From: Eubacterium sp. UBA3720
GTDB lineage: Bacteria > Bacillota > Clostridia > Lachnospirales > Lachnospiraceae
Assembly: GCA_002371335.1 (NCBI GenBank)
Contig: DFHP01000205.1
Span: 1-51,969 of the forward strand
Direction: 5' to 3'
Length of the DNA stretch: 51,969 nucleotides
The notes below the pieces were generated by a model. It was not told the origin of the DNA, did no database searches, and saw only the letters and a program-made list of their open reading frames with translations. How positions within the stretch are numbered: position 1 is the stretch's first letter; the number at the start of each line of letters is the position of its first letter. A program made the position numbers and the translations under genes. Shown piece after piece: positions 1 through 51,969 of this stretch.

Positions 1-342
1 TATATAGTGTTTAACCGGTCAGGATCAACCTTTTCTGGCTAATCCATTCCTTTTTTACTGTTTTTAAAGGATCTTTTCGATCGTTCAAAATATACTGTTT
101 TGTGAAAACAGTCAAAACTCAATATTTTGAATTTTCGAGGATGTGTTTTACTGTTCAGTTGTCAATGTTCTTCCTGATCTTTTACGATCCGCCGCCGCTA
201 TCTGTCATCCGCGACAGCTTTAATAGCTTATCACGCGATTTCTTGTTTGTCAACATCTTTTTCAAGAAGTTTTTCTTTTCTTTATCGGATTTTTATAATT
301 GCCCAAGCCTTCTCTCTTCTCCCTGAAAACCCAGGTTCTGTT

Positions 343-867
343 TTAGCTGTCCGCGCCGGGCTCTTCCTCAGAATAACTTTTCATCAGCTTCTTTTGTTTT
401 TTGATCTCTCTGAGTTTTCTGAAAAAATCACTCAGCATCGTACTGCATTCTTCCTCCAGTATTCCCCGACGTATCCTGACCTGATGGTTAAAACCGTCCA
501 TCTGCAGCAGATTAATGACTGATCCGGCGCACCCCGCTTTTGCGTTCATGCATCCTATCACCACCTCGTCAATGCGGGACTGAACCAGAGCGCCGGCACA
601 CATCTGGCACGGCTCAAGCGTCACATACATCGTGCACCCTTCCAGTCTCCAGTCCCCCATTTTTCTGCCGGCTTTCTTTATGGCGTTCAGTTCCGCATGA
701 GAAAGAGTGTTTTTATCCGTATTTCTTCTATTATATCCCCGGGCAATGATCTGTCCGTCATGTACTATAACGCATCCGATAGGCACCTCCATGAGCTTCT
801 CTGCCTTCCGTGCCTGTCGGATCGCCTCCCTCATAAACTTTTCATCAGGTGTCTGCACCTTTATCAC
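343..867 (-). CDS. tadA: tRNA-specific adenosine deaminase (A34 to I34)
   Basis: 174-aa ORF with the CMP/dCMP-deaminase zinc motifs HAE (LSHAELNAI) and PCxxC (LEPCQMCAGAL) at canonical spacing. Confidence 0.93.
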   Translation of the reverse strand: MIKVQTPDEKFMREAIRQARKAEKLMEVPIGCVIVHDGQIIARGYNRRNTDKNTLSHAELNAIKKAGRKMGDWRLEGCTMYVTLEPCQMCAGALVQSRIDEVVIGCMNAKAGCAGSVINLLQMDGFNHQVRIRRGILEEECSTMLSDFFRKLREIKKQKKLMKSYSEEEPGADS

Positions 868-940
868 CTCGTCATATTATTACTGCTTGTCATAACCCGC
901 CGATTAAGAAGCGGGACTTCTCACACTGAGATCAAAAACT

Positions 941-2551
941 TCAGATCCCCAGAACGGTATGTATGGCCCATGCAACGCCGTCCTTATCTGCGGATGGCGC
1001 AATAACATCTGCGATCCGGAGGCATTTTTCGTCTCCGTTTGCCATCGCTACGCCTATCCCGCTCGTCCGCAGCATATCCATATCGTTCTCGGCGTCTCCC
1101 AAAGCCATGATCCTGGAGCAGTCTATCTCCAGTTTTTCTGCCAGGAATTCCATCCCTGTGTGCTTACCGGCAGAAGGATGGGACAGTTCTATCCGATTCT
1201 TCACGGAAGATGTGATATATACCTCTGAATCCATTTCTTTGAAAGCCCGGATCATTTTTCTTCTCAATGCCGGATCCCCTATGACAAAATCGATTCCCGT
1301 CAGCCGCCCGGAATACTTCATTATAAACCTTCTGATATCTGTGACTGCCGTCCGGCTGTTCTGCACATACGACCGCACCGATGCTTTCGCTCCAAATAAA
1401 GCCGGATCATCCCAGTATTCCCGGCAGGCGTAAGGAACTCCATCCATAAACACCTCACATCCTACGCCTCCATTGTTCCAAAATCTCTCCGACGTTTTCA
1501 AAATATCATTCGTCATCTCTTCCGTCAGACTGATTTCATGGAGCATCTCTCCCGAACGCAGGTCATATATTGCCGTTCCGTTGGAAGTAATCGCGTACCG
1601 GATCCCCGGGACGGAAACGACTGATCTTTCCAGCGCCGCAAAAGGCCGGCCTGTTGCGATGACCACCTCTATCCCTGCTTTAATCGCGGCCGTGAGGGCC
1701 TCCTTATTCTTTTCACTGACGGGCGCGCCGTTATGAATGACTGTCCCGTCCAGATCTGTCACGATTGCGTCTATCCTCCGCAGTACTATTTTATCCCGCC
1801 TTCCGGAACAAACGCAGAGAAGATACTCCTTGCGCAGTTCTTGCATATTTAGATCATCTTCCCAAAAAGGAACTGCCTCAGCTCCCGCATCTCCGGTACA
1901 GATATTCTCACCGGCGGCACAGATATCTCTGACAGTCCTTACATGATACCAGACGTCCCCGCACTCCCAGACAAGCATTTCATTTTCCGAAACAGGATAT
2001 TCATCCGTCTCAGCGTTGTCTGTTCTTCCGCCGGATCCGAACATCCTTTGAAACCGTTCTTTGGGAAAAAGGTTCTCCGGTATTACAGAAAACTCCGAAA
2101 ATCCGGCATCTATACCCTCTCCGGTATATTTGACAAAGCTTTCCTTGCATGTCCAGACAAGCATAAAACGCCTCAATATCTCCGCATCTTTACATCCCAG
2201 CTTTACAAACTCCACCTCCCGCGGATGAAAAAACCGCTCCGCCAGCCGGAGCTTTCTCCGTGCTTCTCCATGGAGAGGATCTTTTCCGCTCTCTGCCCTT
2301 CCAAACGCTTTCTCATCAAAAACCTTCTGAAGGTCCATCCCGATACAGTGATCCGCGAGCGCTACAGCCTCCTGCTTCCCGCTGTCCGAAAAAGAAACCC
2401 CTTCTCCGGCGTTTGCGGAAAAAAAAGGCTTACCGGAAGGCGTTTTTTCCACCTTCCAGACCCTTTTTCTCCCGAACCAGTTCTCAGCGCATCTTTCCAT
2501 TAAAACATTATGAGGTTGTTGATTATCACAAAAAAGATATACTCCGATCAT
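941..2551 (-). CDS. Fusion protein: Sfp-type 4'-phosphopantetheinyl transferase-like N-terminal part plus Cof-type HAD phosphatase C-terminal part
   Basis: N-terminal part has GKPFF, FSDSG and GMDLQ (where canonical PPTases have SHSG and GxDxE) and WTCKESFVKYTGEG (the W/KEA motif). C-terminal part has the HAD motifs IVTDLDGTV and GDAENDMDML. The ATG overlaps the stop of the upstream small ORF (ATGA). Confidence 0.75.
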   Translation of the reverse strand: MIGVYLFCDNQQPHNVLMERCAENWFGRKRVWKVEKTPSGKPFFSANAGEGVSFSDSGKQEAVALADHCIGMDLQKVFDEKAFGRAESGKDPLHGEARRKLRLAERFFHPREVEFVKLGCKDAEILRRFMLVWTCKESFVKYTGEGIDAGFSEFSVIPENLFPKERFQRMFGSGGRTDNAETDEYPVSENEMLVWECGDVWYHVRTVRDICAAGENICTGDAGAEAVPFWEDDLNMQELRKEYLLCVCSGRRDKIVLRRIDAIVTDLDGTVIHNGAPVSEKNKEALTAAIKAGIEVVIATGRPFAALERSVVSVPGIRYAITSNGTAIYDLRSGEMLHEISLTEEMTNDILKTSERFWNNGGVGCEVFMDGVPYACREYWDDPALFGAKASVRSYVQNSRTAVTDIRRFIMKYSGRLTGIDFVIGDPALRRKMIRAFKEMDSEVYITSSVKNRIELSHPSAGKHTGMEFLAEKLEIDCSRIMALGDAENDMDMLRTSGIGVAMANGDEKCLRIADVIAPSADKDGVAWAIHTVLGI

Positions 2552-2823
2552 TTTATCCTTATGGCACCCATTTTTTCCAGATGTTCAGTCAGTTCTCCTG
2601 CCCGGAGCTGCGCTTCGTCTATCTCAAACTCTGCCTTCCCGTTTCCCAGACGTTTCAGCAGACAATAGTCCGGCTTTGTATCGTTCCCCTTGTTTGTTCT
2701 GCACACACACATAGATACCATACAAAGTCTTCCGGCAAGCCTGCAGCTCCAGCAATCCTTCGGCATTTCCATTTCAAATACAGCTTTCATACAGATCCTT
2801 TCCTTTACAGTATGTCCTGACAT
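2548..2823 (-). CDS. Small Cys-rich hypothetical protein (CxxC plus a further Cys cluster), translationally coupled to the PPTase-HAD gene
   Basis: 91-aa ORF. Two possible starts, 2823 and 2790 (MKAVFEMEMP...), each preceded by a purine-rich RBS. Contains CWSCRLAGRLCMVSMCVC. 4-nt ATGA overlap with the downstream gene. No recognisable family. Confidence 0.55.
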   Translation of the reverse strand: MSGHTVKERICMKAVFEMEMPKDCWSCRLAGRLCMVSMCVCRTNKGNDTKPDYCLLKRLGNGKAEFEIDEAQLRAGELTEHLEKMGAIRIK

Positions 2824-2877
2824 GCACGATCCTCTCCCTTATTATATCCGCATACCGGGACCAGATCGATTTTTTTC

Positions 2878-2906
2878 TTGATTTCAAAATACAGATATGT
2901 TAGTAT
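2878..2906 (+). promoter_or_regulatory. Sigma-70-type promoter for tRNA-Leu
   Basis: TTGATT (2878-2883), 17-nt spacer, TAGTAT (2901-2906), about 24 nt upstream of the tRNA 5' end. Confidence 0.5.
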
Positions 2907-2929
2907 TTATGTGCTGTCAAAAAGCAACT

Positions 2930-3013
2930 GCCGGCGTGTTGGAATTGGTAGACGAGACAGACTCAAAATCTGTTGTCCGCAAGGGCGTGTGGGTTCGAGT
3001 CCCACCGCCGGCA
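2930..3013 (+). tRNA. tRNA-Leu (anticodon CAA), class II with long variable arm
   Basis: Acceptor stem GCCGGCG/CGCCGGC. Anticodon loop CTCAAAA with CAA at 2964-2966. GGTTCGAGTCC T-arm. Long variable arm. CCA not encoded. Confidence 0.9.
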
Positions 3014-3033
3014 TATTGAATATCTTTTTATCC

Positions 3034-3060
3034 GAAGCCTTTTAAGGCTTCTTTTTTTTT
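3034..3060 (+). terminator. Intrinsic terminator after tRNA-Leu
   Basis: GAAGCC / GGCTTC stem followed by a run of 9 T. Confidence 0.8.
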
Positions 3061-3074
3061 CACAGGAAATTTCG

Positions 3075-3800
3075 TCAATTTCCTGTGAAACGAAACCCTC
3101 CGGACTGACTTTGTTCATACCCCATCTTATTCATTATCTCAGCCACAACATCTTCGCAGTCCGGCTGATAACAGAGTATCTCAAATGTGGTATTCCCATC
3201 TCTTCCATATACAGAGCCGCTGTCCGCATCCTCTGTGATCTCAAAATCTTTACCTTCATTGATCACATCCGAAAAGCATTTATCATTATAAACCTTTTCT
3301 GCCGCATCACGGTCATCATATTCCTGCAGGAACCCGATCATCACCAGTTCCTCGCCGGTATCGTCGCCGGAAGCTCCTCCACTTTCGTTTTCTCCATTAT
3401 CCGAAGAATTCAGGAAATCCTCGATACTGCTATAGGAAGAAATAATCTCCCCGGCTTTTGCGGCCTCCATATTCTCTTCGTCATTTACATTTTCATCTTC
3501 AGGAATAACCGATTCTCCGGATACTGTACTGCCGTCGCCTTCTTTGCTGAAGACAAAAAACTTTGCTTCCTGATATCCGTCCCCGCTTTTTATTTCATTT
3601 ACATCAAAAGTGACCTGCAGTTGATCATTACCCATCGCCTTTTTATATGCGTCCTCAATGTCTCTTCCTGAGTTTTCGATCAAAGTCTTAAACTCCTGCG
3701 CGGTCATGGCCGTCCCGGATCCTGTATCGCTGCCACATCCCGCAGCAGCTGCCAGGGCACAAAGACATGCTGTTATTATCCATATCTTTCTCTTCTTCAT
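3075..3800 (-). CDS. Hypothetical lipoprotein with an acidic central region
   Basis: N-terminus MKKRKIWIITACLCALAAAAGCGSD has a signal peptide plus lipobox (AAGC). No recognisable catalytic motif. Confidence 0.75.
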   Translation of the reverse strand: MKKRKIWIITACLCALAAAAGCGSDTGSGTAMTAQEFKTLIENSGRDIEDAYKKAMGNDQLQVTFDVNEIKSGDGYQEAKFFVFSKEGDGSTVSGESVIPEDENVNDEENMEAAKAGEIISSYSSIEDFLNSSDNGENESGGASGDDTGEELVMIGFLQEYDDRDAAEKVYNDKCFSDVINEGKDFEITEDADSGSVYGRDGNTTFEILCYQPDCEDVVAEIMNKMGYEQSQSGGFRFTGN

Positions 3801-3936
3801 ATTTCTCTCCTTTTACTATCTTTTCAAGTCCCGCCCGCGAGACTTGAATACGAAAAACAAACGAAAGACACTCCTCCTCCGCCGGAAAAGGCCGGCACAT
3901 ACTTCTCATCAGTATATGCCGGCACTTTACTGTTCA

Positions 3937-5208
3937 TCATTCAAACATCTTTTTATATTCGGGCGTAATATCCAGCGTCGCAAAGTAATCCTTTGGCGTC
4001 TCGGCACGGCGGATCAGTTCGAAGCTTCCATCCTCCTTCAGAAGGATCTCAGCTGACCAGAGTCTTCCGTTATAGTTGTAGCCCATAGAGAAACCATGTG
4101 CTCCGGTATCATGGATCACAAGAAGATCTCCCTTATCGATCTTCGGAAGCATACGGTCGATCGCGAACTTGTCATTGTTCTCGCAAAGTGAACCTGTCAC
4201 GTCATACATATGATCGCAGGGCTCATTTTCTTTGCCCATGACCGTAATATGATGATATGCTCCGTACATGGCAGGGCGCATCAGATTTGCAGCGCACGCA
4301 TCCACACCTATATATTCTTTATAAATATGTTTTTCATGCATGGCAGTCGTCACCAGGCATCCGTATGGTCCCATCATGTACCGGCCCATCTCAGTACAGA
4401 GTCTCACATCACCCATTCCCGCCGGGACAAGTATTTCTTCATAGACTTTTCTGACGCCCTCACCGATTGCGAGAATATCGTTTCCTTCCTGTTCCGGTCT
4501 GTAAGGGATGCCGACGCCGCCGGAAAGATTGATAAAAGTAATATGTGCCCCTGTTTCTTTCTGAAGACGTACCGCCAGTTCAAAAAGAACTCCTGCCAGT
4601 TTCGGATAATACTCATTCGTAACCGTATTGCTCGCCAGAAAAGCATGGATGCCGAACTCCTCGGCTCCTTTGGCCTTAAGCGTCCTGAAAGCCTCAAAGA
4701 TCTGCTCTTCCGTCATTCCGTATTTCGCGTCGCCCGGATTGTCCATGATTCCGTTGCTGAGCTGGAACATCCCGCCCGGGTTAAAACGGCAGCTGATCTT
4801 TTTTGGAATAAACCCGAGAGTCTCCTCCAAAAAGTCAATATGAGTGATATCATCGAGGTTGATGACAGCGCCAAGTTCATTTGCTTTCACATATTCCTCT
4901 GCCGGTGTAACATTTGAAGAAAACATGATCTTATCGCCGGAAAAGCCCATTGCCTCCGAAAGCATCAGCTCTGTCATTGAGGAGCAGTCTGTTCCGCATC
5001 CGTACTCCTTCAGGATTCTGATCAGGGCAGGCGTAGGCGTAGCCTTCACTGCAAAATATTCTATAAATCCCGGATTCCAGGAGAACGCCTCTTTTACCCT
5101 TGCCGCATTCTCACGGATCCCTTTCTCGTCATAAAGATGAAAAGGGGTGGGATACTGACGGATGATCTCTTCAAGTTTCTCTTTTGTTACAAATGGAGTC
5201 TTTTTCAT
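3937..5208 (-). CDS. lysA: PLP-dependent decarboxylase of the Orn/DAP/Arg family, probable diaminopimelate decarboxylase
   Basis: 423 aa. PLP-lysine context FAVKATP, glycine loop LSGGVGIPY, TEMGRYM (EPGR-like), and LCENNDKF (CExxD-like substrate motif). Confidence 0.78.
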   Translation of the reverse strand: MKKTPFVTKEKLEEIIRQYPTPFHLYDEKGIRENAARVKEAFSWNPGFIEYFAVKATPTPALIRILKEYGCGTDCSSMTELMLSEAMGFSGDKIMFSSNVTPAEEYVKANELGAVINLDDITHIDFLEETLGFIPKKISCRFNPGGMFQLSNGIMDNPGDAKYGMTEEQIFEAFRTLKAKGAEEFGIHAFLASNTVTNEYYPKLAGVLFELAVRLQKETGAHITFINLSGGVGIPYRPEQEGNDILAIGEGVRKVYEEILVPAGMGDVRLCTEMGRYMMGPYGCLVTTAMHEKHIYKEYIGVDACAANLMRPAMYGAYHHITVMGKENEPCDHMYDVTGSLCENNDKFAIDRMLPKIDKGDLLVIHDTGAHGFSMGYNYNGRLWSAEILLKEDGSFELIRRAETPKDYFATLDITPEYKKMFE

Positions 5209-5275
5209 TGTATATTACCTTTCGAATTATGTTTTTCAGTCGTTGACGCATTAACTCATTAAAGCAAGCATGTGC

Positions 5276-6196
5276 TTACTGCACATGCTTATGAGTAAAC
5301 AGGTGTTCCTGACAATACTCGTAATTGCCGTTGCACTTTGAACAGAAACGGAATTCAAGAGCAGGATTACTCTCTGTCTGTCCGCACACTGCACATTTGT
5401 GCTTCATGATCTGCCGCGGGCCTGCCCCTCTGGTCTGCTGTCCCCTGTCATTTGACCTGTTGAATAAGTTTCCGCTTCCCATGCCTGCAGCTTTCCTGAA
5501 TTCTGCTCTTCGCTTACGCTGCTTCCGGTTTCCTCTTCCGGAATATCCCTTAAACAGGAAATAAAAGATCACCGTAGCCGCCAGCGATGAACCTATGACA
5601 ATACCTGTCAAAAGAGGCAGTCTGCTTGTAACGATCTCATAGATCAGCAGAACGATATCCGCATACGCCAGATATTTGATCTTCAGCGGAATAATAAACA
5701 TGAACAGCATCTGCTGCTCAGGAAACGTCATCGCAAATCCAAGGAAAATGGACATACTGATATAATATGTGGAAATTATCGCGTACCCTGAAGCATCCGC
5801 CGCCAGAAAAAGCTCGCTTCCATAAATAAAGTATATGATGAAGGCTCCAATGATCGTAGTGATCAGCCCCAGTAAAATATATACGTTATAGAGGAAATCT
5901 CCCCACGTGTTCTCCAGAACGCTGCCCAGCTGGTAATAAACGAACAGCATGATGATCGTAAAAATATCCAGTGAATAGCTTGGAGGCATAATGATCCATG
6001 TTACCAGGCGCCATACCTGACCATGAAGTATCGCATACGGATTTAACGAAAGCATGCCTATCAGATTAAGATTCACATTTGCCCTCATAAAGATCATCAT
6101 TGCGTAACCGATCACATAGGTTAGAATAATGTACCGGGTCAGATTCGGAACGGCATATTTGCCGAATTTACGTTCCATTTTGTTTAGAAATCCCAT
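5276..6196 (-). CDS. Rhomboid-like polytopic membrane protein with a C-terminal Cys/His zinc-ribbon tail
   Basis: 306 aa with several hydrophobic segments. Has a GQVWRLVTW (WR-type) motif. C-terminus is KCAVCGQ...FCSKCNGNYEYCQEHLFTHKH. A catalytic Ser/His pair is not evident. Confidence 0.6.
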   Translation of the reverse strand: MGFLNKMERKFGKYAVPNLTRYIILTYVIGYAMMIFMRANVNLNLIGMLSLNPYAILHGQVWRLVTWIIMPPSYSLDIFTIIMLFVYYQLGSVLENTWGDFLYNVYILLGLITTIIGAFIIYFIYGSELFLAADASGYAIISTYYISMSIFLGFAMTFPEQQMLFMFIIPLKIKYLAYADIVLLIYEIVTSRLPLLTGIVIGSSLAATVIFYFLFKGYSGRGNRKQRKRRAEFRKAAGMGSGNLFNRSNDRGQQTRGAGPRQIMKHKCAVCGQTESNPALEFRFCSKCNGNYEYCQEHLFTHKHVQ

Positions 6197-6351
6197 AGAT
6201 TTTCTCCTTTTTTACAGTTCTAAACATATGCACTACATTATAATATTCCCGTATATATTTTGTCAAAACATTTCTATCCGGCTTACACACGCTATTAATC
6301 CGGCTCATGAGCGCTAAACGCTATACCTCAGTATGAGAAGACCTCTCATTC

Positions 6352-6427
6352 TTAAGCGGCTGGTTATGCTTTAAGCAGCGGATTTTGTTTTAAGCGGCTG
6401 GTTTTGTTTTAAGCAGCGGGTTATGTT
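6352..6427. repeat. Four tandem 19-bp repeats (TTAAGCRGCKGRTTWTGYT), alternating as two 38-bp units
   Basis: Read directly: ttaagcggctggttatgct / ttaagcagcggattttgtt / ttaagcggctggttttgtt / ttaagcagcgggttatgtt. Lies in the divergent intergenic region between the rhomboid-like gene and aroC. Confidence 0.85.
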
Positions 6428-6596
6428 TTGCAAGATGCTTCTGCATATGATAAACTAATCGAAACCACGGAAAGCTTGCGGCGGAAAGCCTTTTTATTAT
6501 CATTACCGGCCGCGCTGCAGAAGGATACCTGATGATTTCCATTTCTGCGGCCGGAGCAGGGAATCAGTCAGAGTATTAAATATATAAGGAGACATC

Positions 6597-7694
6597 ATGG
6601 CAGGATCATCGTTTGGAACTATTTTTCGCATTACAACCTGGGGAGAATCTCATGGAAAGGGAGTCGGCGTCGTGATAGACGGATGTCCCGCAGGACTATC
6701 TTTATGTGAAGAGGATATACAGAAATATCTGGATCGAAGGAAACCGGGACAGAGCCGTTTCACCACCGCAAGAGCAGAATCAGACAAGGTCTCCATTTTA
6801 TCCGGCGTGTTTAACGGAATGACTACCGGGACGCCCATATCTCTGGCTGTTTATAATCAGGATCAGCGCTCCCGGGATTACAGCAGGATCTCGGATACAT
6901 ACCGCCCGGGACATGCTGACTTTGGATTTGACGTCAAATATGGTTTCCGGGATTACCGTGGCGGAGGGCGTTCTTCCGGAAGAGAGACAATAGCCCGTGT
7001 GGCCGGGGGAGCCGTTGCCATACGTCTCCTGGAGGCTCTTGGTATTACCGTCCAGGCATATACAAGATCCATCGGACCTGTGGAGATCTCCCGCTTCGAT
7101 CCTTCCGTACTGAATAAAAATCCCCTTTACATGCCTGATGCCGAAGCCGCGGAAAAAGCATCTGCGTATCTGGCAAAATGCATGGAAGGACAGGATTCCA
7201 GCGGCGGCGTTATTGAATGCGTGGTCCACCACATGCCTGCCGGCGCAGGAGATCCGGTATTTGAAAAGCTTGACGCAAATCTGGCAAAAGCACTGATGTC
7301 CATTGGTGCCGTCAAAGGTGTGGAGATAGGCGACGGATTCGCTGCAGCCAGATCCCGCGGATCCGAAAACAACGATTCTTTCATTATCGGCGATGACGGA
7401 AAAATAACGAAGCTGACAAATCATGCCGGAGGCATACTCGGCGGTATCAGCGACGGAACCGATATTCTGATCAGGGCGGCCGTCAAGCCAACTCCATCGA
7501 TCAGCCGGTCTCAGCAGACCGTAGATCGTTTCGGCTCCGAAAAAGAAATCTCTATCCATGGACGCCATGATCCAGTGATCGTGCCAAGGGCAGTCGTCGT
7601 TGCAGAGACCATGACCGCTATCGTTCTGGCAGACGCCCTTCTTTGCGGAATGAGCGCAAAGATGGAAAATGTCATAAAAATCTGGAAACACTGA
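6597..7694 (+). CDS. aroC: Chorismate synthase
   Basis: 365 aa. N-terminus FGTIFRITTWGESHGKGVGVVIDGCPAG, then GRHDPVIVPRAV; typical AroC throughout. RBS AAGGAGA lies 6 nt upstream. Confidence 0.95.
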   Translation: MAGSSFGTIFRITTWGESHGKGVGVVIDGCPAGLSLCEEDIQKYLDRRKPGQSRFTTARAESDKVSILSGVFNGMTTGTPISLAVYNQDQRSRDYSRISDTYRPGHADFGFDVKYGFRDYRGGGRSSGRETIARVAGGAVAIRLLEALGITVQAYTRSIGPVEISRFDPSVLNKNPLYMPDAEAAEKASAYLAKCMEGQDSSGGVIECVVHHMPAGAGDPVFEKLDANLAKALMSIGAVKGVEIGDGFAAARSRGSENNDSFIIGDDGKITKLTNHAGGILGGISDGTDILIRAAVKPTPSISRSQQTVDRFGSEKEISIHGRHDPVIVPRAVVVAETMTAIVLADALLCGMSAKMENVIKIWKH

Positions 7695-7744
7695 TTCCCC
7701 GGAGAGTTCGTTCCAAAGGAAATGATTGCAATTCTCTATGGCAT

Positions 7745-7820
7745 AAAAAAGAGCTGTCCTTATGAAGCGCCCCGAACTGCATTTCTTTTCGGGAGCGATA
7801 CATCAGACAGCTCTTTTTTT
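7745..7820. terminator. Convergent (bidirectional) terminator between aroC and rplT
   Basis: Outer arms AAAAAAGAGCTGTC (7745-7758) and GACAGCTCTTTTTTT (7806-7820) enclose an inner CCCGAA/TTCGGG hairpin. A/T runs on both sides. Confidence 0.6.
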
Positions 7821-7839
7821 ATATTCAATCAGTATCTGT

Positions 7840-8196
7840 TTATGCCTGCTGGCCTTTTACCATCTCTGTGAGAGAAGCGAAAGCCTCTTTGTCGTTTACT
7901 GCCATATCAGCCAGTACTTTACGATCAAGCTCGATACCTGCTTTTTTAAGTCCATCCATGAAAACGCTGTAGGAAAGACCATTCAGTCTTGCTGCTGCGT
8001 TGATACGTGTGATCCACAGCTGACGGAACTGACGTTTTTTCTGTTTACGTCCGGCGTAAGCAGTAGCCTGTGCACGCATAACAGCCTGCTTTGCATATCT
8101 GTACTGTTTACTTCTGGCTCCTCTGTATCCTTTAGCTTCTTTTAATACTCTGTTGTGTTTCTTCTTTGCGTTTAATCCGCCTTTAATTCTTGCCAT
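7840..8196 (-). CDS. rplT: 50S ribosomal protein L20
   Basis: 118 aa, [33 protein letters not shown]...; canonical L20. Confidence 0.97.
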
Positions 8197-8222
8197 TACT
8201 TAATCCTCCTAAAGCTGCCAAA

Positions 8223-8420
8223 TTACAAATATGGCATGATCTTTCTCATTACTCTTGCGTTTGTCTTATCTGTAACGATTGCTTTTCTAAGATTTCTTTT
8301 TCTCTTAGTTGTCTTTTTGGTCAAGATATGGCTCTTGTAAGCTTTATGTCTTACTAACTTTCCTGTACCTGTAATTTTAAAACGCTTTGCTGCTGCTCTT
8401 TTTGTCTTTACCTTTGGCAT
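8223..8420 (-). CDS. rpmI: 50S ribosomal protein L35
   Basis: 65 aa, [36 protein letters not shown]; canonical L35. Confidence 0.97.
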
Positions 8421-8435
8421 GACTAGTCCTCCTTG

Positions 8436-8951
8436 TTATTTATTCCGTTTTTCGGCTAATACCATCGTAATGCTTCTGCCTTCGATTTTCGGCGCTTTCT
8501 CTATCACTGCGATATCAGAAAGCTTCTCGGCAAAATCATCCAGTATCACACGGCTGCTGGCCATATGTGCCATCTCTCTTCCCCGGAAACGAAGCGTAAC
8601 TTTAACCTTGTCTCCTTTGGAAAGGAACTTTCTCGCCGCACCCGCCTTTGTGTTCAGGTCGTTCTTATCAATATTCGGTGACATACGTACTTCCTTGATG
8701 TCAACGATCTTCTGTTTCTTACGAGCCTCTTTCTCTTTTCTGGACTGCTCGTATTTAAACTTACCATAATCGATAATTTTGCATACAGGCGGTTTTGCCC
8801 TCGGGGCAATTTTTACCAGATCAAGACCTGCCTCCTGAGCTTTCAGGTAAGCATCCCTTGCGGACATAATTCCCAGCTGTTCTCCATTTTCTCCGACCAG
8901 CCGCACTTCTCTGTCGCGGATCTGCTCGTTAATCATCATATCGTTACTAAT
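8436..8951 (-). CDS. infC: Translation initiation factor IF-3, probable ATT start
   Basis: The ORF track starts at ATG 8939. An in-frame ATT at 8949-8951 sits 8 nt downstream of GGAGGT with no intervening stop. The protein (INEQIRDREVRLVGENGEQLGI...) is canonical IF-3. Confidence 0.9.
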   Translation of the reverse strand: MSNDMMINEQIRDREVRLVGENGEQLGIMSARDAYLKAQEAGLDLVKIAPRAKPPVCKIIDYGKFKYEQSRKEKEARKKQKIVDIKEVRMSPNIDKNDLNTKAGAARKFLSKGDKVKVTLRFRGREMAHMASSRVILDDFAEKLSDIAVIEKAPKIEGRSITMVLAEKRNK

Positions 8952-9311
8952 CTCCGTATACCTCCATATTGATTGCTATGATCTACTAACGTCCTTCCCA
9001 CGTATGATCTCATTTTTATCACGCTTACATCCGCCGCTCTCAGATCAATCATCCTGCTTCGAACGCTCTGCGCAAATAAAAAGCGGATAGTCAGACTATC
9101 CGCATAAACTCTTACTCAACAGCAACACACAGAAAACCATACCCCGCAGCCATGATATAACAGGCTCATGCAGGATATCTTCCTGATATGCTTCCCGATC
9201 ACTCTGTATAGCTGATATAAAACATACACATACAGATGATCTCTGCCATTATTGACCCGAGACGCCTTATAGCGCTAAGGTGAGAGCGGACACTCTTCTT
9301 CCTTTTCAACA
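8952..9311 (-). ncRNA. Long 5' leader of infC-rpmI-rplT, candidate L20-responsive ribosomal-protein leader
   Basis: About 360 nt of non-coding sequence between a good promoter and infC, with an internal intrinsic terminator. This matches the position and architecture of the Firmicutes L20 leader. The rRNA-mimic fold was not verified by eye. Confidence 0.5.
9074..9103 (-). terminator. Leader attenuator or terminator upstream of infC
   Basis: Minus strand: GCGGATAGT-CTG-ACTATCCGC followed by TTTTTATTTG, about 125 nt upstream of the infC start. Confidence 0.7.
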
Positions 9312-9317
9312 GACAAT

Positions 9318-9346
9318 ATACTATCATTTTGAAAATATATTGTCAA
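9318..9346 (-). promoter_or_regulatory. Promoter of the infC operon
   Basis: Minus strand: TTGACA (9341-9346), 17-nt spacer, TAGTAT (9318-9323) preceded by TGA (extended -10-like). Confidence 0.6.
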
Positions 9347-9401
9347 GCATTAATTAACGCCATCTTATCCGGCTGATAAATAATGTCATTTTTTCTTTTA
9401 A

Positions 9402-9923
9402 TTACGCCATCCCATCCTTCTGGTCCCTTGCCTTCATCTTCAAAAGTCCGATCTTCCCGCAGAAGTCAAGTATTTTTTCTTCATTCTCCATGCTTTGCTT
9501 TTTCCGCGGATTTACGAGACTTAACGTAGCGCTGACCCGGGGATTACCCGCTGCCTTTCTCAGCTTTAGCATGCACTTTTTCGCGTTGCCGCTGCCGCTG
9601 CACGCCACGATCGCAACTCTTTTCTGCGACAGATCATTCTCCGCCAGAAATGTCCTAAGAGCCGGCGCAAAACCGGAAGCCCAGACGGGCGTGGCGAGGA
9701 TCACACAGTCATAATCCTCAACCGATATGTCATATTCTTCGAGCTTTGGTTTCTCCCGGAATATCACGCTCTTCCCTCCTATAATAAACTTCAGAGGTCC
9801 GATCATGGGTCTTTTCTTCTTCGGAATAAGTCTTAAGATGTCTGTATCAATTTCTTCCGCGATTTTTCGGGCAACCCAGTCTGTATTGCCTTCCAGCGAA
9901 TAGTAAACCAGTAAAGTTTTCAT
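9402..9923 (-). CDS. Flavodoxin family protein
   Basis: 173 aa. N-terminus MKTLLVYYSLEGNT is a flavodoxin phosphate-binding loop. Size is typical. Confidence 0.85.
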   Translation of the reverse strand: MKTLLVYYSLEGNTDWVARKIAEEIDTDILRLIPKKKRPMIGPLKFIIGGKSVIFREKPKLEEYDISVEDYDCVILATPVWASGFAPALRTFLAENDLSQKRVAIVACSGSGNAKKCMLKLRKAAGNPRVSATLSLVNPRKKQSMENEEKILDFCGKIGLLKMKARDQKDGMA

Positions 9924-10094
9924 ACATGATCCTCATCAAAGACGCCTGAGAATCTGATTTCCCAGGAGTCTTCCAAGTTTTTTCGAGACCTGCTTCCTCA
10001 TCTTTTTTCTATGCTTATTCTTTTCTTTATTTATAGCATCCTTCAGAAAGCTGGTAATTTTACGGCCCACCTTAAAATCTCCCGTGCTATTATT

Positions 10095-10967
10095 TTATTC
10101 CATGCAGCAAACCGAAATACCCATCGCGTTCGGTCCGATATGACAGCAGAGGCTCATCGAAAGATCATTATAGAACGTATGCGCCTGCGGAAACTCGTTT
10201 TTGACCGCCTTATACCACTCTTTTGCTTCTCTTTCATCCGTAAGAGAGCCCGCAGTACCGATAGACAGCCTGCTTTCCGGTATGTCCGGATATTTTTCAC
10301 TTATAAAATCGCGGATTCCGCTGATCATACTTGCCTTTGCTTTTTTTAATCCCCGGCATTTTTTCCACACGTCAAGCCCGCCGTCATATATCGACAGTAC
10401 AGGCTTGATATTCAGGATAGAACCGACCGCCGCTTTTGCCGGTGAGATACGTCCGCCTTTCTTCAGATATTCGAACGTATCGACCATTACATACACGATC
10501 GTATCCATTGTTTCGCTTTCCAGCTTTTCCCTGATCTCCGACGCCCGAACGCCCCGGTCAGACATTTTTTTCGCCTTTACCACAGCGTCACGCATGTTCG
10601 CCGATACCCTTCTGATATCTGCCACCTGAACCTTTCCGTCATAGTCCTCTGCCAGCATGACGGCGGTATTGCAGGATCCGCTCAGTTTAGAAGACATCGG
10701 AATATAAAGGATCTCATCAAAACCCGAATTCAAAACTTCATCCCATATTTGTGTCACATCCCCCGGGGAAGGCTGTGAAGATGAAACATTTTTTCCCGAA
10801 GCCTGTGCCTCAAAAAATTCCCCGCGGGTAATATCTACATTTTCAAAATAAGTTGCATCATCAATAATGATCGGCATCGGAACCACAAAAACACCCAGCT
10901 TTTTTCCCTTCTCAGGAGAGATTCCGCTGTTGCTGTCCGTAATGATCGCAGTCTTCATATCTGTCAT
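10095..10967 (-). CDS. DegV family fatty-acid-binding protein
   Basis: 290 aa. TAIITDSNSGISP N-terminus, SSQPSPG motif and GPNAMGI near the C-terminus are typical of DegV. Confidence 0.9.
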   Translation of the reverse strand: MTDMKTAIITDSNSGISPEKGKKLGVFVVPMPIIIDDATYFENVDITRGEFFEAQASGKNVSSSQPSPGDVTQIWDEVLNSGFDEILYIPMSSKLSGSCNTAVMLAEDYDGKVQVADIRRVSANMRDAVVKAKKMSDRGVRASEIREKLESETMDTIVYVMVDTFEYLKKGGRISPAKAAVGSILNIKPVLSIYDGGLDVWKKCRGLKKAKASMISGIRDFISEKYPDIPESRLSIGTAGSLTDEREAKEWYKAVKNEFPQAHTFYNDLSMSLCCHIGPNAMGISVCCME

Positions 10968-10973
10968 TCACCC

Positions 10974-12470
10974 TTAATTGTTTATTCCCTGATGTGCAGT
11001 CGGACTTCCTTCGCTGAGCGGAAGGAATGTATATCCGTTAGCCTGTCCCCATTTGATCACGTTTTCGATAGCGTTTACCGTATATTCCTTGATATCATGG
11101 CACAGGACTACGGACTGGTCATTGGATGCACATCCGTTAATGATATTCTGATAGACCGTTTCGCTGTCAGTCGTTTCTCCGGCGTCTCCGCTGGATACAT
11201 TCCAGTCAAAGTATATGTAACCCTTCTGTCCCGCTTCGGCGCTCAGCTCCGACATGATACCGTCTCTGTATTTAGCGCTGATCGTATTTGAGCTGCCTCC
11301 CGGGAAACGGAAGAGGTTTGTTCTGCTTCCTGTCTGTTCCTCGATCACATCGTTCATCCTGTCAAAATCTGCCCAGTACGCTTCCGGGGAAGTATAAATA
11401 GTCGCGTAATCATGGGTATAAGAATGAATCGCAACTGCGTGGCCTGCCTTGGCCTCTTTTCCGATGATATTCATATAATCGCTGTTTCCGAACTGATTTG
11501 TGACAAAAAACGTAACCTTCACATTATACTTGTCAAGAATACTAAGAAGCTGTTCCGTGTATGGTCCCGGTCCGTCGTCAAAGGTAAGATAAATAACATT
11601 CTCCGTGATCTCATCCGGCTTTACCACTTTTATGGTTCTTTCCTCTGTGGTGGTATTGCCGTGAGCGTCTGTTACGGTATATGTTCTGGTATAAGTACCT
11701 TTCTTACTCGTATCCACCTCGTCTCCGGACACCTGAACGGTTGATGTGATATCTCCGTCCACATCATCCGTGGCGGTAAATTCATCCGTAAACTCTGTTC
11801 CAAGAGCGATGGTCATGCTGCTGCCGCCCGAAAGTTCGATCTCCGGTCCGGTACGATCGTCATATACGATCTCCCGCTCGGCCTTTCCTACATTTCCCGA
11901 GGAATCAGTAACTGTATAATATACTTTTCCGTCACGTTCCTCGCGGATAACGCTTCCTGTGAGATCTCCGTCATATGCGTCAGTGGCAGTGTATCCCTCC
12001 TCTGAATACTCCTGACCGACTGTCGTATAGCTTTCCGGGTCTGAAACCAGATCGATCACCGGAGGCGTTGTATCCTGCACAACGACCTGACGCTGCTTTG
12101 ACGCAGTCAGACCATCATGCTCTGCCGTGTAGGTCAGGGTATATGTGCCCAGCACAGAAGTATCCACTGTTCCTTCCACCTGGACGTCATCTATTCTGGC
12201 ATCTCTGAAAGGAAGTATCGTACCTGTATACCTGGCCTCGGCTCCCTGCTCTTCATAGTTTCCCTGATATTCTACAGTGACCGTATCCTTTCCTTTCAGT
12301 TCGATCACAAGATTGTATTTGTTCTTTATATTTACCAATACGCACAGCACCACGATCCCCAGTATTGCCGCAATCCCGAGAAAGATCGACAGCCTCTGCA
12401 CATAAAGATCCCTGTTTTTCTGCTGTTTACCGTTGTTTCCAAGTTTCCCTGCTGACGACAATGGTGACAC
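10974..12470 (-). CDS. Membrane-anchored polysaccharide deacetylase (NodB domain) with repeated Ig-like modules
   Basis: N-terminal TM segment. Three repeats of the type YTATDAYDGDLTGSV / FTATDDVDGDITSTV. C-terminal NodB motifs LTFDDGPGPYT and HSYTH. Confidence 0.85.
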   Translation of the reverse strand: MSPLSSAGKLGNNGKQQKNRDLYVQRLSIFLGIAAILGIVVLCVLVNIKNKYNLVIELKGKDTVTVEYQGNYEEQGAEARYTGTILPFRDARIDDVQVEGTVDTSVLGTYTLTYTAEHDGLTASKQRQVVVQDTTPPVIDLVSDPESYTTVGQEYSEEGYTATDAYDGDLTGSVIREERDGKVYYTVTDSSGNVGKAEREIVYDDRTGPEIELSGGSSMTIALGTEFTDEFTATDDVDGDITSTVQVSGDEVDTSKKGTYTRTYTVTDAHGNTTTEERTIKVVKPDEITENVIYLTFDDGPGPYTEQLLSILDKYNVKVTFFVTNQFGNSDYMNIIGKEAKAGHAVAIHSYTHDYATIYTSPEAYWADFDRMNDVIEEQTGSRTNLFRFPGGSSNTISAKYRDGIMSELSAEAGQKGYIYFDWNVSSGDAGETTDSETVYQNIINGCASNDQSVVLCHDIKEYTVNAIENVIKWGQANGYTFLPLSEGSPTAHQGINN

Positions 12471-12625
12471 CCCTCATTTAAAGATTAATATACTCCCTGT
12501 GTATTTTTGCAAAATCATACATTTATATAATACAACTTTTTATATGAAAATCAATCCTATGGCCGTCTCTTTTATCTCAGTGCGGGAAGACCCCCGCTGA
12601 GATAAACTCTCTGCGAGACCTGAAT

Positions 12626-13336
12626 TTAGTCTATCTTTCCCACAACGCTGCTGAGGATATGCTCCTTCTGTTTTTCTATATGACGGCTCATAAGCTCTAC
12701 AGCCCTGTCCGCGTTTTTATTCTTCAGGGATTCGCATAATTCAATATGCTCCTCGCTCAGTTTTTTTCTGCTCTCCCCGTCCCTGAGATATTCCACACGA
12801 TATCTGTATATCTGATCGCTGATATTATTCATCATCTGCACAAGCCTGCTGTTGCCTGTTGCCTCACAGATCAGAGCATGAAATTTCTCGTCTGTTTTTG
12901 CAAGTTCCAGAATATACTCAGCGTCATCTGTTTTATTGTTCCTCACCTGCTCCTCAAAAACTTTCGCATTCTCGTAAAGAACCTTGATCTGATCTTCAGT
13001 GATCCGTTCCGCCGCCAGACCCACCGCAAAATTCTCCAGTCCTTCCCTCAGCTCCAGAACCTCTTTCAGATCCTTTTCTGTGATCTTCGCAACAGTCGTT
13101 CCTTTCCTGGGAACATTCACTACCAGTCCTTCCAGCTGCAGCATCCTGATAGCCTCCCTGATCGGCGTCCTGCTGACTCCAAGTTCTTCCGACAGCTTGA
13201 TCTCCATCAGACGTTCATCAGGTTTCAGATGCCCTCTCAGTATGGATTTACGCAGAGTATGAAAAACAACGTCTCTTAAAGGCATGTCCTGATACTCTTC
13301 CATGATCTGAATATACTCTTCCTTCATAAGTTTCAC
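12626..13336 (-). CDS. GntR family transcriptional regulator (FadR/FCD subtype)
   Basis: 236 aa. Winged-HTH segment LSEELGVSRTPIREAIRMLQLEGLV followed by a helical C-terminal domain. Confidence 0.9.
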   Translation of the reverse strand: MKLMKEEYIQIMEEYQDMPLRDVVFHTLRKSILRGHLKPDERLMEIKLSEELGVSRTPIREAIRMLQLEGLVVNVPRKGTTVAKITEKDLKEVLELREGLENFAVGLAAERITEDQIKVLYENAKVFEEQVRNNKTDDAEYILELAKTDEKFHALICEATGNSRLVQMMNNISDQIYRYRVEYLRDGESRKKLSEEHIELCESLKNKNADRAVELMSRHIEKQKEHILSSVVGKID

Positions 13337-13397
13337 CTCTGCTGATCATCTATGCTTTCTGGCCCGGCGATCCGTTTCCGCCATGACAGCTTTACAT

Positions 13398-14264
13398 TCA
13401 TTTCCTGTTTATCTGGAACGGACGAGTCACAAAAACATTTCTCGCCAGTTTTTCTTTTCTGATCTGATCCGCGGCAAACGCAGCCTCCTGCTTATCTTTG
13501 AAGATGCCGAATACCGTCGGCCCGCTTCCGCTCATCAATGCTCCCATCGCGCCGCAGCTGATCATTTTTTCCTTTAACTGCCGGATGATGGGATACTTGT
13601 TTATTGTAACACTCTCAAGAACATTTTCCAACCTGTCAGTAATCCCCGAAAGAGACCCCCGGCCGATCGCCTCTATCATCCCGTCAATATCAGGATGATG
13701 ATCCACCTCCTCCAGATGCAGATTGGAGTATACGAATCTGGTAGAAACGCTTACGCCCGGTCTTGCAATGAGAATATGACACATCGGCATTGCGTCAAGT
13801 CTGGTCAGCTTATCGCCGATCCCTTCCGCAAGCGCCGTTCCCCGCATGATGCAGTAAGGAATATCAGCGCCTATGGAAGCGCCTCTCCTCATCAGTTCTT
13901 TTTCTGATATTCTCAGATCGAACATCTGGTTAAGCCCCACCAGCACTGCCGCCGCATCGGTACTTCCTCCGGCAAGTCCCGCCGCCACCGGAATGTTCTT
14001 TGCCAGATCTATCTTTACTCCTTCTCTGATCTGAAACTCGTCCATCAGCAGCTTCGCTGCCTTAACCGCAAGGTTGCTGTTGTCAGTCGGCAGATAGCTC
14101 CGGTTGGTACAGAAATGTATACCCGGTTCCTGCGTCTTTTCCATCTCTATCTGATCATACAGATAAATACTCTGCATGATCATACGCAGATCGTGATATC
14201 CGTCCTCCCGTCTGCGGATCACATCCAGTCCCAGATTTATCTTTGCCATCGCTTTCAGTATCAT
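13398..14264 (-). CDS. ispE: 4-diphosphocytidyl-2-C-methyl-D-erythritol kinase
   Basis: AKINLGLDV start region and the GHMP kinase motif PVAAGLAGGSTDAAA. Start moved to ATG 14264 (MILKAMAKINL), which has GGAGGGAG 8 nt upstream. The track start at 14315 has no RBS. Confidence 0.9.
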   Translation of the reverse strand: MILKAMAKINLGLDVIRRREDGYHDLRMIMQSIYLYDQIEMEKTQEPGIHFCTNRSYLPTDNSNLAVKAAKLLMDEFQIREGVKIDLAKNIPVAAGLAGGSTDAAAVLVGLNQMFDLRISEKELMRRGASIGADIPYCIMRGTALAEGIGDKLTRLDAMPMCHILIARPGVSVSTRFVYSNLHLEEVDHHPDIDGMIEAIGRGSLSGITDRLENVLESVTINKYPIIRQLKEKMISCGAMGALMSGSGPTVFGIFKDKQEAAFAADQIRKEKLARNVFVTRPFQINRK

Positions 14265-14376
14265 TATTCTCTCCCTCCGGCTGCCATTTTCACTTAAAAA
14301 CTTCCCACATGTCATTTCTGAATATTTGTGATCATGAAAAACCTTTCCGATGTTGTTTTTTCATGATCCCAACAGC

Positions 14377-14407
14377 CCCTTCAGAATGAAGCGGGAAGTT
14401 TTTATAA
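14377..14407 (+). repeat. Copy A of a roughly 30-nt intergenic element (CCCTTCAGnATnAAGCGGGAAGTTTT(T)ATAA)
   Basis: Direct comparison with 43037..43066 (reverse complement): about 28 of 31 aligned columns identical with one 1-nt indel. Confidence 0.7.
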
Positions 14408-14511
14408 CTTATATCAAACTTTGCTGCAGCCTGTATTACGTCATCATATGATTGAAAATATTCTGTAATATTTATATAATTAATAACATAACAGAAAGGA
14501 ATGATTTTGTC

Positions 14512-15246
14512 ATGATAAGATTAGTTTTAATCGTTGCCGCTATTATAATTTACCTGATACTGACGCTTCCTGTCGTTCTTGTCCTTTATCTTATCGGTCT
14601 GAAAAAGCCTGAGACGAAGAGACGGGCGGCGGCCGCCATGATCAGATGGTTTCTCCGCGTTCTTAAGGTACTTGCAGGTACAAAGCTCACCGTCATCGGC
14701 GCGGACCGGGTGCCTCAGGATTCCGCAGTACTTTATGTCGGAAATCACCGAAGCCTGTTTGATGTAGTTCTTGCATTGCCGCTTACCAAAAACTTCACAG
14801 GTTTTGTGGCCAAGCATACACTCAGGAAGGTTCCCATGTTCGGCGTATGGATGACCTTTATCGGCTGTATTCTTTTCGACCGCGACGATATCAAGGATGG
14901 CATGAGAATGATAAAAGCCGGAACCGAAGAACTGAAAAACGGAAATTCCATCTTTATTTTCCCTGAGGGTACCAGAAACAAGGCCCCTGAGGAGCTTCCG
15001 CTTCTGGAATTCCACGAGGGAAGCTTCCGTATGGCTATGAAGAGCAAATGCCCTGTCGTTCCCGTTGCCATTACGGGAACTGCCAATATCCTTGAAAAGC
15101 ATTTCCCTCTGATCAGAAGCTGTCCGGTTACGATAGAATTCTGCGAACCGGTCTATCCCGACGATATACCAAAGGAAATGCGCAAAAAAATCGGCGTAAT
15201 GACAAGCAGCATCATTGAAGAAAAAATTTCTGCAAACAAGAGCTGA
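14512..15246 (+). CDS. plsC: 1-acyl-sn-glycerol-3-phosphate acyltransferase
   Basis: HX4D motif (GNHRSLFD) and FPEGTRN motif, with an N-terminal TM helix. Start placed at ATG 14512 (MIRLVLIV...); the track start at 14452 is possible but adds an implausible N-terminus. Confidence 0.85.
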   Translation: MIRLVLIVAAIIIYLILTLPVVLVLYLIGLKKPETKRRAAAAMIRWFLRVLKVLAGTKLTVIGADRVPQDSAVLYVGNHRSLFDVVLALPLTKNFTGFVAKHTLRKVPMFGVWMTFIGCILFDRDDIKDGMRMIKAGTEELKNGNSIFIFPEGTRNKAPEELPLLEFHEGSFRMAMKSKCPVVPVAITGTANILEKHFPLIRSCPVTIEFCEPVYPDDIPKEMRKKIGVMTSSIIEEKISANKS

Positions 15247-15330
15247 ATCCTGTTTACGTAAAGAACGGCTGCCGGTTTTAAAAAGGACGATCGAAAAGCA
15301 TAAAAAAAATGAATAATCGGTAAAAACATG

Positions 15331-15359
15331 TTGACAAACGCCTGCCGCTAGTGTAATAT
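15331..15359 (+). promoter_or_regulatory. Promoter for tRNA-Arg
   Basis: TTGACA (15331-15336), 17-nt spacer, TAATAT (15354-15359), 29 nt upstream of the tRNA. Confidence 0.55.
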
Positions 15360-15388
15360 ATATATTGTTGTGAACAACAACGTTGATT

Positions 15389-15462
15389 GTGCGGTTAGCT
15401 CAGCTGGATAGAGCGTTTGGCTACGGACCAAAAGGTCGGGGGTTCGAATCCTCTACCGCACG
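15389..15462 (+). tRNA. tRNA-Arg (anticodon ACG)
   Basis: Acceptor GTGCGGT/ACCGCAC. D-loop AGCTCAGCTGGATAGAGC. Anticodon stem TTTGG/CCAAA with loop CTACGGA. T-arm GGTTCGAATCC. Confidence 0.9.
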
Positions 15463-15470
15463 TATTTAAA

Positions 15471-15498
15471 GCACTTACGAAATGTAAGTGCTTTTTTT
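15471..15498 (+). terminator. Intrinsic terminator after tRNA-Arg
   Basis: GCACTTAC / GTAAGTGC stem, 5-nt loop, run of 7 T. Confidence 0.85.
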
Positions 15499-15665
15499 AT
15501 TCCACATAAAATTGTGTCAATTTCCTGTGGAACACCCCCCGTGGGTGCCCACGCCGCACAAAGGAAGGCAGCTACGCAGGGATTCGGTTTGGAAGATGTC
15601 TGCTGAAGCTGACCCGAATCCAGTGCCAGGTCTCGCGAGCGAGACCTGAAAAGAATTGCTATCAT

Positions 15666-16706
15666 TTATTGTTCTTTCGTATATTCCAGAGCCAGACGAT
15701 AAAATATGGGATCCTCCAGTGCATCTTCCCAGTATGAATATATGCCCAGTGTATCGAATATGGCATCCGGCGAAAAACGCAGGCCGTCATAATGATACTG
15801 ATTGGAAATGATCAGACACTGTGTCTTGGGCAGCATCTCATTATTGAGCAGCAGCTTATTCATTTTTCTGGCTGATATCGTGTTCGGCTCGGTTATCATA
15901 AGGATCTCATCCGAAATATCCAGAATATCCTTTATATCTTCATCCATGGAAGATCCAAGATCCAGCACGATATAATCAAAATTCCGTTTCTTTTTTATCA
16001 GCGAGAGCATATTCGCCCAGATCGTCTTATTCAGTCCCAGTTCTCTTAAGTATTTGCGGAATGGTTTCAGATAGGAACAGCCCTGTTCCCGGATATTATC
16101 CAGTATTGCCCAGTACGTATCCCCCGCGTCACATAGCAGTTTTTCCGCCAGCGACTCATCCGCATACGATGTCTCCTCAAAAAAAGCAGCGAAGCTCTGC
16201 ATGTTATCGCAGCCCACCAGCAGGACCTCCTGATCCAGTTTCTGCAGCTTTCTGCTCAGGCCGATCGAGATCAGACTTTTTCCGCATCCTCCGATCGGAG
16301 AATAAACCGAAATGATCTTCGTCGTCTTCTGGTTCTTATGAATATCCAGAATGTTTGAATCCATCTGATCATAGGTATTGGTAATTGTCTTTAAGACATC
16401 CTTTCCGGGAATGTATTTCATCATGACCTGAACGTCATCATCTATCTCCATTCCGAAACGGATCTCCGGCAGCATGAGGATGGTCTTTTTTATCACATGC
16501 TCTTTGAGATATTCCCCATAATTATCATAATCGATCATCAGCAGATCAATATACTGTTCTTCCTGAAAAAAAGCTTCCCGATATTCTTCCTCTGTAATAA
16601 TATGAATTTCAATTCTGTCAGCCAGCCTCGGCACAAGAGCTTCCTCCAGCTGTCTGACATAATCGATATCATTATCCACGATTACAAGATTATGTTTTCT
16701 ATTCAT
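15666..16706 (-). CDS. TadZ/CpaE-like protein: N-terminal receiver-like domain plus atypical ParA/MinD-family ATPase domain
   Basis: 346 aa. N-terminal LVIVDNDIDY...IDLLMIDYD resembles a REC fold. P-loop is VYSPIGGCGKSLISIGL (16275-16301) and Walker B-like is FDYIVLDLG. The signature Lys of the deviant Walker A (KGGxGK[ST]) is replaced by Ile. Confidence 0.8.
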   Translation of the reverse strand: MNRKHNLVIVDNDIDYVRQLEEALVPRLADRIEIHIITEEEYREAFFQEEQYIDLLMIDYDNYGEYLKEHVIKKTILMLPEIRFGMEIDDDVQVMMKYIPGKDVLKTITNTYDQMDSNILDIHKNQKTTKIISVYSPIGGCGKSLISIGLSRKLQKLDQEVLLVGCDNMQSFAAFFEETSYADESLAEKLLCDAGDTYWAILDNIREQGCSYLKPFRKYLRELGLNKTIWANMLSLIKKKRNFDYIVLDLGSSMDEDIKDILDISDEILMITEPNTISARKMNKLLLNNEMLPKTQCLIISNQYHYDGLRFSPDAIFDTLGIYSYWEDALEDPIFYRLALEYTKEQ

Positions 16707-16740
16707 GAAATTACCCTGCTTAATATAAAGTCATAGTCAA

Positions 16741-17607
16741 TTATATGATCAGAAACTCTGTTCCGCCGATCCTCAGGCTGCTTCCGCGTCCGATCGGGAC
16801 CTGCACTTCAGATGCTATGCGCGTATTATTGACAAAAGTACCCGATTCCGTTTCGAAATCATAGATATAAAAATTAATGCCGTTCCATCCTATCTTCGCT
16901 TCTGTCTTTTTATTATCATCATCCTGCTTTTCAACAGGTATCTGACATTTCCCGGGATCGCTTCCGATCATTACCTCTTCATCGGATATGGTATACGAGA
17001 ATACCTCTCCGTTCTCATTTTTCGTCTGAAGAATGATCATACTGTCATCCTGCAGAATATTGCGGTTCATGGTTTCCAAAACCTCGTCCCAGTTTCCGAA
17101 GGACTTCACCTCCTGAAATACCACCCTTCGCCGAAGCAGTTCTCCGTCGTTGATATCTTTTTCGGAATTTTTGGACATTTCTCCCGCTGATTCCGTTCCC
17201 TTGAGCAATCCCTCTATCAGGGCGTATACCCGCTTCTTATAAATATTGTCGGTATCTCCGTCTTTCTCTCTGTATACGGGAAGATATATCAGGCGTATAT
17301 TCTTTTTTTCATCCACATAGATGCTGTCCAGATCCCATATCACATTTTCCTTTGCGATCTCGGGATACTTTTCCAGTTCTTTCACTACAGAAAGAAATCT
17401 CTTTATGACTTCACAGATCTCATCCAGCGTATAAGCTTTCCTGACAGACCCCAGAGAATAAAATCCCTCATTAAAAAAGAACAGTTTTTTTCTGTCATTA
17501 TAGCGTATCCATTTACACGGAAAGAAAAAGCGCTCACCTTTGCCTTTCAGGAAGCTGACCATATCATGATCAATCATTTCCTCTCCGTCCAGAAGAAACT
17601 CACGCAT
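16741..17607 (-). CDS. Hypothetical protein with an uncharacterised N-terminal domain and a C-terminal degenerate FHA domain
   Basis: C-terminal VMIGSDPGKCQIPV ... DFETESGTFVNNTRI ... LRIGGTEFLII follows the FHA beta-sandwich pattern. Start moved to ATG 17607 (RBS GAGGTGG 5 nt upstream), because the track ATG at 17643 lies inside the ftsZ terminator hairpin. Confidence 0.8.
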   Translation of the reverse strand: MREFLLDGEEMIDHDMVSFLKGKGERFFFPCKWIRYNDRKKLFFFNEGFYSLGSVRKAYTLDEICEVIKRFLSVVKELEKYPEIAKENVIWDLDSIYVDEKKNIRLIYLPVYREKDGDTDNIYKKRVYALIEGLLKGTESAGEMSKNSEKDINDGELLRRRVVFQEVKSFGNWDEVLETMNRNILQDDSMIILQTKNENGEVFSYTISDEEVMIGSDPGKCQIPVEKQDDDNKKTEAKIGWNGINFYIYDFETESGTFVNNTRIASEVQVPIGRGSSLRIGGTEFLII

Positions 17608-17630
17608 AAAACCACCTCTTCGCTTTGTTT

Positions 17631-17660
17631 CTAAAAAAGGCATACCAAAGGTATGCCTTT
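17631..17660 (-). terminator. Intrinsic terminator after ftsZ
   Basis: Minus strand: AAAGGCATACC-TTT-GGTATGCCTTT followed by TTTTAG, 42 nt after the ftsZ stop and about 25 nt before the next start codon. Confidence 0.75.
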
Positions 17661-17701
17661 CCTAAATCATATTTGCCTGTATATTCGTTCAGAACGCAAG
17701 C

Positions 17702-18835
17702 TTAATTTCTGTTCTTCAGAAAATCCGGGATCTGGATATCTCTCTTTTCCACAGTGCTTCTGGGATGTCTCGGAGCGGAAGCTGCCGGAATAGGGCGCGG
17801 TGCCTTATAAGCAGATGCAGGACCTGCTTTCTTTTTCTCCTCGGCGTTTTTCTTGCTCTCTGCTACATTCGCCTCTCTGGCTGTAGCGTCATCAAGACCC
17901 GTGGCAATGACTGTGATCTTTGCTGTATCAGATACAGAATCGTCATACATGGCACCAAAGATGATGTTTGCGTCGGCGCCTGCCAGATTCTGGACATAGC
18001 CTGCAGCGTCGCTTGCGTCCATCAGGCTGATATCACCGGAAATATTGATGATTACATGAGACGCGCCCTCGATCGTTGTCTCAAGCAGCGGACTCTGTAC
18101 AGCCTCCTGAACGGCTTCAAGTGCCTTGTCATCGCCTTTGGCCATACCGATTCCGATATGGGCGATTCCTTTATCTTTCATAACTGTCTGCACATCGGCA
18201 AAGTCAAGGTTGATCAGTGCAGGCATATTGATCAGATCGGTAATTCCCTGTACTGACTGCTGAAGCACCTCGTCGGCCTTCTTCAGCGCCTCGGGCATCG
18301 TAGTTCTGCGGTCTACGATCTCCAGAAGCTTGTCATTGGGAATAACGATAAGTGTATCTACGTTCTGTTTCAGTCTGTCGATTCCGGCCAGAGCGTTTGT
18401 CATTCTGGTCCTTGCTTCAAATCGGAAAGGTTTTGTAACGACACCGACTGTCAGGATGCCCATCTCCTTAGCAATACGCGCAACGACAGGAGCAGCTCCT
18501 GTACCTGTTCCGCCGCCCATGCCGCAGGTAACAAACACCATATCCGCGCCTTCCATGAGCTGTTTGATCTCATCTGCGCTCTCTTCCGCAGCTTTTTCTC
18601 CAACCTCAGGTTTCGCTCCGGCACCCAGGCCTTTTGTAATTTTTTCACCGATATTTAAAATCGTAGGCGCTTTGCAAAGTGCCAGAACCTGTTTATCAGT
18701 ATTGATACCCACAAGCTCTACGCCGCCGATGGCCTCGTCGACCATACGATTAACTGCATTGTTTCCCGCGCCGCCGACGCCGATCACGATTATTTTCGCT
18801 GCTGCCTCAGCTTCGTTTGTCATAATTTCTAACAA
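17702..18835 (-). CDS. ftsZ: Cell division GTPase FtsZ (TTG start)
   Basis: [17 protein letters not shown] and [13 protein letters not shown] tubulin signature. C-terminal conserved peptide [14 protein letters not shown] at 18835 lies 7 nt after GGAGG; the first ATG is 19 nt away. Confidence 0.97.
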
Positions 18836-19032
18836 AACTCTTCCTCCTTTGTGGCTGCTTCGCCTTATATTCCCCTATATCAACTCGGATCAAGGATAGA
18901 TTTCATATCATATGATGCCCGCAGCATCCTCATTGCGCATGAAGCAGTCATGTTTCGAAAGCTCCATCATTAATGGTATTATGCAAAATAACTCATTCTA
19001 TGCACATACACATCAATATAATATAATTTTCA

Positions 19033-19064
19033 GCAAAAATTATCAACCCCTTTTTGGGGTTTGA
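19033..19064 (-). terminator. Probable terminator after ftsQ
   Basis: Minus strand: CAAACCCC-AAAAA-GGGGTTGA, then TAATTTTTG, immediately after the stop at 19068. Confidence 0.55.
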
Positions 19065-19067
19065 TTT

Positions 19068-20594
19068 TCAGTACCCCTCATAGCCGCTTTCGTCATAGCT
19101 TTCGCTGCCGTAACTGTCATCGTAATTACTTTCCTGCCCTTCGTCATAGCCTTCGCCGCTGCCGTCGTAGCCTTCGTAATCACTGTCGCCGTAGCTGTCA
19201 TAACCGCTGCCGCCGTAGCTGTCATAGCCGCTGCCGTAGCTTTCTTCATCGCGGGAATACGCGTCAGATCCGCTGCTGTCAGATCCGTCCTGCTCTTCTG
19301 AGGTTTCCCCGTCTTTATTCTTATCCTGCGGGATACCATCCTTCCCGGAGGATGTATCTCCGGTCTCTTTCACATCATTTTCAAACACGATATTCTTAGT
19401 GTTTGAATCAAAATTTTCCAGATGAAGTACGCCTGACATTCCTGAAAGCTGAGGCAGGATAGCAGCCGCCCGGGCGATCTTTTCCTCCAGCATGGAATCC
19501 CTTCCCAGCTGTACCCTGATGTTTCCGAAATAAAGGGTCATTCCGCCGTCTTCATCAATATCCACCACTTCCGGATGGATTTCCTGTTTATCCAGCAGTT
19601 TATTCAGCGTCAGTATCGTCTGAAAAACACTTCCGTCCACGGATGTGATCGTAGCGTTAAGGGTGATGCCGTCCGTATCTATACCTCTGATCTCGGGAAG
19701 ATTCGAGATCGCCGCTTCATAGAGATCGTTTCCGCTGCCGCCGGAAGTCTTTCCCGATGTCTTTTTCTTTTCCTCATCTCCGGAGGTGCTTTTCGAAGAT
19801 GTATTCTCTGATTTTTCAGCACTGCCTGTTCCGCTGCTTCCGGAGACATCCGAAGCATCATCCGTAACGCCCGGGGCATCTGCTGATTCAGTGCTCTTGC
19901 CCGATACTGTCCCGGAAGCATCCGAAACTCCGGCAGACTCTGTATCCGTACCTGATGCGGCTCCGGAACCTTCTGCTGCGCCTGCTGACTCTGTGCCCTC
20001 GCCTGATGCCGCTTCGGAACCTTCTGCTGCGCCTGCTGACTCTGTGTCCTCGCCTGATGCGGTCGAAGCCTTTCCAGTTCTCTGGGCATTGCTTTCGGAT
20101 GACTGCTGTGCGCTCAGTTCAGATTTTCCGGCTTCTCCGCCTGTCTGCTGCGCCGCGGACGCATTGTCGGAGGATTTCTGCTTCACGTCATCCTCCCCGG
20201 CAATCTCGCTGAGAATATACCCTTTTTTGTCCACGTAATAGTGGCTGCCTTTAACGTCAAAATATCCAACCGGCGTGTTTTCATTCACATTAAGCCGGAT
20301 CGTATTGCGGTCAATGTATTCCACCTCTATGTAATCGATAAAATCACTGTCCGGTCTGATCACCTTATTGTATCTGGACATGAGCAGCGAGTTAAACGAC
20401 ATGGTGTTTTCCCGGCACATTTCTGTAATCTGCTTTTTCGTAAACAGAGTATTGCCGACGACCTCTATGTCCGTCACATAGAAAATGCCCGCAAAAATAC
20501 CTGTGCCAAACAAAACCGCCAGCAGGACTGTTACGATCATCAGGAATATTCTTCTGTATTTTCTTGTCCGTCTTCTTCTTTTTCTTTTCGCCAT
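19068..20594 (-). CDS. ftsQ: FtsQ/DivIB-type cell division protein with a large disordered insertion and an acidic Tyr-rich tail
   Basis: Basic N-terminus plus TM helix. POTRA-like DIEVVGNTLFTKKQI...IEVEYIDRNTIRLNVNE. FtsQ-like beta domain from about aa 290 to 405. Sits between murD and ftsZ. Low-complexity regions at aa 134-289 and 408-508. Confidence 0.8.
   Translation of the reverse strand: MAKRKRRRRTRKYRRIFLMIVTVLLAVLFGTGIFAGIFYVTDIEVVGNTLFTKKQITEMCRENTMSFNSLLMSRYNKVIRPDSDFIDYIEVEYIDRNTIRLNVNENTPVGYFDVKGSHYYVDKKGYILSEIAGEDDVKQKSSDNASAAQQTGGEAGKSELSAQQSSESNAQRTGKASTASGEDTESAGAAEGSEAASGEGTESAGAAEGSGAASGTDTESAGVSDASGTVSGKSTESADAPGVTDDASDVSGSSGTGSAEKSENTSSKSTSGDEEKKKTSGKTSGGSGNDLYEAAISNLPEIRGIDTDGITLNATITSVDGSVFQTILTLNKLLDKQEIHPEVVDIDEDGGMTLYFGNIRVQLGRDSMLEEKIARAAAILPQLSGMSGVLHLENFDSNTKNIVFENDVKETGDTSSGKDGIPQDKNKDGETSEEQDGSDSSGSDAYSRDEESYGSGYDSYGGSGYDSYGDSDYEGYDGSGEGYDEGQESNYDDSYGSESYDESGYEGY
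19851..20054 (-). repeat. In-frame tandem 51-nt (17-aa) repeats inside ftsQ
   Basis: Protein repeats GEDTESAGAAEGSEAAS / GEGTESAGAAEGSGAAS / GTDTESAGVSDASGTVS / GKSTESADAPGVTDDAS. The first two units are nearly identical at DNA level. Confidence 0.85.
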
Positions 20595-20612
20595 ATTTTA
20601 TGATCCGGGAGA

Positions 20613-21980
20613 TCACAGTTCGTTTGCAAAAGCTTTAAACATATCTCCCCGCTGCTCGTAGTTGTCGAACTGGCCCCAGCTTGCGCATGCGGGAGATAAC
20701 AGGACTGCATCTCCGGGAACTGCTTTTCCCGCGCATACGCCGACTGCCTCCTTCAGGTCCTCACAGAAGATGATCCTCTCCTCCGGAAAACCGCAGGAAA
20801 CGGCACAATCCGCAATCTTCTGCTTCGTCTGGCCGATCAGCACGAGATACTTCACCTTCCCGTCGAAGCTGTTGATCCATTCGTCATAAGTGGATTGTTT
20901 ATCATAACCTCCGCCGATCAGGAGCGTCGGTCTGTTCATTGCCTGAATGCCCTTGATCGCCGCATCCGGATTAGTTCCTTTTGAATCGTTGTAATACTGA
21001 ACCCCGTTCTTTTCCGTTACATATTCGATACGGTGCTCTACACCGGAAAAATTCTTTATCGTATCTCTGATCTTTTCGATGGGTACTCCGGCAAAATCCG
21101 CCATTGCGGCAGCTGTCATCACATTTTCATAGTTATGGAGACCCAGCAGCTTCATCTCCCCTGTTTTTATAAGCGGCCGGATATTCTGTCCGTCAGACAT
21201 ACAGATCCGGTCCCCGTCAAGGTAGATTCCCTTGTCCAAAACACGCCGGCTGGAAAAGAACAGAACATTCGTTTTTTGTTCCAGTGACACGCCGAATTCT
21301 CTAAGGACCTCATCCTCGTAATTCAGGACGCAGAGGTCGTCCATATCCTGATTCTCTGTGATCAGCTCCTTTACACGGATATACTCCTCCATAGTATGAT
21401 GCCGGTTCAGATGATCCGGCGTAATGTTTGTGATCGCGCTTGCCGCAGGATGAAAACTCTCTATCGTCTCCAGCTGAAAGCTGCTGATCTCTGCAACGGT
21501 AACAGCCTCATCGGTCTGCTCTGCCGCTGCGTCTGTATAAGGAAAGCCTATATTGCCGACCACATATACCTCAGGAAAATGGCTTTTCATGATTTCACCC
21601 AGAAGAGCCGTAGTCGTAGTCTTTCCGTTTGTTCCGGTGATAGCGAGGACTTTGCCCTTTCCCACCTGATAGGCGAGCTCTATCTCACTCCAGAGCGCTA
21701 TGTTTTTTTCTTTGATCCTAAGGACCAGAGGAAGGTCACAGGGAACGCCCGGACTGATCACCATGATCTCGATCTCGTCCAGAACGCTCTCGGGCAATTC
21801 ACCTATAATGATCTCCACATTCTGACCGCCGCTGATACGGCTGCGGATCTCTTCCGCATCCCGCTCCGTGTTCTGGTCAAATAATATAGGTCTGGCGCCC
21901 TTCTTAAGCAAAAGCTCTGTCGCACCAATTCCGCTTTTTCCCGCACCAAATACAAGGAACTTTTTCCCCTCAAACTGCAT
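20613..21980 (-). CDS. murD: UDP-N-acetylmuramoyl-L-alanine--D-glutamate ligase
   Basis: 455 aa. FGAGKSGIG N-terminal Rossmann motif and the Mur ligase P-loop ITGTNGKTTT. Confidence 0.95.
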   Translation of the reverse strand: MQFEGKKFLVFGAGKSGIGATELLLKKGARPILFDQNTERDAEEIRSRISGGQNVEIIIGELPESVLDEIEIMVISPGVPCDLPLVLRIKEKNIALWSEIELAYQVGKGKVLAITGTNGKTTTTALLGEIMKSHFPEVYVVGNIGFPYTDAAAEQTDEAVTVAEISSFQLETIESFHPAASAITNITPDHLNRHHTMEEYIRVKELITENQDMDDLCVLNYEDEVLREFGVSLEQKTNVLFFSSRRVLDKGIYLDGDRICMSDGQNIRPLIKTGEMKLLGLHNYENVMTAAAMADFAGVPIEKIRDTIKNFSGVEHRIEYVTEKNGVQYYNDSKGTNPDAAIKGIQAMNRPTLLIGGGYDKQSTYDEWINSFDGKVKYLVLIGQTKQKIADCAVSCGFPEERIIFCEDLKEAVGVCAGKAVPGDAVLLSPACASWGQFDNYEQRGDMFKAFANEL

Positions 21981-22046
21981 TTTTTTCCCTCCGGTTTCAG
22001 TCAGTATTATTATTTCTTCAAAAAATACGTTTCCGATTCAGATCTT

Positions 22047-23003
22047 TTATACGAGATTGATCATCGCCAGAAGACATGTCAGCATGGTTATGATCGTAAA
22101 GATCGTCACTACCCTGGTCTCAGACCATCCTGAAATTTCGAAATGATGATGGATCGGCGCCATCTTGAACAGACGCTTTCCGTGTGTTTTTTTGAAATAG
22201 GATACCTGAAGCACTACAGACAAAAGCTCGATCGTATATATGAATCCGATCACAGGAATATACAACGGCATCTGCAGCACGTAAGCCGTACCTGCCACAA
22301 AACCTCCCAGCGCAAGAGAGCCCGTGTCTCCCATAAAGATCTTCGCCGGATTCGCATTATAGAGAAGGAATGCGAGAAGCGCTCCTATCACTGCGCCCGC
22401 CGCAGGTTCAACCTCCCCTTTTATTACCATGGAAATGATGATGAACGCCATGGAAACAACCACTGTAACACTTGCTGCCAGCCCGTCCACGCCGTCTGTG
22501 AAATTAACGCCGTTTACGGTTGCCAGGACTACTATGAAAAGAAACGGCACTGCTATAATACCGATATCAACCGCCTCGCCTCCCGTAAACGGAATGATCA
22601 TCGCCATACTGATCCCCGCATGGCGGAGCGAAATATAAAACAGAACCGTCACTACAAACTGTCCCAGCAGCTTCTGCCAGGGCATAAGTCCGTCCGATCT
22701 TCTCAGTACCACCTTGAGAAAATCATCCAGGAAGCCGATCACACAGAAACCCGCCGTCAGGATCAGGACCGGAATGATCTTCGGGTATCTTCCCACATAG
22801 ATAAGGCTTGTTATCATGATGCCTATGATGATCATAATGCCGCCCATCGTAGGCGTACCGGCTTTTTTAAGATGTGACTGAACGCCATCCTCCCTTTCGG
22901 TCTGCGCGGCTTTCAGTTTTCTCATGACACGCAGAACAAAATATCCTGAAACAGCTGTAACCGCAAATGAAATTAAAATTGAAAAAATGATTGTCAGATC
23001 CAT
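22047..23003 (-). CDS. mraY: Phospho-N-acetylmuramoyl-pentapeptide transferase
   Basis: 318 aa polytopic protein. KAGTPTMGG, NFTDGVDGLA and PIHHHFE motifs. Confidence 0.97.
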   Translation of the reverse strand: MDLTIIFSILISFAVTAVSGYFVLRVMRKLKAAQTEREDGVQSHLKKAGTPTMGGIMIIIGIMITSLIYVGRYPKIIPVLILTAGFCVIGFLDDFLKVVLRRSDGLMPWQKLLGQFVVTVLFYISLRHAGISMAMIIPFTGGEAVDIGIIAVPFLFIVVLATVNGVNFTDGVDGLAASVTVVVSMAFIIISMVIKGEVEPAAGAVIGALLAFLLYNANPAKIFMGDTGSLALGGFVAGTAYVLQMPLYIPVIGFIYTIELLSVVLQVSYFKKTHGKRLFKMAPIHHHFEISGWSETRVVTIFTIITMLTCLLAMINLV

Positions 23004-23210
23004 CGTTATTTCCCGAACACGGGATTCCTTTCATATTTTTCCGGTAATCTCGCAGCGCTTTCCGGTCGGGAAAGCGTTCGCCCCTTTCAAAAGGCTTCCG
23101 CTCAAAAACTTTTCTGCATTCAATTCATCCGCGCTTCGCAATTACCTGCTTTTATATCCATAAATACTATAAATACTATATGATAAAACTCCCCACTTCA
23201 TATCCGCTGG

Positions 23211-25391
23211 TCAGTTGTTATCATAATCTTCTTCTCCGCTCTCATCAGCGGCATACTCCCCGCCGCTCTCATCGGAGACATCCTCTCCGCCGCCATACTC
23301 TTCATCTTCGCCGCCGCCCGAAGAGCCGGACTCATTGTCCTGTACACCGTCCGAAGCAGTCTCCTCATCCGGCGTTCCTGCTTCAGGATCACTCTGCGTA
23401 GCCGTATCTTCTGCATTTCCTTCTTCATTTCCCGTGAGAGCTTCATCCGGGAACATGTTCATATACGGAAGCAGTTCAGTCATGATCTTTCTGGAGATCG
23501 TAATGGCGTAGGCACTGGTATCCTGCTTTTCTGCGTGCGGCTGGTCAACGACCACATAGACCATGACCTGCGGATTCTCCAGAGGCGCAAATCCCAGGAA
23601 CGAAACCAGATAGTTTTCATCCTCTCTGGGAAGCTTCTGAGCCGTACCTGTCTTTCCACCCATGCTGTAGCCGTCTATTTTCGCACTGTGGCCGGTACCT
23701 GTAACGTCCTCGACCACCATTCCCATGGCTTCTCTCAGATAGTCGCTGATCACCTGGCTGACGACTCTTCTCTCCACCGTACTGTCTGTCTTTGTAATTA
23801 CCGTTCCCTCACTGTCAGTGATCTCGCTGACCACATGAGGCGTATAATAGGTGCCTCCGTTTATGATCGCACAGACCGCGGCGGCCTCCTGCATCATCGT
23901 ACAGGTAAATCCCTGACCGAAGGATGACGTAGCCAGCTCAACTTCTCCCATGGTATTTTCGTCAAACACCATACCGGATACTTCGCCGGGCAGATCTATC
24001 CCTGTCTTTTTTCCGAATTTAAACAGATCCTGATATTTGATCAGGTTCGTTCCTCCCATTTTGGCCGCCACCTGCATCAGAACGTCGTTGCAGGAATATT
24101 TTATAGCTTCCGCCAGGGTCTCATCCCCATGGCCGGCCACACATCCGATATATCTGTCCGCCACCTGCTCGTATCCATCGCAGTTAAAGATCTCGCTGCC
24201 TGTTACGCTTCCAGTTTCCAGAGCGGCCGCGGCAGTTATCGCTTTTACAGTGGATCCCGGCTCAAAGGCCTCCGTGACACAGTAATTCCGCCAAAGCTGA
24301 TTCCATATGGCCATTTTCTCGGTATCCGTCATGTTTGCGGTTTCCGTTTCCGAATAGTACGCGCTGATATCTCTGGGTTCATTCAGATCATACCATTCAG
24401 TAGAATCCATCCCCAGGATCTCTCCGTTGTTAGGATCCATAACGATCACGGCAATGTTCTCAGCCCCCTTCGGAGTCTGCGCGCTGCCGGACACCTCAAT
24501 GCCCTGCTGCACGGCGATCTCTTCATTAAAGGAAATGATCGCCTCCCGTATGATCTGCTGGATATTGACATCGATCGTAGAGATCACGTTATTCCCGTCC
24601 TTCGCGTCCACGATCGACTGGACCACATACGAATCTTCGTTATTCTCCGTATCATAGTATCCGTACTGGCGCCCGTCCGTGCCGTTCAGGACATCTGAAT
24701 AATATCCTTCAATGCCCATCTCAGCCTCGTTGGCCGTATACGTGAATCCGATGGTGTCGCACGCAAGTGATCCAAGAGGATAACTTCTCTTATAATCATC
24801 CTCGAACCAGACGCCTTTGATCCGGCTTCTCTGCTCCTTCGCTTCCCCGGAAAGCTCCTGGTTCGCTTCACTGTCAATATCTGTATACTCTTCAAACGCC
24901 TTTTTATCCGAGATAGATACTCCATCCTTCAGGATGTAATATCTTCTGTCTTTGGTATCTTCTCCATCAAGTACACCGCGAATATCGTCCGTTGGGATGT
25001 CAAAGATATCGTGAAGCGCATTGACTGTCGCTTCATAATAGGGCTTTGATTTCGTTCCTTCCCCGCTGTCCCGCTCATAATTCACCACCTGACAGTCAAG
25101 GATCAGATTATAGACCTTCTCACTGGTAGCCAGGATCGTACCGTTCCGGTCCAGAATATCTCCGCGACGGTATGGTATCGTACGGCTTTCCATTCTCTGC
25201 TGCGCCTGACTGAGAACGATCCTGGAATACTGTTCTCCGTCAGTAAAATTAATATATGTGATCCTGATTGCCAATAAGACTAAAGCCAGTATGACTAACG
25301 CAAACAGTCCTACCAGCTTTTTACTCATACCGACACCGATCTTCCGGCTTCGCCTGGCAATCGGATGCCTGCTATCTCTATTAATCTTCAA
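23211..25391 (-). CDS. Class B penicillin-binding protein (FtsI/PBP2-type transpeptidase) with an acidic C-terminal tail
   Basis: N-terminal TM anchor. Transpeptidase motifs STVK (EPGSTVKAIT), SCN (YSCND) and KTGT (GGKTGTAQ). About 80 aa of D/E/G/S/Y-rich C-terminus. Confidence 0.9.
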   Translation of the reverse strand: MKINRDSRHPIARRSRKIGVGMSKKLVGLFALVILALVLLAIRITYINFTDGEQYSRIVLSQAQQRMESRTIPYRRGDILDRNGTILATSEKVYNLILDCQVVNYERDSGEGTKSKPYYEATVNALHDIFDIPTDDIRGVLDGEDTKDRRYYILKDGVSISDKKAFEEYTDIDSEANQELSGEAKEQRSRIKGVWFEDDYKRSYPLGSLACDTIGFTYTANEAEMGIEGYYSDVLNGTDGRQYGYYDTENNEDSYVVQSIVDAKDGNNVISTIDVNIQQIIREAIISFNEEIAVQQGIEVSGSAQTPKGAENIAVIVMDPNNGEILGMDSTEWYDLNEPRDISAYYSETETANMTDTEKMAIWNQLWRNYCVTEAFEPGSTVKAITAAAALETGSVTGSEIFNCDGYEQVADRYIGCVAGHGDETLAEAIKYSCNDVLMQVAAKMGGTNLIKYQDLFKFGKKTGIDLPGEVSGMVFDENTMGEVELATSSFGQGFTCTMMQEAAAVCAIINGGTYYTPHVVSEITDSEGTVITKTDSTVERRVVSQVISDYLREAMGMVVEDVTGTGHSAKIDGYSMGGKTGTAQKLPREDENYLVSFLGFAPLENPQVMVYVVVDQPHAEKQDTSAYAITISRKIMTELLPYMNMFPDEALTGNEEGNAEDTATQSDPEAGTPDEETASDGVQDNESGSSGGGEDEEYGGGEDVSDESGGEYAADESGEEDYDNN

Positions 25392-25411
25392 ATATATTCA
25401 CCTGTCTGACA

Positions 25412-25906
25412 TCACGGCACTTCCGTATACTGACGTACGTAGCCGTCGTCATCCATATCGTAGTATCTGATCTGTGATTCGGAAGCATAATGCAGTCCCA
25501 GATCGCCAAGGGCCGCCCTTTTGATCTCTTCTATCGTAACGGATGCTATCACTTCATTATAATACGCATCATTATCCGCCTTCAGCTGTGAGAGTTCGCT
25601 TTCCATGCCCGCGATCTCAGCAGACTGCTTCGTCAGTCTGGATTTCAGCTGCAGATAATTAATACAGGAAAAAACGGTCAGTGATAATGCGATCGCAAGC
25701 ACCACAATAAAACCGGCTCCAGCATTTTTTCTTCTTCCGGATCTTCGTTCAGATTTTTTTCTCTTTACTGATTTTTGTTCTTTTCTTCGGGGCTGTCTTT
25801 CTTCAGGATCGTAAGCGGCTCTTCTCACCGCATTTCCGTCTTCGTAGGAATTTCTGATATGAGCACGTTCCGATCTTGAATTTACCCTTCTGTTTCTGTT
25901 TGCCAT
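25412..25906 (-). CDS. ftsL: FtsL-like septum formation protein
   Basis: Basic N-terminal region, a single TM helix (FIVVLAIALSLTVFSCI), then a coiled-coil-like segment. Sits between rsmH and pbp. Confidence 0.7.
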   Translation of the reverse strand: MANRNRRVNSRSERAHIRNSYEDGNAVRRAAYDPEERQPRRKEQKSVKRKKSERRSGRRKNAGAGFIVVLAIALSLTVFSCINYLQLKSRLTKQSAEIAGMESELSQLKADNDAYYNEVIASVTIEEIKRAALGDLGLHYASESQIRYYDMDDDGYVRQYTEVP

Positions 25907-25986
25907 ATCATAATATCCTCGGTCTTATCCTCTGTCAACAGCTTTATTTCGTTCCAAAGCAATGTTTTCGATCGGATGATCTTCTC

Positions 25987-26934
25987 CTATTTCTCTGTTC
26001 TCTTCTCAAAAACACGCAGTTTGGCGCTTTTGGATCTCGGATTGACCTCCATTTCTTCTTCCGTGGGAAGAATCGGTTTCCTGTTTACCGCGAAACCTTT
26101 CGACTTTCTTCCGCAAACACATACCGGAAACTCCGGCGGACAAATACACGGGTTTTCATTCTTTCTGAAATTTTGTTTAACAATCCGATCCTCCAGTGAA
26201 TGAAATGTAATAACACATAGCCTGCCTCCCTCCGCAAGCATATCGATCATTCCATCCAAAGAATTCTCCAGAACCTCCAGTTCCCTGTTCACTTCAATGC
26301 GGATCGCCTGGAATGTTCTTTTCGCAGGATGTCCTCCTGTCTTTCGGTTTTTCGCGGGAACAGAGGACTTAATGATGTCCACCAGTTCACCGGTCGTCTC
26401 TATCGGATGCGCTTCTCTCCGCCGTACGATATTTGCGGCGATCCTGCCTGCAAACCTTTCTTCCCCGTAAGTTCGGATGATCCTTTTCAGTTCTTCTTCC
26501 GAATAAGTATTAAGCACTGTTTCTGCGCTCAGAGACTGTCGCTGGTCCATACGCATGTCCAGCAAAGCTTCCTCCCTGTAGGTGAAGCCTCTGTCCTTAT
26601 CATCCAGCTGATGGGACGATACTCCCAGATCCAGCAGGATACCATTTACTTCCGTAACCCCTGTCTTCCTGAGCATTTCCGCCATGTCGCAATAGTTTCC
26701 GCGCATGATCGCTGCACGATCCTTAAATTCCTTAAGACGATCCTGTGCGGCCTCGATTGCCTCGGCGTCCTGATCTATACCGATCAGTCTCCCCTTCTCA
26801 GAAAGCCTTCTGCAGACCTCCAGTGAATGACCTGCTCCCCCAAGCGTTCCATCCACGTAAATTCCGTCTTCTTTGATATTCAGATTATCGATCACCTCAT
26901 GGAGCATGACCGATGTATGCTGAAAATCCATCAT
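25987..26934 (-). CDS. rsmH: 16S rRNA (cytosine1402-N4)-methyltransferase
   Basis: [11 protein letters not shown]..., [10 protein letters not shown] and [10 protein letters not shown] motifs. Start set at ATG 26934 (AAGAGG 7 nt upstream). The 43 codons further upstream in the track ORF look non-native. Confidence 0.93.
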
Positions 26935-27146
26935 TTGAAACCTCTTTCTCAGATAATCTTTCCCGGGAAACCCCTTTCCCGTAAAAGCCATTCTTCCCAC
27001 GGAATGACTTTTTTTTACCGGAATGCCGCTCTTCCCACGGAACAGCACCGTGACCGTTTTCACGCTTTATCGATCTCCCCTTCGGCAAAATGTTCTCCCC
27101 AGATCACTTCACCGTATAATATCGTTTTGCGCGTCCCCTGAAACGA

Positions 27147-27578
27147 TCACAACATGATTCCAAGATCAGTAAGCCCCTCAGCAATACTGTCCATATCATC
27201 ATAGCTGGTATTCTCGATCCATCTGTCTTTGCTCCAGATTTCAATTCTGTTCAGGTTTCCCGTAAGCACTACGTCCTTTTCCAGATTCGCATATTCTCTA
27301 AGCGGTCCCGCTATGAGAATTCTCCCCTGCTTATCCAGTTCGCACTGGCTGGCTCCTGATACAAAGAAACGGACAAAGGTTCTTGCATTTTTACTTGTAA
27401 GCGGCAGGGCACGTAATTTCTTTTCAAATTCGACCCATTCCTCATATGGGTACATAGAGAGACATCCATCCAACCCCTTTGTCAGAACCGGCATCTCCCC
27501 GAGCTCGTTTCTGAACTTGGACGGAACAATCAATCTTCCCTTTGCATCGATTGTATGACTGTACTCTCCCATGAACAT
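27147..27578 (-). CDS. mraZ: Transcriptional regulator MraZ
   Basis: 143 aa. [23 protein letters not shown] and a second DKQGRILI repeat (duplicated SpoVT-AbrB-like fold). Confidence 0.95.
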
Positions 27579-27610
27579 GATAAATCACCTGCATGTGGAA
27601 TGGAGCATCT

Positions 27611-27650
27611 TCCCCTCCATTTTCCACCACGTTTCCCCACTTCTCGCCAC
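27611..27650 (-). promoter_or_regulatory. Candidate MraZ operator: GTGG boxes phased at exactly 10 bp
   Basis: Minus strand reads GTGGCGAGAA GTGGGGAAAC GTGGTGGAAA ATGGAGGGGA. Plus-strand CCAC at 27647-50, 27637-40 and 27627-30, with a degenerate fourth box at 27617-20. The array lies between the -10 box and the mraZ RBS. Confidence 0.65.
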
Positions 27651-27660
27651 TTATGAGGTT

Positions 27661-27689
27661 ATTCTAACCCATTTTCACCACCAATTCAA
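27661..27689 (-). promoter_or_regulatory. dcw (Pmra-like) promoter
   Basis: Minus strand: TTGAAT (27684-27689), 17-nt spacer, TAGAAT (27661-27666). Confidence 0.6.
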
Positions 27690-27734
27690 CCCTAACTGCC
27701 AAAAACTTTTCTTATATAACAAAGTCCGCGGGAC

Positions 27735-27766
27735 AAAAAAAGACCACCGCATTTCTGCGATGGTCT
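27735..27766 (-). terminator. Intrinsic terminator after the CwlO-like gene
   Basis: Minus strand: AGACCATCGC-AGAAAT-GCGGTGGTCT (one mismatch) followed by 8 T. Confidence 0.8.
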
Positions 27767-27843
27767 CTGAAAATCCCTTATTAAGTTTTATAATTCCCCA
27801 AATAAACGATTATTAATTCAAATATTCCCGATATCTGTTATTC

Positions 27844-29256
27844 TCATACTACTCGTCTTACAGCGAGGATCGGCTGGTATGCCGCATTGTAGCTGATCTT
27901 GATTCCTGATCTCTCGTCAGCAGCATGAACGATCGCGCCGTTGCCCATATAAATAGCTACATGGCCTGAATAGCAAATGATATCGCCAGGCTGTGCCTCT
28001 GAATAGGAAACGCCGTATCCGGCACTTCTCAGTGCTGCGGACTGTCTGGCTACACTGTATCCAAAGTGTGCGTAAACCTGATTTACAAATCCTGAACAGT
28101 CGATTCCGTTTGTAAGGCTGTTTCCGCCCCATACATACGGATTGCCGACGAACTGAGTAGCGTAATCAACGATAGCCTGTCCTGTAGCTGAGCCGGAAGA
28201 TGAAGGTGTGTAATCCTCCTCTTCTTCCTCTTCTTCATAATAGGAATCATCGTCTTCTTCGTCATCGTAAGCTTCATAATCTGTATCATCGGAATCATAA
28301 TCAGATGAGCTGTCATCATATGAAACATCTTCGGAATCATCGTAAGACTCCTCATCCAGTTCAGCAGCTTCTGCTTCCACATCCTGCTCGGCCGCTGCCG
28401 CCTGCTGAGCTTCTGCCTCTTCGATCGCTGCCTGGCGTGCTGCCTCTTCTTCGGCTGCCGCCTGTCTCTCAGCTTCCTTTCGGGCTTCTTCTTCGGCTGC
28501 CTTTCTGGCTGCTTCCTCAGCTGCTCTCTGCTGCTCTACAAGGATCTCGATCTGCTCATTTTGCTCGGCAATGACTGCCTGATATTCTGACGCTACCGCC
28601 TCTGCCTGCGCGATCTGTTTTCCATAATCAACGGATGCGGCTTTCGCCTCGTCGATAAGAACCTCAAGGTCGCCTTTCTGCTCTTCCTGCTCGTTCTTCA
28701 TCGTCTCAAACTCAGCTTTTTCTATCTCCTGCTGCTCCTTCAGCTCGGAAACCTGCTGAACAGTCTCAGCATACTGAGTAAGGCACTCTCTGTCATATTT
28801 ATACATCTTCTGCGTATTCTCAGCCTTACTCAGAAGCGTGGATAAATCTTCCTGCGCGAAAAGCATGTTTGACCAGCTCACATCGCCGCCGTTCTCATAC
28901 AGATACTGAATTCTTTTTTTCATTGCTTCATATTCAGTATTCTCCTGTTTGCGCGCGGCATTCAGATCGCTCGTAGTCTGTGTAATATCTTCCTGCTTAT
29001 CGTCGATCTGTGTCGTCAATGTATTAATGGATGCCATCGTAACAGCCAGTTCCTGTCCCATTGTATCGATCTGTCCGAGGATCTCAGCTTTCTGAGATTC
29101 CAGCGAAGCGATTGCTGAATTTACCTGCGACAGCTGAGATTCTGTGGCTGACTTCTGCTGTTTAAGCTCACTGATCGCATCCGCATAAACAGGCGCCACC
29201 TGCATAATACTGAGCGCAACAGCCAGACCCGCTGACATCATTCTCATTTTTCTCAA
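27844..29256 (-). CDS. Secreted peptidoglycan hydrolase, CwlO/PcsB-like (coiled-coil N-terminus, acidic linker, NlpC/P60 C-terminus); TTG start
   Basis: Signal peptide MSAGLAVALSIMQVAPVYA. About 270 aa of Q/E/A-rich coiled-coil. NlpC/P60 catalytic region GNPYVWGGNSLTNGIDCSGFV ... GHVAIYMG. TTG at 29256 lies 7 nt after GGGAGG. Confidence 0.85.
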   Translation of the reverse strand: MRKMRMMSAGLAVALSIMQVAPVYADAISELKQQKSATESQLSQVNSAIASLESQKAEILGQIDTMGQELAVTMASINTLTTQIDDKQEDITQTTSDLNAARKQENTEYEAMKKRIQYLYENGGDVSWSNMLFAQEDLSTLLSKAENTQKMYKYDRECLTQYAETVQQVSELKEQQEIEKAEFETMKNEQEEQKGDLEVLIDEAKAASVDYGKQIAQAEAVASEYQAVIAEQNEQIEILVEQQRAAEEAARKAAEEEARKEAERQAAAEEEAARQAAIEEAEAQQAAAAEQDVEAEAAELDEESYDDSEDVSYDDSSSDYDSDDTDYEAYDDEEDDDSYYEEEEEEEDYTPSSSGSATGQAIVDYATQFVGNPYVWGGNSLTNGIDCSGFVNQVYAHFGYSVARQSAALRSAGYGVSYSEAQPGDIICYSGHVAIYMGNGAIVHAADERSGIKISYNAAYQPILAVRRVV

Positions 29257-29306
29257 GGATGTACCTCCCGTTTAATAATCTACCCGCATCTACAAGTTAC
29301 ATGCGA

Positions 29307-29336
29307 ATTGTAACACTTTCGCAATACTTTTGTCAA
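29307..29336 (-). promoter_or_regulatory. Promoter of the CwlO-like gene
   Basis: Minus strand: TTGACA (29331-29336), 18-nt spacer, TACAAT (29307-29312) with TG at the extended -10 position. Confidence 0.55.
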
Positions 29337-29493
29337 CCCGTTAAAATCACTCCGGTCCTTTTCGTAACATTATCGTGTTTTTATTGTAATTTAAGGCAAA
29401 AAAAGACGTTTTTCACAAATTTTCATGGATCCAAACCACTTTTCACGATTGCAAAAAACGTCTTTTTATTACATTTTGTAACATTTTCGTCAT
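29309..29493 (+). promoter_or_regulatory. Three copies of the 17-nt motif YGTAACAYTWTCGYNWT upstream of the CwlO-like gene
   Basis: tgtaacactttcgcaat (29309-29325), cgtaacattatcgtgtt (29363-29379), tgtaacattttcgtcat (29477-29493). Copy 1 overlaps the -10 box and spacer of the promoter above. Confidence 0.45.
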
Positions 29494-29543
29494 TTTTATT
29501 TGTCAGAAATACACAGGTATTCCTGACAAAGATCCGGTTTTTG

Positions 29544-30641
29544 TCATACATTAAACCGGAATACGATCACGTCGCCGTCCTGAACGATGTAATCCTTACC
29601 CTCCATGCGGACAAGTCCCTTTTCGCGGGCTCCCGCATAGGAGCCGCAGTCAAGCAGGTCCTGATAATATACGACTTCAGCCTTGATAAATCCTCTCTGC
29701 ATATCCGTGTGGATCTTTCCGGCAGCTACAGGAGCCTTTGTGTTCTTTTTTATCGTCCAGGCTCTGGTCTCGTCCTCTCCGGAGGTCAGAAAACTCATCA
29801 GTCCAAGCGTAGAATAGCTTGCCTGGATCAGCTTGTCCAGACCGGAAGACTCCAGACCCAGATCTTCAAGGAATTCCTTTTTCTCCTCATCATCAAGCTC
29901 CGCTATCTCGGCCTCGATGCTGGCGCAGATAACAAAAACCTCGCTGTTCTTCTCCGCAGCCAGAGCGCGCACCTTCGCCACGTACTCATTGGAAGCGCCG
30001 TCATCCGCCAGATCGTCTTCGCTTACGTTTGCGGCGTAAATAACCGGCTTGGCTGTAAGGAGATTGTATTCATTGAACCAGGCTTCCTCTTCTTCATCCA
30101 GAAGCTCAAAGCAGGATGCATCCTTTCCGTCCTCTAGCAATGTTTTCAGTCTCTTCTGCATCTCATACTCTTTGGCGGACTTTTTGTCATTGCGGGCGCT
30201 TTTGGCCGTCTTTGCCATTCGCCTCTCCAGCACCTCCATATCCGCAAAGATCAGCTCCAGATCGATCGTTTCAATATCGCGCAGCGGATCTACCGAGCCG
30301 TCCACGTGAATGACGTTATCATCCTCAAAGCACCTTACTACATGGAGAATAGCGTCCACTTCCCTGATATTTGCCAGAAACTGGTTACCAAGGCCCTCAC
30401 CTTTGGACGCACCCTTGACCAGGCCGGCAATATCAACGAACTCTACCACAGCCGGGGTTACCTTCTTTGAATGATAAAATTCACCCAGCTTATCCAGCCT
30501 CTCATCCGGAACAGGAACGACGCCCACGTTCGGATCGATCGTGCAGAACGGATAGTTTGCCATCTCCGCGCCTGCTTTTGTCAGCGAATTAAAAAGTGTG
30601 CTTTTTCCGACATTCGGAAGTCCTACGATTCCTAATTTCAT
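29544..30641 (-). CDS. ychF: Ribosome-binding ATPase YchF
   Basis: 365 aa. [19 protein letters not shown]-loop, [12 protein letters not shown], and a C-terminal TGS-like domain. Confidence 0.95.
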
Positions 30642-30990
30642 TTAATTTCTCCTAACACCCGTGTTTATGGGATTTCTTATTTCACATTTTTTCTTTTCCG
30701 GTAATTGGACACGCCGGAAATCGAAAAGTCAGAAGATTTTATACTTAAAACTTTTCCCGTGAAAAATGCCTTTCTTATATATAAAAAAGATATCCTCACG
30801 CGTATATCAAAATATCACAGAAACGAGATATTTTCAAGATTCGTCACACTTGTAAGATGATTCATTGCTTATCATAATTCTTCTATTACCTGCCCGATGT
30901 CTCCGTCACTACAGGTAGACTGCTTCCTAATATCTTCAGGACACACTGCTTCACCATGGTTCACGCAGGCATATGCCGCAAACGTATCCT

Positions 30991-32190
30991 TTATTCATGC
31001 TTCAGCAGCCAGTCTGCCAGATTATGAATCTTTATGCCTTCATAGTCATAGGTCGCATGTCTGGTATTGGCCAGGATCATTTTGGGATACGCATCCTTGA
31101 TCTTAAGCAAAGGATCATACTCCCGCTCAAACGTCTCAGGACGTGAGATATCATCGCTGACCTGGATATACATCTTTTCATCGCCTCGGACTGCCACAAA
31201 ATCCACTTCTTTCTGATACAGCTTTCCAACGTACACCTCGAAGCCGCGCCGCATCAATTCAATACAGACAATATTTTCATACATCCGTCCGTAATCAAGA
31301 TCCCGCCTGCCAAGTCTGGCAAAGCGTATATCGGTATCACTCAGATAGTATTTCACAGAAGTCTTCAGATATTTCTTTCCGCGGATATCATATCGACGTA
31401 TGCCATAGAAAACATATGCATCGCAGAGATATCTGATATAGTTTCCGACAGTCTTGTGATTGGTTACGACAACATTTGCCGTCAGTGTATCGCTGATATT
31501 GTTGGGCGAAGTCAGATTGGATACGTTATCAATCATGAACTCTGCCAGATGCTCCAGCGTCGTTGTGTCCGGCAGATGATACTTCGTGACCAGGTCCCTG
31601 TTGATGATCGTATCGTAAATATCTCTGATATAGTTTGTGCGGGCCCTCTCAGTACGGTATTCATAAGAGCCTGCCAGACCGCCTTTGATCACATAATCAT
31701 CAAAGAGCTTTGCCGTGTCCTGTTCCTCCGCATAGTAGCGGCAGAATTCCCCAAAGCTGAACGGGAACACATGGATCTCAATATACCGCCCCGTAAACAG
31801 TGTTGTCAGATCGGAACTCAGGAGGAAGGCATTGGACCCGGTGATATAAAGGTCATATTTCCGGGAAGTATGCAGGCTGTTGATCGCAAGCTCAAATCCC
31901 TCACACAGCTGCACTTCATCCACAAACACATAATTCTGTTTTCCGGCAGCATAATGACTTTCAATGTAATCATACAGAGCATGGTATTCCTTTAATCCTT
32001 CATATTTCAGGTCAAAGAAATCTACAAAAATAATATTGGCTTCCGGCTGAATCTCCTTGATTCTGCTGGTATAAGCCTTCATCAGTTCAGATTTGCCGCT
32101 GCGGCGCACTCCGGTAATGATCTTGATATCCGGGGTACCCATGAGATCAAGAAGCCGCCGCATGTATTCTTGTCTTTCAATATAGTTCAT
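30991..32190 (-). CDS. AAA-type ATPase with a DUF4143-like C-terminal domain (COG1373-type)
   Basis: 399 aa. P-loop GVRRSGKSEL and Walker B-like YVFVDEVQ. The C-terminal part is typical of this standalone ATPase family. Function unknown. Confidence 0.78.
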   Translation of the reverse strand: MNYIERQEYMRRLLDLMGTPDIKIITGVRRSGKSELMKAYTSRIKEIQPEANIIFVDFFDLKYEGLKEYHALYDYIESHYAAGKQNYVFVDEVQLCEGFELAINSLHTSRKYDLYITGSNAFLLSSDLTTLFTGRYIEIHVFPFSFGEFCRYYAEEQDTAKLFDDYVIKGGLAGSYEYRTERARTNYIRDIYDTIINRDLVTKYHLPDTTTLEHLAEFMIDNVSNLTSPNNISDTLTANVVVTNHKTVGNYIRYLCDAYVFYGIRRYDIRGKKYLKTSVKYYLSDTDIRFARLGRRDLDYGRMYENIVCIELMRRGFEVYVGKLYQKEVDFVAVRGDEKMYIQVSDDISRPETFEREYDPLLKIKDAYPKMILANTRHATYDYEGIKIHNLADWLLKHE

Positions 32191-32294
32191 CGTACTACTT
32201 CCGAAATTGTAATTTTTTTTACGTTTCGCACCTGTGTTTATAGCTTACTCAGAATCACCCTGTTTGTTAATGTGAGAGGACTTTACACACTGTT

Positions 32295-32594
32295 TCATGT
32301 GTTCTTTTCATATGTATAGGGCAGCATGCGCTCCACTTCTTCACGCTCAACGCGGCATATTCTTTCCGTTTCTTCTCTTTCTTCATTCGTTGCCGCCTGA
32401 TAATTTAAAATCGTTTTGTTTTCTGCATAGTTACAGATGATAACAAACTCATCATTCCCCATCTCGATCGGATTTTTTCCATATAGAGACATCAGTGCAT
32501 TGTAATCGCTCAGACGCACAATTTCCGGAGCACCCTCCATAAAATACAGCTTTTCGGCTTTTTTGACCGCCGACTCTAAAGCATGGTATAGACG
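32295..32594 (-). pseudogene. Gene remnant, possibly an internal fragment of an FtsX/BceB-type ABC permease ectodomain
   Basis: The frame is open from the TAG at 32595-32597 down to 32295, with no credible start or RBS. The VRLSDYNALMSLYG segment resembles permease ectodomains. It abuts the IS remnant. Confidence 0.35.
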
Positions 32595-32995
32595 CTAATC
32601 TAAAAGTGAGCCACTAAAGTACAAAACGCTCACTTGAAAGTGAGCCACTCAATCGGTACCCTAAATAAAGATTAATCTTTATTCGGAGGGCAAAAAGGTG
32701 GTTATCACAATGAAAGACTATGACGAAATACGCAAACGATACCTTGCTGGTGAAAGTCAGCGCCATATCGCCAAAACGCTAGGTATCTCACGAAACACGG
32801 TTGCTAAGTACTGTGAAGGTGATTTTGTTCCACGGGTGTTTTTTGCAAGCCCAAATTACCGATGTATATATTGACCAGAGAGTACATGCACTTAGCGAGC
32901 GATATATACAGCTGATTTGGAGCCCATGTTTACTGGAATCTATTGAGGCGTGGTACTCTATACCATCAAAATTGTACTCGATTGGTACTCAATTA
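32595..32995 (+). mobile_element. Internally deleted IS21-family element remnant (about 0.4 kb)
   Basis: Contains only the first 54 codons of an IstA-like transposase. Reiterated terminal motifs: GTGAGCCACT twice at the left (32606, 32640) and GGTACTC/TGTACTC three times at the right (32952-32990). Left CACTCAATCGGTAC matches inverted right GTACTCGATTGGTACTCAA. Boundaries are approximate. Confidence 0.5.
32710..32874 (+). pseudogene. Truncated IS21-family transposase (IstA) N-terminal HTH fragment
   Basis: Hand translation: MKDYDEIRKRYLAGESQRHIAKTLGISRNTVAKYCEGDFVP then an out-of-context tail and a stop (54 aa; below the ORF-track cutoff). The HTH signature is typical of IstA N-termini. Confidence 0.6.
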
Positions 32996-33132
32996 ATGAA
33001 AAATGGTAAATGAAATTAGCTAAATATTTTTAGTCTGATCATTTTTCGTCTTCACATCTGCTGATCCCCGGTATAATGTTTGATTGCAATAATCAGACGC
33101 TGAACATATCAATATCTATTCTCCTTAGCATT

Positions 33133-33171
33133 TAAAACGGGAATGTATATGCCGCAGCAATATACATTCCC
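33133..33171 (-). terminator. Intrinsic terminator after the membrane-protein gene
   Basis: Minus strand: GGGAATGTATAT-9 nt-ATATACATTCCC followed by GTTTTAAAT. Confidence 0.7.
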
Positions 33172-33268
33172 ATTTAATGGTTGATTTTTCCGTTGTCTGC
33201 CAACCTCCAGCACCTATGTCCGGAAATCCATTCCTGAATCATAATCAGTATTTCCCATGACCAGTAAT

Positions 33269-33997
33269 TCATATTGCATTCCAGAACAGGAGGAATATCA
33301 GTATACATCCCCAGGCATTACCGGTCTTTTCTTTGATCATAAGCATTCCGTATATAAGGATGAATGTAGTAAGCGCCTCAAAGATTATATACAGATTGAA
33401 TCCAATCATTCCGTGTATAAGTATGCAGATCACGCCACAGGCTATAGCCCCACGATTGATATACCTGTTGCCGCCGGGATATCTCTCATTGATCTTTTTG
33501 GAGATGACCACGTAATTAAACCCTTCAAAGAACCCCCATACAAGTATCGTCAGTGCATAACCAAGAACGTTTACAGGAAATGCATACGACAAAAACTCTC
33601 TTGTATGCATGCATCCCTGCAGCGGCAGATATGAATCTATCTCTTTATTGACCAACATGAAAACGAATGCCGGAATGCAAACCGCCGCGGACATAAGAGC
33701 AGTCTTCAGAAAACGCGGTTTAACAAGCCCGTAATCCCGGAAATGTTCTTTCCTGTAAATCATGACAATCACGCACCCAAATCCTGCGAGTCCAAACTGG
33801 ATCAGCATCAGCGGCATAAAGCGCAGCCATATATTTACCGAAAGATCTTTGCAGAATCCCATAATAGCAGTCCCGCGAAAAATGAATAAGATCAGTGGAA
33901 TCGCCATAGAAATCAAGATTATGTTTAAATCTTTATCCGCCTTTTTTACTGTTTCCGGGAGTTCTTTTTTCAATTCTTTCTGGTGTTGTTTATTCAT
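33269..33997 (-). CDS. Polytopic membrane protein, possibly CPBP/Abi-like
   Basis: 242 aa with 6 to 8 hydrophobic segments. Segments FFEGFNYVV and ILIHGMIGFN only loosely resemble CPBP motifs. AT-rich codon usage differs from neighbouring genes. Confidence 0.55.
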   Translation of the reverse strand: MNKQHQKELKKELPETVKKADKDLNIILISMAIPLILFIFRGTAIMGFCKDLSVNIWLRFMPLMLIQFGLAGFGCVIVMIYRKEHFRDYGLVKPRFLKTALMSAAVCIPAFVFMLVNKEIDSYLPLQGCMHTREFLSYAFPVNVLGYALTILVWGFFEGFNYVVISKKINERYPGGNRYINRGAIACGVICILIHGMIGFNLYIIFEALTTFILIYGMLMIKEKTGNAWGCILIFLLFWNAI

Positions 33998-34030
33998 TTC
34001 TCCTACATCTCAATATAACTGAGTAAGTTT

Positions 34031-34625
34031 TTAGTCTTCTATTATCCGGATATCTTCTGCATCAACATCATAGATGACTCCATTTTTAATATCCTCATAT
34101 ATTTTTTGTTCTTCAGCAGTTTCCTTTTGTTTTTCAGGATTACTCAGCATTGTATTCTATCACTTGGTATCCCAGCTAATGCAGGTGTAGTATCAATATC
34201 CTTATCAAATTCCTCGTTAATTAATCAAAATTCAATTCCAATTTATCATAAGCATTTGATATATCTGAATCAGCATCGTTGAAATCAGCGGTGAAGGTCT
34301 CTAGACTTCCAGTTGGATTTGTTGCCAAATCAGTTAATTTGACTTAAGAATCATAGAACTCCTGAAGGTCTTGGTAAGCATTCTCCCATTCAGCCGGAGG
34401 ATTCTTCAAATCTTTCATTATCGAGGACACAGAATCCCGATTACCCTTAATTCCGTTGATTGTAGATGAAAAGCTTTTGTTATTGAACAAATTAGCCAGT
34501 GCTGTATTATAATCGCTCACAAAATATCCATCCGTCCTGAGAAATGGATTATGCAGTAAGAGCTCATTCTCACGCATGCTGTGAATTGTCATTTGAATGG
34601 CTGAAAGGAGATCTCGACTACACAC
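34031..34625 (-). pseudogene. String of short, frame-broken ORF pieces (decayed gene)
   Basis: The 93-aa ORF (34344-34625) ends in TAA. It is followed in frame by about 40 more sense codons and another TAA, then a -1-shifted open stretch, then a 39-codon ORF. No RBS for any piece. Confidence 0.3.
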
Positions 34626-34770
34626 CCGAACAATTTGCCATTCTCCAGTACCGCTATATGCCGGCAGAACTAAAGGCTGCGTATGGAATTGAAGGTGAGT
34701 ACTCTTTAAGTCAAGATCGCCTTTCCTGATTAGATCTTTATAACTGAATCTTCTTCTGTTTCACTTATTT

Positions 34771-35556
34771 TCATTCAATCTGCGCAACTATCTCCGATAT
34801 TGCCACCAACGCAGCTTTGCCGCTGATAGCTATCCTTCCGCTGTCTTTCATCTCACAATACAGATGGCCGCCCCGCTTTGAAGCCTGATATGCATGTATC
34901 TTTGTCTTTCCAAGTTCCTCTGACCAGTAATCAGCGATCTGACAGTGGGCTGATCCGCATACAGGATCTTCCGGTACAGCTACTTTAGGCGCAAAGCTCC
35001 GGGACACACAGTCCACATCTTTTCCTGCTGCAGTAGCATTCTGCAGACGGCCTTCTATTTTCATAAGCCCCGCCTGATCAGGCTGCATTTTCCTGACCTG
35101 TTCTTCTGTTTCAAATACACAGATCAGATCCATACCAAGAAGCGCCTTGATCGGACGAACACCGAATGCTTTCTCCATTTCATCTGTTACAGGGATTTCT
35201 TTCAGCTCATATGTCGGAAAATCCATCTCATACAGAAAATCCTTTTTCTTTACAGTAAGGATACCGCTCAGCGTACTGAACTGTACCTCATTGCTTTCCG
35301 GTTCATAATAATTCAGGATCACAAATGCAGACGCCAGTGTGGCATGGCCGCACAGCTCAACTTCAGTTCCGGGTGTGAACCACCGCAGATGATATCCCTT
35401 ATCCTCCTTGACGATAAAAGCTGTTTCCGAAAGGTTGTTTTCCATTGCCAGCTTCATCATAGCCTCTTCTGACGGCCAGGTGTCCATTACGCAGACCGCT
35501 GCCGGATTTCCGGAAAAAGGCTTGTCCGTAAACGCGTCAACTATATACTGTTTCAT
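34771..35556 (-). CDS. PhzF family isomerase-like protein
   Basis: MKQYIVDAFTDKPFSGNPAAVCV N-terminus is typical of PhzF/YddE. Start set at ATG 35556 (GAGGAAAG 6 nt upstream). Confidence 0.88.
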   Translation of the reverse strand: MKQYIVDAFTDKPFSGNPAAVCVMDTWPSEEAMMKLAMENNLSETAFIVKEDKGYHLRWFTPGTEVELCGHATLASAFVILNYYEPESNEVQFSTLSGILTVKKKDFLYEMDFPTYELKEIPVTDEMEKAFGVRPIKALLGMDLICVFETEEQVRKMQPDQAGLMKIEGRLQNATAAGKDVDCVSRSFAPKVAVPEDPVCGSAHCQIADYWSEELGKTKIHAYQASKRGGHLYCEMKDSGRIAISGKAALVAISEIVAQIE

Positions 35557-35618
35557 TCTGTCTTTCCTCTTCACACAGCATCTTTCTTAATCTAAATATG
35601 GTTTTTTATCAGATTATC

Positions 35619-36632
35619 TCACACTCCATATTTATCCAGATAATCCGAAAGTCTCAGCCAGTCTATTTGTACCTGCCTTGATTTCCACTCTTCTTCCAAA
35701 GCCGGCAATTCTGCTTCAGATATCTGGTTTTCAGGCCACTTAGCTGCTTCATTGATATCCTCTATCGGACCGTTTATATGAACGGCACTTTCCCAGTATC
35801 CGATAAACTCGTCCTCCGTAAATCCATTATTGCCCCAATCCTCTTCCCGATTTAAGTCTAATGCCGTACTGTCAAAATGAAGTCTCCACGTTCCGCTGTA
35901 GGCTGCTCCCGAACTGCCTGTCTCATAAATATAACCATCATTACCCAGCCAATGCAGGTCTCTGCTTCCGCCTTCGCAGATCTTTATCACCTGACCATCT
36001 GCCAGCGCATATCCTCTTTCAAATGAATCCTTCGGAATCCAGTCGGCATCTGCATCAGGCAGGACGCCGAATATGATCTCAAACGTTCCGTCACTGTCCA
36101 GATCAACATATGTGTATCCCACATTGTAAAGATTATAGTTGTAGTCCATTTCAAACGATGAGCCAAGCGTTACTCCTTTGTTTTCATCAGAACTTTTATA
36201 CATCAGATCGCTCGTTTTTACCGGCTGCTCATACTTGACTCCCTGATTCCTCCATTCCATCTCTTCATCATAAGCTGCGACCATGTCAGCAAACGCACCG
36301 GCATACATTTCATCATATTTTTCAATGATCTCTGCATCCGTCATTCTATAGACAAAAATGCCGTTCTCTTCTGCCAAATATGTGCGGTCATATAAACCTG
36401 CTTCAGGACCGTACTTTCCTGAAGGCGCCTCCTCCGGAATGATTTCTGAGGCACTCTCTGTTTCAATTGCTGAATTATTCATGACCGCCTCCGAGGAATC
36501 TTCTGATTCAGCTTTCGCTGTCACTTCTGATTTCTCAAACGTAACCTTCTCCGTATTTTCAGAAGCAGTACTGCATCCTGCTAATATAACTGTACCTGCT
36601 ATCACCAAACTGCTAACTAATCTTTTTTTCAT
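35619..36632 (-). CDS. Hypothetical lipoprotein
   Basis: MKKRLVSSLVIAGTVILAGCS gives a signal peptide plus lipobox. No recognisable domain. Confidence 0.75.
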   Translation of the reverse strand: MKKRLVSSLVIAGTVILAGCSTASENTEKVTFEKSEVTAKAESEDSSEAVMNNSAIETESASEIIPEEAPSGKYGPEAGLYDRTYLAEENGIFVYRMTDAEIIEKYDEMYAGAFADMVAAYDEEMEWRNQGVKYEQPVKTSDLMYKSSDENKGVTLGSSFEMDYNYNLYNVGYTYVDLDSDGTFEIIFGVLPDADADWIPKDSFERGYALADGQVIKICEGGSRDLHWLGNDGYIYETGSSGAAYSGTWRLHFDSTALDLNREEDWGNNGFTEDEFIGYWESAVHINGPIEDINEAAKWPENQISEAELPALEEEWKSRQVQIDWLRLSDYLDKYGV

Positions 36633-36673
36633 GGCCTCCCCCTCATTTTACTTTTTGTTCTTCGTGTTTCCGA

Positions 36674-37327
36674 TCAGTCTCTGCTCTCAATCATGATCAT
36701 TATGCCTTTATCATAACTTACGAAAGCATGCTCATCTGTAATCTCATTACTGACGAAGAGACCTTCGTCGCCTTTTTTCATGCTTCTGTCGGTGACCGGA
36801 TATTTGAATCCTTTCAATGTCAGGTGTGTTACTTCCTCAGAATAAGGGAAAAATGAGACAAATTTCCCGTACTGTGATGTTCTGTCGATTTCAAACGAGG
36901 TTTCAACGGGCATTGTTATCCTGTTGTGCGGATCAAGGATGACTCCCCTGATATTTCTTTCTCTAAGGTAATTCAGACAAAAGATATTGCTCATGCTGTG
37001 ATCCAGTCTTGTTCCGGTGGCGCCGATGAAATACACCTCATCCGCTCCCATCTCCACTGCCTTTCGCATGGCAATTCCGGTATCCGTATAATCCTTCACG
37101 GGATTATATCTGTCTATACTGATGGTTCCCTCCTCTTCATATTGATCTATCAGTCCGGGGAGAATACTGTCAAAATCGCCTACTATATAGTCTATACGGA
37201 GTTTCAGCCTGTCGCAGACCTCCAGGCCTTTATCAGCCGCGATCATATAATCAAAACTGTGATCCCGGAGAAATTCCCGGGCAAATTCTTCCTCAATGCT
37301 TCCACCTGAAATGATCAACACCTTCAT
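36674..37327 (-). CDS. thiN: Thiamine pyrophosphokinase
   Basis: 217 aa. MKVLIISGG..., GDFDS and GATGTRLDH motifs. Confidence 0.88.
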   Translation of the reverse strand: MKVLIISGGSIEEEFAREFLRDHSFDYMIAADKGLEVCDRLKLRIDYIVGDFDSILPGLIDQYEEEGTISIDRYNPVKDYTDTGIAMRKAVEMGADEVYFIGATGTRLDHSMSNIFCLNYLRERNIRGVILDPHNRITMPVETSFEIDRTSQYGKFVSFFPYSEEVTHLTLKGFKYPVTDRSMKKGDEGLFVSNEITDEHAFVSYDKGIMIMIESRD

Positions 37328-37480
37328 GTTTTGATTTCCTTTCCGAACCTTTTTATCTTTATCTGTTTCCCTTAGCTAATTACTAATATTTAAGAGGGAG
37401 AGATCCCTGTAAGTAATTCCGTCATTTTCAATTCTATCAGTTTGTTCATGTAAGAACGGCATAATCTCCTGTGAGACAGG

Positions 37481-37511
37481 AAAAAACCCGGACAGAGGAG
37501 CTCCGTCCGGG
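37481..37511 (-). terminator. Intrinsic terminator after rpe
   Basis: Minus strand: CCCGGAC-11 nt-GTCCGGG followed by TTTTTT. Confidence 0.85.
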
Positions 37512-37532
37512 ATGGTTTCTTCTTACATGGAA

Positions 37533-38195
37533 TCAGCTTCTGGCCGCAAATTTCTCATTAAACATATCGATGTTTTTCTCGATATCTCCGTTGAAAACGG
37601 CAGATCCTGCTACCAGGATCTCAGCGCCTGCATCAAGCACCTCGTCCACTGTCTTTGCGTTTACGCCGCCGTCGACTTCGATCGGTACATTTTTGTAACC
37701 GGCGTCATCAAGTTTTTTACGAAGATCTGCGATCTTCTGCGTTACTGCCTTGATATAAGACTGTCCGCCGTAACCCGGGTTTACAGACATCAGCAGTACC
37801 ATATCCAGACGGTCCATCACATAGTCGATGCAGTTCAGCGGCGTTGCAGGATTCAGAACGACTCCGGCCTTCATTCCGGCGTCATGGATCGCCTGCAGAG
37901 TTCTGTCGAGGTGTACGCACGCCTCTGCGTGAACCGTTACCATGTCTGCGCCGCAGGCTTTCAGATCATCGATGAATCTGCCCGGCTCTTCGACCATCAT
38001 ATGCACGTCAAAGAACATTCCGCTTTTCTTTCTGATAGATTTGATAACAGGCATTCCGAAAGAGATCTGCGGAACAAAAGCGCCATCCATCACGTCTATG
38101 TGGAGCCATTTAACGCCTTTTGCCTCGATCCTTCCGAGCTGCTCTCCGAGAATGTTAAAATCTGCTGATAACATTGAAGGGGCTAATTCGTACAT
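37533..38195 (-). CDS. rpe: Ribulose-phosphate 3-epimerase
   Basis: 220 aa. LAPSMLSADF, HIDVMDG and VNPGYGGQ motifs. Confidence 0.95.
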   Translation of the reverse strand: MYELAPSMLSADFNILGEQLGRIEAKGVKWLHIDVMDGAFVPQISFGMPVIKSIRKKSGMFFDVHMMVEEPGRFIDDLKACGADMVTVHAEACVHLDRTLQAIHDAGMKAGVVLNPATPLNCIDYVMDRLDMVLLMSVNPGYGGQSYIKAVTQKIADLRKKLDDAGYKNVPIEVDGGVNAKTVDEVLDAGAEILVAGSAVFNGDIEKNIDMFNEKFAARS

Positions 38196-38196
38196 A

Positions 38197-39081
38197 TCAA
38201 TATCTCCTTTTCTCTTTTTCCTCTAACTCTCTGTATATCATAACATAATTATGATATCGTTCTTTAGAAATTTTGCCTTCCCGCAGAGCGTTTTTCACCG
38301 CGCAGTCAGGCTCGGCAGTATGGGAGCATCCCACGAATCTGCACTGATCAGCATATCTGTCGATCTCAGGAAAGCACGTTTCCAGTTCTTCCTTTTTCAT
38401 ATCCGGAAGAAACAGCGAAGTGAATCCCGGAGTGTCGCACAGATAACTCTCTCCATTCAGCATGATCAGTTCAGCATGCCTCGTCGTGTGGCGTCCCCGA
38501 CCGAGTTTTTTGCTGATCTCGCCCGTTTCCATCATTACATGATCCTGCAGAAGATTGGTGACTGATGATTTTCCGGCGCCAGACGGGCCGGCGATCACAG
38601 TGGTCTTTCCCTGCAGTTTTTCCCGGAGCTGTTCTATGCCGATGTTATTCTCAGCACTGCAGAACAGGATCTCATAGCCGCTGTTTCTGTATACATTTTT
38701 CCAGTGGGCTATGGTATCTTCCCCGGCCAGATCCAGTTTATTAAAACAAATAAAAGCCGGTACACTCTGCATCTTCATCATAGTAAGAAAACGATCGATC
38801 AGCACTCCATCCGGATCCGGATCCTTAACAGCAAAGAGGACCATTGCCTGGTCCACATTTGCTGCCGCCGGCCGTATCAATTCGTTTTTTCTCGGGAAAA
38901 TCTGAGTAATACTGGCTTCTTTATCTTTTTCGTGCGTGACTGAAATATCCACCCAGTCTCCCACCAGGGGTTTTGTCTTCAGCAGTCTGAAAATTCCTCT
39001 GGCTTTACATGCATAAATTCCGGCGTCTTCCGTTGCTACGTAGTAAAAGCCGCCGATTCCGCGAATAATTCTTCCTCTCAT
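38197..39081 (-). CDS. rsgA: Ribosome small subunit-dependent GTPase A
   Basis: OB-fold N-terminus (GRIIRGIGGFYYV), circularly permuted GTPase motifs NKLDL and GPSGAGKSS, and a C-terminal Cys/His zinc cluster CRFVGCSHTAEPDC. Confidence 0.93.
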   Translation of the reverse strand: MRGRIIRGIGGFYYVATEDAGIYACKARGIFRLLKTKPLVGDWVDISVTHEKDKEASITQIFPRKNELIRPAAANVDQAMVLFAVKDPDPDGVLIDRFLTMMKMQSVPAFICFNKLDLAGEDTIAHWKNVYRNSGYEILFCSAENNIGIEQLREKLQGKTTVIAGPSGAGKSSVTNLLQDHVMMETGEISKKLGRGRHTTRHAELIMLNGESYLCDTPGFTSLFLPDMKKEELETCFPEIDRYADQCRFVGCSHTAEPDCAVKNALREGKISKERYHNYVMIYRELEEKEKRRY

Positions 39082-39088
39082 ATAAGGA

Positions 39089-41146
39089 TCACGCCGCTCT
39101 GAATGTTACTACAGGATACCTGGCGATCAGTGAATTATCCTCGTAAACATTGATCGTTCCGTTTGTACCGTAGGAGCTGTAGATCGGACTGCTGTAATCG
39201 CCTGACGTCCACGGGTTCGAGCCCTGATAAATGATGCTCGTGATCCCGTTCTGTACCAGCTCCAGAGTTACTCTTCCACCGTTATACTGATCAGGACGTG
39301 CGAGAGTACCGGTGCTGACATAGGAGTCCTCCGACTGACTATCAGAAGAATCTGAGGATCCTCCGTCGTTTACAATGATCGTAACCGTAGATCCCGCAGG
39401 AACCTGAGATCCTGCCTCCGGTGTAGTGGAAATGACCTCATTGGCTCCGACAAGGTCTGAAGATCCTGATGAGATCGAATAATTAAGTCCCAGTGCGGAA
39501 AGCGCGGAAATCGCTCTCTCCTGTGTTTCTCCGCTGACGTTAGGAACCGTCACCTGTTCGCCGGAGCTTTCTCCGCCGCTTCCTGAGCTTACATATACGG
39601 TAACGGAAGCGCCCGGTGAAACTACAGAACCTTCGGATGGATTTGTGGAAACCACGCTTCCTACCGGAACGGAATCGCTTGCCTGAAGCTCAACGACTGT
39701 AGTCAGTCCCATGTCGTTCAGGATCTTTTCGGCATCTGCCTGCGGCATGCCTGCAAGTCCCGAAGGTATCGTTATCTGTGAAATACCGCCGCTGACGGTA
39801 ACCTCAATTGTGGTCTGTTTATCCACCTTTGTTCCTTCAGCGATGTTCTGGTAAAGGATCGTTCCTTCAGCGTAGACATCGGAGCTCTCCGTAGCTACCT
39901 GCTTTACGCCGATGCCAAGAGCGTTTGCCTGCGCGATCGCGTCCTCAAGAGTCATTCCGAGGAAGGAAGGTACTGTTACCTGTTCATCTGCGACGCTTTC
40001 TTCTTTTACAATGCTTGAGCTTACCGAAGTATCTTTACTATTATCGAACAGTCCTGCCATATTGGCTATAAAGAAGATCAGCGCGGCGATGATTATGATT
40101 CCCACAAGGAATCCGCCGATCGTCAGCCCTTTCTCGAGCTTCGAGCCTCCTTTATCTTCCTCTTCATAGTCGTTTTCTATGACTATCGGCTGATGCTTCT
40201 GTTTTTTCTGTTTCGCTTTCTTTTTATCTCTCTCAAGGCTGTCGCGGACATCGTTCATCTCCTTTTCGGAGATCTTTACTGTTCCGGCAGGATCGGAGAG
40301 CCTGTTCATTACCACAAAGTCGCCGTCCGGCTCCAGCAGAGAACGTTTCAGATCTTCGATCATGTCTCCTACGTTCTGGTAACGCTTGTTGGACGTCTTC
40401 ATCGTGGCCTTAAGGATGATCTGCTCAAGGGCATGAGGCAGATCCGGCGTATATTTTGACGGAGGTACCATCTCCTCCTGAAGATGCTTGATGGCGATCG
40501 CCACCGTCGTATCACCGTCGAACGGAACTCTTCCCGTTACCATTTCATACATGGTGATACCCAACGAATATATGTCGCTGCGGGCATCAGACATGCCGCC
40601 GCGCACCTGTTCCGGCGAGCTGTAATGCACGGATCCCATGACGTTCGTGGTGATCGTATTGGAATTCGTGGCTTTCGCGATACCAAAATCAGAAAGCTTC
40701 ACCTTTCCGTCAGTGGAAATAATGATGTTCTGCGGCTTAACGTCTCTGTGGACGATTCCCCTGTTATGGGCCGCCTGCAGTCCGAGCGCCACCTGGATCG
40801 CTATACTTGTGGCCTCTTTTACGGAAAGCTTTCCTTTCTTTGTGATATAGTTCTTAAGCGTGATGCCTTCCACAAGCTCCATTACGATATAATAGAGACC
40901 GCGGTCCTCACCTACGTCAAATACGTTTACTACGTTCGGGTGCGACAGCATCGCTGCCGACTGCGCTTCTTTCTGGAATTTCGAAACAAAGGACTTATCC
41001 TCGCGGAATTCAGCCTTCATTACCTTTACCGCAACCAGACGATTCAGCTTATGATCGTTGGCTTTATAAACATCTGCCATTCCGCCGGAGCCGACTCGAG
41101 ACAGAATTTCATATCTTTCCCCTAATATTATTCCCTCTTTTAACAT
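39089..41146 (-). CDS. prkC: Ser/Thr protein kinase with a TM helix, three PASTA repeats and a C-terminal beta-rich domain
   Basis: Kinase motifs GSGGMADVYKA, VAVK, HRDVKPQN and DFG. TM segment at about aa 345-365. Three repeats, each about 65 aa, of the type VPSFLGM...A...L...GL. Confidence 0.95.
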   Translation of the reverse strand: MLKEGIILGERYEILSRVGSGGMADVYKANDHKLNRLVAVKVMKAEFREDKSFVSKFQKEAQSAAMLSHPNVVNVFDVGEDRGLYYIVMELVEGITLKNYITKKGKLSVKEATSIAIQVALGLQAAHNRGIVHRDVKPQNIIISTDGKVKLSDFGIAKATNSNTITTNVMGSVHYSSPEQVRGGMSDARSDIYSLGITMYEMVTGRVPFDGDTTVAIAIKHLQEEMVPPSKYTPDLPHALEQIILKATMKTSNKRYQNVGDMIEDLKRSLLEPDGDFVVMNRLSDPAGTVKISEKEMNDVRDSLERDKKKAKQKKQKHQPIVIENDYEEEDKGGSKLEKGLTIGGFLVGIIIIAALIFFIANMAGLFDNSKDTSVSSSIVKEESVADEQVTVPSFLGMTLEDAIAQANALGIGVKQVATESSDVYAEGTILYQNIAEGTKVDKQTTIEVTVSGGISQITIPSGLAGMPQADAEKILNDMGLTTVVELQASDSVPVGSVVSTNPSEGSVVSPGASVTVYVSSGSGGESSGEQVTVPNVSGETQERAISALSALGLNYSISSGSSDLVGANEVISTTPEAGSQVPAGSTVTIIVNDGGSSDSSDSQSEDSYVSTGTLARPDQYNGGRVTLELVQNGITSIIYQGSNPWTSGDYSSPIYSSYGTNGTINVYEDNSLIARYPVVTFRAA

Positions 41147-41883
41147 TAATTCACCTCATCTGTAAATGGTTCTACGACGACGACCGCAATATTATCCAGC
41201 CCTCCGTTCTCATTAGCAAGTTCTACCAGTTTTGCCGCCTTGTCATCAATGTCATTTGAGCTAAGGACTTTATAAATGGCGCTTTCCCCCACCATATTGT
41301 ACAGGCCGTCCGAACACATCATGAAGCAGGCGTTTTCCTCCAGTTTGACATCAAAGAAATCTACTCTGATATCCTCCCCGGTACCGACTGCCCTGGTAAT
41401 GATGTTTTTGTCCGGATGATGTTTCGCCTCTTCCGGTGAGAGCTCCCCCAAGCGTACCATTTCTGCGATCAGCGAATGATCGTGAGTGATCTGTGACAAA
41501 CCATCGTTATCCGCGATGTACATACGGCTGTCGCCTACATTTGCCACAAAAACGTAACCTCCTACTACAGTGGCTACCACCATCGTACTTCCCATGCCCG
41601 ACAGCAACGGATCCGAAACGGATTTTTCATAAACGGCGAGATTCGCCGCTTCCACTCCTGCCTGCATGATTTTCACAGGATTAAAATTTTTATCATTTTT
41701 TATGGTTTCGACCAGCGTAGTTACGCCGTAACGTGACGCGTAATCTCCCGCATTATGTCCGCCCATACCATCAGCTACTACAAACAGGTTGGGCAGGTTG
41801 CCGACCGGCTCTGTGGATGTGAACATGTAATCCTGGTTCATATCCCTTTTTCTGCCGACATCAGTTGCTGCTATTACCTTCAT
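41146..41883 (-). CDS. stp: PP2C-family Ser/Thr phosphatase (Stp/PrpC)
   Basis: TDVGRKRDMNQD, VADGMGGH and DNIAVVVV motifs. Start set at ATG 41883 (GGGAG 8 nt upstream). The stop overlaps the prkC ATG (TAATG). Confidence 0.93.
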   Translation of the reverse strand: MKVIAATDVGRKRDMNQDYMFTSTEPVGNLPNLFVVADGMGGHNAGDYASRYGVTTLVETIKNDKNFNPVKIMQAGVEAANLAVYEKSVSDPLLSGMGSTMVVATVVGGYVFVANVGDSRMYIADNDGLSQITHDHSLIAEMVRLGELSPEEAKHHPDKNIITRAVGTGEDIRVDFFDVKLEENACFMMCSDGLYNMVGESAIYKVLSSNDIDDKAAKLVELANENGGLDNIAVVVVEPFTDEVN

Positions 41884-41947
41884 TTTAAATCTCCCGTTCA
41901 AAAACACAGCCCGCATCTGAATGTACTTTACGCGGGCCTGCTTTCTC

Positions 41948-43009
41948 TCAGAAATGTTTTTCTTCCTGCGATGTGATATATCTCTTTCTTAATTGACCAC
42001 AGGCTCCGTCAATATCGGAGCCCATTTCCCTTCTTATAGTAACATTTATTCTATATTTTTCAAGTTTATTTTGGAAATTGCGAATTACATTTTTGTCAGA
42101 ACGCCTGAAATTTCGCTCTTTTACGGGGTTTACCGGTATGAGATTTATATGACAGTTCAACCCTTTTACCAGGTGCGCGAGCGCTTCCGCGTGTCTGTCG
42201 GAGTCATTATTTCCCTTGATCAGCGCGTATTCAAACGTAATACGGCGTCCTGTTTTTCTGAAATATTCCCGGCATGCATCCATCAGTTCTTCCACCGGAT
42301 AGCTTTTCCCAACCGGCATCAGTTCCCGCCGTTCTTCATCTATCGGATTATGAAGGGAAATGGCAAGCGTAACAGCCAGCTTTTCATCCGCGAACGCCCG
42401 GATCTGCGGCACGAGTCCGCATGTAGAAACCGTGATGTTTCTCTGGCTTATGTTTATCCCTTTATCGCTGCTGACAAGCCGGATGAACCGCACCACATTA
42501 TCAAAGTTATCCATCGGCTCGCCGCTTCCCATGATATCGATATTCGAGACCCGCTCGCCGGTCAGGCGCTGTATCTCGTAGATCTGCTCCAGCATTTCCG
42601 ACGCCTGCAGCGGCCGTACAAGGCCGTCCAGCGTAGATGCGCAGAACCTGCAGCCCATACGGCAGCCGACCTGTGAAGAGATACACACCGAATTTCCGTG
42701 CCTGTACTTCATCCAGACACTCTCGATCACATTTCCGTCGCTCAGCGCAAAAAGATATTTCCTGGTATCATTGTTTTTTGAAACCAGCACCTCCACCGGA
42801 TAAATTGTCGTATATGGGTATTCCTTCGTCAGTTTTTCTCTGAGACCTGACGGAAGGTTAAGCATTTCATCATAGCTTTTCACCCTTTTTTCATGGATCC
42901 ACGAAAAAAGCTGCCCCGCGCGGAACGGCTTCTCCCCCATATCCGTCAGTAATTCCCTCAATTCATCTTCGTACATGGACTTAATATCCACGCTGCCACT
43001 ATGCGACAT
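41948..43009 (-). CDS. rlmN: 23S rRNA/tRNA (adenine-C2)-methyltransferase, radical SAM
   Basis: 353 aa. Radical SAM cluster motif GCRMGCRFCAS and downstream GSGEP. Confidence 0.95.
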   Translation of the reverse strand: MSHSGSVDIKSMYEDELRELLTDMGEKPFRAGQLFSWIHEKRVKSYDEMLNLPSGLREKLTKEYPYTTIYPVEVLVSKNNDTRKYLFALSDGNVIESVWMKYRHGNSVCISSQVGCRMGCRFCASTLDGLVRPLQASEMLEQIYEIQRLTGERVSNIDIMGSGEPMDNFDNVVRFIRLVSSDKGINISQRNITVSTCGLVPQIRAFADEKLAVTLAISLHNPIDEERRELMPVGKSYPVEELMDACREYFRKTGRRITFEYALIKGNNDSDRHAEALAHLVKGLNCHINLIPVNPVKERNFRRSDKNVIRNFQNKLEKYRINVTIRREMGSDIDGACGQLRKRYITSQEEKHF

Positions 43010-43036
43010 AGCACTCTCCCGTCATTAAGTATTTAT

Positions 43037-43066
43037 TTATAAAACTTCCCGCTTTATGCTGAAGGG
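43037..43066 (-). repeat. Copy B of the roughly 30-nt intergenic element (see 14377..14407), inside a 10-bp inverted repeat AAAACTTCCC/GGGAAGTTTT (43041-50 / 43082-91)
   Basis: Reverse complement reads cccttcagcataaagcgggaagttttataa. It lies 28-57 nt upstream of the rlmN start. Confidence 0.7.
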
Positions 43067-43189
43067 TTAATTGTGACATATGGGAAGTTTTAATTATTTA
43101 TTTAACAGCAGATGAAGTGAATGCATAGAAGTTCTTTGTGCGGAAGCCGCTTGAACATTCACATAATTCTCATATACTGAGCTTCCCTG

Positions 43190-44539
43190 TCACCCGTTTT
43201 TTAATATGAACCTGCTGATAAAGAATCCGTCGCAGGGATAAACTCCCGGCAGAAGCTGAAGATACCCTTCTTTGAGAGACGGTTCTTTCCGAAGCTTTTC
43301 CGGCATGTATTCTGTCAGATCTCCTGCTCTGACCGGCAGGTTTTCTTTAATCCATTGTACGTTATGAAGGTTTTCTTCCTCCGTGACTGTACAGGTGCTG
43401 TATATCAGCACACCGTCTTTTTTCAGATACCGGACGGCGTTTTTCAGTATATCTTTCTGTAGTGCCGAAAGAGCGTCGATCCTTCTCTGATCAGCGTAGT
43501 ACTTGATATCCGGTTTTCTGCCGATCACGCCCAGTCCGGAGCACGGCAGATCTGCTATCACCACGTCTGCCCATCCGAACAGTTCTTCATCCGGAATGGC
43601 GGCGTCACGTACTTCGACACGGACATTTGAAGTACCGCACCGCATAAGGTTTTCTCCGATCAGCATTGTTTTTGATTCTGTCAGATCTCTTGATATGACC
43701 TGACCTGTCCCGTTCAGCATATCCGCGGCCAGGATCGTCTTTCCTCCGGGAGCCGCGCACAGATCCAGTATGTTCATTCCTTCCCGGATCCCGGCTGCCT
43801 CGACAGCCAGCATTGAACTGACATCCTGTACTGTGATATCCCCTCTCCTGAAGGGCTCCAGTTCTGCCACTGAGGAAGCTCCCTTCAGTATAAAGGCGTA
43901 CGGAAGCCACGGACCTTTCACAACCGTGATCCCGGCGTTTTCCATTTCTTTTATGACCTGAGACTGATTTCTCCTGATCCGCACACTGAGCGGCGGCACC
44001 TCCAGAAAGGCTTTCGCCATGATCTCTGTTTTTTCGGGACCGAACTCACGTATCCAGCGTTCCGCAAGAAATTCCGGTATGGAATAGTTCACGGAAATAT
44101 ACTCCGTAAAATTCTCCCTGCCGGGAAAACTGATCCGGTCTTTTTCTCTGCTTATGCTTCTGAGTATCCCGTTGACAAATCCTTTTAAAGAATAAAATCC
44201 TCTTTTCTGCGCCAGCTTCACGGATTCGTTTACCGCGGCGCGGTCAGGGACTGAATTCATATACAGGATCTGATAAGTGCCCATACGCAGGATCTCCCGG
44301 ATCATAGGCTTCATTTTTTTCGTTTTTGTCTTTGCGAAAATATCTATCACATGATCCAGTTTTATCCTGTTTTCCAGTGTTCCTTCCGTAAGCCTCCGGT
44401 AAAAGTTCTTTTCCCTGACGGAAAGATAACCGTGGGCTTCCAGAACGTTTCTGATATAAATATGACAGGGCGTTTCATTTTTCTGCATCTCAAGCAGGGA
44501 ATCAAGGGCCAGCATGCGCAGATCCTCTGTTTTAGCCAC
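43190..44539 (-). CDS. rsmB: 16S rRNA (cytosine967-C5)-methyltransferase
   Basis: NusB-like N-terminus. SAM motif DLCAAPGGKT. Catalytic cysteines in DLPCSGLG and STCT. Confidence 0.92.
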   Translation of the reverse strand: MAKTEDLRMLALDSLLEMQKNETPCHIYIRNVLEAHGYLSVREKNFYRRLTEGTLENRIKLDHVIDIFAKTKTKKMKPMIREILRMGTYQILYMNSVPDRAAVNESVKLAQKRGFYSLKGFVNGILRSISREKDRISFPGRENFTEYISVNYSIPEFLAERWIREFGPEKTEIMAKAFLEVPPLSVRIRRNQSQVIKEMENAGITVVKGPWLPYAFILKGASSVAELEPFRRGDITVQDVSSMLAVEAAGIREGMNILDLCAAPGGKTILAADMLNGTGQVISRDLTESKTMLIGENLMRCGTSNVRVEVRDAAIPDEELFGWADVVIADLPCSGLGVIGRKPDIKYYADQRRIDALSALQKDILKNAVRYLKKDGVLIYSTCTVTEEENLHNVQWIKENLPVRAGDLTEYMPEKLRKEPSLKEGYLQLLPGVYPCDGFFISRFILKNG

Positions 44540-45479
44540 GGGCTACTCCTCCCAGAACTGTTTTTTCTTCTATTGCCCGGCCGCGAAGGAATTCTTCCGC
44601 GGTCAGTCGTTTCTTTCCTTCCAGCTGAAGCTCCAGGATCTGCAGAGACCCTTTGCCCGTCTGGACCTTAAATCCTTTCCTGTTTACATCAAAGACTGAA
44701 CCGGGTTCTGCGCCTGATTCCGCCTCGTCTGTTCTGACTTTCCAAAGCTTCAGGCTTTTATTTCCCAGATATGTAAACGCGGACGGCCAGGGATTCATTC
44801 CTCTTACCAGCCGTTCGATCTCCACCGCACTCTTGCTCCAGTCGACAAGTCCGTCTGTCTTTCTGATCATGCGCGCGTAAGGCGTCGGACTCTCCGCCGG
44901 CTGTGGGACCGGATGGATATCTCCTGCTTCTATTTTTTTCAGTGTATCTGTCAGCAGCCTTCCGCCTTCATCACTCAGCTTGTCGAAGAGAGAACCTCCG
45001 GTCTCATCCTCGTCCAGGATGACCTCGCTTACAGCGATCATATCTCCTGTATCCAGTCCTTCGTTCATCTGCATGATGGTGACGCCTGACTTCTCTTCCC
45101 CGTCTACTACCGCCCACTGGATCGGAGCGGCTCCTCTGTATTTAGGCAGCAGGGACGCGTGAACGTTGATACATCCGTACTTCGGCATTTCAAGGATCGC
45201 CTTCGGAATAATATGTCCGTACGCTGCCACGATAATGATATCAGCTTCATATGCAGACAGCTGTCTTATGAATTCTTCATCCTTCACCCGGGCCGGCTGC
45301 AGTACCGGAAGTCCCAACTCCAGAGCCTTCTTTTTCACATCGGAAAACTGGATATGTTTTCCCCGCTTCGCAGGCTTGTCCACATTTGTAACGACCGCGG
45401 CCACTTCATGTCCGGCGTTCACCACAGCTTCCAGACTTGCTGCCGCAAAATCAGGCGTACCCATAAAGATCACTTTCAT
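44532..45479 (-). CDS. fmt: Methionyl-tRNA formyltransferase
   Basis: MKVIFMGTPDFA, INVHASLLPKYRGAAPIQ motifs. Confidence 0.95.
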   Translation of the reverse strand: MKVIFMGTPDFAAASLEAVVNAGHEVAAVVTNVDKPAKRGKHIQFSDVKKKALELGLPVLQPARVKDEEFIRQLSAYEADIIIVAAYGHIIPKAILEMPKYGCINVHASLLPKYRGAAPIQWAVVDGEEKSGVTIMQMNEGLDTGDMIAVSEVILDEDETGGSLFDKLSDEGGRLLTDTLKKIEAGDIHPVPQPAESPTPYARMIRKTDGLVDWSKSAVEIERLVRGMNPWPSAFTYLGNKSLKLWKVRTDEAESGAEPGSVFDVNRKGFKVQTGKGSLQILELQLEGKKRLTAEEFLRGRAIEEKTVLGGVARG

Positions 45480-45961
45480 TCTTCCTCTGTCTCCTCCTCA
45501 TATGAAACATCCTGCAGAGGTCCTTCCACGTGGGATGTATAAAGGATTCCATCCAGATGATCGTTCTCATGCAGGATGGCCCGCGCGAGAAGTTCCTCGG
45601 CTTCAAGTACAAATTCTTTCATCTCTCCGTCAAACGCTTTCACCTTTACGTAGTTCGGTCTGGTAACGATCCCGCATTTTCCCGGGACGCTGAGGCATCC
45701 TTCTTCTCCGGTCTGTTCTCCTGATGTTTCCAGAATTTCCGGATTGATAAACACATACGGATGTTCTCCGTCGCAGTCGATGACGAACAGTCTTCTGAGG
45801 ATTCCTACCTGCGGCGCTGCCAGTCCTACTCCTCCGGCGTCATACATTGTTTCAAACATATCGCTGATCAGCTCTGTGATCTTCGGCGTGATCTCTTTTA
45901 CGGGCTTGCATTTTTTCTCCAGTACGCTTTCTCCTGCTTCCCTGATATTTCTTAATGCCAT
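45476..45961 (-). CDS. def: Peptide deformylase
   Basis: GVGLAAPQVG, EGCLS and HENDHLDG motifs. Start set at ATG 45961 (AAGGAGA 7 nt upstream). Confidence 0.93.
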   Translation of the reverse strand: MALRNIREAGESVLEKKCKPVKEITPKITELISDMFETMYDAGGVGLAAPQVGILRRLFVIDCDGEHPYVFINPEILETSGEQTGEEGCLSVPGKCGIVTRPNYVKVKAFDGEMKEFVLEAEELLARAILHENDHLDGILYTSHVEGPLQDVSYEEETEEE

Positions 45962-45974
45962 CTGACTATCTCCT

Positions 45975-48209
45975 TTATACATCTAAATCATATTGAATTG
46001 AAACTTCATCGAAACCCTGATTGATCTCAATATATTTTTCCAGAGCCTGCCGCAGTCTGCGAAGCTCTTTTTCGTCTTCTTCTTTAATAAAGAGCACTTC
46101 CCTGAACTGATCCTGCACCTTTGAAACCACCTCCGGAGCAGGCCCTATGATGGTCGTTGTTTTCTTTTTTCCGACCATTTGGAGGAACTTTCCCGAGAAG
46201 AACATTGCTTTATGCAGTCTTTCCTCATCTTTACAGCTGCCCCGGACCGCCAGCAGATGCGCGGCGGGAGGGAATAACATAGCTTTACGCTCTTCCATCT
46301 CTTCGTTGAAGAATTCCGCGTAATCCTGGGACGCTGCCGCCTGAATGCTGTAATGCTCCGGCTGATAGGTCTGAATGACGGCCTCTCCGCCAAGCTCCCC
46401 CCGGCCGGCCCGGCCGATCGCCTGCACCAGCAGCTGATATGTTTTTTCCGGTGCCCGGTAATCACTGGCAAAAAGCGACATATCTGCCATCAGCGCGCCC
46501 ACCAGCGTTACGTTCGGAAAATCGTGCCCCTTTACGATCATCTGTGTGCCCACAAGGATATCTGCCTCATGCTCCATGAATGCTCTGAGGATTTTTTCAT
46601 GACCGCCCTTTTTTCTGGTGGAATCCTGATCCATTCGAAGTATCCGTGCCTGTGGAAACTTCCTCTGTACCATATCCGCCACCTTCTGCGTTCCGATTGA
46701 TAATCCGGAAATGAATTCCGAGCCGCAGGATGGACACTGCTTTACTTCTGGCGTCTCATAGCCGCAGTAATGGCAGATCATTTTTCCGTTTGAATGCAAA
46801 GTCATGGAAACATCGCAGTGAGGACACCTGACCACATATCCGCAGGACCGGCATGAAAAGAAACCGGCGTATCCCCTGCGGTTAAGAAAGAGCATGATCT
46901 GCTCTTTTTTTTCCAGTCTCTGCGCTATTTTTTCCTCCAGCAGTCTGCTGAGCATGGAGCGGTTGCCCTCCTGCAGTTCCTGCCGCATATCGGCAATATA
47001 CACGCGGGGAAGTCCCGCCTCTCCGATACGGTCAGGAAGATCAAAGAGAGCATATTCTCCTTCCATGCATTTCTGATATGAATCAATGGATGGCGTCGCC
47101 GATCCCATGACCACATGCGCGCCTTCCAGTTTTCCCCGGAAAACTGCCGCCTCTCTGGCGTCATATCTGGGGGACTCCTCGCTTCTGTATGAAAGCTCCT
47201 GTTCCTCATCTATGACGATCAGTCCCAGATTTTCAAACGGCGCGAAAAGCGCGGATCTGGGACCGACGATGATCTTTGCCTCGCCTGATCTGACCCTCTC
47301 GAACTGATCGAACCGTTCTGACCTTCCCATCCGTGAATGCAGGACTGTTACGATATCACCGAAACCTGACAGAAAACGCTGTACGATCTGCCAGGAAAGC
47401 GCGATCTCCGGGATCAGTATGATTGCCTGCCTGCCCTCGGACAGGACTTTTTTCGTCAGCTCCATATAGATCAGCGTCTTCCCGCTGCCTGTAATGCCGT
47501 GGATCAGACAGGTCCTGTTCTTTGTCCGCCATTCTTCAAGTATTCCATCGATCACCTGACTTTGCGCGGCTGTGGGGACCGGTATTTCCTTCTGTCCGGC
47601 GGCTTCCTCCAGCTCTGCCGGCATTCTCCAGCTTCGGTGGGCTTCGATCCGGAGTACGCCCTCATTCTGCATCGATTTCAGCGTTGAGGCCGGAATCTTC
47701 AGCTCCTTCATCACGGTAAGCCTGTCCGCGGTTCCTTTTTCGGCCAGCAGCTCCATAAGCCTTGCTTTTGCTTTATAGTGTTTTTTTCGATAATCGTCCA
47801 GTATCTGAAGCGCTTCACTTCGTGTCCTGTTCAGGACGACCTGTTCCCGGATTCTGATCTTTTCCTTTTCTTTGACCGGAAGGATCGTTTTCAGACATCT
47901 GATCATGGTGGACCCGTAGGTCTCCTTCATCCACGCTGCCAGCCTGATCAGGCTTCCCTCGATGGTGATCCCTTCTTCGCATATGCTGTCGATCTCCTTG
48001 ATCTTCCCGGGATCGAAATCCGGAACACTCTTTATCTCTATAACATACCCGGTGATCAGACGGTTTCCCATACCGAAAGGAATCCTTACTCTGGTACCCT
48101 CCTGTACGGCTTCTTCCAGAGCTGACGGAATAAGGTACTGAAAAGGTCTGTCTATCTTTTCATGGGAGATATCTACGATCACATCCGCATATCTCTTTTT
48201 CTCTTTCAT
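45975..48209 (-). CDS. priA: Primosomal replication restart helicase PriA
   Basis: 744 aa. Walker A GITGSGKT, DEEQ box, and a Cys-rich zinc region CRSCGYVVRCPHCDVSMTLH...CHYCG...CPSCGS. Confidence 0.95.
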   Translation of the reverse strand: MKEKKRYADVIVDISHEKIDRPFQYLIPSALEEAVQEGTRVRIPFGMGNRLITGYVIEIKSVPDFDPGKIKEIDSICEEGITIEGSLIRLAAWMKETYGSTMIRCLKTILPVKEKEKIRIREQVVLNRTRSEALQILDDYRKKHYKAKARLMELLAEKGTADRLTVMKELKIPASTLKSMQNEGVLRIEAHRSWRMPAELEEAAGQKEIPVPTAAQSQVIDGILEEWRTKNRTCLIHGITGSGKTLIYMELTKKVLSEGRQAIILIPEIALSWQIVQRFLSGFGDIVTVLHSRMGRSERFDQFERVRSGEAKIIVGPRSALFAPFENLGLIVIDEEQELSYRSEESPRYDAREAAVFRGKLEGAHVVMGSATPSIDSYQKCMEGEYALFDLPDRIGEAGLPRVYIADMRQELQEGNRSMLSRLLEEKIAQRLEKKEQIMLFLNRRGYAGFFSCRSCGYVVRCPHCDVSMTLHSNGKMICHYCGYETPEVKQCPSCGSEFISGLSIGTQKVADMVQRKFPQARILRMDQDSTRKKGGHEKILRAFMEHEADILVGTQMIVKGHDFPNVTLVGALMADMSLFASDYRAPEKTYQLLVQAIGRAGRGELGGEAVIQTYQPEHYSIQAAASQDYAEFFNEEMEERKAMLFPPAAHLLAVRGSCKDEERLHKAMFFSGKFLQMVGKKKTTTIIGPAPEVVSKVQDQFREVLFIKEEDEKELRRLRQALEKYIEINQGFDEVSIQYDLDV

Positions 48210-48272
48210 TTTTCCTCATCCTCAGCGCCGGTATCCGTTCAACGCCTGATACCCTTCCTCATTTTTTCTTTA

Positions 48273-49736
48273 TCATTCAGGTTTTTCCGCGAGGATCTCC
48301 TGAATAAGCACCCGCTCATCCATGGGATATTTCTTTCCCTTGATGATCTGGTAATCCTCATGTCCTTTTCCCGCGAGGATAATGATATCTCCGGGTTCTC
48401 CGTTTCGGATCACATAGCGGATCGCGTCCTTTCTGTCTATGATCTCCACGTATTTTCCGTCGGTCTTTTCCATTCCGGTTTTAATATCGTCAATGATCGC
48501 CTGAGGTTCCTCGTTTCTGGGATTATCGGATGTGATGACGGTAAGATCCGCCAGTTTTCCGGATATCTCTCCCATTTCAAAACGTCTTTGACGGTCTCTG
48601 TTTCCGCCGCATCCGAAAAGGCATACAAGCCGGTGCGGATTATATTCGCGAAGCGTTGAGAGCAGACTTTCAAGGGCCATGGCGTTATGCGCGTAATCGA
48701 TCATCAGAGTAAACTCATCCGATACCTTTACCATCTCCACGCGGCCTTTTACGCTGGCCATCTTTAACGCCTTGCATATATCATCCTTTTCAACGCCGAA
48801 ATGATAGCATACGGCTATCGCGGCAAGAGAGTTATAGATGGAGAATTTTCCCGGTATGTCGATCTCTACATCCAGATCGATCTTTCCGGCCGCATGGTAC
48901 GAGATGCCCAGATAACCGGGTTTTGAAACAAGAGAAGCGTCTTTTGCCATAAAATCACTGTCACTGTGGAAACCATATGTTTCCAGCGCGCATGCCGCTC
49001 CTTCAATGATCTGCTCAAATCTTTCATCATCTCTGTTTACGATTCCGACGCGGCAGTTTTTCAGCAGCTGTTTTTTACAGTCCAGATACTCCTCAAAGCT
49101 TTCATGCTCATTCGGGCCGATATGATCCGGTTCGATATTTGTAAATATGCCGTAATCAAAGGTGATTCCGGCTACCCGGTCCATTTTAAACGCCTGCGAA
49201 GACACTTCCATTACCACACTGTCAAAGCCGGCGTCAGCCATCTCCCGGAAATATTCCTGAACAAGGTATGATTCCGGAGTCGTGTTTTCTGATTTTATAT
49301 GACGTTTTCCCGTGATGCACTCGATCGTTCCGATCAGACCGGTCTTGTGACCCGCATTTTCCAGAATGGAGCGGATCATATATGTGCTCGTGGTTTTTCC
49401 CTTCGTTCCTGTGATCCCTATCGTCTTAAGGGACTTTGCCGGATAACCGAACCAGGCCGCGGAAACCAGCGCCAGTCCGCGTCTGGTATTGTCTGTCCGT
49501 ATAACCGTAACATTTTCATCAACATCTGCCGGATCCTCCAGCAGGACAGCCGCTGCCCCTTTGGAAACCACATCCGGAATAAATCTGTGTCCGTCACTGA
49601 CCGCACCTTTGAGCGCGACAAACAAAAATCCCGGTTCTACCTTTCTCGAATCATACGCCACGCCTGTGATCTCCCGGTCTGTTTCTCCCTGCAGTATTTC
49701 ATACTCCAGATCCTTCAGAAGAGCTGACAACTTCAT
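48273..49736 (-). CDS. murE: UDP-N-acetylmuramoyl-L-alanyl-D-glutamate--2,6-diaminopimelate ligase
   Basis: Mur ligase P-loop GITGTKGKTT. The DNPR motif (ITSDNPRNE) is characteristic of meso-DAP-adding MurE. Confidence 0.93.
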   Translation of the reverse strand: MKLSALLKDLEYEILQGETDREITGVAYDSRKVEPGFLFVALKGAVSDGHRFIPDVVSKGAAAVLLEDPADVDENVTVIRTDNTRRGLALVSAAWFGYPAKSLKTIGITGTKGKTTSTYMIRSILENAGHKTGLIGTIECITGKRHIKSENTTPESYLVQEYFREMADAGFDSVVMEVSSQAFKMDRVAGITFDYGIFTNIEPDHIGPNEHESFEEYLDCKKQLLKNCRVGIVNRDDERFEQIIEGAACALETYGFHSDSDFMAKDASLVSKPGYLGISYHAAGKIDLDVEIDIPGKFSIYNSLAAIAVCYHFGVEKDDICKALKMASVKGRVEMVKVSDEFTLMIDYAHNAMALESLLSTLREYNPHRLVCLFGCGGNRDRQRRFEMGEISGKLADLTVITSDNPRNEEPQAIIDDIKTGMEKTDGKYVEIIDRKDAIRYVIRNGEPGDIIILAGKGHEDYQIIKGKKYPMDERVLIQEILAEKPE

Positions 49737-49811
49737 AATCTATCCCCCTAAAAAACAAAATCAAAATAAATCTATTTGCTTTAGTAAAGCTTTTATAAGT
49801 CCATGTTCTGT

Positions 49812-49840
49812 ATCATATCACACCGAAAAAACGATTTCAA
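49812..49840 (-). promoter_or_regulatory. Candidate murE promoter
   Basis: Minus strand: TTGAAA (49835-49840), 17-nt spacer, TATGAT (49812-49817) preceded by TGA. Confidence 0.5.
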
Positions 49841-50039
49841 CACAGCCCCGGCGGCATGCCCTGATGTAGTTTGTTTCACAGTACACTGACACAATTCACT
49901 GTGAAATAATAAACTTTCTCTAAACGCGTTTTACCTTTTTTTTCGATTCTGTACATACTTCTCTCACATTTTCTTCCTATAATAATCCACAGATAGTTGA
50001 TTAACTACTTACTCACTATCTCCCCCTCATTTTATGATT

Positions 50040-50075
50040 AAAGGAGCACCGAAGTTTATTCTTCGGTGCTCCTTT
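50040..50075. terminator. Perfect 15-bp hairpin, probable terminator of the carbamate-kinase-like gene
   Basis: AAAGGAGCACCGAAG-TTTATT-CTTCGGTGCTCCTTT. The T-run is clear on the plus strand; on the minus strand it is only partial and embedded in the stem. Confidence 0.5.
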
Positions 50076-50082
50076 TCATTTG

Positions 50083-50142
50083 TCTCTATACATATCTCTA
50101 TGCATATCTCTATACATATCACTATACATGTATCTATGCAGA
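50083..50142. repeat. Five tandem 12-bp repeats (TCTCTATRCATA, degenerating 3')
   Basis: tctctatacata / tctctatgcata / tctctatacata / tcactatacatg / tatctatgcaga, read directly. Confidence 0.85.
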
Positions 50143-50247
50143 TGATCGCGAAACTCCATGCAGCCGGAAAATCGCCTGGACATATACATGACTTCCGCGC
50201 AAAGAATTTCTACCTATGCACTTCATCTGTTGATAATATTTGAAGAA

Positions 50248-51195
50248 TCATAAACTCACTTCGTCATCCGGAACGATCACCGTTCCCGACCTGCCTCTGT
50301 ATCCCTCCTTGGCGTTCGCGATCGATGTAATGACTACGCGTTTTCCGCCTTTTTTTATAAAATTGACAGCGGCCTCTATCTTCGGAAGCATGGTTCCTTT
50401 TTCGAATTGGCCTTCATCGGCGTACTTTTCGATCTCACTGACTTTTATCTCGCCGATCGGTTTCTCATCGGGAGTACCGTAGTTCAGACATACGTTTTTT
50501 ACGCTGGTGAGCATGATCAGGTCATCCGCATGTAAAAGCTCTGCCATCTTTCCGCTGATCAGATCCTTTTCGATAACTGCGCCGGCTCCCTTCAGGTCAT
50601 ACCCCTGTTCCATGACGGGTATGCCTCCTCCGCCGCCGGCAATCACGATCTGCCCTGCGTCAAACAGCAGCTGGATGGATTCCATCTCGATGATATCCAC
50701 CGGTTCGGGGGCTGCGATCATTCTGCGGTAGCCGCCTTCGACCTGCGTAACGTAGTTTCCTTTCTCCTCCTGCTCCCTGGCCTCTTTTTCCGAGAGGATA
50801 CGGCCGATCTCCTTGGCCGGTCTGTAGAGCGCGGGATCATAAGGATCCACCGTCACCTGAGTGATCAGCGTTACGACAGGTTTGTAGATGCCGCGTCTTA
50901 TCAGCTCCGAGCGGAGCTTGTTCTGAATATCATAGCCTATGTATCCCTGGCTCATCGCGGAACAGATCGCCATGGGTGCACCCGTATAGTTTGTATGGTT
51001 CACCGCAAATTCATTCATCGCCGTATGTACCATACCTACCTGAGAACCATTGCTGTGCGTGATGGCGACGCTTGCGCCGCTCTCGATTATATCCGCGATC
51101 GGTTTTACGGCTTTTCCCAGATTTTCCGCCTGTTCCGGAAGATTTCTGCCAAGCACCTTATGACCCAAAGCAATTACTATTTTTCTTTTTTTCAT
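50248..51195 (-). CDS. Carbamate kinase-like protein (amino-acid kinase fold) with divergent signature motifs
   Basis: KIVIALGHKVLG where canonical enzymes have ALGGNAL, and ITHSNGSQVG where they have THGNGPQVG. GGGGIPV is retained. Start set at ATG 51195 (GGAGG 5-6 nt upstream). Confidence 0.75.
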   Translation of the reverse strand: MKKRKIVIALGHKVLGRNLPEQAENLGKAVKPIADIIESGASVAITHSNGSQVGMVHTAMNEFAVNHTNYTGAPMAICSAMSQGYIGYDIQNKLRSELIRRGIYKPVVTLITQVTVDPYDPALYRPAKEIGRILSEKEAREQEEKGNYVTQVEGGYRRMIAAPEPVDIIEMESIQLLFDAGQIVIAGGGGGIPVMEQGYDLKGAGAVIEKDLISGKMAELLHADDLIMLTSVKNVCLNYGTPDEKPIGEIKVSEIEKYADEGQFEKGTMLPKIEAAVNFIKKGGKRVVITSIANAKEGYRGRSGTVIVPDDEVSL

Positions 51196-51240
51196 ACTGC
51201 CTCCATTATGACATTCCATCTCCGCCGGAAACCGGGATCA

Positions 51241-51969
51241 TCAGAATTTAAATTTATCAGCAAAGTAACTATCCAGCTCATCGATCCTGATGCGGACCTG
51301 CTCCATCGTGTCGCGATCGCGGACTGTAACGGACTGATCCTCCTCGGAATCGAAATCATATGTAACGCAGAACGGCGTTCCGATCTCGTCCTGACGGCGA
51401 TATCTCTTACCGATATTTCCACGGTCATCATACTCACAGTTGTAGGTCTCTGACAGATGGGTAAAGATCTTTTCCGCGTTTTCATTGAGCTTCTTTGACA
51501 GCGGAAGTACAGCGATCTTCACCGGAGCAAGAGCCGGATGGAAACGAAGCACTGTTCTTACGTCATTTCTCTCCGCGTCAAGCACTTCCTCATCGTAAGC
51601 CGCGCAAAGGAACGCAAGCACTACACGGTCCGCGCCAAGAGACGGCTCGATGACATACGGTATATATTTCTGTTTTTTCTGATCGTCGAAATAAGAAAGA
51701 TCCTCACCGGAGACCTCCTGATGACGTGTCAGATCGTAATCTGTCCTGTCCGCGATTCCCCAGAGTTCGCCCCATCCGAACGGGAAAAGGAACTCAAGGT
51801 CTGTCGTAGCCTTGCTGTAGAAGCTGAGCTCCTCCGGCGAATGGTCTCTCGCGCGAAGCTCCTCATCTTTCATGCCGAGGCTCTTCAGCCAGTCGATACA
51901 GAACTTTCTCCAGTATTCAAACCACTCAAGGTCCGTGTCCGGCTCACAGAAGAACTCAAGCTCCATCTG
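51241..51969 (-). CDS. glyQS: Glycine--tRNA ligase (alpha2 GlyQS type), C-terminal part; gene continues beyond the window
   Basis: [22 protein letters not shown] and the anticodon-binding-domain segment VKIAVLPL... are typical of class II GlyRS. The frame is open to the window edge. Confidence 0.92.

Follow-up and report, generated by a model that had tools for sequence, protein, structure and literature searches.

A stand-alone relative of the two-gene front end of type VII secretion operons downstream of ftsZ in Lachnospiraceae

The window, i.e., the whole 51,969-nucleotide stretch of Eubacterium sp. UBA3720 DNA analyzed here, carries two genes downstream of ftsZ that encode a DUF6382-FHA protein (gene 1) and a TadZ-type ATPase (gene 2). 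With slightly better than even confidence, we explain this pair as a copy, diverged and stand-alone, of the two genes that form the front end of the clostridial (Lachnospiraceae) type VII secretion system (T7SS) operon; the copy is now found without a T7SS in cis. The domain pair has already been described in the T7SS (PMC11217815), and the stand-alone form at the side of ftsZ is a variant thereof. In that survey, TseJ and TsfJ consist of DUF6382 and an FHA domain, while TsfV combines a TadZ-like ARD with a P-loop ATPase. Garrett et al. 2024 assign TsfJ/TseJ/TsjJ and TsfV as components to the T7SSe/f/j variants of Bacillota (PMC11217815).

Both ORFs are present on the minus strand behind ftsZ, as the sequence-only reading of this DNA had claimed, in the order ftsZ, gene 1, a gap of 34 nt and gene 2 (Table 1). 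The FtsZ of the window is 69-83% identical to the FtsZ of related loci. The convergent tRNA-Arg downstream of the pair was found again by ARAGORN and Rfam. The reported absence of tad, ftsA and min genes holds among the larger ORFs of the window, which do not include T7SS genes either, and tblastn with YukD, EssC and WXG100 queries gave no matches in these 52 kb. Rfam gave only the two tRNAs, and a riboswitch or other structured RNA near the pair was therefore rejected. The only kinase/phosphatase pair in the window, a PASTA kinase and a PP2C phosphatase, lies outside the ftsZ-linked locus. By inference only, these two may be considered candidate partners of the pair.

Table 1. Features of the ftsZ-linked locus and of the kinase/phosphatase pair in the window
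Feature	Position	Strand	Evidence or remark
ftsZ	17702-18835	-	Upstream neighbor, context; Pfam Tubulin 178.5 bits, FtsZ_C 87.6 bits
Intrinsic-terminator-like hairpin, between ftsZ and gene 1	17630-17666	-	GGCAUACC-UUU-GGUAUGCC + U6
Gene 1, DUF6382 + FHA, 288 aa	16741-17607	-	ORF, Pfam, AF2 model
Gene 1 N-terminal domain, ~aa 1-188, DUF6382	17044-17607	-	Pfam, Foldseek on model
Gene 1 C-terminal FHA domain, ~aa 190-288	16744-17040	-	Pfam, profile vs PDB E 8e-9, Foldseek
Gene 2, TadZ-type receiver-like + ParA/MinD-like ATPase, 346 aa	15666-16706	-	ORF, Pfam, PDB, AF2
Gene 2 atypical receiver-like domain, ~aa 1-120	16347-16706	-	Aligns to 3FKQ from residue 4
Gene 2 Walker A, S-P-I-G-G-C-G-K-S, aa 136-144	16275-16301	-	
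Gene 2 C-terminal helix with motif E-D-P-[VI]-F-Y-R-L-A-L-E	15669-15719	-	
Bidirectional-looking terminator by tRNA-Arg	15468-15494		Terminator scan
tRNA-Arg(ACG)	15388-15463	+	Convergent, context; ARAGORN + Rfam
PASTA Ser/Thr kinase	39089-41146	-	Pfam Pkinase 197 bits, 3 PASTA repeats
PP2C phosphatase	41146-41916	-	Pfam PP2C

The kinship with the T7SS becomes apparent from the remote homologues of the two genes. These share 24-30% identity with the orphan proteins, and their genes likewise stand side by side and head a yukD-essC-WXG100 locus, where the order is DUF6382-FHA, ATPase, YukD, EssC (~1500 aa) and WXG100. Four distinct complete T7SS loci were sampled (L044/L045, L047, L050/L051 and L052/L053), and the pair is present in cis in all four. 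Of the 44 orphan sequences (43 related loci and the window), all or nearly all are matched by the T7SS-linked homologues, with best E values of 1e-41 for the ATPase and 8e-23 for the DUF6382-FHA protein. Homology extends over the full length of both proteins, and both domain architectures, the adjacency and the gene order are shared with TseJ/TsfJ and TsfV. Gene 1 resembles TseJ in being soluble, whereas TsfJ has two transmembrane helices. T7SS-type ATPases form at least 396 clusters, for which the three organism labels given are Lachnospiraceae bacterium, Eubacterium sp. and Bacteroides acidifaciens. The earlier comparison with the Tad pilus is therefore to be replaced, since the relevant kin of the pair are these adjacent homologues heading T7SS loci.

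In comparison with the T7SS pair, the orphans have no yukD, essC, esxA or dedicated kinase and phosphatase nearby and have their home downstream of ftsZ. T7SS locus L044 encodes an STK and a PP2C, with which the kinase and phosphatase of the window share 28-32% identity. The T7SS-linked subfamilies are 21-38% identical to each other, so the distance of the orphan clade from them is about the same as that among the subfamilies, and this divergence alone is no proof of a new function. Literature searches on type VII secretion or EssC in Lachnospiraceae and on a link between TadZ-like proteins and ftsZ yielded nothing relevant.

Gene 1 starts at an ATG behind the Shine-Dalgarno-like AAGAGGTGG. 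A 300-aa version that begins at the first ATG is unlikely because this start falls within the terminator hairpin. The protein scores above the Pfam cut-offs for DUF6382 (31.4 bits, cut-off 26.7) and FHA (26.9 bits, cut-off 20.7), its AF2 model has a pLDDT of 87.4, and it is soluble, with no TM-like segment (maximum 19-residue Kyte-Doolittle value 0.77). The C-terminal FHA domain proposed earlier is thus found, while the N-terminal domain, which had been called uncharacterised, is DUF6382. When the model of this domain was compared to the PDB with Foldseek, ~200 columns were aligned to the cytoplasmic pseudokinase domains of EssB/YukC, namely those of EssB from S. aureus (4ANN, E 1.8e-4) and G. 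thermodenitrificans (4ANO, E 2.3e-4) and of YukC from B. subtilis (6Z0F, E 4e-4). The target-normalized TM is 0.50-0.57 with the two EssB structures and 0.31 with 6Z0F, the longer YukC chain. No match to the PDB was obtained for DUF6382 at the sequence level, and the likeness to EssB is structural only. EssB/YukC, the membrane pseudokinase core of T7SSb, additionally contains a TM helix and an extracellular domain. Gene 1 has neither of these and instead ends with the fused FHA domain.

Canonical phosphothreonine-binding FHA domains contain an Arg in the beta3-beta4 loop, a Ser-x-x-His in the beta4-beta5 loop and an Asn in the beta6-beta7 loop. The corresponding residues were read from an alignment with GarA. 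The canonical GR has become GS or GT in all 43 orphan copies, whereas the T7SS-linked copies sampled display GK and hence keep a basic pocket residue. The S-x-x-H is kept by most orphan copies but is substituted by KTEAK in the window protein. In the latter, the Arg and the Asn have both been replaced by Ser, and its pocket, degenerate throughout the orphan family, is the most degenerate of all. Since every orphan has Ser/Thr in place of the phosphate-binding Arg/Lys, and since the Ser-x-x-His is missing from the window protein as well, client binding would probably be phospho-independent or non-canonical.

Small FHA proteins encoded together with a secretion or division machine are known from other systems. 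Fha1, PpkA and PppA control type VI secretion through threonine phosphorylation, and the mycobacterial FhaB/FipA sit at the divisome. The likeness to Fha1-PpkA-PppA includes the kinase and phosphatase that accompany T7SS-linked versions of the pair. However, the orphan FHA domain lacks the phosphate-binding Arg, and gene 1 matches the FhaB model through its generic FHA domain only (25 bits, cut-off 125).

The ATPase family of gene 2 comprises 97 homologue clusters of ~346 aa with 36-99% identity. Pfam detects AAA_31 (37.5 bits) and CbiA (28.2 bits) in gene 2, while the TadZ-like receiver model (TadZ-like_ARD) stays below its threshold (18.4 bits, cut-off 27.4). The TadZ/CpaE domain layout suggested by the sequence-only reading is borne out by comparison with solved structures. 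The best of these is TadZ from Eubacterium rectale (3FKQ), which is found with the single sequence (E 4e-8) and with the family profile (E 2.4e-21, residues 4-316, both domains), and also by Foldseek with the AF2 model (pLDDT 88.7; 359 columns, E 2.8e-15). In both proteins, an atypical receiver domain is joined to a ParA/MinD-like ATPase. Within the receiver-like domain, the residue at the end of beta-3 (D59 in the window) is D, A, S, G or E across the family and is therefore not a conserved phospho-acceptor. A TM-like segment is not found in gene 2.

The family Walker A reads S-P-[IV]-G-G-[CS]-G-K-S. Among the 28 members aligned, S136, G139, G140, G142, K143 and the Walker B residue D249 are invariant. 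The signature lysine of MinD/ParA is absent, with Pro-Ile in its place, and the P-loop lysine is kept. TadZ/CpaE also lacks the signature lysine, but differs in the P-loop lysine (GGVGTS in 3FKQ, GGCGKS in the gene 2 family). Unlike TadZ/CpaE, gene 2 occurs outside tad loci and is always paired with the DUF6382-FHA protein.

At the C-terminus, the orphan ATPases end 2-6 residues after the orphan-specific motif E-D-P-[VI]-F-Y-R-L-A-L-E, in which D332 is invariant and conservation reaches at least 90% at P333, F335, Y336, A339 and L340. Three T7SS-linked ATPases were compared and show a different C-terminal sequence and ~12 extra residues. Helix 333-343 is modeled at pLDDT 92-96, for which reason it is probably packed on the fold. 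The motif bears a loose likeness to the FtsZ tail (IPDFLKNRN here), and mimicry of the FtsZ C-terminal peptide was considered and set aside. The confidence of the modeled helix suggests that it is part of the fold, the T7SS-linked relatives have a homologous E-[ED]-P-I helix, and the match is limited to P-x-F-hydrophobic-basic.

The surroundings of the pair were read within ±10 kb in 43 related loci, labelled Lachnospiraceae or close. In every one the ATPase gene directly follows the FHA gene, mostly after a spacer of 7-34 nt, and the gene pair is far beyond chance ORFs. None of the 43 loci contains tad or T7SS genes within 10 kb, as judged for tad from Pfam samples, a TadA-type Walker A motif is lacking in 700 kb, and tblastn with YukD, EssC, WXG100 and the downstream genes of L044 and L047 gave no matches in the 43 loci. 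A neighbor census found 140 Pfam families in 104 ORFs, none of them present in more than three, and no activator-like gene recurs near the pair. A tandem FHA paralogue of 430-545 aa seemed to be present upstream of the pair in many loci, but Pfam identified the ORF tested as AroD, a type I 3-dehydroquinase, extended at its N-terminus. Such ORFs were probably grouped with the FHA genes by single-linkage clustering.

The gene ftsZ is found at most 2.9 kb upstream of the pair in 25 of the 34 informative loci, and the family tree shows this linkage in each of its two deep clades. One clade includes genomes that have ftsZ behind rplO-secY-adk-map-infA and not behind the dcw cluster, giving the arrangement infA-ftsZ-pair. 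The flanks are otherwise unrelated to those of the other clade and only ftsZ is common. The adjacency is consequently not peculiar to the source genome, and the orthologues are not housed in tad loci. The ancestral site of the pair appears to be just downstream of ftsZ. In the clade of the window, however, inherited regional synteny (ftsZ ... plsC-ispE-gntR) can explain the adjacency. The linkage is not obligatory: an aroE/aroD or MatE gene intervenes between ftsZ and the pair in 15 relatives, and nine loci have no ftsZ within at least 5.9 kb. Behind ftsZ lies a visibly variable region.

Inspection and folding of the spacer that separates gene 1 from ftsZ revealed a strong intrinsic-terminator-like hairpin. 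The RNA of the 94-nt spacer folds with -29.1 kcal/mol (z = -4.4), and all ten related loci that have the pair directly behind ftsZ show a comparable GC-rich hairpin with T-run after this gene. A promoter for the pair itself was sought as well, but the minus strand between 17608 and ~17900 holds no sigma-70-like site. For want of such a site, the pair would most simply be expressed by read-through of the ftsZ terminator, and its expression would probably be low for that reason.

In the mechanism we propose, the two proteins would form a complex. The gene 1 product, of the TseJ/TsfJ type, would be a soluble adaptor made of an EssB/YukC-like pseudokinase domain and an FHA domain, and would obligatorily connect the ATPase to a client. 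The gene 2 product, of the TsfV type, would bind ATP and serve as a fairly static localization or assembly hub instead of a Min-type oscillator. This follows the example of TadZ/CpaE, the localization ATPase of Tad pili, which is required for pilus assembly and polar localization. In this lineage of Lachnospiraceae the pair would have split off from yukD-essC-esxA, and we judge that its present target is not a T7SS encoded in cis. The only clue to the client is position: the division or septal apparatus is the leading, if unproven, candidate because the ancestral site appears to lie just downstream of ftsZ.

The sequence-only reading had proposed an uncharacterised two-component module for divisome positioning or regulation. 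Its conserved, tad-free two-gene unit stands; what speaks for its division role is the synteny with ftsZ. In the corresponding alternative, which we regard as rather unlikely, the pair is a dedicated system for Z-ring positioning or regulation, with a MinD/MipZ/PomZ-like ATPase and an FHA protein that couples it to a Ser/Thr kinase such as the PASTA kinase. The frequent linkage to ftsZ in both deep clades, the contexts that have only ftsZ in common, the lack of min and ftsA genes in the window and the presence there of the PASTA kinase and PP2C all fit such a system. Moreover, Rv3660c, an actinobacterial CpaE/TadZ homologue, partially complements an E. coli minDE mutant, although the same study judged it not to be the true MinD homologue (PMC10482377).

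Gene 2 does share the ParA/MinD fold, the Walker A lysine and the Walker B aspartate with MinD/MipZ/PomZ/FlhG, and it lies close to ftsZ. The analogy fails, however, on the defining signature lysine (K-G-G-x-G-K-[ST]), as the Walker A of gene 2 is SPIGGCGKS. Gene 2 also has an additional N-terminal receiver-like domain and no MinC/MinE/ParB-type partner. A free amphipathic, membrane-targeting C-terminal helix as in MinD is not predicted, the terminal helix being modeled within the fold. The degenerate phosphothreonine pocket, most so in the window, also speaks against this alternative. Given the missing lysine, the terminator after ftsZ in every adjacent case, the unrelated genes that intervene in 15 loci and the nine loci in which the linkage is lost, the divisome idea is left with synteny as its evidence.

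In a further and doubtful proposal, the EssB-like pseudokinase-FHA adaptor and the TadZ-type ATPase, an assembly module from a T7SS operon, would have been exapted as a new, Min-independent division regulator or landmark in a rumen and gut clade of Lachnospiraceae. The pair would then have stayed by ftsZ across deep divergence for functional reasons, and a new client would account for the changes in the FHA pocket and at the C-terminus of the ATPase.

It is equally improbable, in our view, that the pair is still a T7SS component, i.e., that it stems from a split operon and serves a yukD-essC-esxA set elsewhere in the genome, its proximity to ftsZ being incidental. All four distinct readable loci of remote homologues are T7SS-embedded, the T7SS-type ATPases are abundant, and both genes have remained intact and together, as expected of parts of a working machine. 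Against this, each complete T7SS locus sampled has its own pair in cis, and the orphan ATPases lack the C-terminal tail of the three T7SS-linked ATPases compared. In cluster P0208 the YukD and ATPase domains are even joined in one protein of 456 aa. The replacement of the FHA loop Lys/Arg in all orphans and the lack of T7SS genes within 10 kb in the 43 loci and in the 52-kb window point in the same direction. As a weak further point, the available parts of the supplements to the T7SS survey name none of the orphan-pair taxa (PMC11217815).

That gene 2 is an orphan TadZ/CpaE which localizes a Tad/Flp pilus encoded elsewhere is very improbable: its best solved-structure match was deposited as E. 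rectale TadZ, but no tad genes lie near any of the 43 loci, its obligate partner is a T7SS component type according to one published survey (PMC11217815), and the nearest non-orphan relatives are found in T7SS and not in tad loci. It is just as hard to credit that a secretion locus was lost and left the pair behind as a decaying remnant with no current function, which would suit the window FHA domain and the apparent dependence on terminator read-through, but not the intact ORFs in 43 species-level genomes and 97 protein clusters, the invariant catalytic residues and new motifs or the confident AF2 models of both proteins.

Even on a conservative reading, the T7SS field gains a DUF6382 that, as modeled, looks like a soluble EssB-type pseudokinase, a fixed pair of DUF6382-FHA and TadZ-like genes that heads a very common T7SS of Lachnospiraceae, and one protein cluster that unites ATPase and YukD domains. 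To label these genes as encoding Tad pilus proteins or MinD is tempting but wrong, and such annotations are hereby corrected. Lachnospiraceae are an abundant family of the gut and rumen whose cell biology is, to our knowledge, almost unstudied. Should the two proteins function without a T7SS, they would clearly exemplify the re-use of a secretion-machine assembly module for another cellular task, and would provide a defined start for finding regulators of division or of the envelope in this family.

The two genes behind ftsZ form a genuine, conserved unit. With the proteins of the window as tblastn queries, the DUF6382-FHA gene (gene 1) was found immediately 5' of the TadZ-type ATPase gene (gene 2) in 43 of 43 related loci, mostly with spacers of 7-34 nt; the pair had been correctly recognised in the sequence-only reading. 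These loci come from a scan with two peptides specific to the family, in which each species was represented by one genome. Nearly all are labelled as Lachnospiraceae or related (Bilifractor, [Eubacterium] cellulosolvens, Candidatus Scatomonas), and a few of the organism labels look mis-binned. The ATPase homologues form 97 clusters with 36-99% identity, all of about 346 aa and labelled, where a label is given, as Eubacterium sp., Bilifractor sp. or Eubacteriales. For gene 1, an ORF version of 300 aa can also be read. As its first ATG is located inside the spacer hairpin and AAGAGGTGG stands in front of the ATG at 17607, the start-codon context supports the 288 aa originally given for this protein.

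Coordinates of the features in the window and in related loci (L numbers, genome loci)
Feature	Coordinates	Strand	Remarks
Gene 1 (DUF6382-FHA)	16741-17607	minus	288 aa
Gene 2 (TadZ-type ATPase)	15666-16706	minus	346 aa; starts 34 nt after gene 1
ftsZ	17702-18835	minus	Pfam Tubulin 178.5 bits, FtsZ_C 87.6 bits
dcw cluster	19068-27063		rsmH, small ORF, PBP, mraY, murD, ftsQ/divIB-like, then ftsZ; without ftsW, murG, ftsA
Gene 2 stop codon to tRNA-Arg	15464-15665		about 200 nt; several hairpins, e.g. GATTCGG...CCGAATC; doubtful 70-aa ORF; no Rfam match
tRNA-Arg(ACG)	15388-15463		convergent to gene 2
PASTA Ser/Thr kinase and PP2C phosphatase	39089-41916		21 kb from pair; housekeeping operon priA-def-fmt-rsmB-rlmN-PP2C phosphatase-PASTA kinase-rsgA-rpe-thiamin pyrophosphokinase
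aroE (opposite strand) and aroD between ftsZ and pair	L011:6752-9132		also about 12 other loci
ftsZ at end of ribosomal protein operon	L040:4005-8872		unusual location; also L030, L032, L036, L042
Common Lachnospiraceae T7SS locus	L044:1201-19862; L047:6448-19434; L050:1-21059; L052:1-20055		L047 with divergent kinase, without PP2C and giant genes

By sequence, the closest solved structure to gene 2 is TadZ from E. rectale (3FKQ), with both domains covered (E = 4e-8 with the single sequence as query, 2.4e-21 with the family profile). The predicted model (pLDDT 88.7) matches 3FKQ over 359 columns (E = 2.8e-15), followed by ParA, Soj, MinD and FlhG, which match the ATPase domain only. In Pfam, AAA_31 and CbiA are matched and the TadZ-like receiver domain remains below threshold. 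Residue conservation was scored across 28 family members. S-P-I-G-G-C-G-K-S is the Walker A motif, neither K143 nor D249 of Walker B varies, and a near-invariant C-terminal helix carries E-D-P-[VI]-F-Y-R-L-A-L-E; D59 of the window, at the end of strand beta-3 in the receiver domain, falls on a position that is not conserved. The signature lysine of MinD/ParA is missing from these 28 members, and the analogy with MinD that had been drawn for gene 2 therefore falls. The pair is not a Tad component either, and TadA-type Walker A motifs are absent from the 700 kb searched.

Gene 1 exceeds the Pfam cut-offs for both DUF6382 (31.4 bits) and FHA (26.9 bits), and the protein contains no hydrophobic segment. 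Its AlphaFold2 model, built from 23 sequences, is confident (pLDDT 87.4, pTM 0.71). In Foldseek searches against the PDB, the C-terminal 100 residues group with FHA domains, and the N-terminal part aligns over about 200 columns to the cytoplasmic pseudokinase domains of EssB/YukC (4ANN, E = 1.8e-4; 4ANO, 2.3e-4; 6Z0F, 4e-4). As the sequence profile does not detect this relationship, the kinship of the modelled N-terminal domain with the EssB/YukC pseudokinase is graded as probable rather than proven. The FHA domains of the window protein and its 43 relatives were aligned with GarA. In all of them, the G-R motif has Ser or Thr in place of its phosphate-binding Arg. Nearly all of the orphan relatives, i.e. 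those without nearby T7SS (type VII secretion) genes, have kept the S-x-x-H motif, where the window protein reads KTEAK; in the latter, the S-x-N-G-T loop also has Ser for its Asn. Set against the 43 loci, the window protein is a family outlier, with a 14-residue insert at about aa 140-155 and the S-x-x-H lost. The PASTA kinase of the window is an obvious candidate kinase for the FHA protein; the FHA pocket looks degenerate, however.

The most distant matches of both protein searches are located in T7SS loci. They were found independently of the work of Garrett et al. (2024, PMC11217815), who describe DUF6382-FHA proteins in the T7SSe, T7SSf and T7SSj variants as the components TseJ, TsfJ and TsjJ, and TsfV as a TadZ-like-ARD ATPase of T7SSf in Clostridia. 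The locus of protein cluster P0123 encodes a PP2C, a Ser/Thr kinase, a 1524-aa protein, two DUF6382-FHA proteins, a 350-aa AAA_31 ATPase, YukD, a 1505-aa EssC-like FtsK ATPase and WXG100. That of P0124 contains a divergent kinase, DUF6382-FHA, ATPase, YukD, EssC and WXG100, and that of P0098 the pair and a divergent kinase, the contig ending after the ATPase. Two further T7SS-type ATPase loci show the same gene order. The T7SS-linked ATPase profile retrieves at least 396 clusters, and one T7SS-type ATPase cluster, labelled Lachnospiraceae bacterium, occurs on more than 1000 contigs. In cluster P0208, a 456-aa protein joins a YukD domain to the TadZ-like ATPase domain (AAA_31), which suggests that the two have a direct functional contact in the T7SS. 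A T7SS locus that is very common in Lachnospiraceae was also seen. It starts with PP2C, Ser/Thr kinase, a small ORF, a giant protein of 1500-2460 aa, DUF6382-FHA, TadZ-like ATPase, YukD, EssC and WXG100, followed by three to five unannotated ORFs, a TPR protein and more WXG100 genes. These loci carry their kinase in cis, whereas the published T7SSf has "no kinase genetically associated", and they may constitute a distinct variant.

Among the 43 orphan loci and the window, all or nearly all have a match to the FHA and ATPase proteins of the T7SS loci (24-30% identity, E down to 1e-41). With YukD, EssC, WXG100 and downstream T7SS genes as queries, no match was obtained in these loci or the window. 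Two differences separate the orphan forms from the T7SS-linked forms sampled: their FHA motif reads G-[ST] instead of G-K, and their ATPases are about 12 C-terminal residues shorter, with a new terminal motif. In the best reading, the pair is a copy of the front end of a clostridial T7SS operon (DUF6382-FHA and TadZ-like ATPase) that has become detached and has diverged.

A role in division, as proposed in the sequence-only reading, would be suggested by the position of the pair. In the window, the dcw-type cluster ends with ftsZ (its 508-aa FtsQ-like protein has a long repetitive insert rich in Ser/Gly/Ala/Glu and an acidic tail rich in Tyr/Asp/Gly/Ser). Among the related loci, ftsZ is found less than 400 nt upstream of the pair in 10, as in the window, and 1.5-2.9 kb upstream in 15; it was not found in nine that extend at least 5.9 kb upstream, and in the other nine the upstream sequence is too short to judge. 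The linkage thus holds in 25 of 34 informative loci. In a neighbour-joining tree of the ATPase, rooted with the T7SS-linked forms, both deep clades contain ftsZ-adjacent members. In the clade of L030, L032, L036, L040 and L042, ftsZ is located behind rplO-secY-adk-map-infA and not behind a dcw cluster; as the genes on either side differ there, ftsZ is the sole neighbour common to both clades. Within the pair family, the linkage is real and old, and nothing else hints at the client of the pair. Only one precedent exists for septum placement by a TadZ/CpaE homologue, and this one (Rv3660c, PMC10482377) is disputed.

As evidence, however, the linkage is weak, since a terminator separates ftsZ from the pair, many lineages have unrelated genes inserted in between, the linkage was lost several times and the site, at an operon end, is evidently variable. 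Within the 94-nt spacer after the ftsZ stop codon lies a hairpin, GGCAUACC-UUU-GGUAUGCC, with six U after it (-29.1 kcal/mol, z = -4.4 for the spacer RNA); in the minimum-energy fold, this U-run is paired with a run of A 5' of the hairpin. All 10 related loci with the pair directly behind ftsZ have a GC-rich hairpin and a T-run just 3' of ftsZ. Where a gap is present, it is filled by aroE and aroD or by a MatE transporter. In the one aroD tested (L011), about 200 residues without Pfam match precede the type I dehydroquinase domain. The downstream neighbours are variable (GH9 cellulase, CobW, GDPD, a cation-efflux protein, Fe-hydrogenase and DUF4349 among them), and the 104 representative ORFs within 6 kb comprise 140 Pfam families, each in at most three ORFs. 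In Pfam scans, the larger ORFs of the window are otherwise ordinary housekeeping genes, and neither ftsA nor min, tad or T7SS genes are among them. That a T7SS assembly module has been exapted as division regulator is rather unlikely.

For the detached T7SS front end, a role can be proposed by analogy with TadZ and EssB. The ATPase would act as an ATP-dependent localisation or assembly hub, with the pseudokinase-FHA protein as its putative adaptor, and the client would be recognised non-canonically, probably independent of phosphorylation. The orphan ATPases have lost the C-terminal tail, the FHA loop is altered in the orphan forms, and none of the complete T7SS loci sampled is without a pair of its own. 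These three points favour a function of the pair that, in carriers known from the pair neighbourhoods alone, has been uncoupled from any T7SS encoded in cis.
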